Assembly: GCA_964016885.1 (NCBI GenBank) | Contig: OZ024763.1 | Coordinates: forward strand, 4,650,001 to 4,714,000 | DNA from: Eledone cirrhosa | Taxonomy: Eukaryota | DNA length: 64,000 nucleotides | Reading direction: 5' to 3' | Shown: positions 1-64,000 of the stretch, in pieces | Layout: every line of letters begins with the position of its first letter | Position numbering within the stretch: the stretch's first letter is position 1 | Made by a program: the position numbers and the translations under genes | The notes under the pieces: generated by a model | The model's input: only the letters and a program-made list of their open reading frames with translations | The model's database searches: none | Told to the model about the DNA's origin: nothing

Positions 1-871
1 GCTATGGTTGAATTGATAAAAAAATCCCCTACAATATGAAGACATGAGGTCTATATATGACGTGGCGGTTTTTAAACAATCCCTTTGTGTACTTTCTTGT
101 TGTTGGCATAAGTTGATGACGGCGTTTAATTCATAATTATCGTTTAAATTTCACGTGATTTTGACGTGATATTATTTATATACTCCGTTGTTATTGTTAT
201 TTTCATTATTGTTGTTAATATGTTGTTGTTGTTGTTTTTATTGTTGTTGTTAATTTTATTTTATTTGTCGGGCGCTTTTTTTTTTTTTTTTTTTTTTTAT
301 TTCGTACTAGCTGCAGTACCCGGTAATATCCGGGAAAGGTGGGGTTATTCGCAGTTCGCAGAATGCGCCTGAAAATGCTAGCGACTTTGGGTGCCCATAC
401 TAGATTTTCAATAGCACCGTTTGCTTTGCGAGATGTGTTTATGGCAGATTAATTTTTTTGTGTGAAACTATCAATAGCTGTAAGTCCTTCTTCCATCTAG
501 CTTTCTTCATTCAGAGTGAATAAGCCGGGGAATTTTGAGCTCGAAGAGTATCGAACTTATTCAACAAACTTATGTATAAGAATAGCAAACTTACTGCCTT
601 ACCACTCAAGAGCAAACACAGAATAATTGAGGAAGTCATCGCAATTATTGAAGAAATTATAACCAAGTGAACAGAAATCAGGTACTGTTCAAGCACCCTG
701 TATATCACCGTTTGTAAAGCCCTTCGAATGACTGAAGCAATTCAATAAAACCATCCCGTTTTCCCCTATAGTAGACATAACCCGAGAAAAAACACCGTAA
801 TAAGTCGGAAAACAATCAGAAGTGTTGGCTCGAAAAAGGGCCTTGTAACATTCACTGTTGCAAAGTGTCAA

Positions 872-1058
872 TAATTGTTTCTACTTTAGGCACAAGGCCA
901 GCAATTATCCAGTACATTACTGGTACTTTATTTTATCGACCCCGTAAGGATGAAAGGCAAAGTTAACCTCGGCGGGATTTGAACTCAGACTGTAAAGGGA
1001 CGTAACTAAGCTAGAAAGCATGGCGTCCCACCCTCTACCGATACTGCCAATTCACCGT
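872..1058 (-). mobile_element. tRNA-headed SINE, family A
   Basis: Shares A box TGGCAGTATCGG, B box GAGTTCAAATCC and body GCCTTTCATCCTTACGGGGTCGATAAAATAAAGTACCAG with many other copies in the window. Confidence 0.85.
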
Positions 1059-1440
1059 GTCAATAATGGGGGAGAAGTTACATCTTAGTTTGTGTTAATC
1101 TTCCTACGATCCAACACCTCGAAATATCGACAAAATAAACTCTACTCTCCAAGACGCCATGTTACAATTAACATGCCGGGAGTACGAATATTCGTCAACA
1201 TACGATTTGGGTTTTATTCTTTGGACTAATCTCGCGGTAAGCCAACTTTCAGGTCATTGTTCATCACACTTTTTTGTTACTTATCACTGATTCCTGCAGT
1301 TGACCTTAATGTGACCTACGGGTGTGCACGTATTCAGAATCCATATCAGTAGATGTGATATATATATATATATATGTCAAACGGAACTCAAAACGATAAG
1401 TTCTAGTTTTGAATATGTCACTATCTGTAAAACAACTTTT

Positions 1441-1503
1441 TATTTTATCTGATGAGAGTGTACCAAAAATGTTGGATACCCTTGAAATATATATAATAAA
1501 ATA
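1441..1503 (+). ncRNA. Type I hammerhead ribozyme with minimal palindromic helix III (Penelope-type)
   Basis: TATTTTAT-CTGATGA-[helix II]-GAAA-TATATA-TA-ATAAAATA; perfect 8-bp helix I. Confidence 0.78.
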
Positions 1504-2120
1504 TATATGGTTTTATAAAGATAGTTTCCATTTATTAATATTATTGATATTATACGGGGTCGATAAAATAAAGTACCAGTAATACACTGGGTAACTGCTG
1601 GCCTTGTGCCAAAAGTAGAAACAATTGTTGATATTATACTCCAGAAGAATCTTGTAGAGTGCTTATAATCTGTTATAAACTAACTTTGTTGAATAACCAA
1701 CAAATTAAATAACTCATTGCTTATATATGGGATAACAAGTTATCGTTTTAGGTAATCCAGTTCGAGGTTGTGAGTACTCTGTACTATGGATAGTTTTAAC
1801 ATACGGCTTTGTTTGAGTCAACAAGAGGTTTCCTTGGTTAGGTGGCGAGTTTGCGAGAATTCTCATGCAGGGGGTTCTTGGAGTAATAACAGTAAAAGAG
1901 TGAAGAATACCATGGTCGGCTGTACAAATAATTATTTGCAACAAAATCGATTTGGGTTCTAAAAATTTACCGAATTTTTATCATAATTTACTATTATGGG
2001 TTTTCTATTTCAAATTTATTATTGTTGTTGATCTCAGAATTTCACATGTCAATACTATTAGAATCAATAATCACGATAAGTATAAACAAAATATATCAAG
2101 TTAAGAAAAAAATGTCATTA

Positions 2121-2310
2121 GGGTGGTGGATTGGCAGTATCGGTAGAGGGTCGGACGCCATGCTTTCCAGCATAGTTACGTCCCTTTATGATCTGAGTTC
2201 AAATCCCGCCGAGGTTGACTTTGCCTTTCATCCTTACGGGGTCGATAAAATAAAGTACCAGTAATGCACTGGGTAATTTGCTGGCCTTGTACCTAAAGTA
2301 GAAACAATTA
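2121..2310 (+). mobile_element. tRNA-headed SINE, family A, full length
   Basis: A box, B box, conserved body and GCCTTGT.CC.AAAGTAGAAACAATTATT tail. From memory the body resembles the Meta/MESC central domain of mollusc SINEs; this needs a database check. Confidence 0.88.
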
Positions 2311-2347
2311 TTTTCTTTAACTCAGGCATAGTATACATTCATACGTG

Positions 2348-2384
<37 letters not shown>

Positions 2385-2389
2385 CTGTG

Positions 2390-2420
<31 letters not shown>

Positions 2421-2617
2421 ATATATATATGTGTATCTGTGCGTAATTCTTTTCTTTCGCACCCTTGGTCTGGCAGGTCGCTTTTTTTCTCTCTCTCGTC
2501 TACGATTTCACAGAACTTACGTTCACCGAAATCACAGACTAGATAGATCCCTTCTTCCTCACTTTTCGTTGCTTCACCATTTTTGTTTGTTTACACTCGT
2601 GTCCCCTTTATTTACGT

Positions 2618-2719
2618 GTCCCAACGACTTTTTTTAGCCGTTGCTCGCCCCAACCGGAGGTATATGGTCTTTAAAGCGATGAAATACCAATGATGGTTGG
2701 AAGATCACTGATGAAGGAC
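2618..2719 (+). ncRNA. Candidate non-circularly permuted (pseudoknotted) hammerhead ribozyme, intact core
   Basis: GTCC-hairpin-TCGC..CCAACC..GGTAT-A-TGGTCTT..GCGA-T-GAAA-TACC..GGTTGG-AAGATCA-CTGATGA-A-GGAC. Helix III ATACC/GGTAT and helix I TGGTCTT/AAGATCA abut the core nucleotides exactly. Confidence 0.72.
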
Positions 2720-2769
2720 TAACTTTATTCATATGTAACCCATTAGCAACCCCGCAGCACGTTTATTCT

Positions 2770-3348
<579 letters not shown>

Positions 3349-3411
3349 AAAAGAAAATTTCGCTCTACATGGCTGAATACAATAAATGTAATCTGAGTTT
3401 TTAGAATATTA

Positions 3412-3682
3412 ATAATTGTTTCTACTTTAGGCACAAGGCCAGCAATTATCCCAGTGCATTACTGGTACTTTATTTTATCGACCCCCGTAAGGATGAAAGG
3501 CAAAGATAACCTCGGAGGGATTTGAACTCAGAACATAAAGGGGCGTAACTCTATGCTACAAAGCATGGCGTCCGACCCTCTACCGATACTGCCAATTAAT
3601 AATTGTTTCTACTTTAGGCACAAGGCCAGCAATTACCCCAGTGCATTACTGGTACTTTATTTTATCGAGCCCGTAAGGATGA
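3412..3682 (-). mobile_element. SINE family A, full copy plus tandem partial copy
   Basis: Sequence identity to 2121-2310 on the opposite strand. Confidence 0.85.
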
Positions 3683-3869
3683 TGCAATTTTGCAAACAAG
3701 CCTCAATTTTCTTGTTTTCGTGCGGCCCCCAAACCCCACGGTGGTGCCTCGCTCCATGCTCTGCCCCCCTCCTTCCCCACTGGCACGCAGCTAGACAACC
3801 ATAGCCTGCGAATCGGATGGTGGTGGTGACGGTTGAGATGGCTGCAGATATGATGATAGTGATGGTCGT

Positions 3870-4392
3870 GCTGCTGGTGGTGGTGGTGGTGGTGGTGGTG
3901 TTGGTGACGGGGATTGTGGTGGTGGTGGTGGTGGTGGTGGTATTAGTGACGGGGTGGTGGTGGTGGTGGTGGTGGTGGTGACGGGGATTGTGGTGGTGGT
4001 GGTGGTGGTGGTGGTGGTGGTGGTATTAGTGACGGGGTGGTGGTGGTATTAGTGACGGGGTGGTGGTGTTGGTGACGGGGATTGTGGTGGTGGTGGTGGT
4101 GGTGGTGGTGGTGTTAGTGACGGGGTGGTGGTGGTGGTGGTGGTGGTGGTATTAGTGACGGGGTGGTGGTGGTGGGGTGGTGGTGGTGGTAGTAGTGGTG
4201 GGTGGTGGTGGTGGTGGTGGTGGTGGTATTAGTGACGGGGTGGTGGTGGGGTGGTGGTGGTGGTGGTGGTGGTATTAGTGACGGGGTGGTGGTGGTGGTG
4301 GTATTAGTGACGGGGTGGTGGTGGTGGTGGTATTAGTGACGGGGTGGTGGTGGTGGTGGTATTAGTGACGTGGTGGTGGTGGTGGTGGCGGT
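3870..4392. repeat. (GGT)n-based compound repeat with a TATTAGTGACGGG subunit
   Basis: Direct inspection. Confidence 0.95.
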
Positions 4393-4693
4393 GCAATAGT
4401 CTCCACCATCAGCACCACCGTTATCAGGATTTTCACAATTCTATAAAGCGAGGAGAAGGAGGAGGAGAAGAAGGAGGAGAAGAAGAAGAAGGAAATGGAG
4501 TAAAAGGAGTAGGAAGACAGAAGTGACCCCTAAGGGCAGAGATGAGAACTGATATTAAAGGGGTTTACGTGTGAATGGTTTCTAAACCAAACATCTGTTG
4601 GAGTGCAATTCAGTGATGAATACAATATTGCCTAGAATATGCCGCAGTCCTAGTATATATATATATATATACACATATATATATATATATAAA

Positions 4694-4914
<221 letters not shown>

Positions 4915-4970
4915 ACGTATATACATATATATATATATATACACATATATACATACATATATATATACAC

Positions 4971-5015
<45 letters not shown>

Positions 5016-5070
5016 TATATATATATACACATATATACACATATATTTATATATATATACACATATATAC

Positions 5071-5101
<31 letters not shown>

Positions 5102-5134
5102 TACATATATATATATATAAATATATATATATAT

Positions 5135-5165
<31 letters not shown>

Positions 5166-5318
5166 TGCACCACCATTTGCAACGCGCAGCCATCATTATT
5201 ATCATATATATAAATATATATATATATATATGTATGTGTATATATATATATTTATATATATATATATATGTATGTGTATATATATATATATTTATATATA
5301 TATATATATATGTATGTG

Positions 5319-5376
<58 letters not shown>

Positions 5377-5580
5377 CACACACATATATACATATACATC
5401 CATAAGCATATCTTTCTAGCCAGCACTTCATACATATATTCAAGTATGTATGTGTGTGTCTAAATATGTATATGTTTAAATGTAAAATAATACACACACA
5501 TATTTATGCATATATATATATACATGCACATATATACATATATATGTATGTATGTAAGCTATTATATATATATATATAAT

Positions 5581-5638
<58 letters not shown>

Positions 5639-5764
5639 GTATATGTATGTGTATTATTTATATATATATATATATAATAGCTTACATACATACATATATA
5701 TGTATATATGCATATATACATATATATGTATGTACGTAAGCTATTATATATATATATATAGAAT

Positions 5765-5836
<72 letters not shown>

Positions 5837-6038
5837 ATATGTATGTGTATTATATATATATAATAGCTTACATACATACATATATATTTATATATGTGCA
5901 TATATATATATATATATGCATAAATATGTGTGTGTATTATTTTACATTTACACATATACATATTTAGACACACACATACATACTTGAATATATGTATGAA
6001 GTGGTGGGTAGAAAGATATGCTTATGGATGTATATGTA

Positions 6039-6080
<42 letters not shown>

Positions 6081-6290
6081 TACATATATATATAAATATA
6101 TGTATGAAGTAGTGGCTAGAAAGATATGCTTATGGATGGCAGAATATAATGTATAATATATTTATTAGTAAAATCCCACCTACGATTTGCCCTCCAAGCA
6201 TGCTCACACACGTACACACATTCTCACACACGTACACACATGCTCACACACGTACACACACGCTCACACATATATATAAACATTTGCATC

Positions 6291-6415
<125 letters not shown>

Positions 6416-6437
6416 ACATATACATATATATATATAT

Positions 6438-6564
<127 letters not shown>

Positions 6565-6701
6565 AAGTAGAAGTTGTATTTAATTTGTTGGAAGCCCGAC
6601 GAACATAAATGTTTATAACTGATTTAGAGCACTCAACATTTTACTGGAGTAAATATTCAATGATATTAAATAAATGGAAACTATATTTATAAAACCATAT
6701 T

Positions 6702-6766
6702 TATTTTATTATATATATTTCAAGGGCCACCAAGACAACATTGGTGCGCTTTCATCAGATAAAATA
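6702..6766 (-). ncRNA. Type I minimal hammerhead ribozyme
   Basis: Minus strand: TATTTTAT-CTGATGA-AAGCGCACCAA..TTGGTGGCCCTT-GAAA-TATATA-TA-ATAAAATA. Confidence 0.78.
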
Positions 6767-6811
6767 CAAAGTTTGTTTTATAAAAAATAAGGTATGATTT
6801 TCATGGGTACG

Positions 6812-6879
<68 letters not shown>

Positions 6880-6986
6880 ATTTATATAATATATAAGATC
6901 AAAAGATGGTTAAAAGAGTTCCATGTATTTTATTATGCGCATTTCAATTTATATATATATATATATATATAGTTTTAATATAGATG

Positions 6987-7037
6987 AGATTCGACAGGAC
7001 TAGAACTGTTTCATTCTTTAGAAATCCTCAGGAATCT
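6987..7037 (-). ncRNA. Type I hammerhead ribozyme with full helix III and GUC site
   Basis: Minus strand: AGATTC-CTGAGGA-TTTCTAAAGAAT-GAA-ACAG-ttctagtc-CTGT-C-GAATCT. Helix I 6 bp, helix III 4 bp, weak helix II. Confidence 0.75.
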
Positions 7038-7540
7038 GGGTATCAAAAAATAAATATGGTATTTATAGGTCTCTTCAGGTGGTAGGAGAGGGTGGGGAGT
7101 GGGATGGTTGATAGAAAAGGAAATTCATTAAAAGCTAATTCTTCAAAGCTATAATTTATATTTAGAGTAACAAAGGCAGAAAGAATTCTATAAACAAGTT
7201 CGGAATGGGGGGGGGGGGGGGGGGGGCACTCCTTATTTTTAAGTTTCTCTTAAGCTAACACACACACATATATATAGAGAGAAAATTGAGGTTGGTAATG
7301 GCACATGGAATATATAAGAGACAGAATACTTTTTTGTGAAAAAACATAATTTTATAAGGTAAGGAAAGAATAAAGGGTATAAAAAATATATATATAGTTT
7401 TAATATAGATGAGATTCTACAGGACTAGAACTGTTTCATTCTTTAGAGTACCTTACTTACTGTGGTTACCTCCGATTCAACCCGGAATAACGTACCTATA
7501 TATATATATATATATATAGGTGTGTGTATACATACATATG

Positions 7541-7576
<36 letters not shown>

Positions 7577-7780
7577 TACATATATACATATTTAACTCCG
7601 TAATAGCACCACCAACTACAAAAACAAAGACGGTTGAACTGCTTTACGTTGAGTACTCTCTATATTATTGCATTACGATTGACCATACGGAATAGACCAG
7701 CTCTACACAGTGGTGAACCTCAAACCTGAATAAATACAGATATACATATATAATGACAAATTAGAATGTAGAAGTTAGGA

Positions 7781-7887
7781 TTATCCGTCATTAGTTGTCT
7801 GCTAGGCATCATAGGCATTTGTTCTTGTTAGAGACAAGATACCTCAGCCCAGGGCGAAACAATAACTAAAGTAAGTTATTGGGATAA
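7781..7887 (-). ncRNA. Degenerate copy of the permuted hammerhead (second subfamily)
   Basis: Same architecture with different helix sequences (TTATCC/GGATAA, CAATAACT/AGTTATTG, TTGTCT/AGACAA, site ATC). Core mutated to CTAATGA and CAAA. Confidence 0.55.
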
Positions 7888-8871
7888 AAAGAAGTGGGTG
7901 GAGAAAGAGAAGGAGAAGGAAGGACATGTGAAGAGACACGATGGGTGAGAAAGAGATGGGGTAAGGAAATTAGAGAGGTGAAGTGATTGAGGTTAGAGGG
8001 AGAGAGTGAGAGAGCAAGAGAGAGAGTGAGAGAGAGTGGGGGGAATTATAGGAGAGAGTAGTGGGAGGAAGCAATATGAGGGAAGGCAACAAATCAGTGA
8101 GAGAGAGGTGGGGGGGGGGAGACGTACGAGAGCGAAAGAAAGGAAATAAGATGAGAGCGAGATATGAGGGAGGAAGTAGTATACTAGAGGGAGAGAGGCA
8201 AGAGTATAGGGGTAGGGGGAAGCAGAAGTATGAGACAGAGAGAGGTGAAGGAAGAGAGAGAGATATGTTGGAAATAGAATGGGAGAAAGTAAGACAGAGA
8301 GAGAAATAGAGTAGAGGGAGGAAGTAATATTAGAGAGAGAGAGAGAGAAAGTGAGGGACGGAGCAGTTTAAGTGTGTGTGATAAAGAGAGGCGGGGGTGA
8401 CTAGAAGGAGGAAAGCAAGGAGATAGAGAATGGTGGGAGAGGGAGGAAGACAACAGTGTAAAAAAAAAAGTGACGACGGTGGGGGAGTGGGTTGGTTATC
8501 TCCCCCTGCTGTTATGTGGCTTGTTTGGTTTGTCCCAAGAGAACATGGTTGGCATGTAAATTGATGTCGCTAGTGTGTAGCAGACGACCTATCAAGTGGG
8601 ACTGACTGCATAAGAATTTTATTGTATGTTCAGTGACAACTACAGGAGGCAACTCCGATATTTACAGAAATGTTTCTAAAAGAGTTGTCTCTCCTGTGCT
8701 GAGAAGGAGAGAGATAGATGTTTTACCGACCTCGAAAAGATGGACGACAAAGTTTTTTTTTTTTTTTAAATAACTTGCAACTTCATTTTCACTGTATATA
8801 GCGATGTATATATATTTGCAATGTAAATATATTAGCGATGTATATATATATATTTGCAATGCATATATATG

Positions 8872-9050
8872 ATTGGCAGTATCGTTAGAGGGTCGGACGC
8901 CATGCTTTGCAGCATGGAGTTACGGGCCTTTACGATTTGAGTTCAAATCCCGCCGAGGTTAACTTTGCCTTTCATCCTCACGGGGTGGATAAAATAAAGT
9001 ACCAGTAATGCACTGGGATAATTGCTGGCCTTGTGCCAAAAGTAGAAACA
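8872..9050 (+). mobile_element. SINE family A
   Basis: A and B boxes, body and tail as above. Confidence 0.85.
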
Positions 9051-9500
9051 ATATATGATTGATGCAATATTTTGAATTGAGGTTTTGTAGGTCCAGTAGA
9101 TAAGTTACACCTCTATTTTACAACGTGAAATAAAATGTCTTGCTCAAAGACACAAAAAATCGAACTCACCACCCAAGCTACAATGTAATATGGCTTGTTG
9201 CGATAATTCAAATGACCAGTTATGTCATGCAAATTGTTATGGTGTGTCTATGAGGTTACCACTACTTTACATTATCAATAAGTCTTTAATACAGGTTGAT
9301 ATCTATTTGTAAACAATCATACAAGGGAAATAACCCCGAACTTTATGATAGGATATTACCATCGTTTTCCATGCTTTTTGCCGCATCTCGCCACTCAAGA
9401 CTTCTACCCAAATCTTCATTGGTCTTCCTCTATACACACACACACACATTTCATCTTTAAGAGTTTTCACCCCATTTAACAAGATATTTTATAGCATCTT

Positions 9501-9550
<50 letters not shown>

Positions 9551-9586
9551 ACAGAAAAAAGAGAATCAGTTTTGCGACGAATGGAA

Positions 9587-9592
9587 TTTATT
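9587..9592 (-). terminator. Candidate polyadenylation signal (AATAAA) of the HES gene
   Basis: First minus-strand AATAAA noticed, about 370 nt after the stop codon. Motif only, in AT-rich DNA. Confidence 0.2.
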
Positions 9593-9899
9593 GGACATAT
9601 TACAATCGTTTCTTGATTCTACGAAGCAGATTTTCCCATATGAAATCTGCTGGGCATATAAAAAAAATCGAAATAACAGAAGTAAACTTCATTCCATCAT
9701 GTTTTTCTGTTCAAATTCTAGCTGTTGCATAATAGTTATCACCGAAATATACATAACAGCAAACATGTATAAATGATGTTTTTAAATTGTTTTTAAATTA
9801 CTCTGGAGTAAACAGACCCACCTGTTCACTTCATTGAGTGCTCTACCCTGCATATTTAAGTGTCGGTAATTAACCAACACATGCTCAAATTTATCTATC

Positions 9900-9934
<35 letters not shown>

Positions 9935-9964
9935 TTGTGAAATTTGGTGATAGAAAATTGAAAT

Positions 9965-11184
9965 TCACTCTACTGCTGAGTTCCAAGGACGCCAAACGTT
10001 AGACGAAGCGAATTTGTTTTCGCTACCCTCTTGGCTTGATACCTTATTATAAATGTGTCCTTTGTTTCTCATGTTTGGTTCTAACACTACAGGATCTGCT
10101 TCATGTAATGGTTGACACCATTGTGGTATTATTTCAGTGGAGGCTGTCGAATTACTTTTTACTATGTTAACATTAGCTGTTGCATGTGGCGAGACAACAC
10201 AAGAGATTTCCTGCATCTTGTCTAATGTTGTATAGAGAGGAATGGCTTTCACCGGTAATGGTGTCGCCACTAAAAACGCGATGGGAGTGCCGTTATTGTT
10301 GCTGAAAATGATGTGGTTTTTGTTGTTGTTGCTGCTGTAACTGTAACTCTCAACACCAGCTTGCTGAGCTATGTCATCCATATTTAATGTGTTAGTAGTA
10401 GTAGTATTAGTAGGATGAGGAGGATGAGGAGGAGGAGTTGTTATCACAGAACTTCTGGAAGTCCTCAGTGATGATACTTCCATCATTTCCTGTTCGTTAA
10501 CTGAACTGGTTGGAGTAATGATGCGTACATAAGCTTTACAATTCTGTTTGGACATGCTTGTGTCTAGTTTTATAGCATGCTGGTGGTTATTTACAAGCTT
10601 TGGTGTGGAATCAGTAATAATGTCAACAGGCTGAAACAAACCTTTTGAGACTGGTGTTATAAATGGTATTGATGTTACATCTCCATTAGGGACAACACAC
10701 GAGATTTCTGGAGTTACTTTACAGTTTGTGTTCTTTATAACATTCCCACTTAGGGTCGGTGTTTGCAAAGGCAATGAAGAACAATCATATTGATTGTTAT
10801 AATTCACAGGAAATTGTTGTGTGCACTTGCTTCTGGTTAAATGTTTTTCAGGCTGGGATACGTTAAGGGTTAATACAGCATTTGTTGTTTGAGCTTGTGT
10901 CTGTGGTTGACTTTGATGGTCACAATTCTGTCTTACTCCAAAGTTTGTCGTCGTTTCCATTTCATCTGAGCTTGACACTGATCCTAGATTTGAGCTGCCA
11001 TCTGAGCTGCTCACCAGTGAACCGTTCTTATAACATTGGTTCAAATGGCTCATGACACGTGTTTGGAATTCATTGTTGCCATAGTCTTTTTTAGATAGAC
11101 AGCGCACAACCTCGTTCATGCAGTCATTGAAACCGGCTTTGTATCGTGGGTGATCACGGAACCCTTGCTCTTTCGACATAACCT
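9965..11184 (-). CDS. Hes: HES gene coding exon 4: Orange domain, S/T/P/N-rich region and WRPW motif (ends VWRPWNSAVE*)
   Basis: Acceptor tttgcag|AG completes the phase-1 codon G|AG. Orange domain RYKAGFNDCMNEVVRCL...RVMSHLNQC and the Groucho/TLE-binding WRPW are present. Total CDS 138+99+94+1220 = 1551 nt, 516 aa. Confidence 0.96.
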
Positions 11185-11223
11185 CTGCAAATTGGAAAAC
11201 AACAATTATTATTAATAATATCA

Positions 11224-11273
<50 letters not shown>

Positions 11274-11279
11274 TGCATT

Positions 11280-11593
11280 TATCTTGCTTTATGTTTATAC
11301 GAGTTATCACCAAGTCACAACCAGTGACCTCAAGAGACAACAAGGTCCGCCATGTTCAAGAAAGAACACACATATTCACACATGCATCCTTAGTGTTTAG
11401 ACTTGTGATGTACTTATATTGACAGGATCTTCCTTAGTATATGGGCAGTTCCCATTAGTACTATCTTTTGTATTTCTCCTATACGCGGGTTTCCTGGGAT
11501 TTGCGATAAGTAGTCGTTAGACCCCTTAGGTATCATTCCCAGAGCGCCTACAACCACTGGTATTGTTTTAGTTTATTATTATTATTATTTTTA

Positions 11594-11628
<35 letters not shown>

Positions 11629-12070
11629 GTTATTATTATTATTGTTATTGCCTGATGAGGAAAATCAAGGTGGAGAGGGAAGTGCTGCTTTCCAGCCAGT
11701 TTATTGAAAGGTGGGTGATGAGAGAGACAAGAATGGCTTGTGTGAATGGGCCTACCATGAGCGAGTGCCTGTAGTATTGAAGGCAACCAACTGGGAGAGG
11801 GCACTTGCCCTAGCAACCAGGGTGACCGTGGCTTTTGTGGGCTTTCTCCATGAGTAACCCTTGGAGTCTCCTCACCTTTGGGGAATTTCTTATGTTTGTT
11901 TTCTTTAAATGTTCTTAATTTCTGTTATAAATTTTATTTTACACAAAAAAAAACACACTGTGTCATCCTGTACCATCTTTAATGTCTTCTTAATGTCCTA
12001 TTATATCGTGCGTCCATCCTTTATAGTGAGTCTGGGCTAGGTGTTTACATTCGGATACGATGTGAGCCAC

Positions 12071-12147
<77 letters not shown>

Positions 12148-13300
12148 CAGATCCTACAGAGTGGGCTAGCCTCCTCTTTGTCAATATGGTGTTTCACCCA
12201 CTTCATTCTGAGGACTTTCTCCTGTGCAGACAATAGCATTCCCACTGTAACTTTTTAAAAGTTTCTTCTTTTTAACCAGCTCCATGTCTGTGGATCTCTG
12301 AATTCCATTTTCTTAAAAAAGGTGCTATGAAGGGTTTTTTCATGAAAGTTGCTTTTCCTCTTTGTTGTTATTTCCTCCTTGGACATCCCCTGGTCTATTG
12401 CCTTCTCCTTCAGTACAGCTTTGAGCATTGGCTCCCTACTCTCAGACACATAATTGTGCAGACTGTTTTTCTCCATCTGAACACAGTCCTCTAAGATAAG
12501 ACCCGCTGATAAGACCCCTTCCACCTTCATATCTCTTTAAGTAGAGTCTATCAACATCACTCCTCTTGTGGAACATGCTGTAAGTAGTCATTAGTAGTCT
12601 TTCTATCCATTTCTTTTAGTTCAGTAACATTCCATTTGAGAATTCCCACACTGTACCTAATAATAGACACAGCTTGGGAATGTATTGCATTTATGACATT
12701 CCTACTATTTAGATGTGGTTTTAGTATGTTCCTTAGTATGTATTCAGATCTTAATAGCTCCTTCATTTTATTGTTCTTGATGTCATCTGCCTCCAGAACA
12801 TCCAAATACCTGTATCCCTCTTCAGTGTTGATTTCCTTTATCATCTCACCCATTGGTACCTGGATTCCATTGCTTCTGTTCAATTTACCCCCTCTTCATC
12901 ACTAGGATTCCACACTTATTAACACCAAATCCCATACATATATCATGGCTGAAAATATGGACAGTGTTAACAAGTACATCCAACTCCTTCTCACTTTTCC
13001 CAAAGAGTTTTAAATCGTCTATGAAGAGAAGGTGGTTGATGGTAAGCTCTCCTCTTCCCGGTTTGTATCTTGCTTTCACTTTTTGCAATATGAGGGGTAA
13101 GGACAAACAACAAAGGGGACAAATTATCTCCTTGGAAGATACCTTTCCTGATCTTCACTCCTCCCAAGTTATCTCTGTCTCCTAGGTCTTCATACTATTA
13201 TTTAATAGGTATCTGATGTCTGCCAAGTTGAAGATCTCTAGGCTTTTGGTTATCCAAGAATGAGGAACTATGTTGAATGCCTTCTTGTAGTCTATCCATC
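11280..13300 (-). mobile_element. Decayed R4/Dong-like non-LTR retrotransposon fragments in HES intron 3
   Basis: Frameshifted RT motifs DYKKAF..VPHSW and INHLLFIDDLKLF, a CRIC..HIVSEC knuckle, and C-terminus IPVVVGALGMIPKG..IQKIVLMGTAHILRKIL* (about 11415-11568). Flanked by (TAA)n, the known Dong target. Confidence 0.8.
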
Positions 13301-13302
13301 CT

Positions 13303-13760
13303 GTGTGAGAGGTGTAAGGGAGATAAATGCGAAAGTCCGAAAGCTTTTAGTTGATAAGAAAATTAGGATGTTGTTGTTATTCAATCCGGAGCTTTGTAGT
13401 TATGTAAGAAGTGTTTCCAGACATGTGAACAACATGTGAAGAATTCATTTCTTGAGTTTAGGCAATCGCTATTCCGTAATCTCTTTAGAATATTTATCCG
13501 TTCATCAATACATAGTCCATAAGATGAATTGCCCCTTGCGTATGGCTTGGACTTAGTGATGGCTTTCCGTTGAATGGAGTAGTCTATACTTGAGTCCTTG
13601 AAGGACGATACATGAATTCTTCACACGTTGTTCAAATGTCTGGAAACACCTCTTACACAACTACAAAGCTCCGGATTGAATAACAACAACATTCTAATTT
13701 TCTTATCAACTAGAACTACTTTTCGGACTTCCGCAGTTATCTCTCTTACACCTCTCGCAC
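13303..13760. repeat. Inverted repeat, arms about 146 bp, spacer about 163 bp
   Basis: 13303-13448 versus 13612-13760, diverged arms. Confidence 0.88.
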
Positions 13761-13956
13761 GCAGTTTTGTATTGCCTGGGTGAAGCGACCGTTTCTGCGC
13801 ATGCGCGTTCATACAGTTGCCCTTCCTGTTCCGTATAACCATGTCCATTACGAGGTGAGGATCCGCTAAATGAACTAACTGTTGTGTTACCACTTCTACC
13901 TAACTCGTCCCATGGACTGAGTGCTCTACCACTACGGATATTACCTTCCAGTGTTC

Positions 13957-14036
<80 letters not shown>

Positions 14037-14050
14037 CCCCCTCTCTCTCT

Positions 14051-14159
<109 letters not shown>

Positions 14160-14190
14160 GTTCATCAAAAGAGATTGATAAAATAAGTAC

Positions 14191-14284
14191 CTGTTTCTTG
14201 GTGCTGAATCCAATCTATCTTCTTCAACTTCTGGACAGTCATTTCAAGTATTTCAGCCTTTTCAAATTTAGACACGTGACTATT
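14191..14284 (-). CDS. Hes: HES gene coding exon 3: loop and helix 2 (NSHVSKFEKAEILEMTVQKLKKIDWIQHQET)
   Basis: Not called in this frame by the ORF track; read manually. Acceptor ttttacag|AAT, donor ACAG|gtactt, 94 bp ending in phase 1. Matches HES helix 2 KLEKADILEMTV. Confidence 0.93.
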
Positions 14285-14909
14285 CTGTAAAATATAAGAA
14301 AGATGGAGCTTTAAATTTAGTAAGACTTAAGTCCTGTGGTACAATCACACAAATCAGATTGAATCACCACTAATATATTACTGGTACTATGTGTTATTAT
14401 CCCACCATGGATTAAAATGGATGAATTCAAACTGTAGAACATAAACTATTGCAAATACACAATGCCAAATTTTGTCAGGCCCTTGTGATTCTTCTCAGCG
14501 TGACCAAGAACAATTCCTATAGAACATCAATGTAATCAATCACTCTGATCCCAGAGGCCTGTGAAGGTCATGGGCACTGCTACTTCTTTCAGAACATAAA
14601 CCCTCTAGAACTTTTTCTCGTCTTACCTATCTCTCACCCTTCTCATCAGTCATGCGATGTCTACCCGCACTCCCTAACTTTCCCTGCAATAACCATTACA
14701 CCTAGCCATTGCTACCCTAAAGACTGGCTGTCTGGAACTCTCCCCCAGTTCATGTTTTTTCTCAAAGGATTGTTGGATCCACAACATTTTAAACAAAACA
14801 CCAACGACCTTCACCCCTCATGCATCAAAGGGTCATTGAAGGGAAGGGGGCAAGTCAATTAAATCGACTCCTGCGTATCACTGGTATTTCGTTTAATTGG
14901 TGGAATTTG

Positions 14910-14947
14910 AACTACTACTACTACTACTAGCACCACCACCACTACTA

Positions 14948-15005
<58 letters not shown>

Positions 15006-15056
15006 CATCACTACTACTACCATCACTATTACTACTACTACTACTACCATCACTAT

Positions 15057-15095
<39 letters not shown>

Positions 15096-15152
15096 CATCA
15101 CTACTACTACCATCACTATTACTACTACTACTACTACTACTACCATCACTAT

Positions 15153-15221
<69 letters not shown>

Positions 15222-15229
15222 CACTACTA

Positions 15230-15284
<55 letters not shown>

Positions 15285-15325
15285 CATCACTACTACTACT
15301 ACCACCACTACAACAACAACAACAG
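14910..15325. repeat. (ACT)n microsatellite in HES intron 2
   Basis: Direct inspection. Confidence 0.95.
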
Positions 15326-15345
15326 TAATAATTCCAAGAACTGAC

Positions 15346-15444
15346 CTCCTCACGTTTCATATCTTGGAGCAGTAAACACTTTAGTTGTGACAGGCAGTTA
15401 TTGATACGAGCTCGGCGTCTCCTCTCCATCAATGGCTTGTTACT
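15346..15444 (-). CDS. Hes: HES gene coding exon 2: basic region and helix 1 (SNKPLMERRRRARINNCLSQLKCLLLQDMKREE)
   Basis: Acceptor tttgcag|AGT, donor GAG|gtcagt, 99 bp, phase 0/0. The KPxME(K/R)RRRARIN motif with its basic-region proline is diagnostic of Hairy/E(spl) proteins. Confidence 0.95.
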
Positions 15445-15669
15445 CTGCAAATAGTTAACACTTGAATTAAGAGGAGTATCACAGGTTTTTTTTCATCTTG
15501 TTAATACTACTTTTGAATTGAGGCCCAAGGCCGGTAATTTGGGGAGGAGGTGGGCTTAAAAAGGATAAGTATATTATCTCCACCATAGTAGAGCGGAACC
15601 GTCTCATGTGAAGGGGCGTCCAACAGGCTGGTAAGACAGTATATTGATATTAATAATTTAACGTTAAAT

Positions 15670-16540
15670 AAAATATATATTGCTACGAAAAAAAAAAGCC
15701 ATTAAAAATATATATTGCTACGAAAAAAAAAAAGCCATTAAAAATTATATATGGCTACGAAAGAAAAAAAAGCCATTAAAAATATATATGGCTACGAAAA
15801 AAAAAGCAATTAAAAATATATATTGCTACGAAAAAAAAAAGCCATTAAAAATATATATAGCTACGAGAAAAAAAAGCCATTTAAAATAGATATAGCTACG
15901 AGAAAAAAAAGCCATTTAAAATAGATATGGCTACGAAAAAAAGGTATTAAAAATATATATGGCTACGAAAAAAAAAAAAGACATTAAAAAAATATATGGC
16001 TACGAAAAAACCCCCCATTAAAATATATATATATTGCTACGAAAAAGACATTAAAAATATATATTGCTACGAAAAAAAAAGCCATTAAAAATATATATGG
16101 CTACGAAAAAAGCCATAAAAATATATATATTGCTACGGGGAAAAACCCCCATTAAAAATATATATTGCTACGAAGAAAAAAGCCATCAAAATATATATAT
16201 ATGGCTACGAAAAAAGCCATTAAAAATATAGATTGCTAAAAGAAAAGCAATTAAAAATGTATATTGCTACGGGAAAAGCAATTAAAATATATATGGCTAC
16301 AAAAAAACAACATTAAAAATATGTATGACTACGGGGAAAAAAGCCATTAAAATATGTATTGCTACAAAAAAAGCAATTAAAATATATATGGCTACGAAAA
16401 GGACCATTAAAATATATATTGCTACAAAAAAGCCATTAAATATATATATTGCTACGAAAAAGCCATTAGAATATATATGTAGTTACGAAAAAAGCCATTA
16501 AAAATATATATGGCTACTTAAAAAAAACATTAAAAAATAT
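15670..16540. repeat. AT-rich minisatellite, unit about 30-35 bp (GCTACG-A(n)-GCCATTAAAAATATATAT)
   Basis: Visible tandem periodicity with variable A-tract. Confidence 0.92.
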
Positions 16541-16611
16541 CGCAGAAGATATTTACGATTATAAGAATATATATAGTATATACATATATATATAAGAATA
16601 TATGTATATAA

Positions 16612-16700
<89 letters not shown>

Positions 16701-16740
16701 ATAATATATAAGATCAAAAGATGGTTAAAAGAGTTCCATG

Positions 16741-16811
16741 TATTTTATTATGCGCATTTCAAAAACAAATATCATCATGCAATAATATTTGTGTTTTCAT
16801 CAGATAAAATA
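16741..16811 (-). ncRNA. Type I minimal hammerhead ribozyme in HES intron 1, sense to the pre-mRNA
   Basis: Minus strand: TATTTTAT-CTGATGA-AAACACAAATATTATT-gcat-GATGATATTTGTTTTT-GAAA-TGCGCA-TA-ATAAAATA. Confidence 0.8.
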
Positions 16812-16998
16812 GGAAGACATGATATGAAGGTTAAAAAACACTTGTGAATAGTGCAGTTTTGAATCAACATATATGATATGTTGATTTTAACCATCTTTTG
16901 ATCTTATATATTATGTATACTCCAGTCCTACAAACTGTAGAGCGCTTCTTATCCGATATCTGCATTGCTTTATTGTACTACAATAAAACTCACCTCCT

Positions 16999-17097
<99 letters not shown>

Positions 17098-17450
17098 TAT
17101 ATATATAGAGAGAGAGAGAGAGCGAGAGAGAGAGAGAGAGATATAAAGTTGTATTCCTGTCTGTTTGTTTGTTTGTTAACGAACTCCTCTTATGGTTTTG
17201 GAGATAGACCTCCATAACCATATATATTATGAAACTATATTGCCCAGGGTACTTGGATAAGTATATTTCATTTTAATGAAAGCGTTTCCCGGGAGCACAA
17301 AACCCCTGCTGAAATTATTTCCCTTCGATTTATATGAAATTTAAACCATAGATAAATGACAAGATATGTGTGTATATATATATACACACAATATATCCTT
17401 TGAGCTCATTTAATTGCAGGATTACATACGAGTCCTTTACTCCGTTATTT

Positions 17451-17510
<60 letters not shown>

Positions 17511-17626
17511 AAAGTTATATTTAAATTGTTGTGTTACAACTAGTAAATATTTATAACTGATATAAAAGCACTCGACAAATATTTGGAGTATATTTACAAT
17601 ATTTATCTATAAAACTGTTTATATTG

Positions 17627-17692
17627 TATTTTGTCTGAGGAAGGCATAGCATATTGTTAATATGTTATCCCTGAAATATATATAATGAAATA
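17627..17692 (+). ncRNA. Type I minimal hammerhead ribozyme (antisense to HES intron 1)
   Basis: TATTTTGT-CTGAGGA-AGGCATAGCATATT-gtt-AATATGTTATCCCT-GAAA-TATATA-TA-ATGAAATA. Confidence 0.75.
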
Positions 17693-17733
17693 AATATGGT
17701 TTTATAAATATAGTTTCCATTTATTTAATATTG

Positions 17734-17838
<105 letters not shown>

Positions 17839-18047
17839 CCAGCGCTAAACAGCAACCTATAGAAAACTTGCAATCCACCATCACGCCAACCCTTATACAA
17901 CAACAGTAACAACAACAGCTCTACGTTGGTAACTGCTGCTTTAACCATAAAAACATATCAATTGTACCTCAAGATTTAACAATGGTAACTCAATAGTCTT
18001 GTATGGAACACCGCCAGGATTGTGAATGACAGCTCTCGGGTGGTATT

Positions 18048-18551
18048 CTGGTGGTGGTGGCGGTGGTGGTGGTGGTGGTGGTGTTGTTGATAGTGGTGGT
18101 GTTGGGTTGTTGGTGGTGATGTTGACAGAGGTGGTGGTGTTGATAGTGGTGGTGGTGCTTGTGGTGGTGGTGCTTGTGGTGGTGGTGTTGATAGTGGTGG
18201 TGATGGTGTTGATAGTGGTGGTGGTGCTTGTGGTGGTGGTGTTGATAGTGGTGGTGGAGCTAGTGGTGGTGGTGTTGATAGTGGTGGTGGTGCTTGTGGT
18301 GGTGGTGTTGATAGTGGTGGTGGTGCTTGTGGTGGTGGTGTTGATAGTGGTGGTGGTGTTGATAGTGGTGGTGGTGCTTGTGGTGGTGGTGTTGATAGTG
18401 GTGGTGGTGGTGCTAGTGGTGGTGGAGCTAGTGGTGGTGCTTGTGCTTGTGGTGGTGGAGCTAGTGGCGGTGGTGTTGATAGTGGTGGTGGTGCTTGTGG
18501 TGGTGGTGGTGGTGGTGGTGGTCATCGTTATGTGGTGATGTGGAGCTAATG

Positions 18552-18583
<32 letters not shown>

Positions 18584-18585
18584 GA
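18048..18585. repeat. (GGT)n-based compound repeat
   Basis: Direct inspection. Confidence 0.95.
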
Positions 18586-19263
18586 TGTTATGAATTTACA
18601 CATTTTTTTGTATTTGTAACGTTAAAAACGTTAATTTTTATACTCTTTTAAATCTTGGTTACTTCTATTCTGTATATATACAGACATAGCTTTACCATAT
18701 ACTTCTGCTGCTTAGGGCGCAACTTAACATTTACAGTTGTTCTCCGGTATTCCTAGAGCATCCGCATGAAAAACCGCGAATATTGGACGTGATCCATAAA
18801 AATGCCTATAAACGCAAATCCAGGCAGAAGGAACAACGTGCAAGAAAGTGCCTTGTTCAAAAACATAACGCATCGCTTAGTCCGTGAATCGAACTCACAA
18901 CCTCACGATTGTGAATGCAATTCTGTAACCACTCAGCAACGCATATATATATATATATATATATGATACAATAATAAAAAAAACTATATACACACCCATG
19001 GACACAACAACAACAACAACACCTGTAAGACAGGCAAGAAATATAATAGGTATCAGGGAAACCCCAAACCCCAGACAAAAGGGCCAGAAAACAGGTGAAG
19101 TTCCCCTCCAAGTGTTTTAATCATCTTCAGACGCCTATAGTGCAAGTGGAAGTCTTCTCCTCTCTTATTAAGTTGTCTAACGAAGACCCATCATTAGATT
19201 ATCTTGTCAAACAGTTTCCTTTGTCTCTTTGATTTACTCGTCTGTCTCTAACTGCTCTTGGCT

Positions 19264-19311
<48 letters not shown>

Positions 19312-19655
19312 GTGTGTGTATGCTCAGTATCGCCATGTCATGCTTAGATTCAATAAAAGATGAAGTATTGTTACTTTTGAATATATGTGTGTGTATATAT
19401 ATGTCGAGCTCTCTCTCTCTCTCTCTCTCTATTCATATATATATATATATATGTGTGTGTATGTGTATGTGTGTGTGTATATATATGCATGTACACACAC
19501 GTACACATACACACACACACACACACATATATATATAAATATACATATACATATATATACATATATGTATGTATATATACATACATATACAGCATATATA
19601 TATACATACATAAATAAATATACATAAATAAATACACATATATATATATATATGT

Positions 19656-19714
<59 letters not shown>

Positions 19715-20072
19715 CACACATAAATATATATATATAATTATCCACCAGACTGGTCACGCTTAGCTTCTATAATAAAAAATCTAGGTAATGTTTCGTCTTG
19801 CTTTGCTTAACATTGCTGTTGTTTTCAGCCCCTTTCCTTATTCTCTACATTTTCTAGGGCGGGGGGGGGGGGGGGTGTTACCGTTTCTGTTTATTTTCTT
19901 GAGTTTTTCATTGAGGGATTGTGGGATTCCATAATCTATTATCTCTTCTTTAAGGGGTCACATACCAGAACACTTCCTATTTTATTCAGCAAGACCATTC
20001 ATGCAGGACTGCATTTATTCTCTCTTTATATATATATATTATGTATATATATATATATATATATAATGTGTG

Positions 20073-20140
<68 letters not shown>

Positions 20141-20151
20141 TATACATAGAC

Positions 20152-20223
<72 letters not shown>

Positions 20224-21490
20224 ATACCCAGTTTGAAAGCCTCTACAATGCAGATGGTAAATCTTGGCAACGAAATCCAGTGGCAATAGGAGAAGGAGAA
20301 GGAAAACAAACGTAAATAAAGGTAAAAGGTGTAAGGAGAAGAGAGGGAAGAAAAAGAAGAATGCTAGAGTTTGTCTACCTTAAAAGATTTATTAGGCCCT
20401 ATAATTCGGATTCAAATCCATCAATGGGGGTGGCTTTTCGAAGGGAATTTCTCAGTTGGTTTCACTTCAATTTATTTTAATTTCTCAGTTGTTTAGTTGT
20501 TGATTGTCAAAGCTGTTTCGTCACTCATTTTGTGACCGCCTCAGTGCCTACTTTTGTTATTTGTGGCTCCTCTTTGTTCTGTTTTATACCATCTTGTCTT
20601 TGTGAGCAAAGTTTTTAATTGGCAGCATGACTCTCCCCAAGTATAACTTTAAAAATTAAAATGTCATGATGTTTAGGTGGGGACTTGTATTTTTAATTTA
20701 CTAATAACATATTAATTTTTGGCAACTTTTCTAAAGCAATTTGTTATATTTTGAAACGTGAGCTACTTTTAATGAAATTGCTGTGACCATTTTGCTGTAG
20801 CTCACGAACATTCTTTTCCTTTTATCTCGTATTTGATTACTCCTACTTTAGTTTTAATGTTCCATAGATTCGTGGATCCCCATCGGTCTCAACAAGGGGC
20901 CTGCAATTGTACGATGGCGAACAACTGGGCGTCTGATTCGTTAAATTGACATGGGCGTAGCTCAGTATTCCACTGCCACGTGTAGTCGTAACATAGTCTC
21001 AAACGAACCAGCATGACTCAATTACATGTGGAGTTAACCCTTTGATAGAGTGGAATTTTGTCACTTAACACTAAGTAAACAAGGATAAGCTCCAGTTTGA
21101 TGAACCTCTGGACTTAGGATGGTGTTTAACTCAGTGAGGGACTAGCGTCTTGTCCAGAGAGATGGGGTCTCACTAATGATGGGGTAACACTAATGACACT
21201 CGGACAGGCCCAGCTTGACGAGCCTTTGTTCTTGGGACATACTTTAACCATATAATGGACTGGTGTCTTGTCCAGAGGAAGGGAGTCTTGTACTTCTTGT
21301 CACGTAACACCAATGAAACTGGATAAGCTCCAGTGTGACGAGCCTTCGGATTTGGGACAGACTTTAACCCTGTGATAGACTGGTGTCGTTTTAGGGGTAT
21401 TTTGTACCCTCAGTCATTAATGCTAACGAATCTAAGATGAAGGAATAATATAAAAGGACTGAACGAGAAAGAAAAGTAGCAAACACTCAC

Positions 21491-21628
21491 CCTCTTTGCT
21501 GGAGATTTCATTGTGGTTGATGTGATGGTAGTACTGGCTGTATTGTTACTGTTGTTGTTGTTGTTGTTAATAGTGGTGGTGGTGGTGGCGCTAATTGCCA
21601 GGGAGGCGTTGGTTTCCTCTAACTCCAT
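21491..21628 (-). CDS. Hes: Hairy/E(spl)-family bHLH-Orange gene, coding exon 1 (MELEETNASL...MKSPAKR, 46 codons)
   Basis: ATG-initiated frame ends AAG AGG|GTGAGT (consensus donor, phase 0). It joins in frame to the basic-region exon, matching the usual HES intron just before the basic region. Assigned by splice fit, because the N-terminus is low complexity. Confidence 0.72.
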
Positions 21629-21678
21629 TCTGAAAAGCTTGGTCCTTCTTCAAAACCTTCTGTTACAGATACTAGAAA

Positions 21679-21713
<35 letters not shown>

Positions 21714-22939
21714 AATGATAAATCATCCATCATCATCATCATCATCATTACTATCGTCATCATCAATATCACCATCATCAATATCATCATCATCATCTTC
21801 AATATCACCATCATCACCTACATCATCATCATCATCATCAATATCACCTTCATACAGCTTATATGTGCTTCTTCATAATTACTCAAACTGAAACAAATAT
21901 TATATACAAATTGTCAAGAACAAGGACTGGTGCTACTATTAAGGCCAACTAGGGAGCTGTCTAAGGCATAGACCCCAGAGAGGTGCAATACTGAACCTTA
22001 AAAGATCACAGGTTCAGACATATTTTTATAATCAAATTATTTATATAATAATTTCCTACAACCAATAAAGAAATCGCTAAACAGATTTGCAGCGTTGTGA
22101 ACATATCATAATAAATAGTGAGGGTCACATGATTTGGTGTGGGTGAGTGTGGACTGTGTAGTAAAATATTCGGGTTTAGTAATTTTCTTAGTGTGGTCAT
22201 GACAAGAAGTGTCAAAGTCTATACTTGTCAGCTTGCCCAACTGTAAAGTGGCAGGTAACTAGGAGAAGGAGAACATACTATGTGGCTGGTCTAGAGCGCT
22301 GAATACCCCCACTGACATATTGTAGAACTTGTCTAGGGCGCTAAATACCCAGTCATGCTTTGTAGTGCTATCCAAATGTTATGGTCGTTGGATGGGATGG
22401 GATGCCCAACATACTTTTCAAAAGTTGGGTTGCCGTTTTTTTTTTTTTTTTTTTTTAAACTCTTAGTCTTTAAGAAAAGGCCAGCACCTACTGTCATTTA
22501 TATTTCCAAGGCATTCGAGACTAGTTGGAAGGAAGGGAAGAAAGTAGCCTTAAACCAGAGACCTGATATAAATGTATGCAACAAGTGGACTTTGCTACAG
22601 CCAATTAGGGATCCTTGGGCTACAGAATATTTGGGTCCCATAGCACATAAGGAATTTAATGAAAATAAAAAGTACATAAATGATAGAACAGATAGAACAA
22701 TGCTGAGATTCCAGCATCCATCCACGCTGACCTCTAAAACAGAGGTGATACCCACAGAAAGATAAATGCATTAAACAACAATAATACTCTAAAGTTTGAT
22801 AAGAAATGCGTTTTTTAGCTATATTGTAATACATATTTATAATAGGACTGGCTCCTTTATATATATTTTAATACCAACTTAAAACACGACCGAGTCCTCT
22901 GAATACATTCAAACCAGGGTCTTTTCACCCCTTCCGGAG

Positions 22940-23210
22940 GAAACCCTCTCTTATTGACCTCCACCGTTCTCTGTTTTGGTTTTGGTCATGTCAGGGGTGC
23001 AGTCGTACTCACCACGCTTGGCCAATTGCAGGTTGGTGAGGCTATTTAACCTATAGCTGGGTAAACTCAGTTCTTCAGCTGAGTGAACTGGAACAACATG
23101 AAATAAAGTGTTTTGCTCAACAACACAATGCAAAGCCCGGCCTGAGAATCGAGCTCACAACCTCAGAATTGTAAGCCCGACGCTCTAACCACTAAGCCAT
23201 GCGCCTTCAG
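22940..23210 (-). mobile_element. SINE family B, near full length
   Basis: Minus strand GAAGGCGCATGGCTTAGTGGTTAGAGCG (A box), B-box remnant, GAGCAAAACACTTTATTTCA central domain. Confidence 0.78.
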
Positions 23211-23257
23211 AAAAGATATTGATATAGAATTAAAACAGGACTTTGAATACATTTTAG

Positions 23258-23289
<32 letters not shown>

Positions 23290-24128
23290 AAACAAGACTG
23301 GTCCCTCTATATATATTTTAATATATATTTAAAATAGGATTAGGTCCTCGATGTATATTTAAATATATATTTAAAATAGGACTAGGTCCTCTTTGTATGT
23401 TTAAATATATATTTAAAACATGACTAGGTCCTCTGTATATATTTTAATATATATTTAAAATGGAACTGGTTGCTCTGCATATATTTTAACATATTAAAAA
23501 AACAGGACGGGGAAACCTTTGACTTTAGGGCCCTTGACTGCAGTCAACATAGCCCCGTGTGTAAATCCAATGTTGATTCTGCCAGATGTATCCAAATACC
23601 AATTGATGGCGATTAAATCAGGCGATGGGTGTAGGACTACCACAGGAATTCAGAACGCAAAGAGCCGCCCGTAACAAATACTGCAACGAGGCCTGAGGGC
23701 GTCAGATAACAAAACGCGTGTCTGCGATGATGAAATAGCGCCACCTTCCGGAGTTTGCTCGCTCGTGTTGGCACATTGTGAGTGTAGCAGAGATAGAAGC
23801 CATCGTCCCTGGGAATACATCTGCCATCACTGCTGCTCTCTTAGAAATGGTGCATGTGTCTAAGATGTGCTTGAAGTCGGATAATTTTACAATATGTTAT
23901 GTGTGTGTATATGTATTATGTTTCAGTATCTGTGTATGTGTATGTGTATGCTATGGCCCCTATCTTTGACTTTGTATGTATTTGTTCGTGTGACTGAGCG
24001 AATGAGTCTGTCTACACGTCCGTGTGATTGTGTGAATGATGTGTGTGACTGTGTATAACTATTCGTGTGGCCGTGTGTGGGTAGATGAGTGTATGTGTCT
24101 ATCAGTGTTTGTGTAGGTAGGGATGCGA

Positions 24129-24129
<1 letters not shown>

Positions 24130-24176
<47 letters not shown>

Positions 24177-25054
24177 GTGTAAGTATGCGCGTGTGTTTAT
24201 GTGTCAACGTGATTATGTGTGTAAGTGTATGTATGTGATTATGTGTATTTATGCACATATGTGACTCTGTGTGTATGTGTGTATGTATGAGTTTGTGCAT
24301 GAGTGTGTGTCTATGTATGTATGTGTGTGTGAGAGTGTGTGTGTGTGTATGTGTGAGTTTGTGTATGAGTGTGTGAATTTGTGTATGAGTGTGTGTGTGT
24401 ATGTATGTGTGTGAGTTTGTGTATGTATGTGTGTGTGTGTGTGTGTGAGTTTGTGATTATGTGTATGTGTGTGAGTTTGTGTATGTATGTGTGTGTGTGT
24501 GTGTGAGTTTGTGTTTATGTGTATGTGTGTGAGTATGTGTGTGTGTGAGTTTGTGTTTATGTGTATGTGTGTGAGTTTGTGTATGTATGTGTGTGTGTGC
24601 GTGTGTGAGTTTGTGATTATGTGTATGTGTGTGAGTTTATGTATGTATGTGTGTGTGCGTGTGTGAGTTTGTGTTTATGTGTATGTGTGTGAGTATGTGT
24701 GTGTGTGAGTTTGTGTTTATGTGTATGTGTGTGAGTTTGTGTATGTATGTGTGTGTGTGCGTGTGTGAGTTTGTGTGTGAGTTTGTGATTATGTGTATGT
24801 GTGTGAGTTTGTGTATGTATGTGTGTGTGTGTGAGTTTGTGTTTATGTGTATGTGTGTGAGTTTGTGTATGTATGTGTATGTATGTGCGTGTGTGTGTAA
24901 GTTTGTGTTTATGTGTATGTGTGTGAGTTTGTGTATGTATGTGTATATGTATGTGTGTGTGTGTGAACAAGGAAACAAATTTACTTACATTCGGTATTTC
25001 TGATAAATCTCCTGTATATGATATATCCATTAAACTTTTGACGTACATATGCTG

Positions 25055-25112
<58 letters not shown>

Positions 25113-27074
25113 AGAAGGAAGACAGACAGACAGACAGACACAGACAGACAGACAGACAGACAGAGAGGAAGTGAGACTGAATGTAAGTGACTGGAATAAA
25201 TATGATGGAGGTGAGAATGAGTGGAGTTTTAAGAATCCCTCTCACAATATGACGACCTGTTAAACACCTTTCTACGATATCTCTCTGGTGGATCACTGGC
25301 TGTCACTGACTGGTTGTGATGGTGACAATGGGGGGGTGGTGGTGGCTGTGGTGACAGTGGTGGTGGTGGTGTGGTGGTGTGGTGGTCGTGGTGGTGTGGT
25401 GGTGGTGGTGGTGGTGGTGACAGTGGTGGTGTGGTGGTGGTGACTGTGGTGACAGTGGTGGTGGTGGTGGTGTGATGGTGTGGTGGTGGTGGTGTGGTGG
25501 TATGGTGGTGCTGGTGGTGACAGTGGTGTGGTGGTAGTGGTGGTGGTGGTGTCACTGACTGGCTGTGATGGTGACAATGGGGGGTGGTGGTGGCTGTGGT
25601 GACAGTGGTGGTGGTGTGGTGGTGTGGTGGTGGTGGTGTGGTGGTATGGTGGTGCTGGTGGTGACAGTGGTGTGGTGGTGGTGGTGGTGGTGGTGTCACT
25701 GACTGGCTGTGATGGTGACAATGGGGGGTGGTGGTGACTGTGGTGACAGTGGTGGTGGTGGTGACTGTGGTGGTGGTGGTGTGGTGGTGGTGGTGGTATG
25801 GTGGTGACTGTGGTGACTGTGGTGGTGGTGGTGACAATGGGTGGTGGTGGTGACTGTAGTGACAGTGGTGGTGGTGGTGGTGTGGTGGTGGTGGTGGTGG
25901 TATGGTGGTGTGGTGGTGGTGTGGTGACAGTGGTGGTGGTGGTGGTATGGTGGTGTGGTGGTGACTGTGGTGGTGTGGTGGTGGTGTGGTGACAGTGGTG
26001 TGGTGGTGGTGTGGTGGTTGTGGTGGTGTGGTGACTGTGGTGGTGGTGACAGTGGTGGTGGTGGTGGTGGTATGGTGGTGGTGTGGTGGTGTGGTGACAG
26101 TGGTGACTGTGGTGGTGGTATGGTGGTGGTGTGGTGGTTGTGGTGGTGTGGTGGTGGTGTGGTGGTTGTGGTGACTGTAGTGGTGGTGTCGTGGTGACAG
26201 TGGTAGTGGTGTGATGGTGTGGTGGTGGTGGTGGTGGTGTGGTGGTGGTGGGGTGACAGTGGTGGTGACTGTGGTGGTGGTGGTGGTGGTGATGATGGTG
26301 GTGTGGTGTGGTGATGGTGGTGGTGTGGTGGTGGTGGGGTGACAGTGGTGACTGGTGGTTGTGGTGGTGGTGGTAGCTGTGGGAGGGGTGTCAGTGGTTG
26401 TGTGGGATGAGAGGGGTGTCTCTGACTGTGGATGTGAGGGTGGCAGTGGTGGTAGGAGGAGTGTATGTGTATGAGGGAGGTGGGGGGTGTTATATACACT
26501 CAGCAGTGGGGGGGGGGGGTTGTCGTGTGTGTGTGTCAGAGTAACTGCATGTGGAGGTGTGTCAGTGTACGTGTGATTGTCAATGTGTGTACGTGTGCCT
26601 ATATCTGTGTGTGTGTGTGTGTACGTGTGCCTATATCTGTGTATGTGTGTGTGTGTGTGTGTACGTGTGCCTACATCTGTGTGTGTGTGGGGGGGTATCT
26701 ATGAACGTATGTGTGTGTGTCTATAAGTGTGTGTGTGTGTGTATGAGCGTATGTGTGTGTCTATGTGCGCGTGTGTCCACGAGCGAGTGTGTGTGTGTAT
26801 GCGAGCGTATATGTGTCTATGAGCGTGTGTGTGTGTGTGTGTCTATGGAGGTGTATATGTGTGAGCGTGTGTGTGTCTGAGTGTATGTAGTATATGAGTG
26901 TGTGTGTGTGTGTGTGGATGTAGTGTATGTGTGTGTGTGAGTGGATGTAGTGTATGGGATTGTGTGTGTGTGTGTGTGTGTGTGGATGTAGTGTATGGGA
27001 ATGTGTGTGTGTGTGGATGTAGTGTATGGGAATGTGTGTGTGTGTGTGTGTGTGTGTGGATGTAGTGTATGGGA

Positions 27075-27106
<32 letters not shown>

Positions 27107-27140
27107 ATGTAGTGTATGGGAATGTGTGTGTGTGAGAGAG
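24130..27140. repeat. Block of GT-rich compound minisatellites, including a (GGT)n-based tract at about 25295-26380
   Basis: Direct inspection. Confidence 0.9.
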
Positions 27141-27704
27141 AGAAGAAAAGAAGGTTGAAGGAAGCCTTGCCTTTCTAGCGACTGTCAGTCTGGCTGTCGT
27201 GTGTGAGTGTGCTGGGAGTGGGGGTGTGGTTGGGGGAGGAGAGCATTGGAGGAGGGCGTGGCGAAAATGGATTTAAGGGAGCATGCTGAAAGAAAGAGAG
27301 GGGGAGGATAGATGCTGAGAGTGGTGGTGTGGTTGGAGGGTGGGGGAGAGTGTGGTTAGTGTGGCCCTTTCATTATGGGGCTGTCGAGAGAGAAAATGAG
27401 CTAAGAGTGGTTGGGGGTGGAATATTTTGGAGATAGGTGCTGTGTGTAAGGAAGGATCACAACAGGGGTTGGGCTGTTTCAAAAATGGGTGGGGGTTGAG
27501 TGTCTAGTGAGAGTGGTGTTATTTTCGGGAGTGAGGCATTGGAGATAGAGGGAGAGCATGAGGTCACGATATGAGTGGGTTTGTGGCGAAAAATGTAGTG
27601 GAGGAAAAACAGAGAGAAAGAGAGAGGGGATGGGGCTGCTGCAAGTAACGCCATTGTAGTGGGGAACAGTGGCGATTGGTGAGGGTTTAGCAAGGGATTG
27701 ACCA

Positions 27705-27915
27705 GATTCTAAGGCCAGCAATTTGAAGAAGGCGGTAAGTCGATTATATCGATCCCTAATTCTTTACTGGTACTGTATTTTATCGACTCTGTATCGAAAG
27801 GATGCAAGTCAAAGTTGACCTTGGCCAGATTAAAACTCAGAACATAGAATGTCCTAACTAAATGTGACAAAGCACTTTGGTCCGACGCTCTACCAATATT
27901 GCCAATCCACCGCCT
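27705..27915 (-). mobile_element. Diverged SINE family A (long variant)
   Basis: Degenerate match including the GTCGATT..ATCGA internal segment also seen in the 211-bp array. Confidence 0.7.
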
Positions 27916-28299
27916 TTAACTGACTATTAAAAAAACCTCTAGTGAAAACAACAGGTGCGTGCGTACTAATATTGGTAAGATGACCCTACCAACGTAAAAC
28001 AAGGACGTTTTACAGTAATCTCATCCATCAATCCCAGAGGATAATAAAAACGTGTAATTTAATTATTTTAATTTTACGCTTTTAAAAGTCTCGTTTGGAT
28101 CTTCTAAAATAGGCGGTGGCTGGCATTCAGAGACCTTTGGCGTAATGGTTAAACCTGGTTGCCTAGCATACGACAGATGGGTGGTTCGATTCCACGCAGG
28201 CGTTTCTGTCTACTTTTATTCCGTCTTCAGGATTCTTCTATTCGATTTATTCAACTATAATCTATAAGTATCAACTATTCTTGTAGATTTCTGCATCGT

Positions 28300-28990
28300 G
28301 GTGACTGTCTTCTTCTTCTTCTTCTTCTTCTTCTTCTTCTTCTTCTCCTTCTTCTTCTTGAGAGGGTCGTGGGGATAGAGCAAAAACACTCCTTCCAACT
28401 GATCCGGCTGAATTTCCAAGCGAAACCAGCCGAACTTATGGATGTTATCCAACCATCTTGCTCGGGGTGTACCTCTAGGTCTCTTGCCGAGTGATTTTGC
28501 CCGGAAAATCTGTCCAACTTTTATTTCCTGAGATATTCTAACCACATGTCCATAATAAGCTGTGACCTCTCACTTCGGAGAAGTAGCAGCTCTACCTGGA
28601 GTGATTCTCTCATCTCCGAGCCATGCACTCTATCGAGTTACATTACTCCGCCGAAGACCCTTCGGGGGAACCCCATTCCTGTCGCTTGTATTCGCGATCG
28701 TATTTTTCCGCAGGCTTGAAAGGACGAGTGTCTCAGTTTTCGCAGCACTGGTTTTCATTCCAGCCATGCAGCACTCGGCATCAAACCTATCAAGTGCAAG
28801 TCCGAGATCACATTCTGTCGAGTTAAGTAACACAATGTCGTCTGAAAATTCCAACCGACTGATTTTACACCAGCCACTCGTGTGTGTTACCACTTCCGAC
28901 CCGGCTGCGCATGTGAATCCTATCCATGAAAATAATGAACAGGAGAGGTGATAGTACGTACCCCTGGCGGAGTCTGACTTCCACATTGAA
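28300..28990 (-). mobile_element. Decayed RTE-like LINE 3' fragment
   Basis: LEFSDDIVLL RT motif, GKRPRGTPRARWLDNI C-terminal motif, (AAG)n tail. Confidence 0.7.
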
Positions 28991-29304
28991 TGGTTTAGAT
29001 TTAGCACCAAATCGACTGTATTTTCAAATTTGAAATTTGCCAATGCTTTGTAAGCCAACCAATTTTGATTTATACTCTAGGCTAAACCCTTAAATATTGT
29101 AATTGAAGGGCACGAGAGTGAGCTTAGGTCACGTGGGATAAGACTTAGAGAAATGTATTGAGGGGGGGGGGGGTGCGCGTATGAAAGGGAATGCGTGTGT
29201 GTGTGTGTGATAGTGTCTGTGTCTGTGTAACAGAGAGAGAGTATGTGTGTGCGTGTTAAGGGGAGAAGAAAGAGGAAAAGCATTTGTGTGATTTGTGAGA
29301 GAGC

Positions 29305-29335
<31 letters not shown>

Positions 29336-30101
29336 CAGGAGTATCGATATCATGTGACTTAAGGCAGAAATGAGGAGAATGGAGCCTGTAACAGACAGGG
29401 AAAGAGTGAGAGGGGGAGAGTGAGTGAGAAAGGCAAAGAAAGAGAGAGTAATAGATAAAGGTGCTCGCGAAAAGACAGATAAAGAAAGGAAGGAAGAAAG
29501 AAAGAAAGGAAGAAAGGAAGAAAGAAAGGAAGAAAGAACGAAAGAAAGGAAGGAAGGAAGAAAGGAAGAAAGAAAGAAAGGAAGGAAGAAAGAACGAAAG
29601 AAAGGAAGAAAGAAAGAACGAAAGAAAGAAAGAAAGGAAGAAAGAAAGAAAGAAAGGAAGAAAGTAACAAAGGTTCGTGTAAAAAAGACAGCTAAAAAAA
29701 AGTGAAGAAGAGAGAGCAATGTAAAAGAGCGAGTGCAAGAAAAAGAAAAAGAGAATTAAAAAGAAGCGTGTAAGGAGAGGGGAGGGGGTGATAATTTATT
29801 CCAGACTAGTTAGGTAGCGGGAGATAGAACGAGACTGAACTAGTAGGCGGGGAGAGAATGAAGGGGCGGTGCAATAAGATGTGACGAAGGAAGAGGAGAA
29901 ACGAAGTGGGCGTGGCTAAAGTGAACGCGCTGGCAGTGGGGCGGATTGCTTGTTCTTCTCGTCATAAATAACAGACGTGTTGTTATTGTACAAGGAATTT
30001 GTGTCCGCACGCGTGTGTATATAGTTATATACCTGTGTGAAAGCCCGATATATATATATATATGTGTGTGTATGCATATGTATGTGTGTTGTGTATATAT
30101 A

Positions 30102-30180
<79 letters not shown>

Positions 30181-30386
30181 AAAAAAAAGGAACGATCGAC
30201 ATTCGTCAAATCGGACCGAGGAAACAATGTTTCCATTGGTCTTTCTGATTGCTAATACTATCTATCGGTCGCAACTCCAGGTAGAAGGAGCAACGTGAAA
30301 TAAAGTGTCTTGCTCAAAGACATAACGCATACATACATACATACTCATACATATACCTACATACATACATATATACACATATATAC

Positions 30387-30420
<34 letters not shown>

Positions 30421-30440
30421 AGAGTATTGAAGTTTGCTTG

Positions 30441-30523
<83 letters not shown>

Positions 30524-30667
30524 CAAAATAAGATGCTGAGGTTACATATATCGTTTAATCATAATACTTATTTCCACGGTTCTCCATGCAATCGAGATGT
30601 CCTTTATGCATTTGCTGTTGATTATGAGAACGGTTTCCTCCTGTTTTTACCAAAACAATCTTTTCCG

Positions 30668-30811
<144 letters not shown>

Positions 30812-31004
30812 ATATAGAGAAACACACAGATACATGCGGACACACACATATACATGAATATATCCACATCCATCCTTGAGTTAATGGTGCCAACCGGAAC
30901 CGATGTTGCTCTATGAATAACTGGGACAAACCAATCCGAATGGATTAGACTGAACCAGTATCAGAGCTATAAATGATATCTAATGTTTCTTCTCTCTTCA
31001 TAAT

Positions 31005-31045
<41 letters not shown>

Positions 31046-31047
<2 letters not shown>

Positions 31048-31269
31048 TTCATTTGATTTATTGATTTATTGATATTTTATCTGAGTGTCCCGAATCTTCC
31101 AGATCGTAATTTTTCGGTCGTATGGTTGATTTTAGACATGTTCTATGTGTGTCGGTATTTTAACGATAGTTATAGCTCTGATTTATCTGAATTATTGAGC
31201 CCTCTGTCGCTCATTTCGAATTTTGTTTATCGTGAACTCGTGCGCCGATTTTTCGATACTCGATTATTC

Positions 31270-31273
<4 letters not shown>
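31046..31273. repeat. Dispersed repeat abutting (TA)n; inverted copy at 57944-58165
   Basis: High identity between the two copies on opposite strands. Confidence 0.85.
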
Positions 31274-31316
<43 letters not shown>

Positions 31317-31342
31317 GAAAAATAAGAAATTAGAAGTTAGGG

Positions 31343-31449
31343 TTATCCGCCATCGGTTGTCTACTAAGCGTCATAGGCATTTCTTCGCATTAAAGATAAG
31401 ATACCTCGGCCTAGGGCGAAACAATAACTAAAGTAAGTTATTGGGATAA
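31343..31449 (-). ncRNA. Degenerate copy of the permuted hammerhead (second subfamily)
   Basis: Homologous to 7781-7887. GAAA-TGCCT/AGGTAT-C is retained; core mutated to CCGATGG. Confidence 0.55.
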
Positions 31450-32111
31450 AAAGTCTTAGTTTGGTAATTTAGATAAACAATTTAGATAAACTTGAGCTTA
31501 ATTGTTTTATGATATCTCTCTATAAGCCTGTCTGTGTGTCTATGTATGTATCTAAGCCCGTACATCGGTCACACAATCTTTTATAGTCCTTTATGGCAAT
31601 TTGCAGATGAGTGCCGAATGCAAGATAAGGCCGAAACCGGTCAACCAGTTCAAATATCTTGACTAATTACTTTTATATCTCTCCTCTTACCCTTTACTTT
31701 TGTTTATATCTATGTTATTCTTATTTTTACTTTATTTTATTTTATTTTATTTTATTACGTTTCTTTCATAGGTTTTTTTTAATTTTTTACCCATTGTCTT
31801 TTGTCTAATGATATTTCTACTTCTATTTCTTTGATCTATTCGTCTTCATTGATTCTTTTCCCTCCCGACGGGGCTATCTGGTTGGCCCATTTCTGCCGTC
31901 TTATATATATCGCAAATAAAATTATGTTTCTGTTGGAAGACGGTGTGATGGATCAAGAATTTTGAGACTAGAAATAGGTAAAGCCATAACCACTACCTGT
32001 TAATCAATATATCGGTCGACCGTGATCAATCAACCCTCTTAAATGATCGTAAAACAATTGTCTAATAAAGAACCCATCTTCGACTTTTGAGGTAGTGGCG
32101 AGAAGAAGCGG

Positions 32112-32159
<48 letters not shown>

Positions 32160-32272
32160 GTGTGTATATTTATATATACATACATACATACATATATGTG
32201 TATGTGTATATATATATATATATATATATTGAAAGCAGCGATTCTTTGCTTAAACTTTAATCTGTTATTTTA

Positions 32273-32324
<52 letters not shown>

Positions 32325-32386
32325 GTGTGTAAATATGATAATAATGGAGCTGCGGCGCTGCAAATGGGTTACATATGAAAAAGTTT

Positions 32387-32487
32387 GTCCTCATCAGTGG
32401 CCTTCCAACCGTCGTAGGCATTTCGTCGCATTAAAAGCCATATACCTCAGGTTGGTGCGAGCAACGGCTAAAAAAAGTCGTTGGGAC
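32387..32487 (-). ncRNA. Candidate non-circularly permuted hammerhead ribozyme, second copy with intact core
   Basis: Minus strand reads GTCC-CAACGACT/AGCCGTTG-CTCGCA-CCAACC-TG-AGGTAT-A-TGGCTTT-TAA-TGCGA-C-GAAA-TGCCT-ACGAC-GGTTGG-AAGGCCA-CTGATGA-GGAC. Helix I differs from the 2618 copy by pairing-preserving changes. Confidence 0.72.
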
Positions 32488-32695
32488 ACGTAAATAAAGG
32501 GGACGCTAGGGTAAACAAACAAAATGGTTTAAGCAACAGAAAGTGTGTATATATATATACACACGTTTTTCCTGTATATTTGCTTTTATCTCTCCGAATT
32601 CCACACTTTATCTACACCTTCCATTCACAGCAATACATACACGGAGAAACGCAAAGGTCAGCATGTGTAATAAGAAGCTTGTCTTGACTCTAATA

Positions 32696-32885
32696 TAATT
32701 GTTTCTACTTTTTGGCACAAGGCCAGCAATTATCCCAGTGCATTACTGGTACTTTATTTTATCGACCCCGTAAGGATGAAAGGCAAAGTTAACCTCGGCG
32801 GGATTTGAACTCAGAATGGCAAGGGCCGTAACTCTATGCTTCAAAGCATGGCGTCCGACCCTCTACCGATACTGCCAATCCATCG
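32696..32885 (-). mobile_element. SINE family A with probable target-site duplication
   Basis: Full copy; GACTCTAATATAAT occurs on both sides (about 32686 and 32886). Confidence 0.85.
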
Positions 32886-32999
32886 ACTCTAATATAATAA
32901 TAGTTGAACTGTTCCTAGTCTGTCATCTATCAATGAAGATAACATCACATCTAACACTGACAGCGGTTTCCGTTGTTTTATGTTCACCATGAAATCTCT

Positions 33000-33037
<38 letters not shown>

Positions 33038-33050
33038 CACACACACACAC

Positions 33051-33083
<33 letters not shown>

Positions 33084-33268
33084 GTAATAATAATAAAATT
33101 GAAGACTAAAATCCAAAGAGGGCTCGATAAGGAAAATATATATCAAATATATAAAAACCGTAGAGAAATATCCAGTTCTGCGTTTACAGATTGACTTTGT
33201 TAGTTTCAGAAGATCCCGTTAAGGGTGAAAGCAGCGATTCTTTGCTTAAACTTTAATCTGTTATTTTA

Positions 33269-33357
<89 letters not shown>

Positions 33358-33361
<4 letters not shown>

Positions 33362-34345
33362 GGTCGTCAAGTATGAAATTTGTAGAAAAAAACAAAGTTT
33401 GTTAATGTTTTATAAATACAAGGAATAGTTTTATTCATCAAAGTATGCACCCATATTGTCAATATACTGTTGCCATTTCAACGGTAGCTTGTTCAGTCCG
33501 GTGGTGTAACAGCCTGGTAATCGAGAGTCAAGGAAATCTTGGAAGGCCTGTTTTACAGCATTGTTGGAATTAAGTTGTTTACCTGTGAAAAAGTTTTCCA
33601 AATTCCGAAAGAAGTGGCAGTCAGTGGGTGCGAGATCTGGTGAGTATGGTGGATGATGGAGTACTTCCAACTCCAACTCGTGTAGTTTTGCCACTGTCAT
33701 TTGTTCGGTGTGTGGTCTAGCGTTGTCGATCGGTTGACCAATCTAGGTTGTTTTTCTGCAAGTTTTTGGATCATTTGCTCCAGCTGGTTGCAGTATACTT
33801 CTGCCGTGATCGATGAGCCAGGTTTCATGAAATCATAATGGATCACACCTGAGCCAGACCACCAAACACTCACCATCAGCGTCTTATGATGAATATTGCA
33901 CTTTGGGCTGAGTTTTTGTGGCTTATCCTTGTCCAACCACTGGGCTGAACATTTACGGTTATCGTATTGGATCCATTTCTCATCATGTTACAATTCCATT
34001 CAAAAATGGATCATTTATCTGACGAGAAAGCAACATTATGCAAGCTTCCAAACGTTGTTGTTTCTGCTGTTTATTCAGTTCACCTGGAACCAACTTATCC
34101 AACTTTTTCACTTTACTGACTTCAGCTGTGAGTTCATATTGTTTGCTAACACCAAATATTATCCACCTTTGATTCTGGCTCACCGCGTGGCTCATTCGTG
34201 AGGTCAAAGTTACCAGAACGAAATTTCGCAAACCAATTTGATACTGTCTGTTGTGTAGTAATATTAGAGCAAAATCCACCATTAATATTCCGAGCTGTCT
34301 GCGATGCTGTATTTCCACGTAAGAACTCATTTCATCAACGTGAAA
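33358..34345 (-). mobile_element. Decayed mariner transposase (pseudogene) with one terminal repeat
   Basis: HPPYSPDLAPTD motif, KTLMVSVWW, WVP-like LVPGEL, multiple frameshifts. End sequence TTGGGTCGTCAAGTATGAAA abuts (TA)n. Confidence 0.9.
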
Positions 34346-34422
34346 TAAGAAGCTGTTCCAAAAACAATGGTTGCATTTTAATAGGGTACGTCAAAGCTTA
34401 TTTGTAAAACTGTTATATATTA

Positions 34423-34487
34423 TATTTTGTCTGATGAAGGCATACCATAATTTAATTTGGTATCCCTGAAATATGTATAATGAAATA
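34423..34487 (+). ncRNA. Type I minimal hammerhead ribozyme
   Basis: TATTTTGT-CTGATGA-AGGCATACCA..TGGTATCCCT-GAAA-TATGTA-TA-ATGAAATA. Confidence 0.75.
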
Positions 34488-34615
34488 AATATGGTTTTAT
34501 AAATATAGTTTCCATTTATTAATATCGTATATCTACTCCAAATACTTGTCGAGTGCTTTATATCAGTTATAAAAATATTTACTTGTTGTATCCCAACAAT
34601 TTTAAATAGAACTTT

Positions 34616-34657
<42 letters not shown>

Positions 34658-35929
34658 TATATATATATACGTATATATAATACACACATACACACACATA
34701 AATCTCTCTCTCTATATATATATACACATTGAGATTTACAATTTGATATATAATAGCTAGATTTATAACTTACTTCAACTAATATTATATTATACTATAT
34801 TATATACCAACGACGGAAATGAGCAGAATTAAAACCTCTGATTCTACTTCCGCCAGAAGTAGTTTAGTTCCGGTCAACCAGAGAAGCACGTAGGAATTAA
34901 AGTAAGGAAACTTTATTATTAATTTTCACTAATTTTACGCTGTATTTGTTTTTTGGGGTAATTCGGTTTAAATGTTTTGGAAAATGTTATTTCTAATATA
35001 TTTTAAAATAATCATCAAACTGTATTCGCTGAATAATTTATAGATAGGGCACGTAATCTTAACACACACACACACATATATATAGTTATAATAGTGGAAA
35101 TAGAGCCTCTACCGCGAGCTGGGGGGGGGGGGTCGGCTAGTTACCTCTTCTGGTAGTTAGCCGAGACCACCTAGCTTACGGTAGATTCTCTACTGCTACT
35201 AATATACCAACTCTGTATCTTACCAAATATCGAGTGCTTCTTTGATTTGTGGTCTTCCTGGTCCCATTACCGCTGACTCAATACTGTTACGAGCTCTGTC
35301 TCGTGTTGGGTTGTATTCAGAGTTAAGGCGGCTGTAGTGTGTAGTGTGTAAATAGATTAAGTAGAATCGAAGTCATTGATACAGCGTGTGTACAAACTTT
35401 ATTGGCATATTTCAATTGCTTCGATATCGATCAGTTCAAGGTACAATCAAAATGACGGGACCCTCAGATAACCGAGTTTATGTGTACAAAGACATCTAGT
35501 GTTTAGATGTGTCTTCTCGCCACCAATAGTCCATGGTTTCTTTTATTGGCCACAAGTGAATTGGTTGGGAGAAGGTTGGAGGTCATTACAAGACTAAATG
35601 CAACTTGAAGGTGGAGTTTTACGCAGAAACTAGTGGGAAAATGGCTAACAAATATAAATAGTATACAGTTTAACTATACTTAGCATACAATTATATAAGA
35701 CATTCAGTCCCCTGGTAGAGAGAGCTGAATACTACAGACCCACACAATCACTCTGAGCCCTTTCCCAACATTTGTTGTCCCACCTTCAGGATCATGCAGT
35801 AGTCTGCCCCATCCAATTTTGTCATTTTCGCGACTTTTATCTACCTTTGGGTGAGAGTACTTCCCTCTCCACCCTCGCCTTCCTTTCCAGGTGAAACTTG
35901 AAAAAAAAAAATCGGTGAATAATAATAAT

Positions 35930-36405
35930 AATTGTTTCTACTTTTGGCACAAGGCCAGCAATTACCCAGTGCATTACTGGTACTTTATTTTATCGACCCC
36001 CGTAAGGATGAAAGGCAAAGTCAACCTCGGCGGGATTTGAACTCAGACCGTAAAGGGACGTAACTCTATGCTGGAAAGCATGGCGTCCGACCCTCGACCG
36101 ATACTGCCAAATAATAATAATTGTTTCTACTTTTGGCACAAGGCCAGCAATTACTCCAGTGTATTACTGGAACTTTGTTATCGCCAAGGCAAAGTTAACC
36201 TCGGCGGGATTTGAACTCAGACTGTAATGGGCCATAACTTTACACCGGTACAGCCAATGGTATCAAATTTTGGCACAAAGTAAGCAATTTTGGAGTGGAA
36301 AGGAAAGACAATTCTACCAACTACAGTACTTCAATGGTACTTTATTTTATCGACCTTGAAAAGATACACGGCAGAGTTGACCTCGGTGGAATTTGAAGTC
36401 AGTAT
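35930..36405 (-). mobile_element. Cluster of three head-to-tail SINE family A copies of increasing divergence
   Basis: Repeated TTTTGGCACAA..GCAATT..TGGTACTTT..ACCTCGG.GG.ATTTGAA blocks. Confidence 0.8.
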
Positions 36406-37686
36406 GTAAATGATATGTGTAAATGCATGTGTGTGTGTGTGTGTGAGTGTGTGTGTGTGTTTGTGTGTGTGTGTTTGTGTGCGCGTGTTGGGTCTTAGTT
36501 GGTTCCAGCTGATTTACCAACGTGAAATTAATGTAGCGTCTGAGCATTCCACAAACACGTGTATCCTTAACGTAATTCTCGGGGAGATTCTGCGTGACAG
36601 AGTGTGACAGAGTGTGACAGAGTGTGACAGAGTGTGACAGAGTGGTTCCTTTGGAATATAGGTACAGCTCCTTTTTTTTTATTTTGCTGAGTAGACTGGA
36701 GCAGTGTTTGTGTGTGTGTGTGAGTGTGTGTTTGTGTTTGTGTGAGTGTGTGTTTGTGTGCGCGTGTTGGACTTTAGTTGGTTCCAGCTGATTTACCAAT
36801 GTGCGTCTGAGCATTCCACAAACACGTGTATCCTTAACGTAATTCTCGGGGAGATTCTGCGTGACAGAGTGTGACAGAGTGTGACAGAGTGTGACCTTTG
36901 GAACATAGGTACAACTCCTTTTTTTTTATTTTGCTGAGTAGACTGGAGCAACATGAAAAGAAGTGCTTTGTTCAAAGAAGAAGCGCACCAACAGGGAATC
37001 GAAATCAAGACATTGCTGTCGTGAACCGAACAACCTAAGTACCCAGCTACGCTCCGTCACATGTATACACACATAAACGCATAAACAAACACTGACACAC
37101 GCAGTTGATATGTAAATATGTCCATTATATCTTGATTATTTACACATATCTTCTCTACCCCTCCTAACTGGATATACGTAAAATCCTTGTTTAGTTTATT
37201 CCTCGTTTCTGTCTGCCTCCCCCCCCTCTCTCTCTCTCTCTCTCTCTCGCTCGACAGACGTATCATAGTATTCATACATAGTACCTACTTGAAACTGTCA
37301 AGAAAGTCGTTTCTGTGGGGCGTTCACCCGCCACCCGTTTCAATCAATGCCTCACACCACCACCATCACTGCCACCACCTCCCATGTTCACTAGGCCCCG
37401 CCGCCACCACCACATAAATAAAGGTAATAGGTTTGTTTAAGATACAGAATCATCTTATTGTTTGAATAGCAGCACCCCCCCCCCCCCTCCCTCCCCTCAT
37501 ACCTTTTGGTATGTTGCAAACAGTCACCACGCACTTAGCGCATGCGCAGGCAACTTTTCTTACTTTAAATTCTTTAATACCAAACCGCCTGAAACTGCTC
37601 TTGGTTCTATGATACAAAACTGTTTTAAATTCTGAAATGTGTGCGTCCCACAGCAAACGTCCACAACACACGCCAACCACTATCAA

Positions 37687-37875
37687 TAATTGTTTCTACT
37701 TTAGGCACAAGGCCAGCAATTACCCAGTGCATTACTGGTACTTTATTTTATCGACCCCGTAAGGATGAAAGGCAAAGTCAACTTCGGCGGGATTTGAACT
37801 CAGATCGTAAAGGGACGTAACTATGCTGGAAAGCATGGCGTCCGACTCTCTACCGATACTGCCAATCCACCGCCC
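37687..37875 (-). mobile_element. SINE family A, continuous with the 45-bp array
   Basis: Full body and B box; its 5' head is the first unit of the array. Confidence 0.88.
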
Positions 37876-40028
37876 TAGCATGGCGTCCGACCCTCTACCG
37901 ATACTGCCAATCCACCGCCCTAGCATGGCGTCCAACCCTCTACCGATACTGCCAATCCACCGCCCTAGCATGGCGTCCGACCCTCTACCGATACTGCCAA
38001 TCCACCGCCCTAGCATGGCGTCCGACCCTCTACCGATACTGCCAATCCACCGCCCTAGCATGGCGTCCGACCCTCTACCGATACTGCCAATCAACCGCCC
38101 TAGCATGGCGTCCAACCCTCTACCGATACTGCCAATCCACCGCCCTAGCATGGCGTCCGACCCTCTACCGATACTGCCAATCCACCGCCCTAGCATGGCG
38201 TCCGACCCTCTACCGATACTGCCAATCCACCGCCCTAGCATGGCGTCCGACCCTCTACCGATACTGCCAATCCACCGCCCTAGCATGGCGTCCAACCCTC
38301 TACCGATACTGCCAATCCACCGCCCTAGCATGGCGTCCGACCCTCTACCGATACTGCCAATCCACCGCCCTAGCATGGCGTCCGACCCTCTACCGATACT
38401 GCCAATCCACCGCCCTAGCATGGCGTCCGACCCTCTACCGATACTGCCAATCCACCGCCCTAGCATGGCGTCCAACCCTCTACCGATACTGCCAATCCAC
38501 CGCCCTAGCATGGCGTCCGACCCTCTACCGATACTGCCAATCCACCGCCCTAGCATGGCGTCCGACCCTCTACCGATACTGCCAATCCACCGCCCTAGCA
38601 TGGCGTCCGACCCTCTACCGATACTGCCAATCCACCGCCCTAGCATGGCGTCCGACCCTCTACCGATACTGCCAATCCACCGCCCTAGCATGGCGTCCAA
38701 CCCTCTACCGATACTGCCAATCCACCGCCCTAGCATGGCGTCCAACCCTCTACCGATACTGCCAATCCACCGCCCTAGCATGGCGTCCGACCCTCTACCG
38801 ATACTGCCAATCCACCGCCCTAGCATGGCGTCCGACCCTCTACCGATACTGCCAATCCACCGCCCTAGCATGGCGTCCGACCCTCTACCGATACTGCCAA
38901 TCCACCGCCCTAGCATGGCGTCCAACCCTCTACCGATACTGCCAATCCACCGCCCTAGCATGGCGTCCGACCCTCTACCGATACTGCCAATCCACCGCCC
39001 TAGCATGGCGTCCAACCCTCTACCGATACTGCCAATCCACCGCCCTAGCATGGCGTCCGACCCTCCACCGATACTGCCAATCCACCGCCCTAGCATGGCG
39101 TCCAACCCTCTACCGATACTGCCAATCCACCGCCCTAGCATGGCGTCCAACCCTCTACCGATACTGCCAATCCACCGCCCTAGCATGGCGTCCGACCCTC
39201 TACCGATACTGCCAATCCACCGCCCTAGCATGGCGTCCGACCCTCTACCGATACTGCCAATCCACCGCCCTAGCATGGCGTCCGACCCTCTACCGATACT
39301 GCCAATCCACCGCCCTAGCATGGCGTCCAACCCTCTACCGATACTGCCAATCCACCGCCCTAGCATGGCGTCCGACCCTCCACCGATACTGCCAATCCAC
39401 CGCCCTAGCATGGCGTCCGACCCTCTACCGATACTGCCAATCCACCGCCCTAGCATGGCGTCCGACCCTCCACCGATACTGCCAATCCACCGCCCTAGCA
39501 TGGCGTCCGACCCTCTACCGATACTGCCAATCCACCGCCCTAGCATGGCGTCCGACCCTCTACCGATACTGCCAATCCACCGCCCTAGCATGGCGTCCGA
39601 CCCTCTACCGATACTGCCAATCCACCGCCCTAGCATGGCGTCCGACCCTCTACCGATACTGCCAATCCACCGCCCTAGCATGGCGTCCAACCCTCTACCG
39701 ATACTGCCAATCCACCGCCCTAGCATGGCGTCCGACCCTCCACCGATACTGCCAATCCACCGCCCTAGCATGGCGTCCGACCCTCTACCGATACTGCCAA
39801 TCCACCGCCCTAGCATGGCGTCCGACCCTCCACCGATACTGCCAATCCACCGCCCTAGCATGGCGTCCGACCCTCTACCGATACTGCCAATCCACCGCCC
39901 TAGCATGGCGTCCGACCCTCTACCGATACTGCCAATCCACCGCCCTAGCATGGCGTCCGACCCTCTACCGATACTGCCAATCCACCGCCCTAGCATGGCG
40001 TCCGACCCTCTACCGATACTGCCAATCC
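37832..40028. repeat. 45-bp tandem array (about 49 copies) of the SINE 5' head
   Basis: Unit TAGCATGGCGTCCGACCCTCTACCGATACTGCCAATCCACCGCCC, near perfect. Confidence 0.97.
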
Positions 40029-40451
40029 TATCAATAATAGTTCAGGAAATCAGGTAAAACAACCCCGTAAATAAATGTAGGTTCCACTGAAATGCTCACG
40101 CGTTGAGAAACGAGTGAACATGGTGCGGACTGCGACAGGGAAGCTGAGAATATTCCAGATCTGCTTCGAAAAACTGGAAGGGCCGCAGGGTTAAGTGTGG
40201 GTGGGGATTAACGATTAAAATCCATTAAATATGTAATTTCTTTTTTTATTTTTTTTTTATTTTTATTTTTTTTTTTTTTTACTTCAGCCCAAGGTCGGAT
40301 ACTTTTTCGACATACAACGTATGTCATGATGTAACGCAGCAACAGTGTGGATAGCAAAATGATTTGATCTGAAATAACTATCTGGCCGTCTGCAGCATTA
40401 AGGCTTCTATTATATAGCACGTGCACGCGCACGCACGCACACACACACACA

Positions 40452-40526
<75 letters not shown>

Positions 40527-40544
40527 GTCGTTAAGTATGAAACT

Positions 40545-41295
40545 CACTCAGATGGTGGATGGGTGCTACACGAGAATGTTGAGAATGGCTCTGAACATTA
40601 ATCAGTATACACTGAGGATGAAGAACTCAGAGCTGTATGGGAGCCTCTCAAAAGTCAGCTCGAAAGTGACACAGATGAGACTGAGGTTAGCTGGACATGC
40701 TCACCGACATCCAGAGTTGACATTGCACTCAGTGCTCCTGTGGGAGCCCCTACATGGACACACTGGAAGACGGAGACTGAGGTTGGCTGGACATGCTGAC
40801 CGACATCCAGAGTTGACATTGCACTCAGTGCTCCTGTGGGAGCCCCTACATGGACACACTGGAAGACGGAGACTGAGGTTAGCTGGACATGCTGACCGAC
40901 ATCCAGAGTTGACATTACACTCAGTGCTCCTGTGGGAGCCCCTACATGGACACACTGGAAGACGGAGACTGAGGTTAGCTGGACATGCTCACCGACATCC
41001 AGAGTTGACATTACACTCAGTGCTCCTGTGGGAGCCCCTACATGGACACACTGGAAGACGGAGACTGAGGTTAGCTGGACATGCTCACCGACATCCAGAG
41101 TTGACATTACACTCAGTGCTCCTGTGGGAGCCCCTACATGGACACACTGGAAGAGGAAGACCGAGGTTAACATATGTTGATGCCCTAAGGACAGACACTG
41201 GTCTGATGGAGACGCAGGACATGGCACCGATAATGAGGGACAGAGACCGCTTGAGAGAACACGTCCACGGATATAGGGAATTTTACCCGCCCTTT
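40545..41295 (+). mobile_element. RTE-like LINE 3' end containing a 5x 96-bp internal tandem duplication
   Basis: DGCYTRMLRMALNI..RLRLAGH..LLWEP.HG..GRGRPRLTYVD.L..DTG is typical of the C-terminus of RTE-clade ORFs. Confidence 0.8.
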
Positions 41296-41371
41296 ATAGA
41301 TACATGCTTACACATACATAACCACAAACCTACATGCATGCATATATATACACAAAGAAAGATACACGCAC

Positions 41372-41963
41372 ACATACATACATACATACATACATACATA
41401 CATACATACATACATACATACATACATACATACATACATACATACATACATACATACATACATACATACATACATACATACATACATACATACATACATA
41501 CATACATACATACATACATACATACATACATACATACATACATACATACATACATACATACATACATACATACATACATACATACATACATACATACATA
41601 CATACATACATACATACATACATACATACATACATACATACATACATACATACATACATACATACATACATACATACATACATACATACATACATACATA
41701 CATACATACATACATACATACATACATACATACATACATACATACATACATACATACATACATACATACATACATACATACATACATACATACATACATA
41801 CATACATACATACATACATACATACATACATACATACATACATACATACATACATACATACATACATACATACATACATACATACATACATACATACATA
41901 CATACATACATACATACATACATACATACATACATACATACATACATACATACATACATACAT
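41372..41963. repeat. Perfect (CATA)n tract, about 590 bp
   Basis: Direct inspection. Confidence 0.98.
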
Positions 41964-42086
41964 GATGGCTGCCTCCTCGTTATCGAGTATGGCTATTGCA
42001 CGATATAACATTATTAATAATTATCAATTAACGCTATCGTGCAATGCCTGTACGTGAAGATTTTTTTAAAGTGACAAAAGACTCTA

Positions 42087-42138
<52 letters not shown>

Positions 42139-42521
42139 CCACCCACACACATGTATGATAGCTATCATCCCCATAAAGCCACCACCACCGCCGCCGCCAC
42201 ACCACACCACAGACTACTAATATTCTATCTCTTATAATGAAGAATGTGACATCTCCTTTGATAAGAGATAACGACTAGAACTCCTTCTAATGTCGCAATG
42301 TATTGTGTATGTGTCAAAGACAGAGAGCAGGTGGAGAAGGGTCAATTGTGGACATGTATGTATTTCTAATTGTGAAGGCGTGTCACTTAGTGGTTATGTT
42401 GCGGCCCCACGGTAGCGGTGTTGTGAGTTCTATTCTCGGAACTGGTGGTGCCTCCTCGAACAAGACACTTTATTCTATGTTGCTCTTGTCCACACAGCTG
42501 ACAAAAACATATGCGTGTATA

Positions 42522-42552
<31 letters not shown>

Positions 42553-42554
42553 AA

Positions 42555-43004
<450 letters not shown>

Positions 43005-43244
43005 CTGAAAAGTATAGAAATTATTGTAGCAAGAAGCCAACAGTATTCCATAATATATAATATATATAATATATTCCATAATATATATATATATATATAT
43101 ATCATCATCATCATCGTTTAACGTCCATCTTCCACGCTGTATTCTCCTCTCTATATTGTATTTTGAAGAGCCCCGGTAATTATTCCCTTGAGCTCATTAA
43201 ATTACAGGGATAAACGCCACTCCTTAACTCTATTGTTTCTACAG

Positions 43245-43322
<78 letters not shown>

Positions 43323-43359
43323 CAACGCATTCGTGAGTGAATGATAATATATTAATAAA

Positions 43360-43470
43360 TGTTTCTACTTTTGGCACAAAGCCAAGCAATTACCCAGTAC
43401 ATTACTGGTACTTTATTTTATCGACCCGCGTAAGGATGAAAGGCAAAGTTAACCTCGGCGGGATTTGAAA
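43360..43470 (-). mobile_element. 5'-truncated SINE family A
   Basis: Tail, body and part of the B box. Confidence 0.8.
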
Positions 43471-43480
43471 ATAATAATAC

Positions 43481-43889
43481 TATTAATATTCGGTTCGAGT
43501 GCAAGCAAACAGCCTCAATTACACCACGTGTTCAAGACTTCTAACGTCATCCTTTTTTTTCCAGCGGTTGTAGGGAGAATGCATTTATGTATCCTCCATG
43601 TCAGAGCGAAAACAAATTTTGTTTTTTAAATTTTCGGCAAAGCCAGTCGGTAGCAGATTAAGCTAACCAGCCGATGTATACTTTAGAGAATACTATATAT
43701 TCTAAACAGTTCCAGGGTGTAGCAGAAGGGGGAGGAATACTCAATCTTGATATAGGGCAATAACCCCCCGAAACAATTGTAGATTGATTTTCTCTCTGCT
43801 ACTGCTGGAACAAAAGGATAACGTTAGTCATCTAGAAACACATGGTGTAGGGAGGCTGTTTGCTTGTAAACGAACAGAATATTAATAAT
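43481..43889. mobile_element. Element with imperfect terminal inverted repeats of about 50 bp (MITE-like or Penelope-type inversion)
   Basis: TATTAATATTC..CAAGCAAACAGCCTC..TACACCA.GTGTT / AACACATGGTGTA..GAGGCTGTTTGCTTG..GAATATTAATA. Confidence 0.6.
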
Positions 43890-43904
43890 ATTATTTTTCA
43901 CTCA

Positions 43905-43956
<52 letters not shown>

Positions 43957-44083
43957 GATAAATCTACCAAAATATACAGTAGTGTCCAATCCGTATGAAG
44001 AACTCAATGTAATCCAAATATCATGAAAAGAGAAGATGTATTCAAAATTTTTTCGATGAAAATCACAGGAAAACAGAGTCAAG

Positions 44084-44245
44084 ATAAATTAATAAAAATA
44101 ATGAATAAAAACAAAGAAAGAGTTCCTTATATTAAAAATTCATCATTTTACGATGTATCACATATATATCCTAGAAACGATCGTAAAATGATGAATTTTT
44201 TATTATAAGGAACTGTTTCTTTGTTTTTATTCATTATTTTTATTA

Positions 44246-44251
<6 letters not shown>
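44084..44251. repeat. AT-rich fold-back, arms about 70 bp
   Basis: ATAAATTAATAAAAATAATGAATAAAAACAAAG.. mirrored. Confidence 0.88.
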
Positions 44252-44283
<32 letters not shown>

Positions 44284-44360
44284 CGAAGGAAATGTGGTAA
44301 GGAACCAGGTGGACCATAACGCACCAAAATACTCAATACTTGAGGTAGTAGAGTGGGTAA

Positions 44361-44549
44361 TAGGAACCAGTAAGACCCCGACAGCTGAGCTCAAGCCGTT
44401 TCGATGGCTAATTCTGGACTAAATGAAAATTTATCCTGGTATTTAAATGGTTTAAATTTATCCTGATTTAAATACCAGGATAAATTTTCATTTAGTCCAG
44501 AATTAGCCATCGAAACGGCTTGAGCTCAGCTGTCGGGGTCTTACTGGTT

Positions 44550-44553
<4 letters not shown>
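44361..44553. repeat. Near-perfect fold-back, arms about 88 bp
   Basis: 44361-44448 versus 44466-44553. Confidence 0.95.
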
Positions 44554-44601
<48 letters not shown>

Positions 44602-44724
44602 CTGTCTAAACGTATTGTTATTACTCTGGGGTACTATTCCCATTCGAGTGCTAAAGCTACATACCGAATTTGCATTCGTTAGCTTGGCCGCAAACTAAAG
44701 CTTCGTTAATGCTGTACTAAAATT

Positions 44725-44797
<73 letters not shown>

Positions 44798-45220
44798 GAG
44801 TGATACATATATGAGTGTGGCTACCTTTCACGGCGGTGTGGCTCAATGAAAAATTTAATTAAGCAAATAATTATTAATTAGAGCTATATATAACAAATTG
44901 CAAGTTTGAAGAATTATAAGATAAAATATACCCAAATTTTCATCACCCTCGTCCGTAGAAATCAACTAGTTAAATAATCATTTAAACGAGGCTATAAGTT
45001 TAAAATGTAACTATGAAGAAATAATAGACAAATGATACAGACTATTTTCCGCGAGGAACAGTCAGATAAAATTTATCTGGTCATTCCTTTTAGCCCGTAC
45101 AAATTAACTAGACAACTAATCATTTAAACGGAGCTAAGTCTAAAATATAAGTTAGAAGAAATATATATATATATATATATGATATTAAATAAATGGAAAC
45201 TATATTTATAAAACCATATT

Positions 45221-45286
45221 TATTTCGTTATATATATTTCAGGGATATCATATTAACAATATGTTATGCCTTCTTCAGACAAAATA
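45221..45286 (-). ncRNA. Type I minimal hammerhead ribozyme
   Basis: Minus strand: TATTTTGT-CTGAAGA-AGGCATAACATATT..AATATGATATCCCT-GAAA-TATATA-TA-ACGAAATA. Helix I has G-C where other copies have A-T or G-T. Confidence 0.75.
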
Positions 45287-45452
45287 CAATATAAATTAAA
45301 TATGGTTTTATATAATATAAATTAAATATGGTTTTATAAATATAGTTTCCATTTATTTAATATCATAAATATACTCCAAATACTTGTTGAGTGCTTTTAT
45401 ATCAGTTATAAATATTTACTCGTTGTTAACCCAACAATTTAAATATAACTTT

Positions 45453-45511
<59 letters not shown>

Positions 45512-45551
45512 CGAAACATAAGTCAATTGCATGAACTCATAATCCTTTATT

Positions 45552-45609
45552 TACTGCTATATATATTTCGATAATAGCCATTGAATGGCTATGACCTCAT
45601 CAGGCAGTT
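45552..45609 (-). ncRNA. Type I minimal hammerhead ribozyme (different family)
   Basis: Minus strand: ACTGC-CTGATGA-GGTCATAGCCAT-tca-ATGGCTATTATC-GAAA-TATATA-TA-GCAGT. Confidence 0.78.
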
Positions 45610-46070
45610 AGTCAGTTCTTAGATATGCCAGCTCTGTGTTTATAGTGTTGATGGTATCAGAGCCTTGGGACATATATATATATATATATATATAACTTAT
45701 ATAACTTATTTTGTAGATATAACTTATTTTATTTTCTGTGATAGAAATTACATTTCGTTTCGTTTTATTTTAATTTAATTTAATTTTTTTATTTTTAATT
45801 GATTGATAATATAGTTAATATAATCAAAATATAGAAGAAAAAACAGACGCAAATGTTAGGTTAATGAGACCCGAAAATGCAACTGGAATCTTTTAAGAAT
45901 ATTTATTTATTTTACCGGTTTCAAAGTGCTTATATATGTTACAACAGCAGGGGTCCGACGAGCTTTTGGTTCCCGAGTCGGGCCAGATCGATAAAGATCG
46001 AACCATGAGCTGATCATTAGCAAAACGCTCGTCACCAATCAATAAACATAATGAAAGCTTAACACATCGC

Positions 46071-46120
<50 letters not shown>

Positions 46121-46123
<3 letters not shown>

Positions 46124-46290
46124 TAGAGCGTCGGACGCCATGCTTTGCGCATAGAGTTACGGCCCTTGCCATTCTGAGTTCAAATCCCGCCGAGGTTAAC
46201 TTTGCCTTTCATCCTTACGGGGTCGATAAAATAAAGTACCCGTAATGCACTGGGGTAATTGCTGGCCGTGTGCCAAAAGTAGAAACAATT
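46121..46290 (+). mobile_element. SINE family A
   Basis: B box, body and tail; the head abuts (TA)n. Confidence 0.85.
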
Positions 46291-46293
46291 ATA

Positions 46294-46366
<73 letters not shown>

Positions 46367-46842
46367 ACTCATAAATATACACCTATATCTATACACACAC
46401 AGACACACATTTATATATATATATATATACACACATACACACATTATACGTATTACATACATATACACACATATATACATTAGAAACGCAAAGGCTTCTG
46501 TCCATTAAAGTTAATGTTAAGAAATAAAGGTATCAGGGTTTGTGTAAATAATTGCAGGGAAGACAGCTTAGCATCAGGTAAGGTTTACCTAGCGAAATTG
46601 CTGTTTACTTTGTAATTAATCTCTAGTTATTTAGATATTGCTCTTCCGTACTACAACTTTATATGTCTACATGTATCTAGGACTATACCCGTTGACCGAC
46701 CGCCGGTCTGTGTGTCTACTTGTCTCGAAGTATGCCTTGTCTGTGTACTGTGCATTGGCTTTTGTGAATTGTAGAATGTTTGGCGAGACACGTACACACC
46801 TACATATATACCTGTCTGTCAATCTATCTATCTATCTATCTA

Positions 46843-46874
<32 letters not shown>

Positions 46875-46945
46875 TCTATCTGTCTGTCTGTCTGTCTAAT
46901 ATTAATTCAAAATATTAACAAAATAGAACTTCTTTTGATCAAGTA

Positions 46946-47012
46946 TATTTTATTATACATATTTCAGAGGTACTGAGTTAACTTCAACAGTACGTCCTCA
47001 TCAGATAAAATA
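46946..47012 (-). ncRNA. Type I minimal hammerhead ribozyme inside a fold-back element
   Basis: Minus strand: TATTTTAT-CTGATGA-GGACGTACTG..CAGTACCTCT-GAAA-TATGTA-TA-ATAAAATA. Confidence 0.78.
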
Positions 47013-47146
47013 AGATGATGCATGACATACCCTGACATAGTAGATGGTTAAGATTCAGTCATGGTACCTCTAAAGTATGTATAATAAAATATACTTGATC
47101 ACAAGAAGTTTTATTTTGTTAATATTTTGAATTAATATATTTATAT

Positions 47147-47182
<36 letters not shown>

Positions 47183-47194
47183 TCTATCTATCTA

Positions 47195-47226
<32 letters not shown>

Positions 47227-47558
47227 AGACCAAGGGAGCACCCCTTCTCTGTGCTCCTGAGGAGAAGGGTTGCACACTTTTTTCGGGGGTGTGTGCGACC
47301 CCCCAAGGCGCCTCCTCTCTATTGAGGACTTTGTTATAAATCTTATTTTTTGTTATATTTTATTTTATTTTTATATATTGTTATTGCCTCCTCCTTATTG
47401 AGGACGCCTTTTTATGTAAACTCCCCCCGTTGTACTTGTCCCACTTTTGATGCCCTGGTGGCAAATAAAAGAAACATATCTATCTATCTATCTATCTATC
47501 TATCTACACACTTATCTATTTATCTATCTACCTACCCACTTATCTATTTATCTATCTG

Positions 47559-47610
<52 letters not shown>

Positions 47611-47925
47611 GCAAGTTTTATGAAAGGTGGGTGAAAGTGGCGAGAATGGCCCGAGTGAATGGGCCTTCTCTCTATATCAGCCTGTAGGTTGAGGAAAAGG
47701 AGGAGGAGAGGAAAAGAGTACAAACTCTTCGTACTCCTGGAGATGAGGGTTGCACATTTTTTGGGGGGGGTATGTGTTACCCATATAAACTGTCTCCCTC
47801 TATTGGGGAAAATCGACTAACTTTTTAAATTCCATCTGTGATAACATTTTACACGTTTTTATTGTATGTAAACTTCCCCCTTTGTATTTGTCCCCTTCTT
47901 TTGTGCCCCTGTGGCTAATAAAGAA

Positions 47926-47962
<37 letters not shown>

Positions 47963-48096
47963 CACACTTATCTATTTATCTATCTACCTACCCACTTATC
48001 TATTTATCTATCTAACTATCTATCTGTCTATCTACCTACCTGTATAGTCACATACATGTATATATTTGAGTGCCTGTTTATCTATCAATCATATAT

Positions 48097-48472
48097 ATTC
48101 TCAGGAAAATGGGAAAACTCGGCGTATGGAAGCTGTTGGAACAAGCAAAATACCGTGGAAGCGGCTTTGGGTAAAATATTACCTGGAAGGACAGAGATCA
48201 GTGGCTAAATATGAGTTGACTCGGGGGAAGGAAGAGAAGATAGGAAGGAGGAAAAAGAATGAATGAAAGCGAACAGGTCACAAATATTAAAATAAGGTCG
48301 TCAGATCTCAACCCCCAGCAGTTTTGACGAATTAATTCGTTCGTTTTCATTCATTCTTTTCCCCCCTTCCTTCGAGTCTACTCATATCTAGCCACTGATC
48401 TCTGTCCTTCCAGGTAATATTTTGCTGTTCTAACAGCTTCCATACGCTGAGTTTTCCCAATTTACTGAGAAT
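48097..48472. repeat. Diverged fold-back element
   Basis: ATTCTCAG..GGGAAAACTC.GCGTATGGAAGCTGTT..TTACCTGGAAGGACAGAGATCAGTGGCTA mirrored on the right. Confidence 0.88.
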
Positions 48473-48731
48473 CATAATACACCCGCGTCTCAAAACTCTA
48501 TTTTCGAGTTAAATTTGTTTATATATTACCCGAATTACTTGATCGTTTTTTTGGGGCTATGCGAATGATTGTTTAACCATCGTCTCAATGTGTTTGGCCT
48601 TTAACGTTTGTTATAGCTCTGGTTCATCTGAATCACTGAGCACTTGCTGCACATCTCAGAGGTTGTTTTTCGTTATTTCGTGGGCCGAAATGCGATTCTC
48701 GATAATTTATGTTTGTATATATATATATATA

Positions 48732-48846
48732 CTGATGAATTATAGGAGCCCACTTGAATATATATCTATTGATGGTATACAAGCTCCTACATAAATTGGT
48801 ATAATTTCACCCAAATTGTAGGAATCCTATAATGAAACGAGACGTC
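48732..48846 (+). ncRNA. 5'-truncated hammerhead-like fold with long helix II insertion
   Basis: CTGATGA-ATTATAGGA..about 77 nt..TCCTATAAT-GAA-ACG-aga-CGT-C. The 5' strand of helix I is missing because (TA)n lies directly upstream. Confidence 0.5.
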
Positions 48847-49025
48847 CGCCTGGGAAGAGATATATTAGATATGTCTCATTTGAAATAATACAGCCAATAT
48901 TCCACGCAATACTTTTAGTTAGCACCCCGAACACATAATTGGGAATATAATCACTTATTTCCTAATGTTTGTTGAGTGAGTTGGAATTTGGCCGGAGTAT
49001 CGCTAAAAAGCTTTCTCCGATATTG

Positions 49026-49091
<66 letters not shown>

Positions 49092-49228
49092 AAAGTTAAA
49101 CAAGGTTCAATGAATAAATCAAAGAATGAGTTTTACAATAGATTGGAAGCACTCAACAGAATTGGTTTTCCAGAGTTATTAATATTAATTCAAAATATTA
49201 ACAAAATAGAACTTCTTTTGATCAAGTA

Positions 49229-49295
49229 TATTTTATTATACATATTTCAGAGGTACTGAGTTAACTTCAACAGTATGTCCTCATCAGATAAAATA
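49229..49295 (-). ncRNA. Type I minimal hammerhead ribozyme, near-identical copy of 46946-47012
   Basis: Same fold with one substitution in helix II. Confidence 0.75.
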
Positions 49296-49429
49296 AGATG
49301 ATGCATGACATACCCTGACATAGTAGATGGTTAAGATTCAGTCATGGTACCTCTAAAGTATGTATAATAAAATATACTTGATTACAAGAAGTTTTATTTT
49401 GTTAATATTTTGAATTAATATATTTATAT

Positions 49430-49461
<32 letters not shown>

Positions 49462-49665
49462 TTTGCGTTCCAGTCGTGGGGCTGAGGCCATGCTGGGGCA
49501 CTTCCACCGATGCTACACTTTCTATAGCCATTCTTCCTTGGTTGGCCACTGATTCAAAAGCTTCGCCTAGTGTTTGTGGATTCATCCGGGGTATTGTCCA
49601 GTAGATTGTCGATATGTCTCTTGAAAGCACCGCCGTCGGCGCCACCGTCGTCGTCATCAAGTGAG

Positions 49666-49715
49666 TCTTGTTACTGTGGAGTTTCGCCTGTTCATCACAG
49701 GCTCATCAGACAAGA
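49666..49715 (-). ncRNA. Canonical type I hammerhead ribozyme, GUA site
   Basis: Minus strand: TCTTGT-CTGATGA-GCCTGT-gatga-ACAGGC-GAA-ACT-ccac-AGT-A-ACAAGA. Perfect helices I (6 bp), II (6 bp, starting G-C) and III (3 bp). Confidence 0.85.
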
Positions 49716-50218
49716 GTATATATATAATATTGGAATGTATGTATAAAATACCATATTATCTAAAATATTCCAACGTCAACTAATTGAGCACTCACTACTG
49801 GCGGGTCGAGTATAAAAATTTTATTTTCTAAGTAGAAAAGTGGCAGTAACCTCGAAGTTTCAGCGTTGCTGCTTCATAGGTCTTGGGCTTTGCAAAGCCT
49901 GTATAATTAGGAGGAACTGACAGAACTAGAATTAGTAGAGCGTCCGACAGAATTATGTGCAGTAGTTTGTTCTGACATTTCACGTTCTGAGTTTAAATGA
50001 AGCCGAGTTAAATTTCACCTCTCATCCTTCCGAGGACGATAAAATACCAGTCAGGTACTGGGGGTAGATTTAATTGACTTTAAACAAAACTTACATTCAT
50101 ACGGACAAACATGCAACCACACACCATAAACAATAATACACAGACGCACACACACACAAAAGCACACTAACACAGATGCACACAGACACACACACAAACA
50201 CACACACACACACGCACG

Positions 50219-50298
<80 letters not shown>

Positions 50299-51039
50299 TA
50301 CATACATACATACATACATACATACATACATACATACATACATACATACATGGTGGCTGCCAACTCGTTTTCGAGTACGGCCACTACTTTATATCCATGT
50401 AGGAGAACCCCTACCGATGCGCTGAACGAGTGTGACTTTTTAGTCCAGCCAGCGACTTGAAAACTCTGGTACAAACACTACACCTGTGACAATTATTGAC
50501 ACACAGTGCTGGGCCCATGGTACCATGTGACAAGTGCAGAGAGATCTCCAGATATAAAGCAATGCCTGTGCCGTGAAGCTTTTATAGTGAGCAAAGGCAC
50601 TGCACAAAGCCAGTCCCACTCTCTTAACCAAGATGATATTTACCAAAAAGAAGAACAAGTCAACATCATTGGATACCATCAGGGTTGCAGGTGTTATATC
50701 AGAGTTTTCCTTCTCCTAGAATTCTGCCTTGACAAAGGCTAAGGGGTCATCTCTCCCAACACATACATACATACATACATACATACATACATACATACAT
50801 ACATACATACATACATACATACATACATACATACATACATACATACATACATACATACATACATACATACATACATACATACATACACACATACATACAC
50901 ACACACACCTACACAGTCTATTGTACAATGTGACGGTGTTCTTTTATAAGAGACGTCAAGCTATCATCTCAGAAAATCCGAAATGTAAACACAACTAAAA
51001 TGGAAGGTGTGAAGATAGCTTGTTTTGTGTAGAGTATAG

Positions 51040-51112
<73 letters not shown>

Positions 51113-52547
51113 TACATCGTATTGTGTGTATTAGTTTATGTATGTATGAATGTGTGTAAATATATGCATTTTTATATCTATACGTTTTACTATTTATGTA
51201 ACACCCGCTCTCGCACACACAGAGACACACAAACTCTCCAACAAACATACAATCACGTAAACATACAATTTGTGAACATTCAATTATAAGCTGAATACCA
51301 ACATAATTATACAAAAACATCGATACGTCCGTCCCTATTGTCACACCTTACATCAACAATGCCATAACTGTTACCAACGGCACGACCAACAATGTCCAGT
51401 GCTGATGCTACCATTGAAGCCAAAAAGGCAACTTTCTAGGGCGCAATGCCTCATGGAGACGCATTACCCAAATCTTCTGAGTCTTAAATTATTCAGAAAG
51501 GGCCGTATGGTTTTATGACTTCTCGCGTGATGTGAGTGGTTGTGGGTGGACAGGGTAGTGGAAAACGCAGACTTAGTAAATTTCTTAGTGTGTTCAGTCG
51601 ACAACAACAACCTGGGTTCTTCAGCTTCGCAAACTGTAATTTGGAATTCCTTTATTTGGGAGAATGGAGCACATAACTTGGGAGAAAGGGAGCACAATAT
51701 AGAAATAGCTTAAGGTGTTAAATGCCCATGTTCCGCGACAATACCTCCACCATTGTCACCCCAAATACCAATAGCAACACCAGCAATAACTCTTCCTTTC
51801 TCAAACGACTAGAAATATTCTAGTTTCACTTTGACTAAAAACAACACGGGAAGGTTCCCGTAAGAACACCTTTAATCATGTGTCTGCCTGGTCAGAACTA
51901 ATCTAGAGTTATAGAACAACTTATTCTCCAAGAACAAACAATTCCTTTAGTTACACACTATTGTCAGGAAAAATTTACATAATAAAAACGTTGGCTTATG
52001 AAGTCCTAGCTTTGCTGACTGAATATGTGACGGTTTGGCCACAATTATGAGCATTTTATTCATTGCCCTGCTTAATAAAAACAGAGATAGGGATGAGGAA
52101 AACAACAATTTATACACCACAACTGCTTAAACCACACAACCTCCATTAAACCAAACTTTATTGTTTCAAACATTGAACACGAAAAGCATTTGTATCTCCA
52201 AAATGGCTGACTGAATACGTACGTGTTTTTTTTTTCCTGAATTTTCTTCTTCTCACTCTCTACCTTTCTATTTCATCTTTTATTTCTTTTTACTTTTTAC
52301 GCACACACGCACAGACACAGACACACACACAGACCCCCCCCCCCCCACACACACACATATATATAAGAGAGTATTGAAGTTTGCTTGAAGCATTGTGGAA
52401 TAATAAAAAGTTTGGTCGTTTTGGAAGCCTCAACAATGCAGATGGGTAAATCTCCGGGTAACAGAATCCGGTGGTGAAGAGAGAGATGTAAGAGGAAATG
52501 TAGAATGAGACGTATAGTGTGTAGAGGAACGTAGGAAAGAGCGTAAA

Positions 52548-52683
52548 AATAATTGTTTCTACTTTAGGCACAAGGCCAGCAATTACCCAGTGCATTACTG
52601 GTACTTTATTTTATCGACCCCGTAAGGATGAAAGGCAAAGTCAACCTCGGCGGGATTTGAACTCAGATCGTAAAGGGACGTAA
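52548..52683 (-). mobile_element. 5'-truncated SINE family A with target-site duplication
   Basis: AAAGAGCGTAAAAATAAT flanks both ends (about 52536 and 52684). Confidence 0.88.
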
Positions 52684-53514
52684 AAAGAGCGTAAAAATAA
52701 TAACACGAGATACCTTGGAAGAGATTTAATTGTCCTTATATTTCGGATTTCGCCTCCATCAACTGGGGTTTTTTTTTCGAGGGGGAAAGTTTTTAGTCGG
52801 AGAGGAACGGTACGTTGCCTCTGTTGTCCGCCGTTTGTGTACAAACGGCGGACAACAGGGGCCACGTACCGTTCCTCCGTCTTTTGTTTCAGTTGGACCA
52901 TACTCTGGTTTATAGCTACACTTATTGTCTCGCCTTCCCTGTTAACAGAGAAAATATCTTGTTTTATGCTATGTCGTTGTATCTTGTCAATCCCTAGCAG
53001 CTGGGGCACAACCAAAATTGTGGTGAATCCCGGCGTATATCTAATGAGACATAGATACAGTTTTCTCCTGGTATTCGCGGGGATTACGGTCCAAGAGCAC
53101 CCGCAATGATTGTAAAACCGCGATAATTGGACGTGGTCCATAAAAATGCACATAAACGTCAAAATATAACGTAAAATATGATTTTAAAAAAGAGGGAGCG
53201 TCTTATGCGAGGGGGCATCCAATAGGCCAGCAAATACGGTATATTGTTATGAATGATTTAGCGTTAAAAACTATATATTTTGCCACGACAAAAGCCATAA
53301 AAAAATCGCGGAAGATATTTACGATTCCGCGAATATGCGGTGGTTTCCATGAACAATTATTAATTAGGTTCTAAGGAAAATTCCGCGAATGCCGAGGGTA
53401 TATTGTATTTCAGTTTGTTCGTATTGATCCGATTTTCCAGTGTTTGTTCTTCTCGCTGTCGGGCCTCAGATTCTAACTTATCCATAATTACTACTAGCTG
53501 ACGCAGGCCTCTTC

Positions 53515-53520
53515 ATACAC

Positions 53521-53595
<75 letters not shown>

Positions 53596-53629
53596 CACAC
53601 ACACACACCCTTGCACACACACACACACA

Positions 53630-53660
<31 letters not shown>

Positions 53661-53710
53661 GCACACACACACACACACACGCGCGCGCGCACACACACAC
53701 ATACACACAT

Positions 53711-53762
<52 letters not shown>

Positions 53763-54235
53763 ACACACACATGCACACACATGCACACATACACACATGC
53801 ACACACACACACACACACACACACATGCACACATACACACATGCACACACACACACACATGCACGCACACACACACACACACATACACACACACACACAC
53901 ACACCCATACACACTCATGCACACACACACACACACATACACACATACACTCATGCACACATACACACACACACACACACACACATACACACACACACAC
54001 ACATGCACACATACACACATACACACACATGCACACACATGCACACATACACACACGCACACACACACACACACACATGCGCACACACACACACACACAC
54101 ACTCATGCACACATACACACATGCACACATACACACACACACACACACATACACACACACACACACACACACATACACACATGCACACGCACACATACAC
54201 ACACACACACATGCACGCACACACACACACACATG

Positions 54236-54286
<51 letters not shown>

Positions 54287-54312
54287 GCACACATACACAC
54301 TCACGCACACAT
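53515..54312. repeat. Compound (CA)n tract
   Basis: Direct inspection. Confidence 0.96.
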
Positions 54313-55074
54313 ATATATGCATATATTACTATTATTATTATTGTTATAAGACAGCTGAGAACTGAAAGTGTTGGTCGTGAGAGAAAAAGAAGTAATACAA
54401 AATATAAAAAAGAATTCAATTGAAAGAAATTGTTGTTAGGAAAGACGGAAGAGCGCCGCGGAGGTGTTGTGTTGTAATGTGGGCTGGAGGCGGTGGTGCT
54501 GTGTATTGTGGGGTGTAGTGGGGTGGTGCGGTGTATTGTGGGGTGTAGTGGAGTGGTGCGGTGTATTGTGGGGTGTAGTGGTGTGGTTGAGAGCAGTGGT
54601 GGATGCCAGGATGTGGTGTTTAGTTGTTGTAGGCTGGCTGGCTGGTCGGGTTGGTTTGTGTGGTTGGGTGTGTAGGTAGTGTAGTGTAGGGTGGTTGTGT
54701 AGTTGAGGTGCTTGGTAGTAGTAGTGGATGTGGTGTGTAGAGTGGCTCGATGGTTAGGGTTAGGGTGTGTGAGGTGTCTGGCTCTATTGTAACGGGTGGA
54801 CTTGTTGGTCTCTCTCTCTCTCTCTTCTCTTGTGTGAGGTAACATGGTGCTTGGCACCCTAGATGGCGCTGTGGTGTGAAATCTCGCCCCTCACTGACAA
54901 AATGGAAAGGTTTTTTTCAAGTCTTTTCATCTCATTTCTTCACCGTCCTCCACCACCACCGCCGCCGCCATTACACCAACTATCTCGTTATTTTTCTTTT
55001 CTAAGGATTAATGTTATCAGTTTGACTAGAAGCGTGCCATGTAGGTGTATGTATATATACCTGTGGTTCGGTAG

Positions 55075-55110
<36 letters not shown>

Positions 55111-55119
<9 letters not shown>

Positions 55120-55503
55120 TAAACGGAATAGAAAATGCTGACAAATTGTTCACAGTTGAAAAATGGTTTAATTAGGAATAAAAGAGTATTAGTGATTGTA
55201 TGGGTTAGTATTCAGTTGTGGTTTTAAGTTTTTAAGTTTTTACCGGTTGCGCATTTCTAAATGCTTTTCAAAAATAATTTTGAGATAGAGTGTCCGTGCT
55301 GTTTGCTCTGATCTGCACGGACACTCTATCTCAAAATTATTTTTGAAAAGCATTTAGAAATGCGCAACCGGTAAAAACTTAAAAACTTAAAACCACAACT
55401 GAATACTGACCCATACAATCACTAATACTCTTTTATTCCTAATTAAACCATTTTTCAACTGTGAACAATTTGTCAGCATTTTCTATTCCGTTTACCAATA
55501 TAT
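55111..55503. repeat. Near-perfect fold-back, arms about 189 bp, 15-nt spacer
   Basis: 55111-55299 is the reverse complement of 55315-55503. Confidence 0.95.
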
Positions 55504-55535
55504 AATAACTTGTGTGTTACACCTCTATTCTTTTA

Positions 55536-55615
<80 letters not shown>

Positions 55616-55749
55616 TACGTTATTCCGGGTTGAGTCGGAGGTAACCACAGTAAGTAAGGTACTCAATACATTGCAGAGTATAACAGTTTTAATATAGATG
55701 AGATTCTACAGGACTAGAACTCTAATCCTGTAGAATCTCATCTTATTAA

Positions 55750-55842
<93 letters not shown>

Positions 55843-55848
55843 TAGATG

Positions 55849-55899
55849 AGATTCTACAGGACTAGAACTGTTTCATTCTTTAGAAATCATCAGGAATTT
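55849..55899 (-). ncRNA. Type I hammerhead ribozyme, same family as 6987-7037, GUA site
   Basis: Minus strand: AAATTC-CTGATGA-TTTCTAAAGAAT-GAA-ACAG-ttctagtc-CTGT-A-GAATCT. Confidence 0.68.
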
Positions 55900-55983
55900 T
55901 CCAAAAATAAATGTGGTATTTATATCTTTTCAGGTGGTAGGAGAGGGTGGTGAGTGGGATGGGTGGAGATCATTGGCTGAAAG

Positions 55984-56026
<43 letters not shown>

Positions 56027-56086
56027 GTATATATATATTTGTTTTGTGAGGTTTTTTATATGAAATCGTGTGTCGAAACAAATATT

Positions 56087-56404
56087 GTTATACTTGGGGA
56101 GGGTCATATTGTTGTAATAATATTGCCAGAAATAATAACGGAACACAATCACTGTTTGGTTGGTTTTCACTTCTCTATCTTTTATATCAGTTAATTCATT
56201 CGGTTCTCAATGTTACCATTGACTGACCAACGGTCAAAAGTACAGATATAATATAGATATTGGTCAGTCAATGGTAAACATTGAGGACCGAATGAATTAA
56301 CTGATATAAAAGACACAGAAGCGAAAACCAACCAAACAGTGAGTGTGTTCCGTTATTATTTCTGGCAATATTATTACAACAATATGACCCTCCCCAAGTA
56401 TAAC
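56087..56404. repeat. Fold-back, arms about 144 bp
   Basis: GTTATACTTGGGGAGGGTC.. / ..GACCCTCCCCAAGTATAAC. Confidence 0.93.
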
Positions 56405-56477
<73 letters not shown>

Positions 56478-57007
56478 CTGTATCTATGAGGAGGAATGTG
56501 TAACTGTATACAGGAGCGTGCCGTTGTGCTCGTGAGATTTCACACCACATATGTGTGTGTCTGTATAAGTGTGTGTAATTGTAGAGCTGTGAGGGGGTTC
56601 TGAAGTTGAGAAGGGAGCTGAGAACCGCAACTGGGACAACATCAAGTGCTCGTCCACCTTCAATCGGCTCGAGCCAAACAGCAGCGCGTGATTCATTTCG
56701 GTGCTCTCCTCGGCAATCGTTACCCTTCTTGGCGAGTACAGCGCTTCGGATTCCGTCTATCACAGAGTCACACAGATATCGCTGTGGAACTATTGTTAAC
56801 GAGTTTTGTCTGAAATCGCTATGCGCCACTCGAACGAGCTTTGCTGTGGCTGTCTTCCCATCTCAATGGGAGTCATCTGGCTGTGATCGTGGTGATGGTA
56901 AACGCCCAGATGAGATGCTCTCTTCCCATCCGAGAGAGATAAATCCCTAATCTGGGATGCCACGTACTGTGACCCATTCTCCAACTCCAGCCTTATCGCT
57001 TCGGCCG

Positions 57008-57138
57008 CAAACACAGGCACTGCCGCCAGTAGTGCAGAGGAGACCGCAAACACAGGCACTGCCGCCAGTAGTGCAGAGGAGACCTCAAACACAGGCACTG
57101 CCGCCAGTAGTGCAGAGGAGACCTCAAACACAGGCACT
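57008..57138. repeat. 39-bp tandem repeat, about 3.3 copies
   Basis: CAAACACAGGCACTGCCGCCAGTAGTGCAGAGGAGACCN units. Confidence 0.9.
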
Positions 57139-57860
57139 TTTCCTTTCTTCTTTGTTGCTTTAGATAAACTTTTCTGTAAATAATAATTATTTGAATCAAC
57201 TTTAATGAAACGCGTGAAATATTTCAAGAAACTTGATAGGACCGCCTATGGTTCGTATTTGTATCTGTATTTTACTTTGGCAGTTTGTTTATATTCCTTA
57301 AGTTAGTGTTTTGACCAAAATGAGATCGATAAAATAAACCCATCAGGCTGATGCCCCAGCATGATCGGAGTCTAACGACTGAAACCAGTATAAGGGTAAG
57401 TGATTAAACGACTTAGTTATAAAACATTGACAAACAAAATCAAAGAAGATAGACATAGCAACGGCCACCCCTCCCCGCAAGCCTACCCAATGACCAACAA
57501 AATCTGAACTAAAACTACGCCAATGAAAATATAAACACAAGAAAGATCTAAGAGAGCGGAAAGATCTAAGGCTGGAAAATGTTGAAGAAAAGTGAAATAA
57601 AGAATTTAAATCTCAGATCTTTTGAGGGAAACCACGACAAACACTCCATTCTTCTAAATATCTACAATTTATTAATATATATGTTTAAGTATGGATCCGT
57701 AATTTGTGATAGAGTCGTGTCTTGGGCATTTTAAACCTGGCGGAGCCTATCCACACGGAGCCTATGTCTGAATATAGACAACTGCTTCCGAGAACAAGAG
57801 AGAGGAAGAGTTATAGACGAATATTCGAATATTCGTCTATAACTCTTCCTCTCTCTTCCC

Positions 57861-57948
<88 letters not shown>

Positions 57949-58244
57949 GAATAATCGAGTATCGAAAAATCGGCGCACGAGTTCGCGATAAACAAAATTC
58001 GAGATGAGCGGCAGAGGGCTCCATAATTCAGATAAATCAGAGCTATAACTATCGTTAAAATACCGTCACACGCTGAATATGTCTACAATCAACCATACGA
58101 CCGAAAAATTGCGATATGGAAGATTCGGGACACTCAGATAAATTATCAATAGATCAAATGAATGTAAAAAGCATACCCGGACCCGCTAGAGAGATGGTAA
58201 ATCTAGCTTCTTGGGTTTCTGTAAATCCTTAAACTGTCCTCTAT

Positions 58245-58444
58245 NNNNNNNNNNNNNNNNNNNNNNNNNNNNNNNNNNNNNNNNNNNNNNNNNNNNNNNN
58301 NNNNNNNNNNNNNNNNNNNNNNNNNNNNNNNNNNNNNNNNNNNNNNNNNNNNNNNNNNNNNNNNNNNNNNNNNNNNNNNNNNNNNNNNNNNNNNNNNNNN
58401 NNNNNNNNNNNNNNNNNNNNNNNNNNNNNNNNNNNNNNNNNNNN
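58245..58444. other. Scaffold gap (200 N)
   Basis: Run of N. Confidence 1.
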
Positions 58445-59300
58445 TGTAATAGCTACATCACATCACTGCTATAGTCCCTGTAATAGCTACATCACATCAC
58501 TGCTATAGTCCCTGTAATAGATACATCACATCACAGCTATAGTCCTCTAATAGCTACATCACATGACATCACATCACAGCTATAGCCCCTGTAATAGCTA
58601 CATCACATCACAGCTATAGTCCCTGTAATATCTACATCACATCACAGCTATAGTCTCTGTAATAGCTACATCACATCACTGCTATAGTCCCTGTAATAGC
58701 TACACCACATAACAGCTATAGTCTCTGTAATAGCTACATCACATCACATCACAGCTATAGTCTCTGTAATAGCTACATCACATCACATCACAGCTATAGT
58801 CTCTGTAATAGCTACATCACATCACATCACAGCTATAGTCTCTGTAATAGCTACATCACATCACATCACATCACAGCTGTAGGCTCTGTAATAGCTACAT
58901 CACATCACATCATAACTATAGTCCTTGTAATAGCTACATTACTGGACACCACATAACAGCTATAGTCTCTGTAATAGCTACATCACATCACATCACATCA
59001 CACCACATCACAGCTGTAGGCTCTGTAATAGCTACATCACATCACATAACATCACATCACATCACATCACATCACAGCTGTAGGCTCTGTAATAGCTACA
59101 TCACATCACATCACATCACAGCTGTAGGCTCTGTAATAGCTACATCACATCACATAACATCACATCACATCACATCACATCACAGCTGTAGGCTCTGTAA
59201 TAGCTACATCACATCACATCACATCACATCACAGCTATAGTCTCTGTAATAGCTACATCACATCACACCACAGTTATTATCCCTGTAATAGCTACACCGC
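58445..59300. repeat. Tandem repeat CTGTAATAGCT-(ACATC)n-ACAGCTATAGTC next to the assembly gap
   Basis: Unit about 35-65 bp with a variable internal pentamer. Confidence 0.92.
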
Positions 59301-59634
59301 ATTCAAAATAAGATTTGTTCAATAAACCTATTATAAACATTTGAATAGACAAGCGTATATTTGAGTTAATCGTTGCAGGATGTTATGGGGGTAAGCACAG
59401 AATAACCATCCTAGACACCTAAAACAACATGTTATAGTATTTATGACATTGTTTCACACAAATATATGATAAACGCGTATGGACATCACTGGACGTGTGG
59501 TTGGAGTAGACTGTGCCATCGACTTTTGTCACTTTCGCTACTTTTATCTACCTTTGGGTGAGAGTACTTCCCTCTCCATCCTCGCCTTCCTTTCCAGGTG
59601 AAACTTGAAAAAAAATCGGTGAATAATAATAAAT

Positions 59635-60732
59635 AATTGCTTCTACTTTTGGCACAAGGCCAGTAATTATCCGAGTGTATTACTGGTACTCTATGTTATC
59701 GACCCCGTAAGGATGAAAGGCAAAGTTAACCTCTGCGAGATTTGATCTCTGGCCGTAAAGGGACGTAACTCTATGCTGCAAAGAATGGCGTCTGGCCGCC
59801 CACCGAGGTTGATAAATAATGGTTTCTTATATAGGCACAAGGCCAGCAATTTGGGAGTAGGGGAAAGTCGATTAAATCGACCCCAGTGCGTGACTGGTAC
59901 TTTATTTTACCGACCCCGTAAGGATGAAAGGCAAAGTTAACCTCGGCTGGATTTGAACTCAGATCATAAAGGGCCGTAACTCTATGCTGCAAAGAATGGC
60001 GTCTGGCCGCCCACCGAGGTTGATAAATAATGGTTTCTTATATAGGCACAAGGCCAGCAATTTGGGAGTAGAGGAAAGTCGATTAAATCGACCCCAGTGC
60101 GTGACTGGTACTTTATTTTACCGACCCCGTAAGGATGAAAGGCAAAGTTAACCTCGGCTGGATTTGAACTCAGATCATAAAGGGCCGTAACTCTATGCTG
60201 CAAAGAATGGCGTCTGGCCGCCCACCGAGGTTGATAAATAATGGTTTCTTATATAGGCACAAGGCCAGCAATTTGGGAGTAGAGGAAAGTCGATTAAATC
60301 GACCCCAGTGCGTGACTGGTACTTTATTTTACCGACCCCGTAAGGATGAAAGGCAAAGTTAACCTCGGCTGGATTTGAACTCAGATCATAAAGGGCCGTA
60401 ACTCTATGCTGCAAAGAATGGCGTCTGGCCGCCCACCGAGGTTGATAAATAATGGTTTCTTATATAGGCACAAGGCCAGCAATTTGGGAGTAGAGGAAAG
60501 TCGATTAAATCGACCCAGTGCGTGACTGGTACTTTATTTTACCGACCCCGTAAGGATGAAAGGCAAAGTTAACCTCGGCTGGATTTGAACTCAGATCATA
60601 AAGAGCCGTAACTCTATGCTGCAAAGAATGGCGTCTGGCCGTCCACCGAGGTTGATAATAATTGTTTCTACTTTTGGCACAAGGCCAGCAATTGTCCCAG
60701 TACATTACTGGTACTTTATTTTATCGACCCCT
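59635..60732 (-). repeat. 211-bp tandem array of SINE family A monomers (about 4.3 near-identical units plus flanking partial copies)
   Basis: Identical 73-aa pseudo-ORFs at 59771, 59982 and 60193 are spaced 211 bp apart; each unit has B box, body and tail. Confidence 0.93.
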
Positions 60733-60794
60733 TACGCTCTCACAGCCACTACTACCAATATCCAGCAACCACATTAACACTGCTACCATGATAA

Positions 60795-62577
60795 CCATGA
60801 CCACCACCACCACCAACTACAACACCACCACCACCACCAACTACAACACCACCACCACCACCACCACAACACCACACCACCACCACCACCACCACCAACA
60901 CACCACCCACCACCACCACCAACCACAACACCACCCCCACCACCACCACCACACACCACACCACACCACCACCCACCACACACCACACCACCACCACCAC
61001 CACCACAACACCACCACCACCACCAACTACACACCACCACCACCACCACACAACACCACCACCACCCACCACCAACCACACCCACCACAACACCACCACC
61101 ACCAACACCACCAACAACCACCACCACCACCACCACCACAACACCACCACCACCACCACCACACACCACCACCACCACCACCAACTACAACACACACCAC
61201 CACCACCAACTACAACACCACCACCACCACCAACTACAACACCACCCCACCACCACCAACACACCCACCACCACCACCACCACCAACTACAACACAACAC
61301 CACCACCACCACCAACTACAACACCACCACCACCACCAACTACAACACCACCACCACCACCAACTACAACACCACCACCACCACCACCAACTACAACAAC
61401 ACCACCACTACTACAACACCACCAACAACTACAACACCACCACCAACTACAACACCACCACCACCACCAACAACAACACCACCACCACCACCACCAACTA
61501 CAAACATCACACCACCACCACCAACTACAACACCACCACCACCACCACCACCAACTACAACATCAACACCACCACCACCAACTACAACACCACCACCACC
61601 ACCAACTACAACACCACCACCACCACCAACTACAACACCACCACCACCACCACCACCACCAACTACAACATCAACACCACCACCACCACCAACTACAACA
61701 CCACCACCACCACCAACTACAACACCACCACCACCACCAACTACAACACCACCACCACCACCACCACCAACTACAACACCACCACCACCACCACCACCAC
61801 CACCAACTACAACACCACCACCACCACCAACTACAACACCACCACCACCACCAACTACAACACCACCACCACCACCACCAACTACAACATCAACACCACC
61901 ACCACCAACTACAACACCACCACCACCACCAACTACAACACCACCACCACCACCACCACCAACTACATCACCACCACCACCACCACCACCAACTACAACA
62001 CCACCACCACCACCACCACCACCAACTACACCACCACCACCACCACCAACTACAACACCACCACCACCACCACCAACTACAACACCACCACCACCACCAC
62101 CAACTACAACACCACCACCACCACCACCAACTACAACACCACCACCACCACCACCAACTACAACATCAACACCACCACCACCAACTACAACACCACCACC
62201 ACCACCAACTACAACACCACCACCACCACCACCACCAACTACATCACCACCACCACCACCACCAACTACAACATCAACACCATCACCACCACCAACTACA
62301 ACACCACCACCACCGCCACCACCAACACCACCACTACCAACACCACCACCACCAACACCACCGCCACCACCAACACCACCACCGCCGCCGCCACTATCAC
62401 CACCACCGCCGCCGCCACTATCACCACCACCACCACCACCGCCGCCACTACCACCACCACCACCACCACTACCACCGCCACCACCACCACCACCGCCGCC
62501 ACCGCCACCAACACCACCACCACCACCACCGCTACCACCGCCACCGCTACCACCGCCACTACCACCACCACCACCAT
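60795..62577. repeat. (ACC)n-based compound repeat with an AACTACAAC subunit, about 1.8 kb
   Basis: Direct inspection. Confidence 0.96.
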
Positions 62578-63019
62578 ACTCCCGGCGTCTATACATTGGT
62601 AGAGACACGTTGAACAGGTTTTTTTCTTTCTCATTAAAACTTAAAACATTAACTCGCACACGTTTTTTTTATCACAGGGAACAATATATGTGTGTATGAG
62701 TCTCTGTGTGTGTGTATATGTACAACATACCCCCACACGCACACACATATATATATATATATATACACACATACATATACATATATATATATATATATAC
62801 ATGTCTGTGTGTGTGTGTATGCGATTATTGGGTATGTGTATTGGGTGAATGAAAATCTAACGACGCCATAATGTCGAAAGGAACGGCTATTATTCCCATG
62901 TAAAACAACCGACATTATGTTTATGGCGAAAATATTTCTGAAATGCTCGGAAACAAATGAAAACAACGTATAACAATAATATAAACAGGTATTAATAAAG
63001 GATAATGGCTATCATAATC

Positions 63020-63365
63020 ATTTATGGTTTCTGATTTAGGGACAAGGCCAACAATTTGGAGGGGAAAGTTAAGGATATCGACTCAGTGTGTTACTGGTAT
63101 TTTAGCAACTAAACAAATATGAAAGACAACATTAACTCTGTTAACACTGAAGAATCCCGAAGCTTACAGCGACCGAAACTTTGTAGTAATTGTTTCTACT
63201 TGTTTAACCAGTGCATTACTGGTACTTTATTTTATCGACCCCCCCGTAAGGATGAAAGGCAAAGTTAACCTTGGCGGGATTTGAACTTAGAATGGAAAGG
63301 GCTGTAACTCTATGCGTCAAAGCATGGCGTCCGACCCTCTACCGATACTGCCAATCAACCGCCAT
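63020..63365 (-). mobile_element. SINE family A copies (one diverged, one near full length)
   Basis: Same body and head motifs. Confidence 0.8.
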
Positions 63366-64000
63366 CGTGACAAATGTCCATTGGAATTTAAGTCCAACGC
63401 CTTAACCACTTGGCCATCGTGCTCAATAACAAATATAGCGAATTATAGTCACATCAACATTGTTGGCTATGATTGGTCAAACTGACATTGAGGTCAGATT
63501 GACATAAAAAAAAAAAAATTGGTTTATCGGAAATGAACGAAGAAAAACGGTTCTGAAATACGTCAGCTGCGAAATTTTACACAGGATGACAAAAATGTCT
63601 TCCACGTTAAGATTTTGTTTTTCAACATCAGCTTAACCTAATGAAAATATGGATTATATATATGAGGGGGGGGGGGGGGGGTTAATAATAATTGTTTCTA
63701 CCTTTGGCACAATGCCAGCAATTACTGGTTCTTTATTTTATCGACCCCGTATCTTCTCCATTTCAATAGGACAGTTATAGGACCTATATTTAATAAATAA
63801 ATAAAATTAAATTAGAAGGTGTGATGTGAGAGGGTGTATTGCCGGTCACCTTGTAAAAAAAAAATGGCGTCACTCTCTTAGAGGTAAACTCGTCAACCCT
63901 TAACAAAATTACAGGTCAGCGGCATATCTTACAACACCGGAAACCAGGCGAATGTAATCAGGTCTGCCAGTTAATTAACTGCAATCAGATATCCGAACGA

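Follow-up and report, generated by a model that had tools for sequence, protein, structure and literature searches.

A Predicted Type-SGC Hammerhead Ribozyme with a Split Stem II on a Retrozyme-like, Probably Naiad-Derived Repeat of Eledone cirrhosa

The window analysed here is a 64,000-nt stretch of the genome of Eledone cirrhosa (assembly GCA_964016885.1, contig OZ024763.1, positions 4,650,001 to 4,714,000 of the forward strand), and the positions below are counted from its first letter. Exons of a HES/hairy-type gene lie on the minus strand at 9965-11278 and about 15350-15492, with an HLH match, a Hairy Orange match and WRPW near the end of the frame. A 33-bp tandem array in which several frames are open occupies about 37800-40050, and a retrotransposon-like reading-frame fragment, in which a short internal stretch is repeated several times, is located at about 40500-41290 on the plus strand. 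About ten type I-like hammerhead motifs are found in other repeats of the window (1449+, 17635+, 34431+, 6758-, 16803-, 45278-, 45603-, 47004-, 49287- and 49709-); in most of them stem III is AT, palindromic and very short and the site is AUA, and none reaches the Rfam gathering score. The ribozyme motif discussed in this report occurs in four repeat copies. The copy at 2618 lies about 7.3 kb downstream of the HES/hairy-type gene on the opposite strand, and the copy at 7779 about 2.1 kb downstream of it on the same strand. The features are as follows.

2437-2770, plus strand: 5'-truncated copy of the subfamily A monomer with an internal gap and a (TA)n end, from blastn against the whole L008 monomer (the match extends to 2784 within the TA tract)
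2618-2719, plus strand: predicted hammerhead of type SGC in which stem II is split and P1 closes the motif, from sequence and covariation
2618-2621 and 2716-2719, plus strand: P1, 5' strand GTCC and 3' strand GGAC
2622-2643, plus strand: P2 hairpin, an arm of the four-way junction; both sides change in 4 of 8 pairs
2645-2648, plus strand: P3, the third strand of stem II (TCGC), partner GCGA at 2676-2679; compensation in subfamily F
2650-2655, plus strand: P4 tether helix, 5' strand CCAACC, partner GGTTGG at 2695-2700; both sides change in 5 of 6 pairs
2656-2658, plus strand: kink-turn non-bulged strand (3n, G2n, A1n), by the definition of PMC5061560 in its available text and 177 copies
2659-2671, plus strand: block S, with stem III strand GGTAT (2659-2663), H17 and stem I strand (2665-2671)
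2663 and 2664, plus strand: U16.1 and H17 (A2664), with the cut predicted 3' of A2664; H17 is A or C in 13 of 13 cluster consensuses
2676-2688, plus strand: block G, with stem II strand, U11.1 (T2680), GAAA (2681-2684) and stem III strand TACC (2685-2688)
2689-2694, plus strand: kink-turn bulged strand (3-nt bulge, G1b, A2b, 3b), from 177 copies
2701-2715, plus strand: block C, with stem I strand (2701-2707), CTGATGA (2708-2714) and A10.1 (A2715)
7749-7949, minus strand: subfamily B copy with mutated core; ribozyme 7779-7888
31311-31453, minus strand: subfamily B copy with mutated core; ribozyme 31341-31450
32323-32545, minus strand: subfamily C copy with intact core and G10.1-C11.1; ribozyme 32383-32490

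A preliminary description of the window had read 2618-2719 as a full hammerhead core whose blocks stand in an order outside circular permutation, with helix II reduced to the one core-strand pair A2715-T2680 and with several extra helices. All the coordinates it claimed for this copy are exact when re-read from the window sequence. A descriptor open to all six block orders finds S-G-C at 2618-2719, where stem I has 8, stem II 1 and stem III 5 pairs outward from the core; the orders CGS, GSC and SCG, which are types I-III and the Rfam families, were not found there. The comparison with Rfam that had been proposed matched no hammerhead family. Nothing in the 64,000-nt window reaches a gathering score, and none of the 39 matches up to E 10 around the 2618 locus is to a hammerhead family. 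A10.1 (2715) is the sole stem II base on the block C strand, the other four pairs coming from 2645-2648, and P4 links distal stem II to distal stem I. We infer that stem II consists of one pair plus P3 and that it forms a four-way junction with P1 and P2; the three-dimensional fold proposed for the motif is likewise drawn from covariation. The hammerhead core and the in-register stems are all present at 2618-2719, and self-cleavage is predicted with high confidence.

At least eight subfamilies keep the core and compensate in all seven helices. This covariation agrees with the S-G-C order (given as C-B-A in the preliminary description), with the single core-strand pair of helix II, with the extra helices GTCC/GGAC, the hairpin, TCGC/GCGA and CCAACC/GGTTGG, and with the placement of the predicted site 3' of A2664. 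It also agrees with the exact register in which helices I and III adjoin the core, stem III being the weakest. The description had looked to covariation in each helix, and two inner pairs of stem III, 15.1-16.1 and 15.2-16.2, did not provide it, as they are invariant in the alignment. Stem III has one compensating path, in which 15.3-16.3 is A-U, G.U or G-C across subfamilies; 119 scattered genome copies have another base at 16.2, and the pair is restored in 1 of the 100 listed. Preferential conservation of the core, on which the original reading had leaned, was found: CUGANGA, GAAA and U16.1 are invariant in eight consensuses of at least three members each, and 36 of 71 columns vary. Across 13 consensuses N7 is T or C and H17 is A or C, never G, and G12A occurs in one two-member cluster.

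Pairing was scored on 39 copies (36 distinct) chosen from 162 full-length matches. Paired cells amount to 93.2% vs 83.0% in shuffled and 28-47% in slid alignments, figures that do not represent a probability, the structure having been derived from this same set of related sequences. Both sides change in 20 of the 35 pairs, and the covariation events are few because the covarying sequences are related. A blind scan of 565 variable column pairs gave 10 strict Watson-Crick covariations, 8 of them in the model, and all three pairs with three Watson-Crick types belong to the model, one of them being 10.1-11.1. These stricter rules had been substituted for a first blind scan that allowed G.U and was dropped as uninformative (58 matches of 902, 9 in the model). 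The 10.1-11.1 pair is A-U in subfamily A, U-A in B, E and G, G-C in C and G.U in D and F; in subfamily C, C at 11.1 accompanies the loss of one base after the core. Faster hammerhead spellings are known than A-U or U-A at 10.1-11.1 and than AUA sites. In stem I both sides change in 6 of 7 pairs, with the seventh pair open in 23 of 36 sequences, and the first pair of P1 is G-C in 23 and A-U in 13 of the 36 distinct sequences. P3 appeared invariant before subfamily F was queried. In the first 100 of 1,225 subfamily F matches, counted by hand, the pair is C-G in 52, U-A in 45, C.A in 3 and U.G in 0, and six subfamily F loci were read out with intact cores; this covariation represents one lineage, and both changes are CpG-type transitions. 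Single-strand folding of the window copy gives only P1, P2, P4 and III, with a z of -1.1 that is not better than shuffles, and RNAalifold gives the nested helices P2, P4 and III only.

The loop joining stem III to P4 lies between two helices and fits the kink-turn consensus, in which a 3-nt bulge precedes G.A and A.G, the simple definition given in the available text of PMC5061560. Among 177 copies, A2b is present in 177, A1n in 175, G1b in 173 and G2n in 139; the 34 copies with U at 2n, the usual non-standard change, are subfamily E. The 3b.3n position is U.U in 70 copies, U.G in 50 and C.U in 45, and it is Watson-Crick in 3 of the 177. By the rule in the accessible part of PMC4382518, metal ions should by themselves be enough to fold the U.G and C.U forms. 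A further subfamily, at L308 and L311, has A.G at 3b.3n as in Kt-7. The kink would turn stem III back toward stem I; a problem of stem geometry has been raised for SGC by Eckert et al. in the portion of PMC10085705 consulted. It is suggested that a host L7Ae-family protein could switch cutting via the kink-turn in the Eledone family. A search for papers since 2015 that bring together a hammerhead, a kink-turn, a four-way junction and a retrotransposon found none.

The preliminary description had claimed three further copies in the window that keep the architecture, and blastn and nhmmer find three besides 2618. A covariance model built from the 39 copies finds four in the window (2615-2723+, 32383-32490-, 31341-31450- and 7779-7888-), all of which were in its training set. 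The helices are kept in all of them, but besides 2618 only 32387 has an intact core, the cores at 7781 and 31343 being broken (CTAATGA with CAAA; CCGATGG). The majority core of subfamily B is intact, in 21 of 23 copies, and the 7781 and 31343 copies are decayed members of that subfamily.

In the 3.0-Gb genome, blocks G and C at fixed spacing (GAAA-stem III, 19 free bases, CUGANGA) gave 16,920 exact matches vs 2 for the reversed pattern, so the recurrence of the motif is not due to chance. Of 33 such matches read by eye, 1 was unrelated and 4 more were without the upstream part. There are 1,215 candidates for the 2618 copy, 909 for the 31343 copy and 1,348 for a further subfamily. In forty 10-kb genome stretches chosen regardless of content, 12 profile matches were found, from which the genome may hold several tens of thousands of ribozyme-unit fragments. 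Altogether 261 profile matches represent 217 distinct places, 203 of them gap-free in the core stretch, and they form 14 clusters with at least two copies and 8 with at least three; over the motif, divergence among the five large clusters is 16.5-38%. Similarity served to gather subfamilies A, B and E, a pattern for blocks S and G to gather C, and a GAAA plus core pattern to gather loci L121-L140, so that core counts for those loci are pre-selected. A subfamily with a GUH site was looked for in the genome and not found. Beyond this genome, tight patterns for relatives found 0 matches in contigs from metagenomes and likewise 0 in those of viruses, and a loose pattern gave 118 stretches, of which 80 were scanned with the covariance model for 0 matches. 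A second SGC family, unrelated in sequence, was observed at L059:1780-2000 (-), L039:1025-1234 (+) and L018:2826-2933 and 2105-2157 (-). In this family stem II is all third-strand, the site is GUC, a bulge replaces the kink-turn, the body is pyrimidine-rich and the flanks are TA.

The carrier of the motif is a non-coding tandem unit of 470-700 nt that is 5'-truncated, often inverted, and ends in (TA)n. Same-strand spacing is 631-639 nt in subfamily A (one 589), 654-706 in A2, 575 in B, 622-624 in C, 520-532 in D (one 444), 538-566 in E, and 470 and 546 in two small clusters. Four monomers each have one core and a longest ATG frame of 32-123 aa; as circles they are 40-46% paired and not rod-like, 2 of 4 being not better than shuffles. 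Within the subfamily A monomer L008:1516-2146 a segment of about 110-130 nt is duplicated, a possible reason for the greater length of the A and C units. The 3' ends are fixed, with 147 of 203 copies entering a microsatellite 50-160 nt past the predicted cut, and the distances to the 5' ends are flat. Each subfamily has two 3' end sites, after a TTC-AT-like word; for subfamily A, the query used favours the farther of the two. The 29 distinct places among the best subfamily A matches include two whole tandem ribozymes in 10 and an abutting inverted piece in 5. The 40 matches scored for this subfamily are 98-100% identical, and it is thus young. Derived changes are shared more by tandem partners than by unlinked copies, 0.115 vs 0.032. 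At the 5' junction of the L107 (-) retrozyme there are three stuttered repeats of part of the ribozyme, as if a polymerase had slipped at a structure.

The 5' ends are scattered without a pile-up at the predicted cut site, which fits a circle and equally an uncut template. Since the copies begin downstream of the cut and continue across it, often twice, their template must have been either a circle or a multimer left uncut. Contigs from 4 runs of 1 study, none listed as holding RNA, contain the unit together with its head-to-tail joint and, 70 nt past the cut, loose ATAT ends; they do not bear on expression. The insertion anatomy and the (TA)n target are those of Penelope-like elements, and one hammerhead per non-coding tandem unit is found as in a retrozyme, although the hammerhead is not type I.

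Where did such a unit come from? Naiads are autonomous Penelope-like elements of 3.4-4.4 kb with GIY-YIG followed by RT. In the available text of Craig et al. 2021 (PMC8557442) they are described as without canonical hammerheads, some being labelled 'core' or 'half core', and the cephalopod Naiads as long inactive. The same source gives the anatomy of Naiads and Penelope-like elements as (TA)n targets, 5' truncation, partial tandems and inverted 5' pieces. Its consensus file lists 54 consensi, which were parsed by eye in passages around the core spellings CTGATGA (places 1-55 of 62), CTGAAGA (5-31 of 43), CTGACGA (3-16 of 23) and CTGAGGA (3-16 of 25), the names being taken from the next header; line breaks in the file hide some core spellings. 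In these passages 16 of the 54 consensi could be parsed, ten with the split wiring and six as CSG, and passages with a core and no clear stem II (supplement parts 16-19, 25 and 26) were left uncounted. All parsed Naiads follow one cyclic order: core, stem II strand, tether, S, G, tether.

The 3' ends of Naiad_Obim and Naiad_Ovul have P1, a hairpin with a TATTTT loop, stem II GACACC/GGTGTC, a P4 of five pairs, a TGA / NNT-GA-T kink-turn and a GUA site. By eye, these octopus Naiads have the same ribozyme architecture as the Eledone element, a likeness read in the ribozyme region of the 3' ends. The spacing from GAAA to the core is 23 bases in both and in the Eledone family, the kink-turn spelling is also the same, and the TATTTT hairpin loop is common to both and to Eledone subfamilies D, F and G. 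In the two octopus consensi G10.1 is supplied by the third strand, so the junction is shifted by one pair relative to the Eledone family. Split wiring with bulges instead of a kink-turn was read by eye in the near-identical corals Naiad_Amil, Naiad_Aacu and Naiad_Anas; it was also read in four passages without a visible header and, doubtfully, in Naiad_Bfor, where stem I has 2 pairs. Type CSG with a long tether helix was read in Naiad-1, -2 and -3_Nbra, in Naiad_Hcon and in two unnamed passages, so that in the nematode Naiads stem II is unsplit, unlike that of Eledone.

The best explanation of these observations, with a probability of roughly 0.8, is that the motif is a self-cleaving S-G-C hammerhead on a non-autonomous retrozyme that arose from a Naiad-type element's 3' end. 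That the motif cleaves is very probable, descent of the carrier from Naiads is likely, and a circular intermediate in its life cycle is favoured by only a narrow margin. In the proposed fold stems I and III flank the core as usual, stem II is made of one core-strand pair and four third-strand pairs, P4 ties distal stem II to distal stem I, and stem III is folded back onto P4 by the kink-turn. Transcripts reading through tandem units would be cut 3' of H17 (A2664 here) to give unit-length RNAs, which would probably be circularised. A Penelope-type endonuclease would nick (TA)n, and the nick would prime on an ATAT-like site that lies about 60-130 nt 3' of the cut; the reverse transcriptase, running through at least one unit, would leave 5'-truncated, tandem and inverted copies. 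An active core would be needed only in source copies, with inserted copies left to decay.

A functional ribozyme and retrozyme could also exist with no Naiad ancestry, either as an independent invention or as a passenger of the other Penelope-like elements of the genome. In 1.03 Mb of Eledone loci no Naiad protein motif was found, and the Penelope-like elements found in the genome carry ordinary type I hammerheads. One such family (L279-L298 and L058) has 15,465 candidates, and 13 of 20 loci bear a type I hammerhead in their 3' region; by its DKT motif, as used in the available part of PMC8557442, it is putatively Hydra-clade. The L058 element was first taken for a Naiad and was set aside as a donor for its C-terminal endonuclease region and type I hammerhead. 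Pfam searches of three Penelope-like fragments gave no RT match for two and weak GIY-YIG matches for the third. At L014 (about 900-1011, +), a GIY-YIG Penelope-like 3' region bearing a type I hammerhead-like motif joins a retrozyme 5' end with no TA between them, possibly by a template switch, a junction which would suit transport by another element. Against this, the block spacing, kink-turn spelling and hairpin loop are identical in the octopus Naiad consensi, and helper and ancestor may be different elements. An origin outside Naiads is considered unlikely. The helper of the present-day element may still not be a Naiad, given the absence of the motif from those loci, the reported inactivity of cephalopod Naiads and the many type I Penelope-like elements.

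Far less probable is a real ribozyme that folds across two or three tandem units and so recovers a canonical order with blocks of its neighbours. The units do occur in tandem, dimeric hammerheads are known in amphibian retrozymes (PMC7229834, available sections), and covariation does not distinguish pairs in cis from pairs in trans. However, all partners lie within 102 nt and every helix is shorter than one turn, and a canonical order would require loops of about 600 nt. Furthermore, monomeric SGC RNAs with similar linker lengths cut in cis according to the text at hand of PMC10085705, and in those passages of the Naiad consensi that were compared the motif occurs singly, at the 3' end. Equally improbable is a conserved protein-binding signal, a docking site for reverse transcriptase or an L7Ae-family protein through box C/D-like words, in place of a catalyst. 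UGAUGA is a box C word too, the kink-turn strands resemble boxes C and D in several subfamilies, and fixed 3' ends 60-130 nt downstream suggest a role in recognition. A docking signal does not account for three helices that adjoin CUGANGA, GAAA and UH in exact hammerhead register or for variation of N7 and H17 within hammerhead rules, and the Naiad relatives in the consensi parsed keep the core where plain bulges replace the kink-turn. Least credible is a DNA-level satellite or rolling-circle repeat with the hammerhead as a relic, for which the modest sharing of derived changes by tandem partners could be cited, but which is opposed by fixed 3' ends, scattered 5' ends and 5' inversions as marks of target-primed reverse transcription, by the core and pairing kept in each separately amplified subfamily, and by the youth of subfamily A.

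The reading of the motif as a Naiad-derived ribozyme can be extended. From the parsed part of the consensus file, the balance of evidence leans towards Naiads across animal phyla carrying active non-circular hammerheads at their 3' ends, one cyclic wiring opened in various ways (CSG in nematodes, split SGC elsewhere), and spawning retrozymes of tens of thousands of copies. If this is true, non-circular hammerheads would be among the commonest ribozymes of invertebrate genomes, and the hammerhead core would work with the backbone link from A9 to 10.1 broken. Non-circular hammerheads would move from a few hundred environmental contigs to high-copy animal genomes, with a biological job, and the split stem II would break the stated rule against interrupted hammerhead blocks. 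Since descriptors of types I-III and Rfam miss the split SGC form, surveys of ribozymes and retrozymes undercount. A direct answer would also be offered to an open point on Penelope elements, as Naiads, reported in the available text of PMC8557442 to proliferate without canonical hammerheads, had fed the idea of ribozymes as dispensable parasites. Being compact, the motif is also a suitable target for structure determination, which non-circular hammerheads still lack.

With regard to known systems, the S-G-C order was named type SGC by Eckert et al. 2023 (PMC10085705), in whose accessible sections it is validated in vitro at 0.007-0.19 per min. SGC is represented there by 583 examples, from RNA metatranscriptomes only, and CSG by 5 in metagenomes; in genomes of known organisms none of the permuted hammerheads is reported except one GCS candidate. 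A 2026 paper (PMC13725137) mentions other permutations only by citation in its available part. In the literature searched, which took in few subscription papers, 'Type-SGC' was found in one paper, and no SGC or CSG hammerhead in animal genomes, split stem II or Naiad ribozyme was found. Comparison with published rearranged hammerheads therefore leaves the preliminary description, which could not place the family, with an order already in print; the Eledone family and its wiring were not found in print.

Like the HRIMA-1/SGC variant of PMC10085705, the Eledone motif has the S-G-C order, a short stem I-II linker, a stem I-II tether helix (here P4) and the full core. The SGC motifs of Eckert et al. 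are metatranscriptomic, average about 61-65 nt and have stem II wholly between blocks C and G, and uninterrupted blocks are assumed in the text available. The Eledone motif differs in being genomic and about 102 nt long; its block C parts from stem II after a single pair, and a four-way junction and a kink-turn are predicted. As predicted from its sequence, the window RNA is the SGC wiring with its original termini linked by way of the kink-turn strand and a fresh opening made within stem II, which is a further circular permutation of SGC/CSG. The loop resembles simple kink-turns (Huang and Lilley, PMC5061560, and McPhee et al., PMC4382518, in part) in its bulge, its G.A and A.G pairs and C-G at -1b,-1n, and one subfamily has U at 2n like Kt-23; unlike known simple kink-turns, its kink and protein binding are predictions from sequence.

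Non-LTR retrozymes carry a type I hammerhead and were first described with 170-400 nt (Cervera and de la Pena 2020, PMC7229834, sections at hand), and units of 51-972 bp are given in the available text of Li et al. (bioRxiv 10.64898/2026.07.22.740005), a range that includes the Eledone unit. The Eledone carrier is like them in its non-coding tandem unit with one hammerhead each, its thousands of copies and its proposed Penelope-like helper. It is unlike those first described in being longer than 170-400 nt, pyrimidine-rich, not highly self-paired, SGC instead of type I and known from DNA only, and the type I descriptors of published retrozyme searches would miss it. With Naiads, as far as the parsed passages go, the carrier shares (TA)n targets, 5' truncation, tandems, 5' inversions and, by eye, the cyclic ribozyme wiring.

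Follow-up and report, generated by a model that had tools for sequence, protein, structure and literature searches.

A predicted hammerhead ribozyme of S-G-C block order, with a putative kink-turn, in an abundant non-coding Penelope-like repeat of Eledone cirrhosa

Introduction

The closest described relatives of the motif reported here are the type-SGC hammerheads (HRIMA-1, SGC variant) of Eckert et al. (2023, PMC10085705), which came from metatranscriptomes and in which the cleavage-site block (S), the GAAA block (G) and the CUGAUGA block (C) follow each other in this order. According to the accessible part of that article, the natural SGC ribozymes cleave in vitro at 0.007–0.19 per min, and the descriptor used to find them asks for an uninterrupted block C and for a G10.1-C11.1 pair with at least two further helix II pairs. 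The direct link of the distal end of helix III to the I-II helix was described there as hard to reconcile with the crystal structure. Within the accessible literature that was found, the S-G-C order was known only from these metatranscriptome RNAs, and the word "octopus" does not occur in the supplement of PMC10085705. A literature search that was thin on subscription journals found no published description of the ribozyme form presented below.

Two groups of animal elements are also relevant. The non-LTR retrozymes of animals carry type I hammerheads in units of approximately 170–450 nt, as stated in the accessible parts of Cervera and de la Pena (2020, PMC7229834) and Li et al. (2026, bioRxiv 10.64898/2026.07.22.740005). 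For the Naiads, no canonical hammerhead is reported in the accessible text of Craig et al. (2021, PMC8557442), in which Naiads Ovul and Esco are tagged "HHR_half_core". The hallmarks of Penelope-like elements (PLEs) given in the same article are 5′ truncation, partial tandems, inverted 5′ copies, an optional tail of 30–40 nt and (TA)n targets. Finally, the standard kink-turn (McPhee et al. 2014, PMC4382518) joins two helices through a bulge of 3 nt and the G.A and A.G pairs that follow it. All comparisons with these sources refer to their accessible parts.

The DNA analysed here is a stretch of 64,000 nucleotides of the Eledone cirrhosa genome (assembly GCA_964016885.1, contig OZ024763.1, positions 4,650,001–4,714,000), called the window below, and all positions are those of the window. 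A first-pass annotation had placed a permuted hammerhead on the minus strand at 32387–32487, as the second intact copy of a motif seen at 2618–2719.

Results

The core and its surrounding strands

All hammerhead core bases were present between positions 32386 and 32488 of the minus strand, in the order S, G, C. Block S (32434–32446) consisted of the helix III strand 32446–32442, the cut-site base N17 (A32441) and the helix I strand 32440–32434. By analogy with known hammerheads the predicted cut lies 3′ of A32441, in an AUA triplet, a position that agrees with the earlier prediction. Block G (32417–32430), separated in the 5′ to 3′ direction from the helix I strand by a linker of 3 nt, contained the adaptor partner 32430–32426, C11.1 (32425), GAAA (32424–32421) and the helix III strand 32421–32417. 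Block C (32386–32404) was made of the helix I strand 32404–32398, CUGAUGA (32397–32391), G10.1 (32390) and the closing strand 32389–32386. CUGAnGA, GAAA and UH were thus all found, with helices I and III flanking them. Four further elements lay 5′ of block S: the 5′ strand of the closing helix (32484–32488), a hairpin that would form an arm of the helix II junction (32462–32483), an adaptor strand that would replace the missing 5′ strand of helix II (32456–32460) and the 5′ strand of the I-II interaction helix (32450–32455). Three bases separated this last strand from the helix III strand, and six bases separated the helix III partner from the I-II helix partner 32410–32405.

No GAAA was found 3′ of the core within approximately 300 nt of this copy, and in a tandem monomer the nearest one was 365 nt away. 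Rfam gave no match at the gathering score across the window. The canonical types I, II and III were rejected, as their cyclic order is C-G-S where the order here is S-G-C and Rfam found nothing. The reversed cyclic order also led us to reject a canonical hammerhead formed between tandem units.

When the positions were re-read, every strand named in the first-pass annotation was present where it had been placed, including the adaptor TCGCA (32460–32456) facing TGCGA (32430–32426). The core-flanking bases C and G, instead of T and A in the 2618 copy, and the absence of one base after CUGAUGA relative to that copy were confirmed as well. Helix I (TGGCTTT with AAGGCCA) does keep its seven pairs, but the compensatory changes announced for it come down to a single two-sided change relative to the 2618 copy (U-A to C-G), the other two being G.U to G-C and C-G to U.G. 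The U.G is private to the window copy: 47 of 48 subfamily-B matches, with overlapping loci counted more than once, keep C. The strands ATGCCT and AGGTAT given for helix III exist, but their sixth pair is probably not formed, because its A is the 1n base of a putative kink-turn and faces an A in the sister subfamily. The helix II junction, previously called ambiguous, was resolved as one N10.1-N11.1 pair followed by a junction. The word "intact" holds for the sequence of this copy, its catalysis being a prediction. A non-circularly permuted hammerhead is still the best reading, and the covariation over many subfamilies speaks for it far more strongly than a comparison of two copies. That comparison overlooked the kink-turn and the fact that both copies belong to a repeat present at least 16,110 times in the genome.

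The window copy and the type-SGC hammerheads share the S-G-C order, the linker of 3 nt that leads from helix I towards helix II, an I-II interaction helix whose strand immediately precedes helix I, and a short connection between helix III and the I-II helix. They differ on the side of helix II, which is continuous in type-SGC and is replaced here by one pair and a junction supplied by the 5′ end, with a variable N10.1-N11.1 pair. Here, unlike in type-SGC, a putative kink-turn joins helix III and the I-II helix on both strands, and the motif resides in an animal retroelement of high copy number, whereas the source of type-SGC was metatranscriptomes. The SGC descriptor of PMC10085705, as available to us, did not match the window copy, since helix II is split. 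The motif likely works like an SGC hammerhead, yet it is not a member of the type as defined.

The putative kink-turn

In all 12 subfamily representatives that were aligned, helix III and the I-II helix were separated by a bulge of 3 nt and then a 1b.1n G.A pair. In the window copy the bulged strand (32405–32416) contains the bulge, 1b G, 2b A and 3b C and continues into the 3′ strand of the I-II helix, and the non-bulged strand (32447–32449) reads 3n U, 2n G, 1n A. Among the representatives, 1b was G and 1n was A in 12/12, 2b was A in 11/12, and 2n was G in nine and U in three; the 2b.2n combinations were A.G (8), A.U (3) and U.G (1). This is the bulge and G.A/A.G layout of the standard kink-turn (McPhee et al. 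2014, PMC4382518), the kink itself being read here from sequence, and a U at 2n, as in three of the 12 representatives, also occurs in Kt-23. According to the ion-folding rule of PMC4382518, each of the two youngest subfamilies satisfies one arm, A with 3n = G and B with 3b = C, whereas seven of the 12 representatives fail the rule, their 3b.3n being U.U or a Watson-Crick pair. Such a kink-turn would supply the bend needed to link the distal end of helix III to the I-II helix.

Covariation and specificity

The alignment was made of 12 hand-picked, intact-looking subfamily representatives, retained from 14 after a misaligned subfamily H row and the window copy were dropped. Over 36 pairs, 92.1% of the cells were paired and 24 pairs showed a two-sided change, figures that are inflated by the choice of intact-looking copies and by shared ancestry. 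None of 500 shuffles reached either value, and slid controls paired at 29–44%. Two-sided changes affected 7/7 pairs of helix I (93% of cells paired), 5/6 of the I-II helix (97%), 3/5 of helix III (98%), 5/8 of the 5′ hairpin, 2/4 of the closing helix (85%, subfamily B being one base out of register in the alignment) and 1/5 of the adaptor helix, in which four pairs were present in 11–12 of 12 representatives and the fifth in five. The N10.1-N11.1 pair was present in 10/12 (A-U 3, U-A 3, C-G 2, U.G 2) and unpaired in two, and it is A.A in part of subfamily E; the helix II side reads as a single covarying pair and then a junction in place of a helix. We know of no tested hammerhead with a helix II of this kind.

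Two variants were seen beside this pattern. Subfamily H (L160–L179; L162:1080–1202) looks like a junction isomer, in which the closing strand is a possible partner of N10.1 and the adaptor one of N11.1, so that 10.1 and 11.1 are not paired directly. Pairing of N11.1 with the adaptor is likewise possible, by eye, in the octopus and coral-type Naiad ends of the accessible published supplement. In subfamily G (L140–L159), CCGAUGA replaces CUGAUGA in most copies.

Two matches to the core pattern were found in the window, against none in 100 shuffles of it. A descriptor of the pairing gave 139 matches over the window and loci L001–L199 (overlapping loci counted twice), all of them family members by inspection. 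On 15.84 Mb of shuffled sequence it produced one core-only match and no full match. Viral contigs held no match to the core pattern, and metagenomes held 49.

It could be argued that the arrangement arose by chance in a neutrally copied repeat and that its pairings reflect common descent: the copies do share ancestry, related sequences can beat shuffle controls, and the nested folding energy is unremarkable. Chance would have to account for two-sided changes in all seven helices, for the lack of any full match in the shuffled DNA, for the failure of all 49 metagenome matches in the pairing test, and for the same architecture, built from other sequences, in the accessible published Naiads. We regard this explanation as highly improbable.

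The predicted fold and the question of cleavage

The nested minimum-energy fold of the window copy was a different long helix (−27.1 kcal/mol, z −1.04), in which the strands of the kink-turn and of helix I are engaged. Taken by itself, the proposed nested scaffold reached −23.0 kcal/mol. Summed helix energies, which ignore the costs of the pseudoknot loops, were left out of the evidence. In subfamily B the competing nested fold is the lower in energy, and three mutually crossing helices make a difficult fold. These two points, together with the 7/12 representatives that fail the ion-folding rule, would agree with an RNA that cleaves, but by strand swap between two molecules or units, or after a protein has folded the kink-turn; hammerheads of PLEs and of amphibian retrozymes are reported as dimers in the accessible literature. 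All helices nevertheless fit within 103 nt, while neighbouring units lie 540–750 nt apart, and the published SGC ribozymes cleaved during transcription without an added folding protein, as stated in the accessible part of PMC10085705. An aided or dimeric mode of cleavage therefore appears unlikely.

Another view retains the fold and gives up the catalysis. The motif would then be a hammerhead-derived recognition signal for a retroelement protein or for a host kink-turn-binding protein, which would suit a known protein-binding motif such as the kink-turn, a fold located just upstream of the insert 3′ end, a single direct helix II pair that is mismatched at times and the CCGAUGA of most subfamily G copies. 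Against this, the unpaired catalytic bases are unchanged or almost unchanged, in contrast to the freely covarying helices: GAAA was the same in 12/12 representatives, and the cut-site base N17 was A or C in 12/12 and never G. The remnants of Naiads found in this genome carry UUGAUAA, which we take to be a natural U3-A8 swap of the C3-G8 core pair, another point against a loss of catalysis; a literature search gave no account of this swap. We judge this view improbable, and a hammerhead predicted to cleave 3′ of A32441 remains our preferred reading.

Repeat family and insertion anatomy

The window copy is a 223-nt, 5′-truncated insert (32545–32323, minus strand) of a non-coding Penelope-like/retrozyme monomer of subfamily B (monomer of 621 nt), lying between (TA)n and (CA)n runs and 98% identical to the tandem monomer of locus L025 over 32545–32490 and 32489–32323. 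Its 3′ end (32323–32385), with an optional tail of approximately 40 nt, is joined to (TA)n; the 3′ ends of subfamilies A and B cluster approximately 10–12 and 50–65 nt behind the anchor. The 2618 copy (2616–2719, plus strand) was recognised by sequence comparison as a member of a second young subfamily, A (monomer of 631 nt). Comparison also revealed two decayed copies of subfamily C with damaged cores, at 31342–31446 and 7784–7884 (both minus strand), and a tail-only insert of the repeat was observed inside a (TA)n array at 5163–5218 (plus strand).

A degenerate core pattern gave 16,110 matches in the 3.0-Gb genome and no match in the control, and three copies in 590 kb of unselected DNA imply a similar genome-wide number. 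When 40 of 1,845 candidates were scored, the 171-nt stretch had 42 matches at 97–100% identity. Searches recovered the further subfamilies E, G and H, then F, I and J. Subfamilies A, B, C, E and H consisted of non-coding, pyrimidine-rich monomers of 540–750 nt, arranged in partial tandems in which each unit had one motif. This is the layout of non-LTR retrozymes, which in the accessible descriptions are also non-coding tandem monomers with one hammerhead per unit and are proposed to be non-autonomous PLE derivatives; they have a type I motif and units of approximately 170–450 nt, whereas the repeat, as known from its DNA, has a motif in S-G-C order and longer units.

The inserts were truncated at scattered points on their 5′ side, frequently carried an inverted 5′ copy and ended at either of two 3′ ends approximately 40 nt apart before (TA)n. 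All the hallmarks of a non-autonomous PLE given in the accessible text of PMC8557442 were found in the repeat. Inserts end 60–105 nt 3′ of the predicted cut site, yet they run intact across that site and past one unit, which fits a circular or an uncut template. The normal sequence 14–15 nt upstream of the predicted cut site was missing from 276 copies. Among the first 100 of these, the upstream match was at most 4 bases in 61 and 5–13 bases in 39, an excess of approximately 2.8-fold per position by hand count that is confounded by TA, since the bases upstream of the cut site are TATA and the target is (TA)n. Elsewhere too, 5′ ends favoured AT or TA (17 of 78 rows, duplicates included, against 11%).

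Other features were observed in the window. Ten canonical-order, type I-like hammerhead cores (1449, 17635 and 34431 on the plus strand; 49709, 49287, 47004, 45603, 45278, 16803 and 6758 on the minus strand) are probably 3′ ends of other Penelope-like families, and none of the ten reached the Rfam gathering score. Exons of a hairy/enhancer-of-split gene (9968–11278, ~14263 and ~15438, minus strand) encode bHLH pieces, a Hairy_orange domain (E 1e-11) and a WRPW end; the window copy lies upstream on the same strand, approximately 17 kb from the most 5′ of the exons that were recognised. A tandem array with a 45-bp unit, whose copies are 98–99% identical, occupies approximately 37700–40100.

A probable link with Naiads

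In the accessible supplement of PMC8557442, the parts seen by eye at the 3′ ends of Naiad_Obim and Naiad_Ovul, approximately 70 nt from the end, follow each other as in the repeat: hairpin, adaptor, I-II helix, kink-turn, helix III, helix I and core. By eye, the repeat appears to have this architecture and short motifs in common with both. Naiad_Esco has the same order, together with helices I, III and I-II, and three near-identical records preceding the Aacu, Anas and Movir-1 headers (coral-type) have it with the 5′ adaptor, both by eye. GAAA precedes the core in two further records, and two records in the nematode part of the supplement are in canonical order. No such motif was seen by eye in Naiad_Omin, Naiad_Adux and Naiad-1_Skow, so that two of the five cephalopod Naiad 3′ ends inspected (Omin and Adux) are without it. 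In the accessible description, Naiads resemble the repeat in their (TA)n targets, partial tandems, inverted 5′ copies and tail; they code for a protein, whereas the repeat is non-coding and the Naiads of the Eledone genome are decayed.

Remnants of Naiads are present in the E. cirrhosa genome. They resemble octopus Naiads from the literature, and their relatives have the Naiad layout with an N-terminal GIY-YIG. The 3′ UTR of 12 aligned remnants contained an S-G-C motif with a UUGAUAA-like core, in which 52 of 60 helix III and 61 of 70 helix I cells were paired. Its peripheral parts differ from those of the repeat and its helix I is self-complementary; as the remnants form one family, they provide no independent covariation. 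These remnants (L307:2543–2994 and 11 related ones) appear to represent a second SGC architecture, in which blocks S and G are separated by a hairpin and a kink-turn is not evident; the core of the least decayed copies reads UUGAUAA.

The ribozyme of the repeat in the sense of the ORF was found in none of 23 Naiad remnant stretches, apart from one weak match (E 0.58). A pattern modelled on the ribozyme of Naiad_Ovul gave two matches only, both of them subfamily-G copies. No intact Naiad was present among 59 and 53 protein matches in the genome (the second search being stricter at the first pass), which were all fragments or broken. An RT-motif pattern gave three matches, all Naiad remnants, against three in the control, and a homolog search with one remnant frame gave no match. 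The monomers of the repeat encode no ORF with an N-terminal GIY-YIG and a C-terminal RT, and the Naiad ORFs found elsewhere were all broken. In the fetched loci, the cores of those coding PLE fragments that had a recognisable ribozyme were of canonical type I, and no fragment ran on into an SGC motif; an apparent link between ribozyme and ORF in L142 was rejected because a (TA)n run splits them. No motor was found for the young subfamilies of 97–100% identity, as the Naiad matches were fragments or broken and the coding PLEs were seen with canonical cores. A 727-aa ORF of another PLE-type family (L081:2–2182, L089 and L113), with a C-terminal GIY-YIG-like region and no Pfam match, is a candidate motor.

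Discussion

The locus at 32386–32488 belongs to an abundant non-coding Penelope-like repeat. The RNA of this repeat is predicted to form an S-G-C hammerhead, likely cut 3′ of A32441 and likely inherited from Naiads. In the model that we propose, helix III, the kink-turn and the I-II helix would form one bent hairpin, as the covariation suggests. The loop of this hairpin would pair back to both of its flanks: with the 3′ flank it would form helix I, and with the 5′ flank the adaptor helix. In place of helix II there would be a junction, made up of the N10.1-N11.1 pair, the adaptor helix, the 5′ hairpin and the closing helix. The kink-turn would fold the I-II helix back along helix III and would thereby let a normal core form.

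By analogy with retrozymes and PLEs, read-through transcripts of tandem copies may be cut into monomers that are ligated to circles. A Penelope-type RT/GIY-YIG protein could then reverse-transcribe the circles at (TA)n targets, starting approximately 60–105 nt 3′ of the cut site. Reverse transcription running round a circle would explain the inserts that span the cut site and exceed one unit. The window copy would be a 5′-truncated insertion, for which transcription is not required.

A broader proposal is more tentative and we hold it as somewhat doubtful. It states that the connectivity lies outside the six-permutation scheme, with a split block C, both ends leaving via the helix II junction and a kink-turn closing helix III onto the I-II helix, and that cleavage is possibly under the control of metal ions or of the host 15.5K/L7Ae protein through the 3b.3n pair. 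This form would be a general Naiad ribozyme, from ctenophores and corals to cephalopods, and its non-coding carriers would have outlived the Naiad motor and would now be moved by another Penelope-type enzyme.

If the motif cleaves, non-circularly permuted hammerheads are no rarity of virus-like environmental RNA: they would occur ten thousand times or more in one animal genome, in a form that escapes Rfam and the published descriptors. The kink-turn would offer an answer to the geometric puzzle of Eckert et al., the connection of the distal end of helix III with the I-II helix. The same reading, if true, would explain the apparent lack of a hammerhead in the Naiads, which are among the most abundant retroelements of invertebrates.
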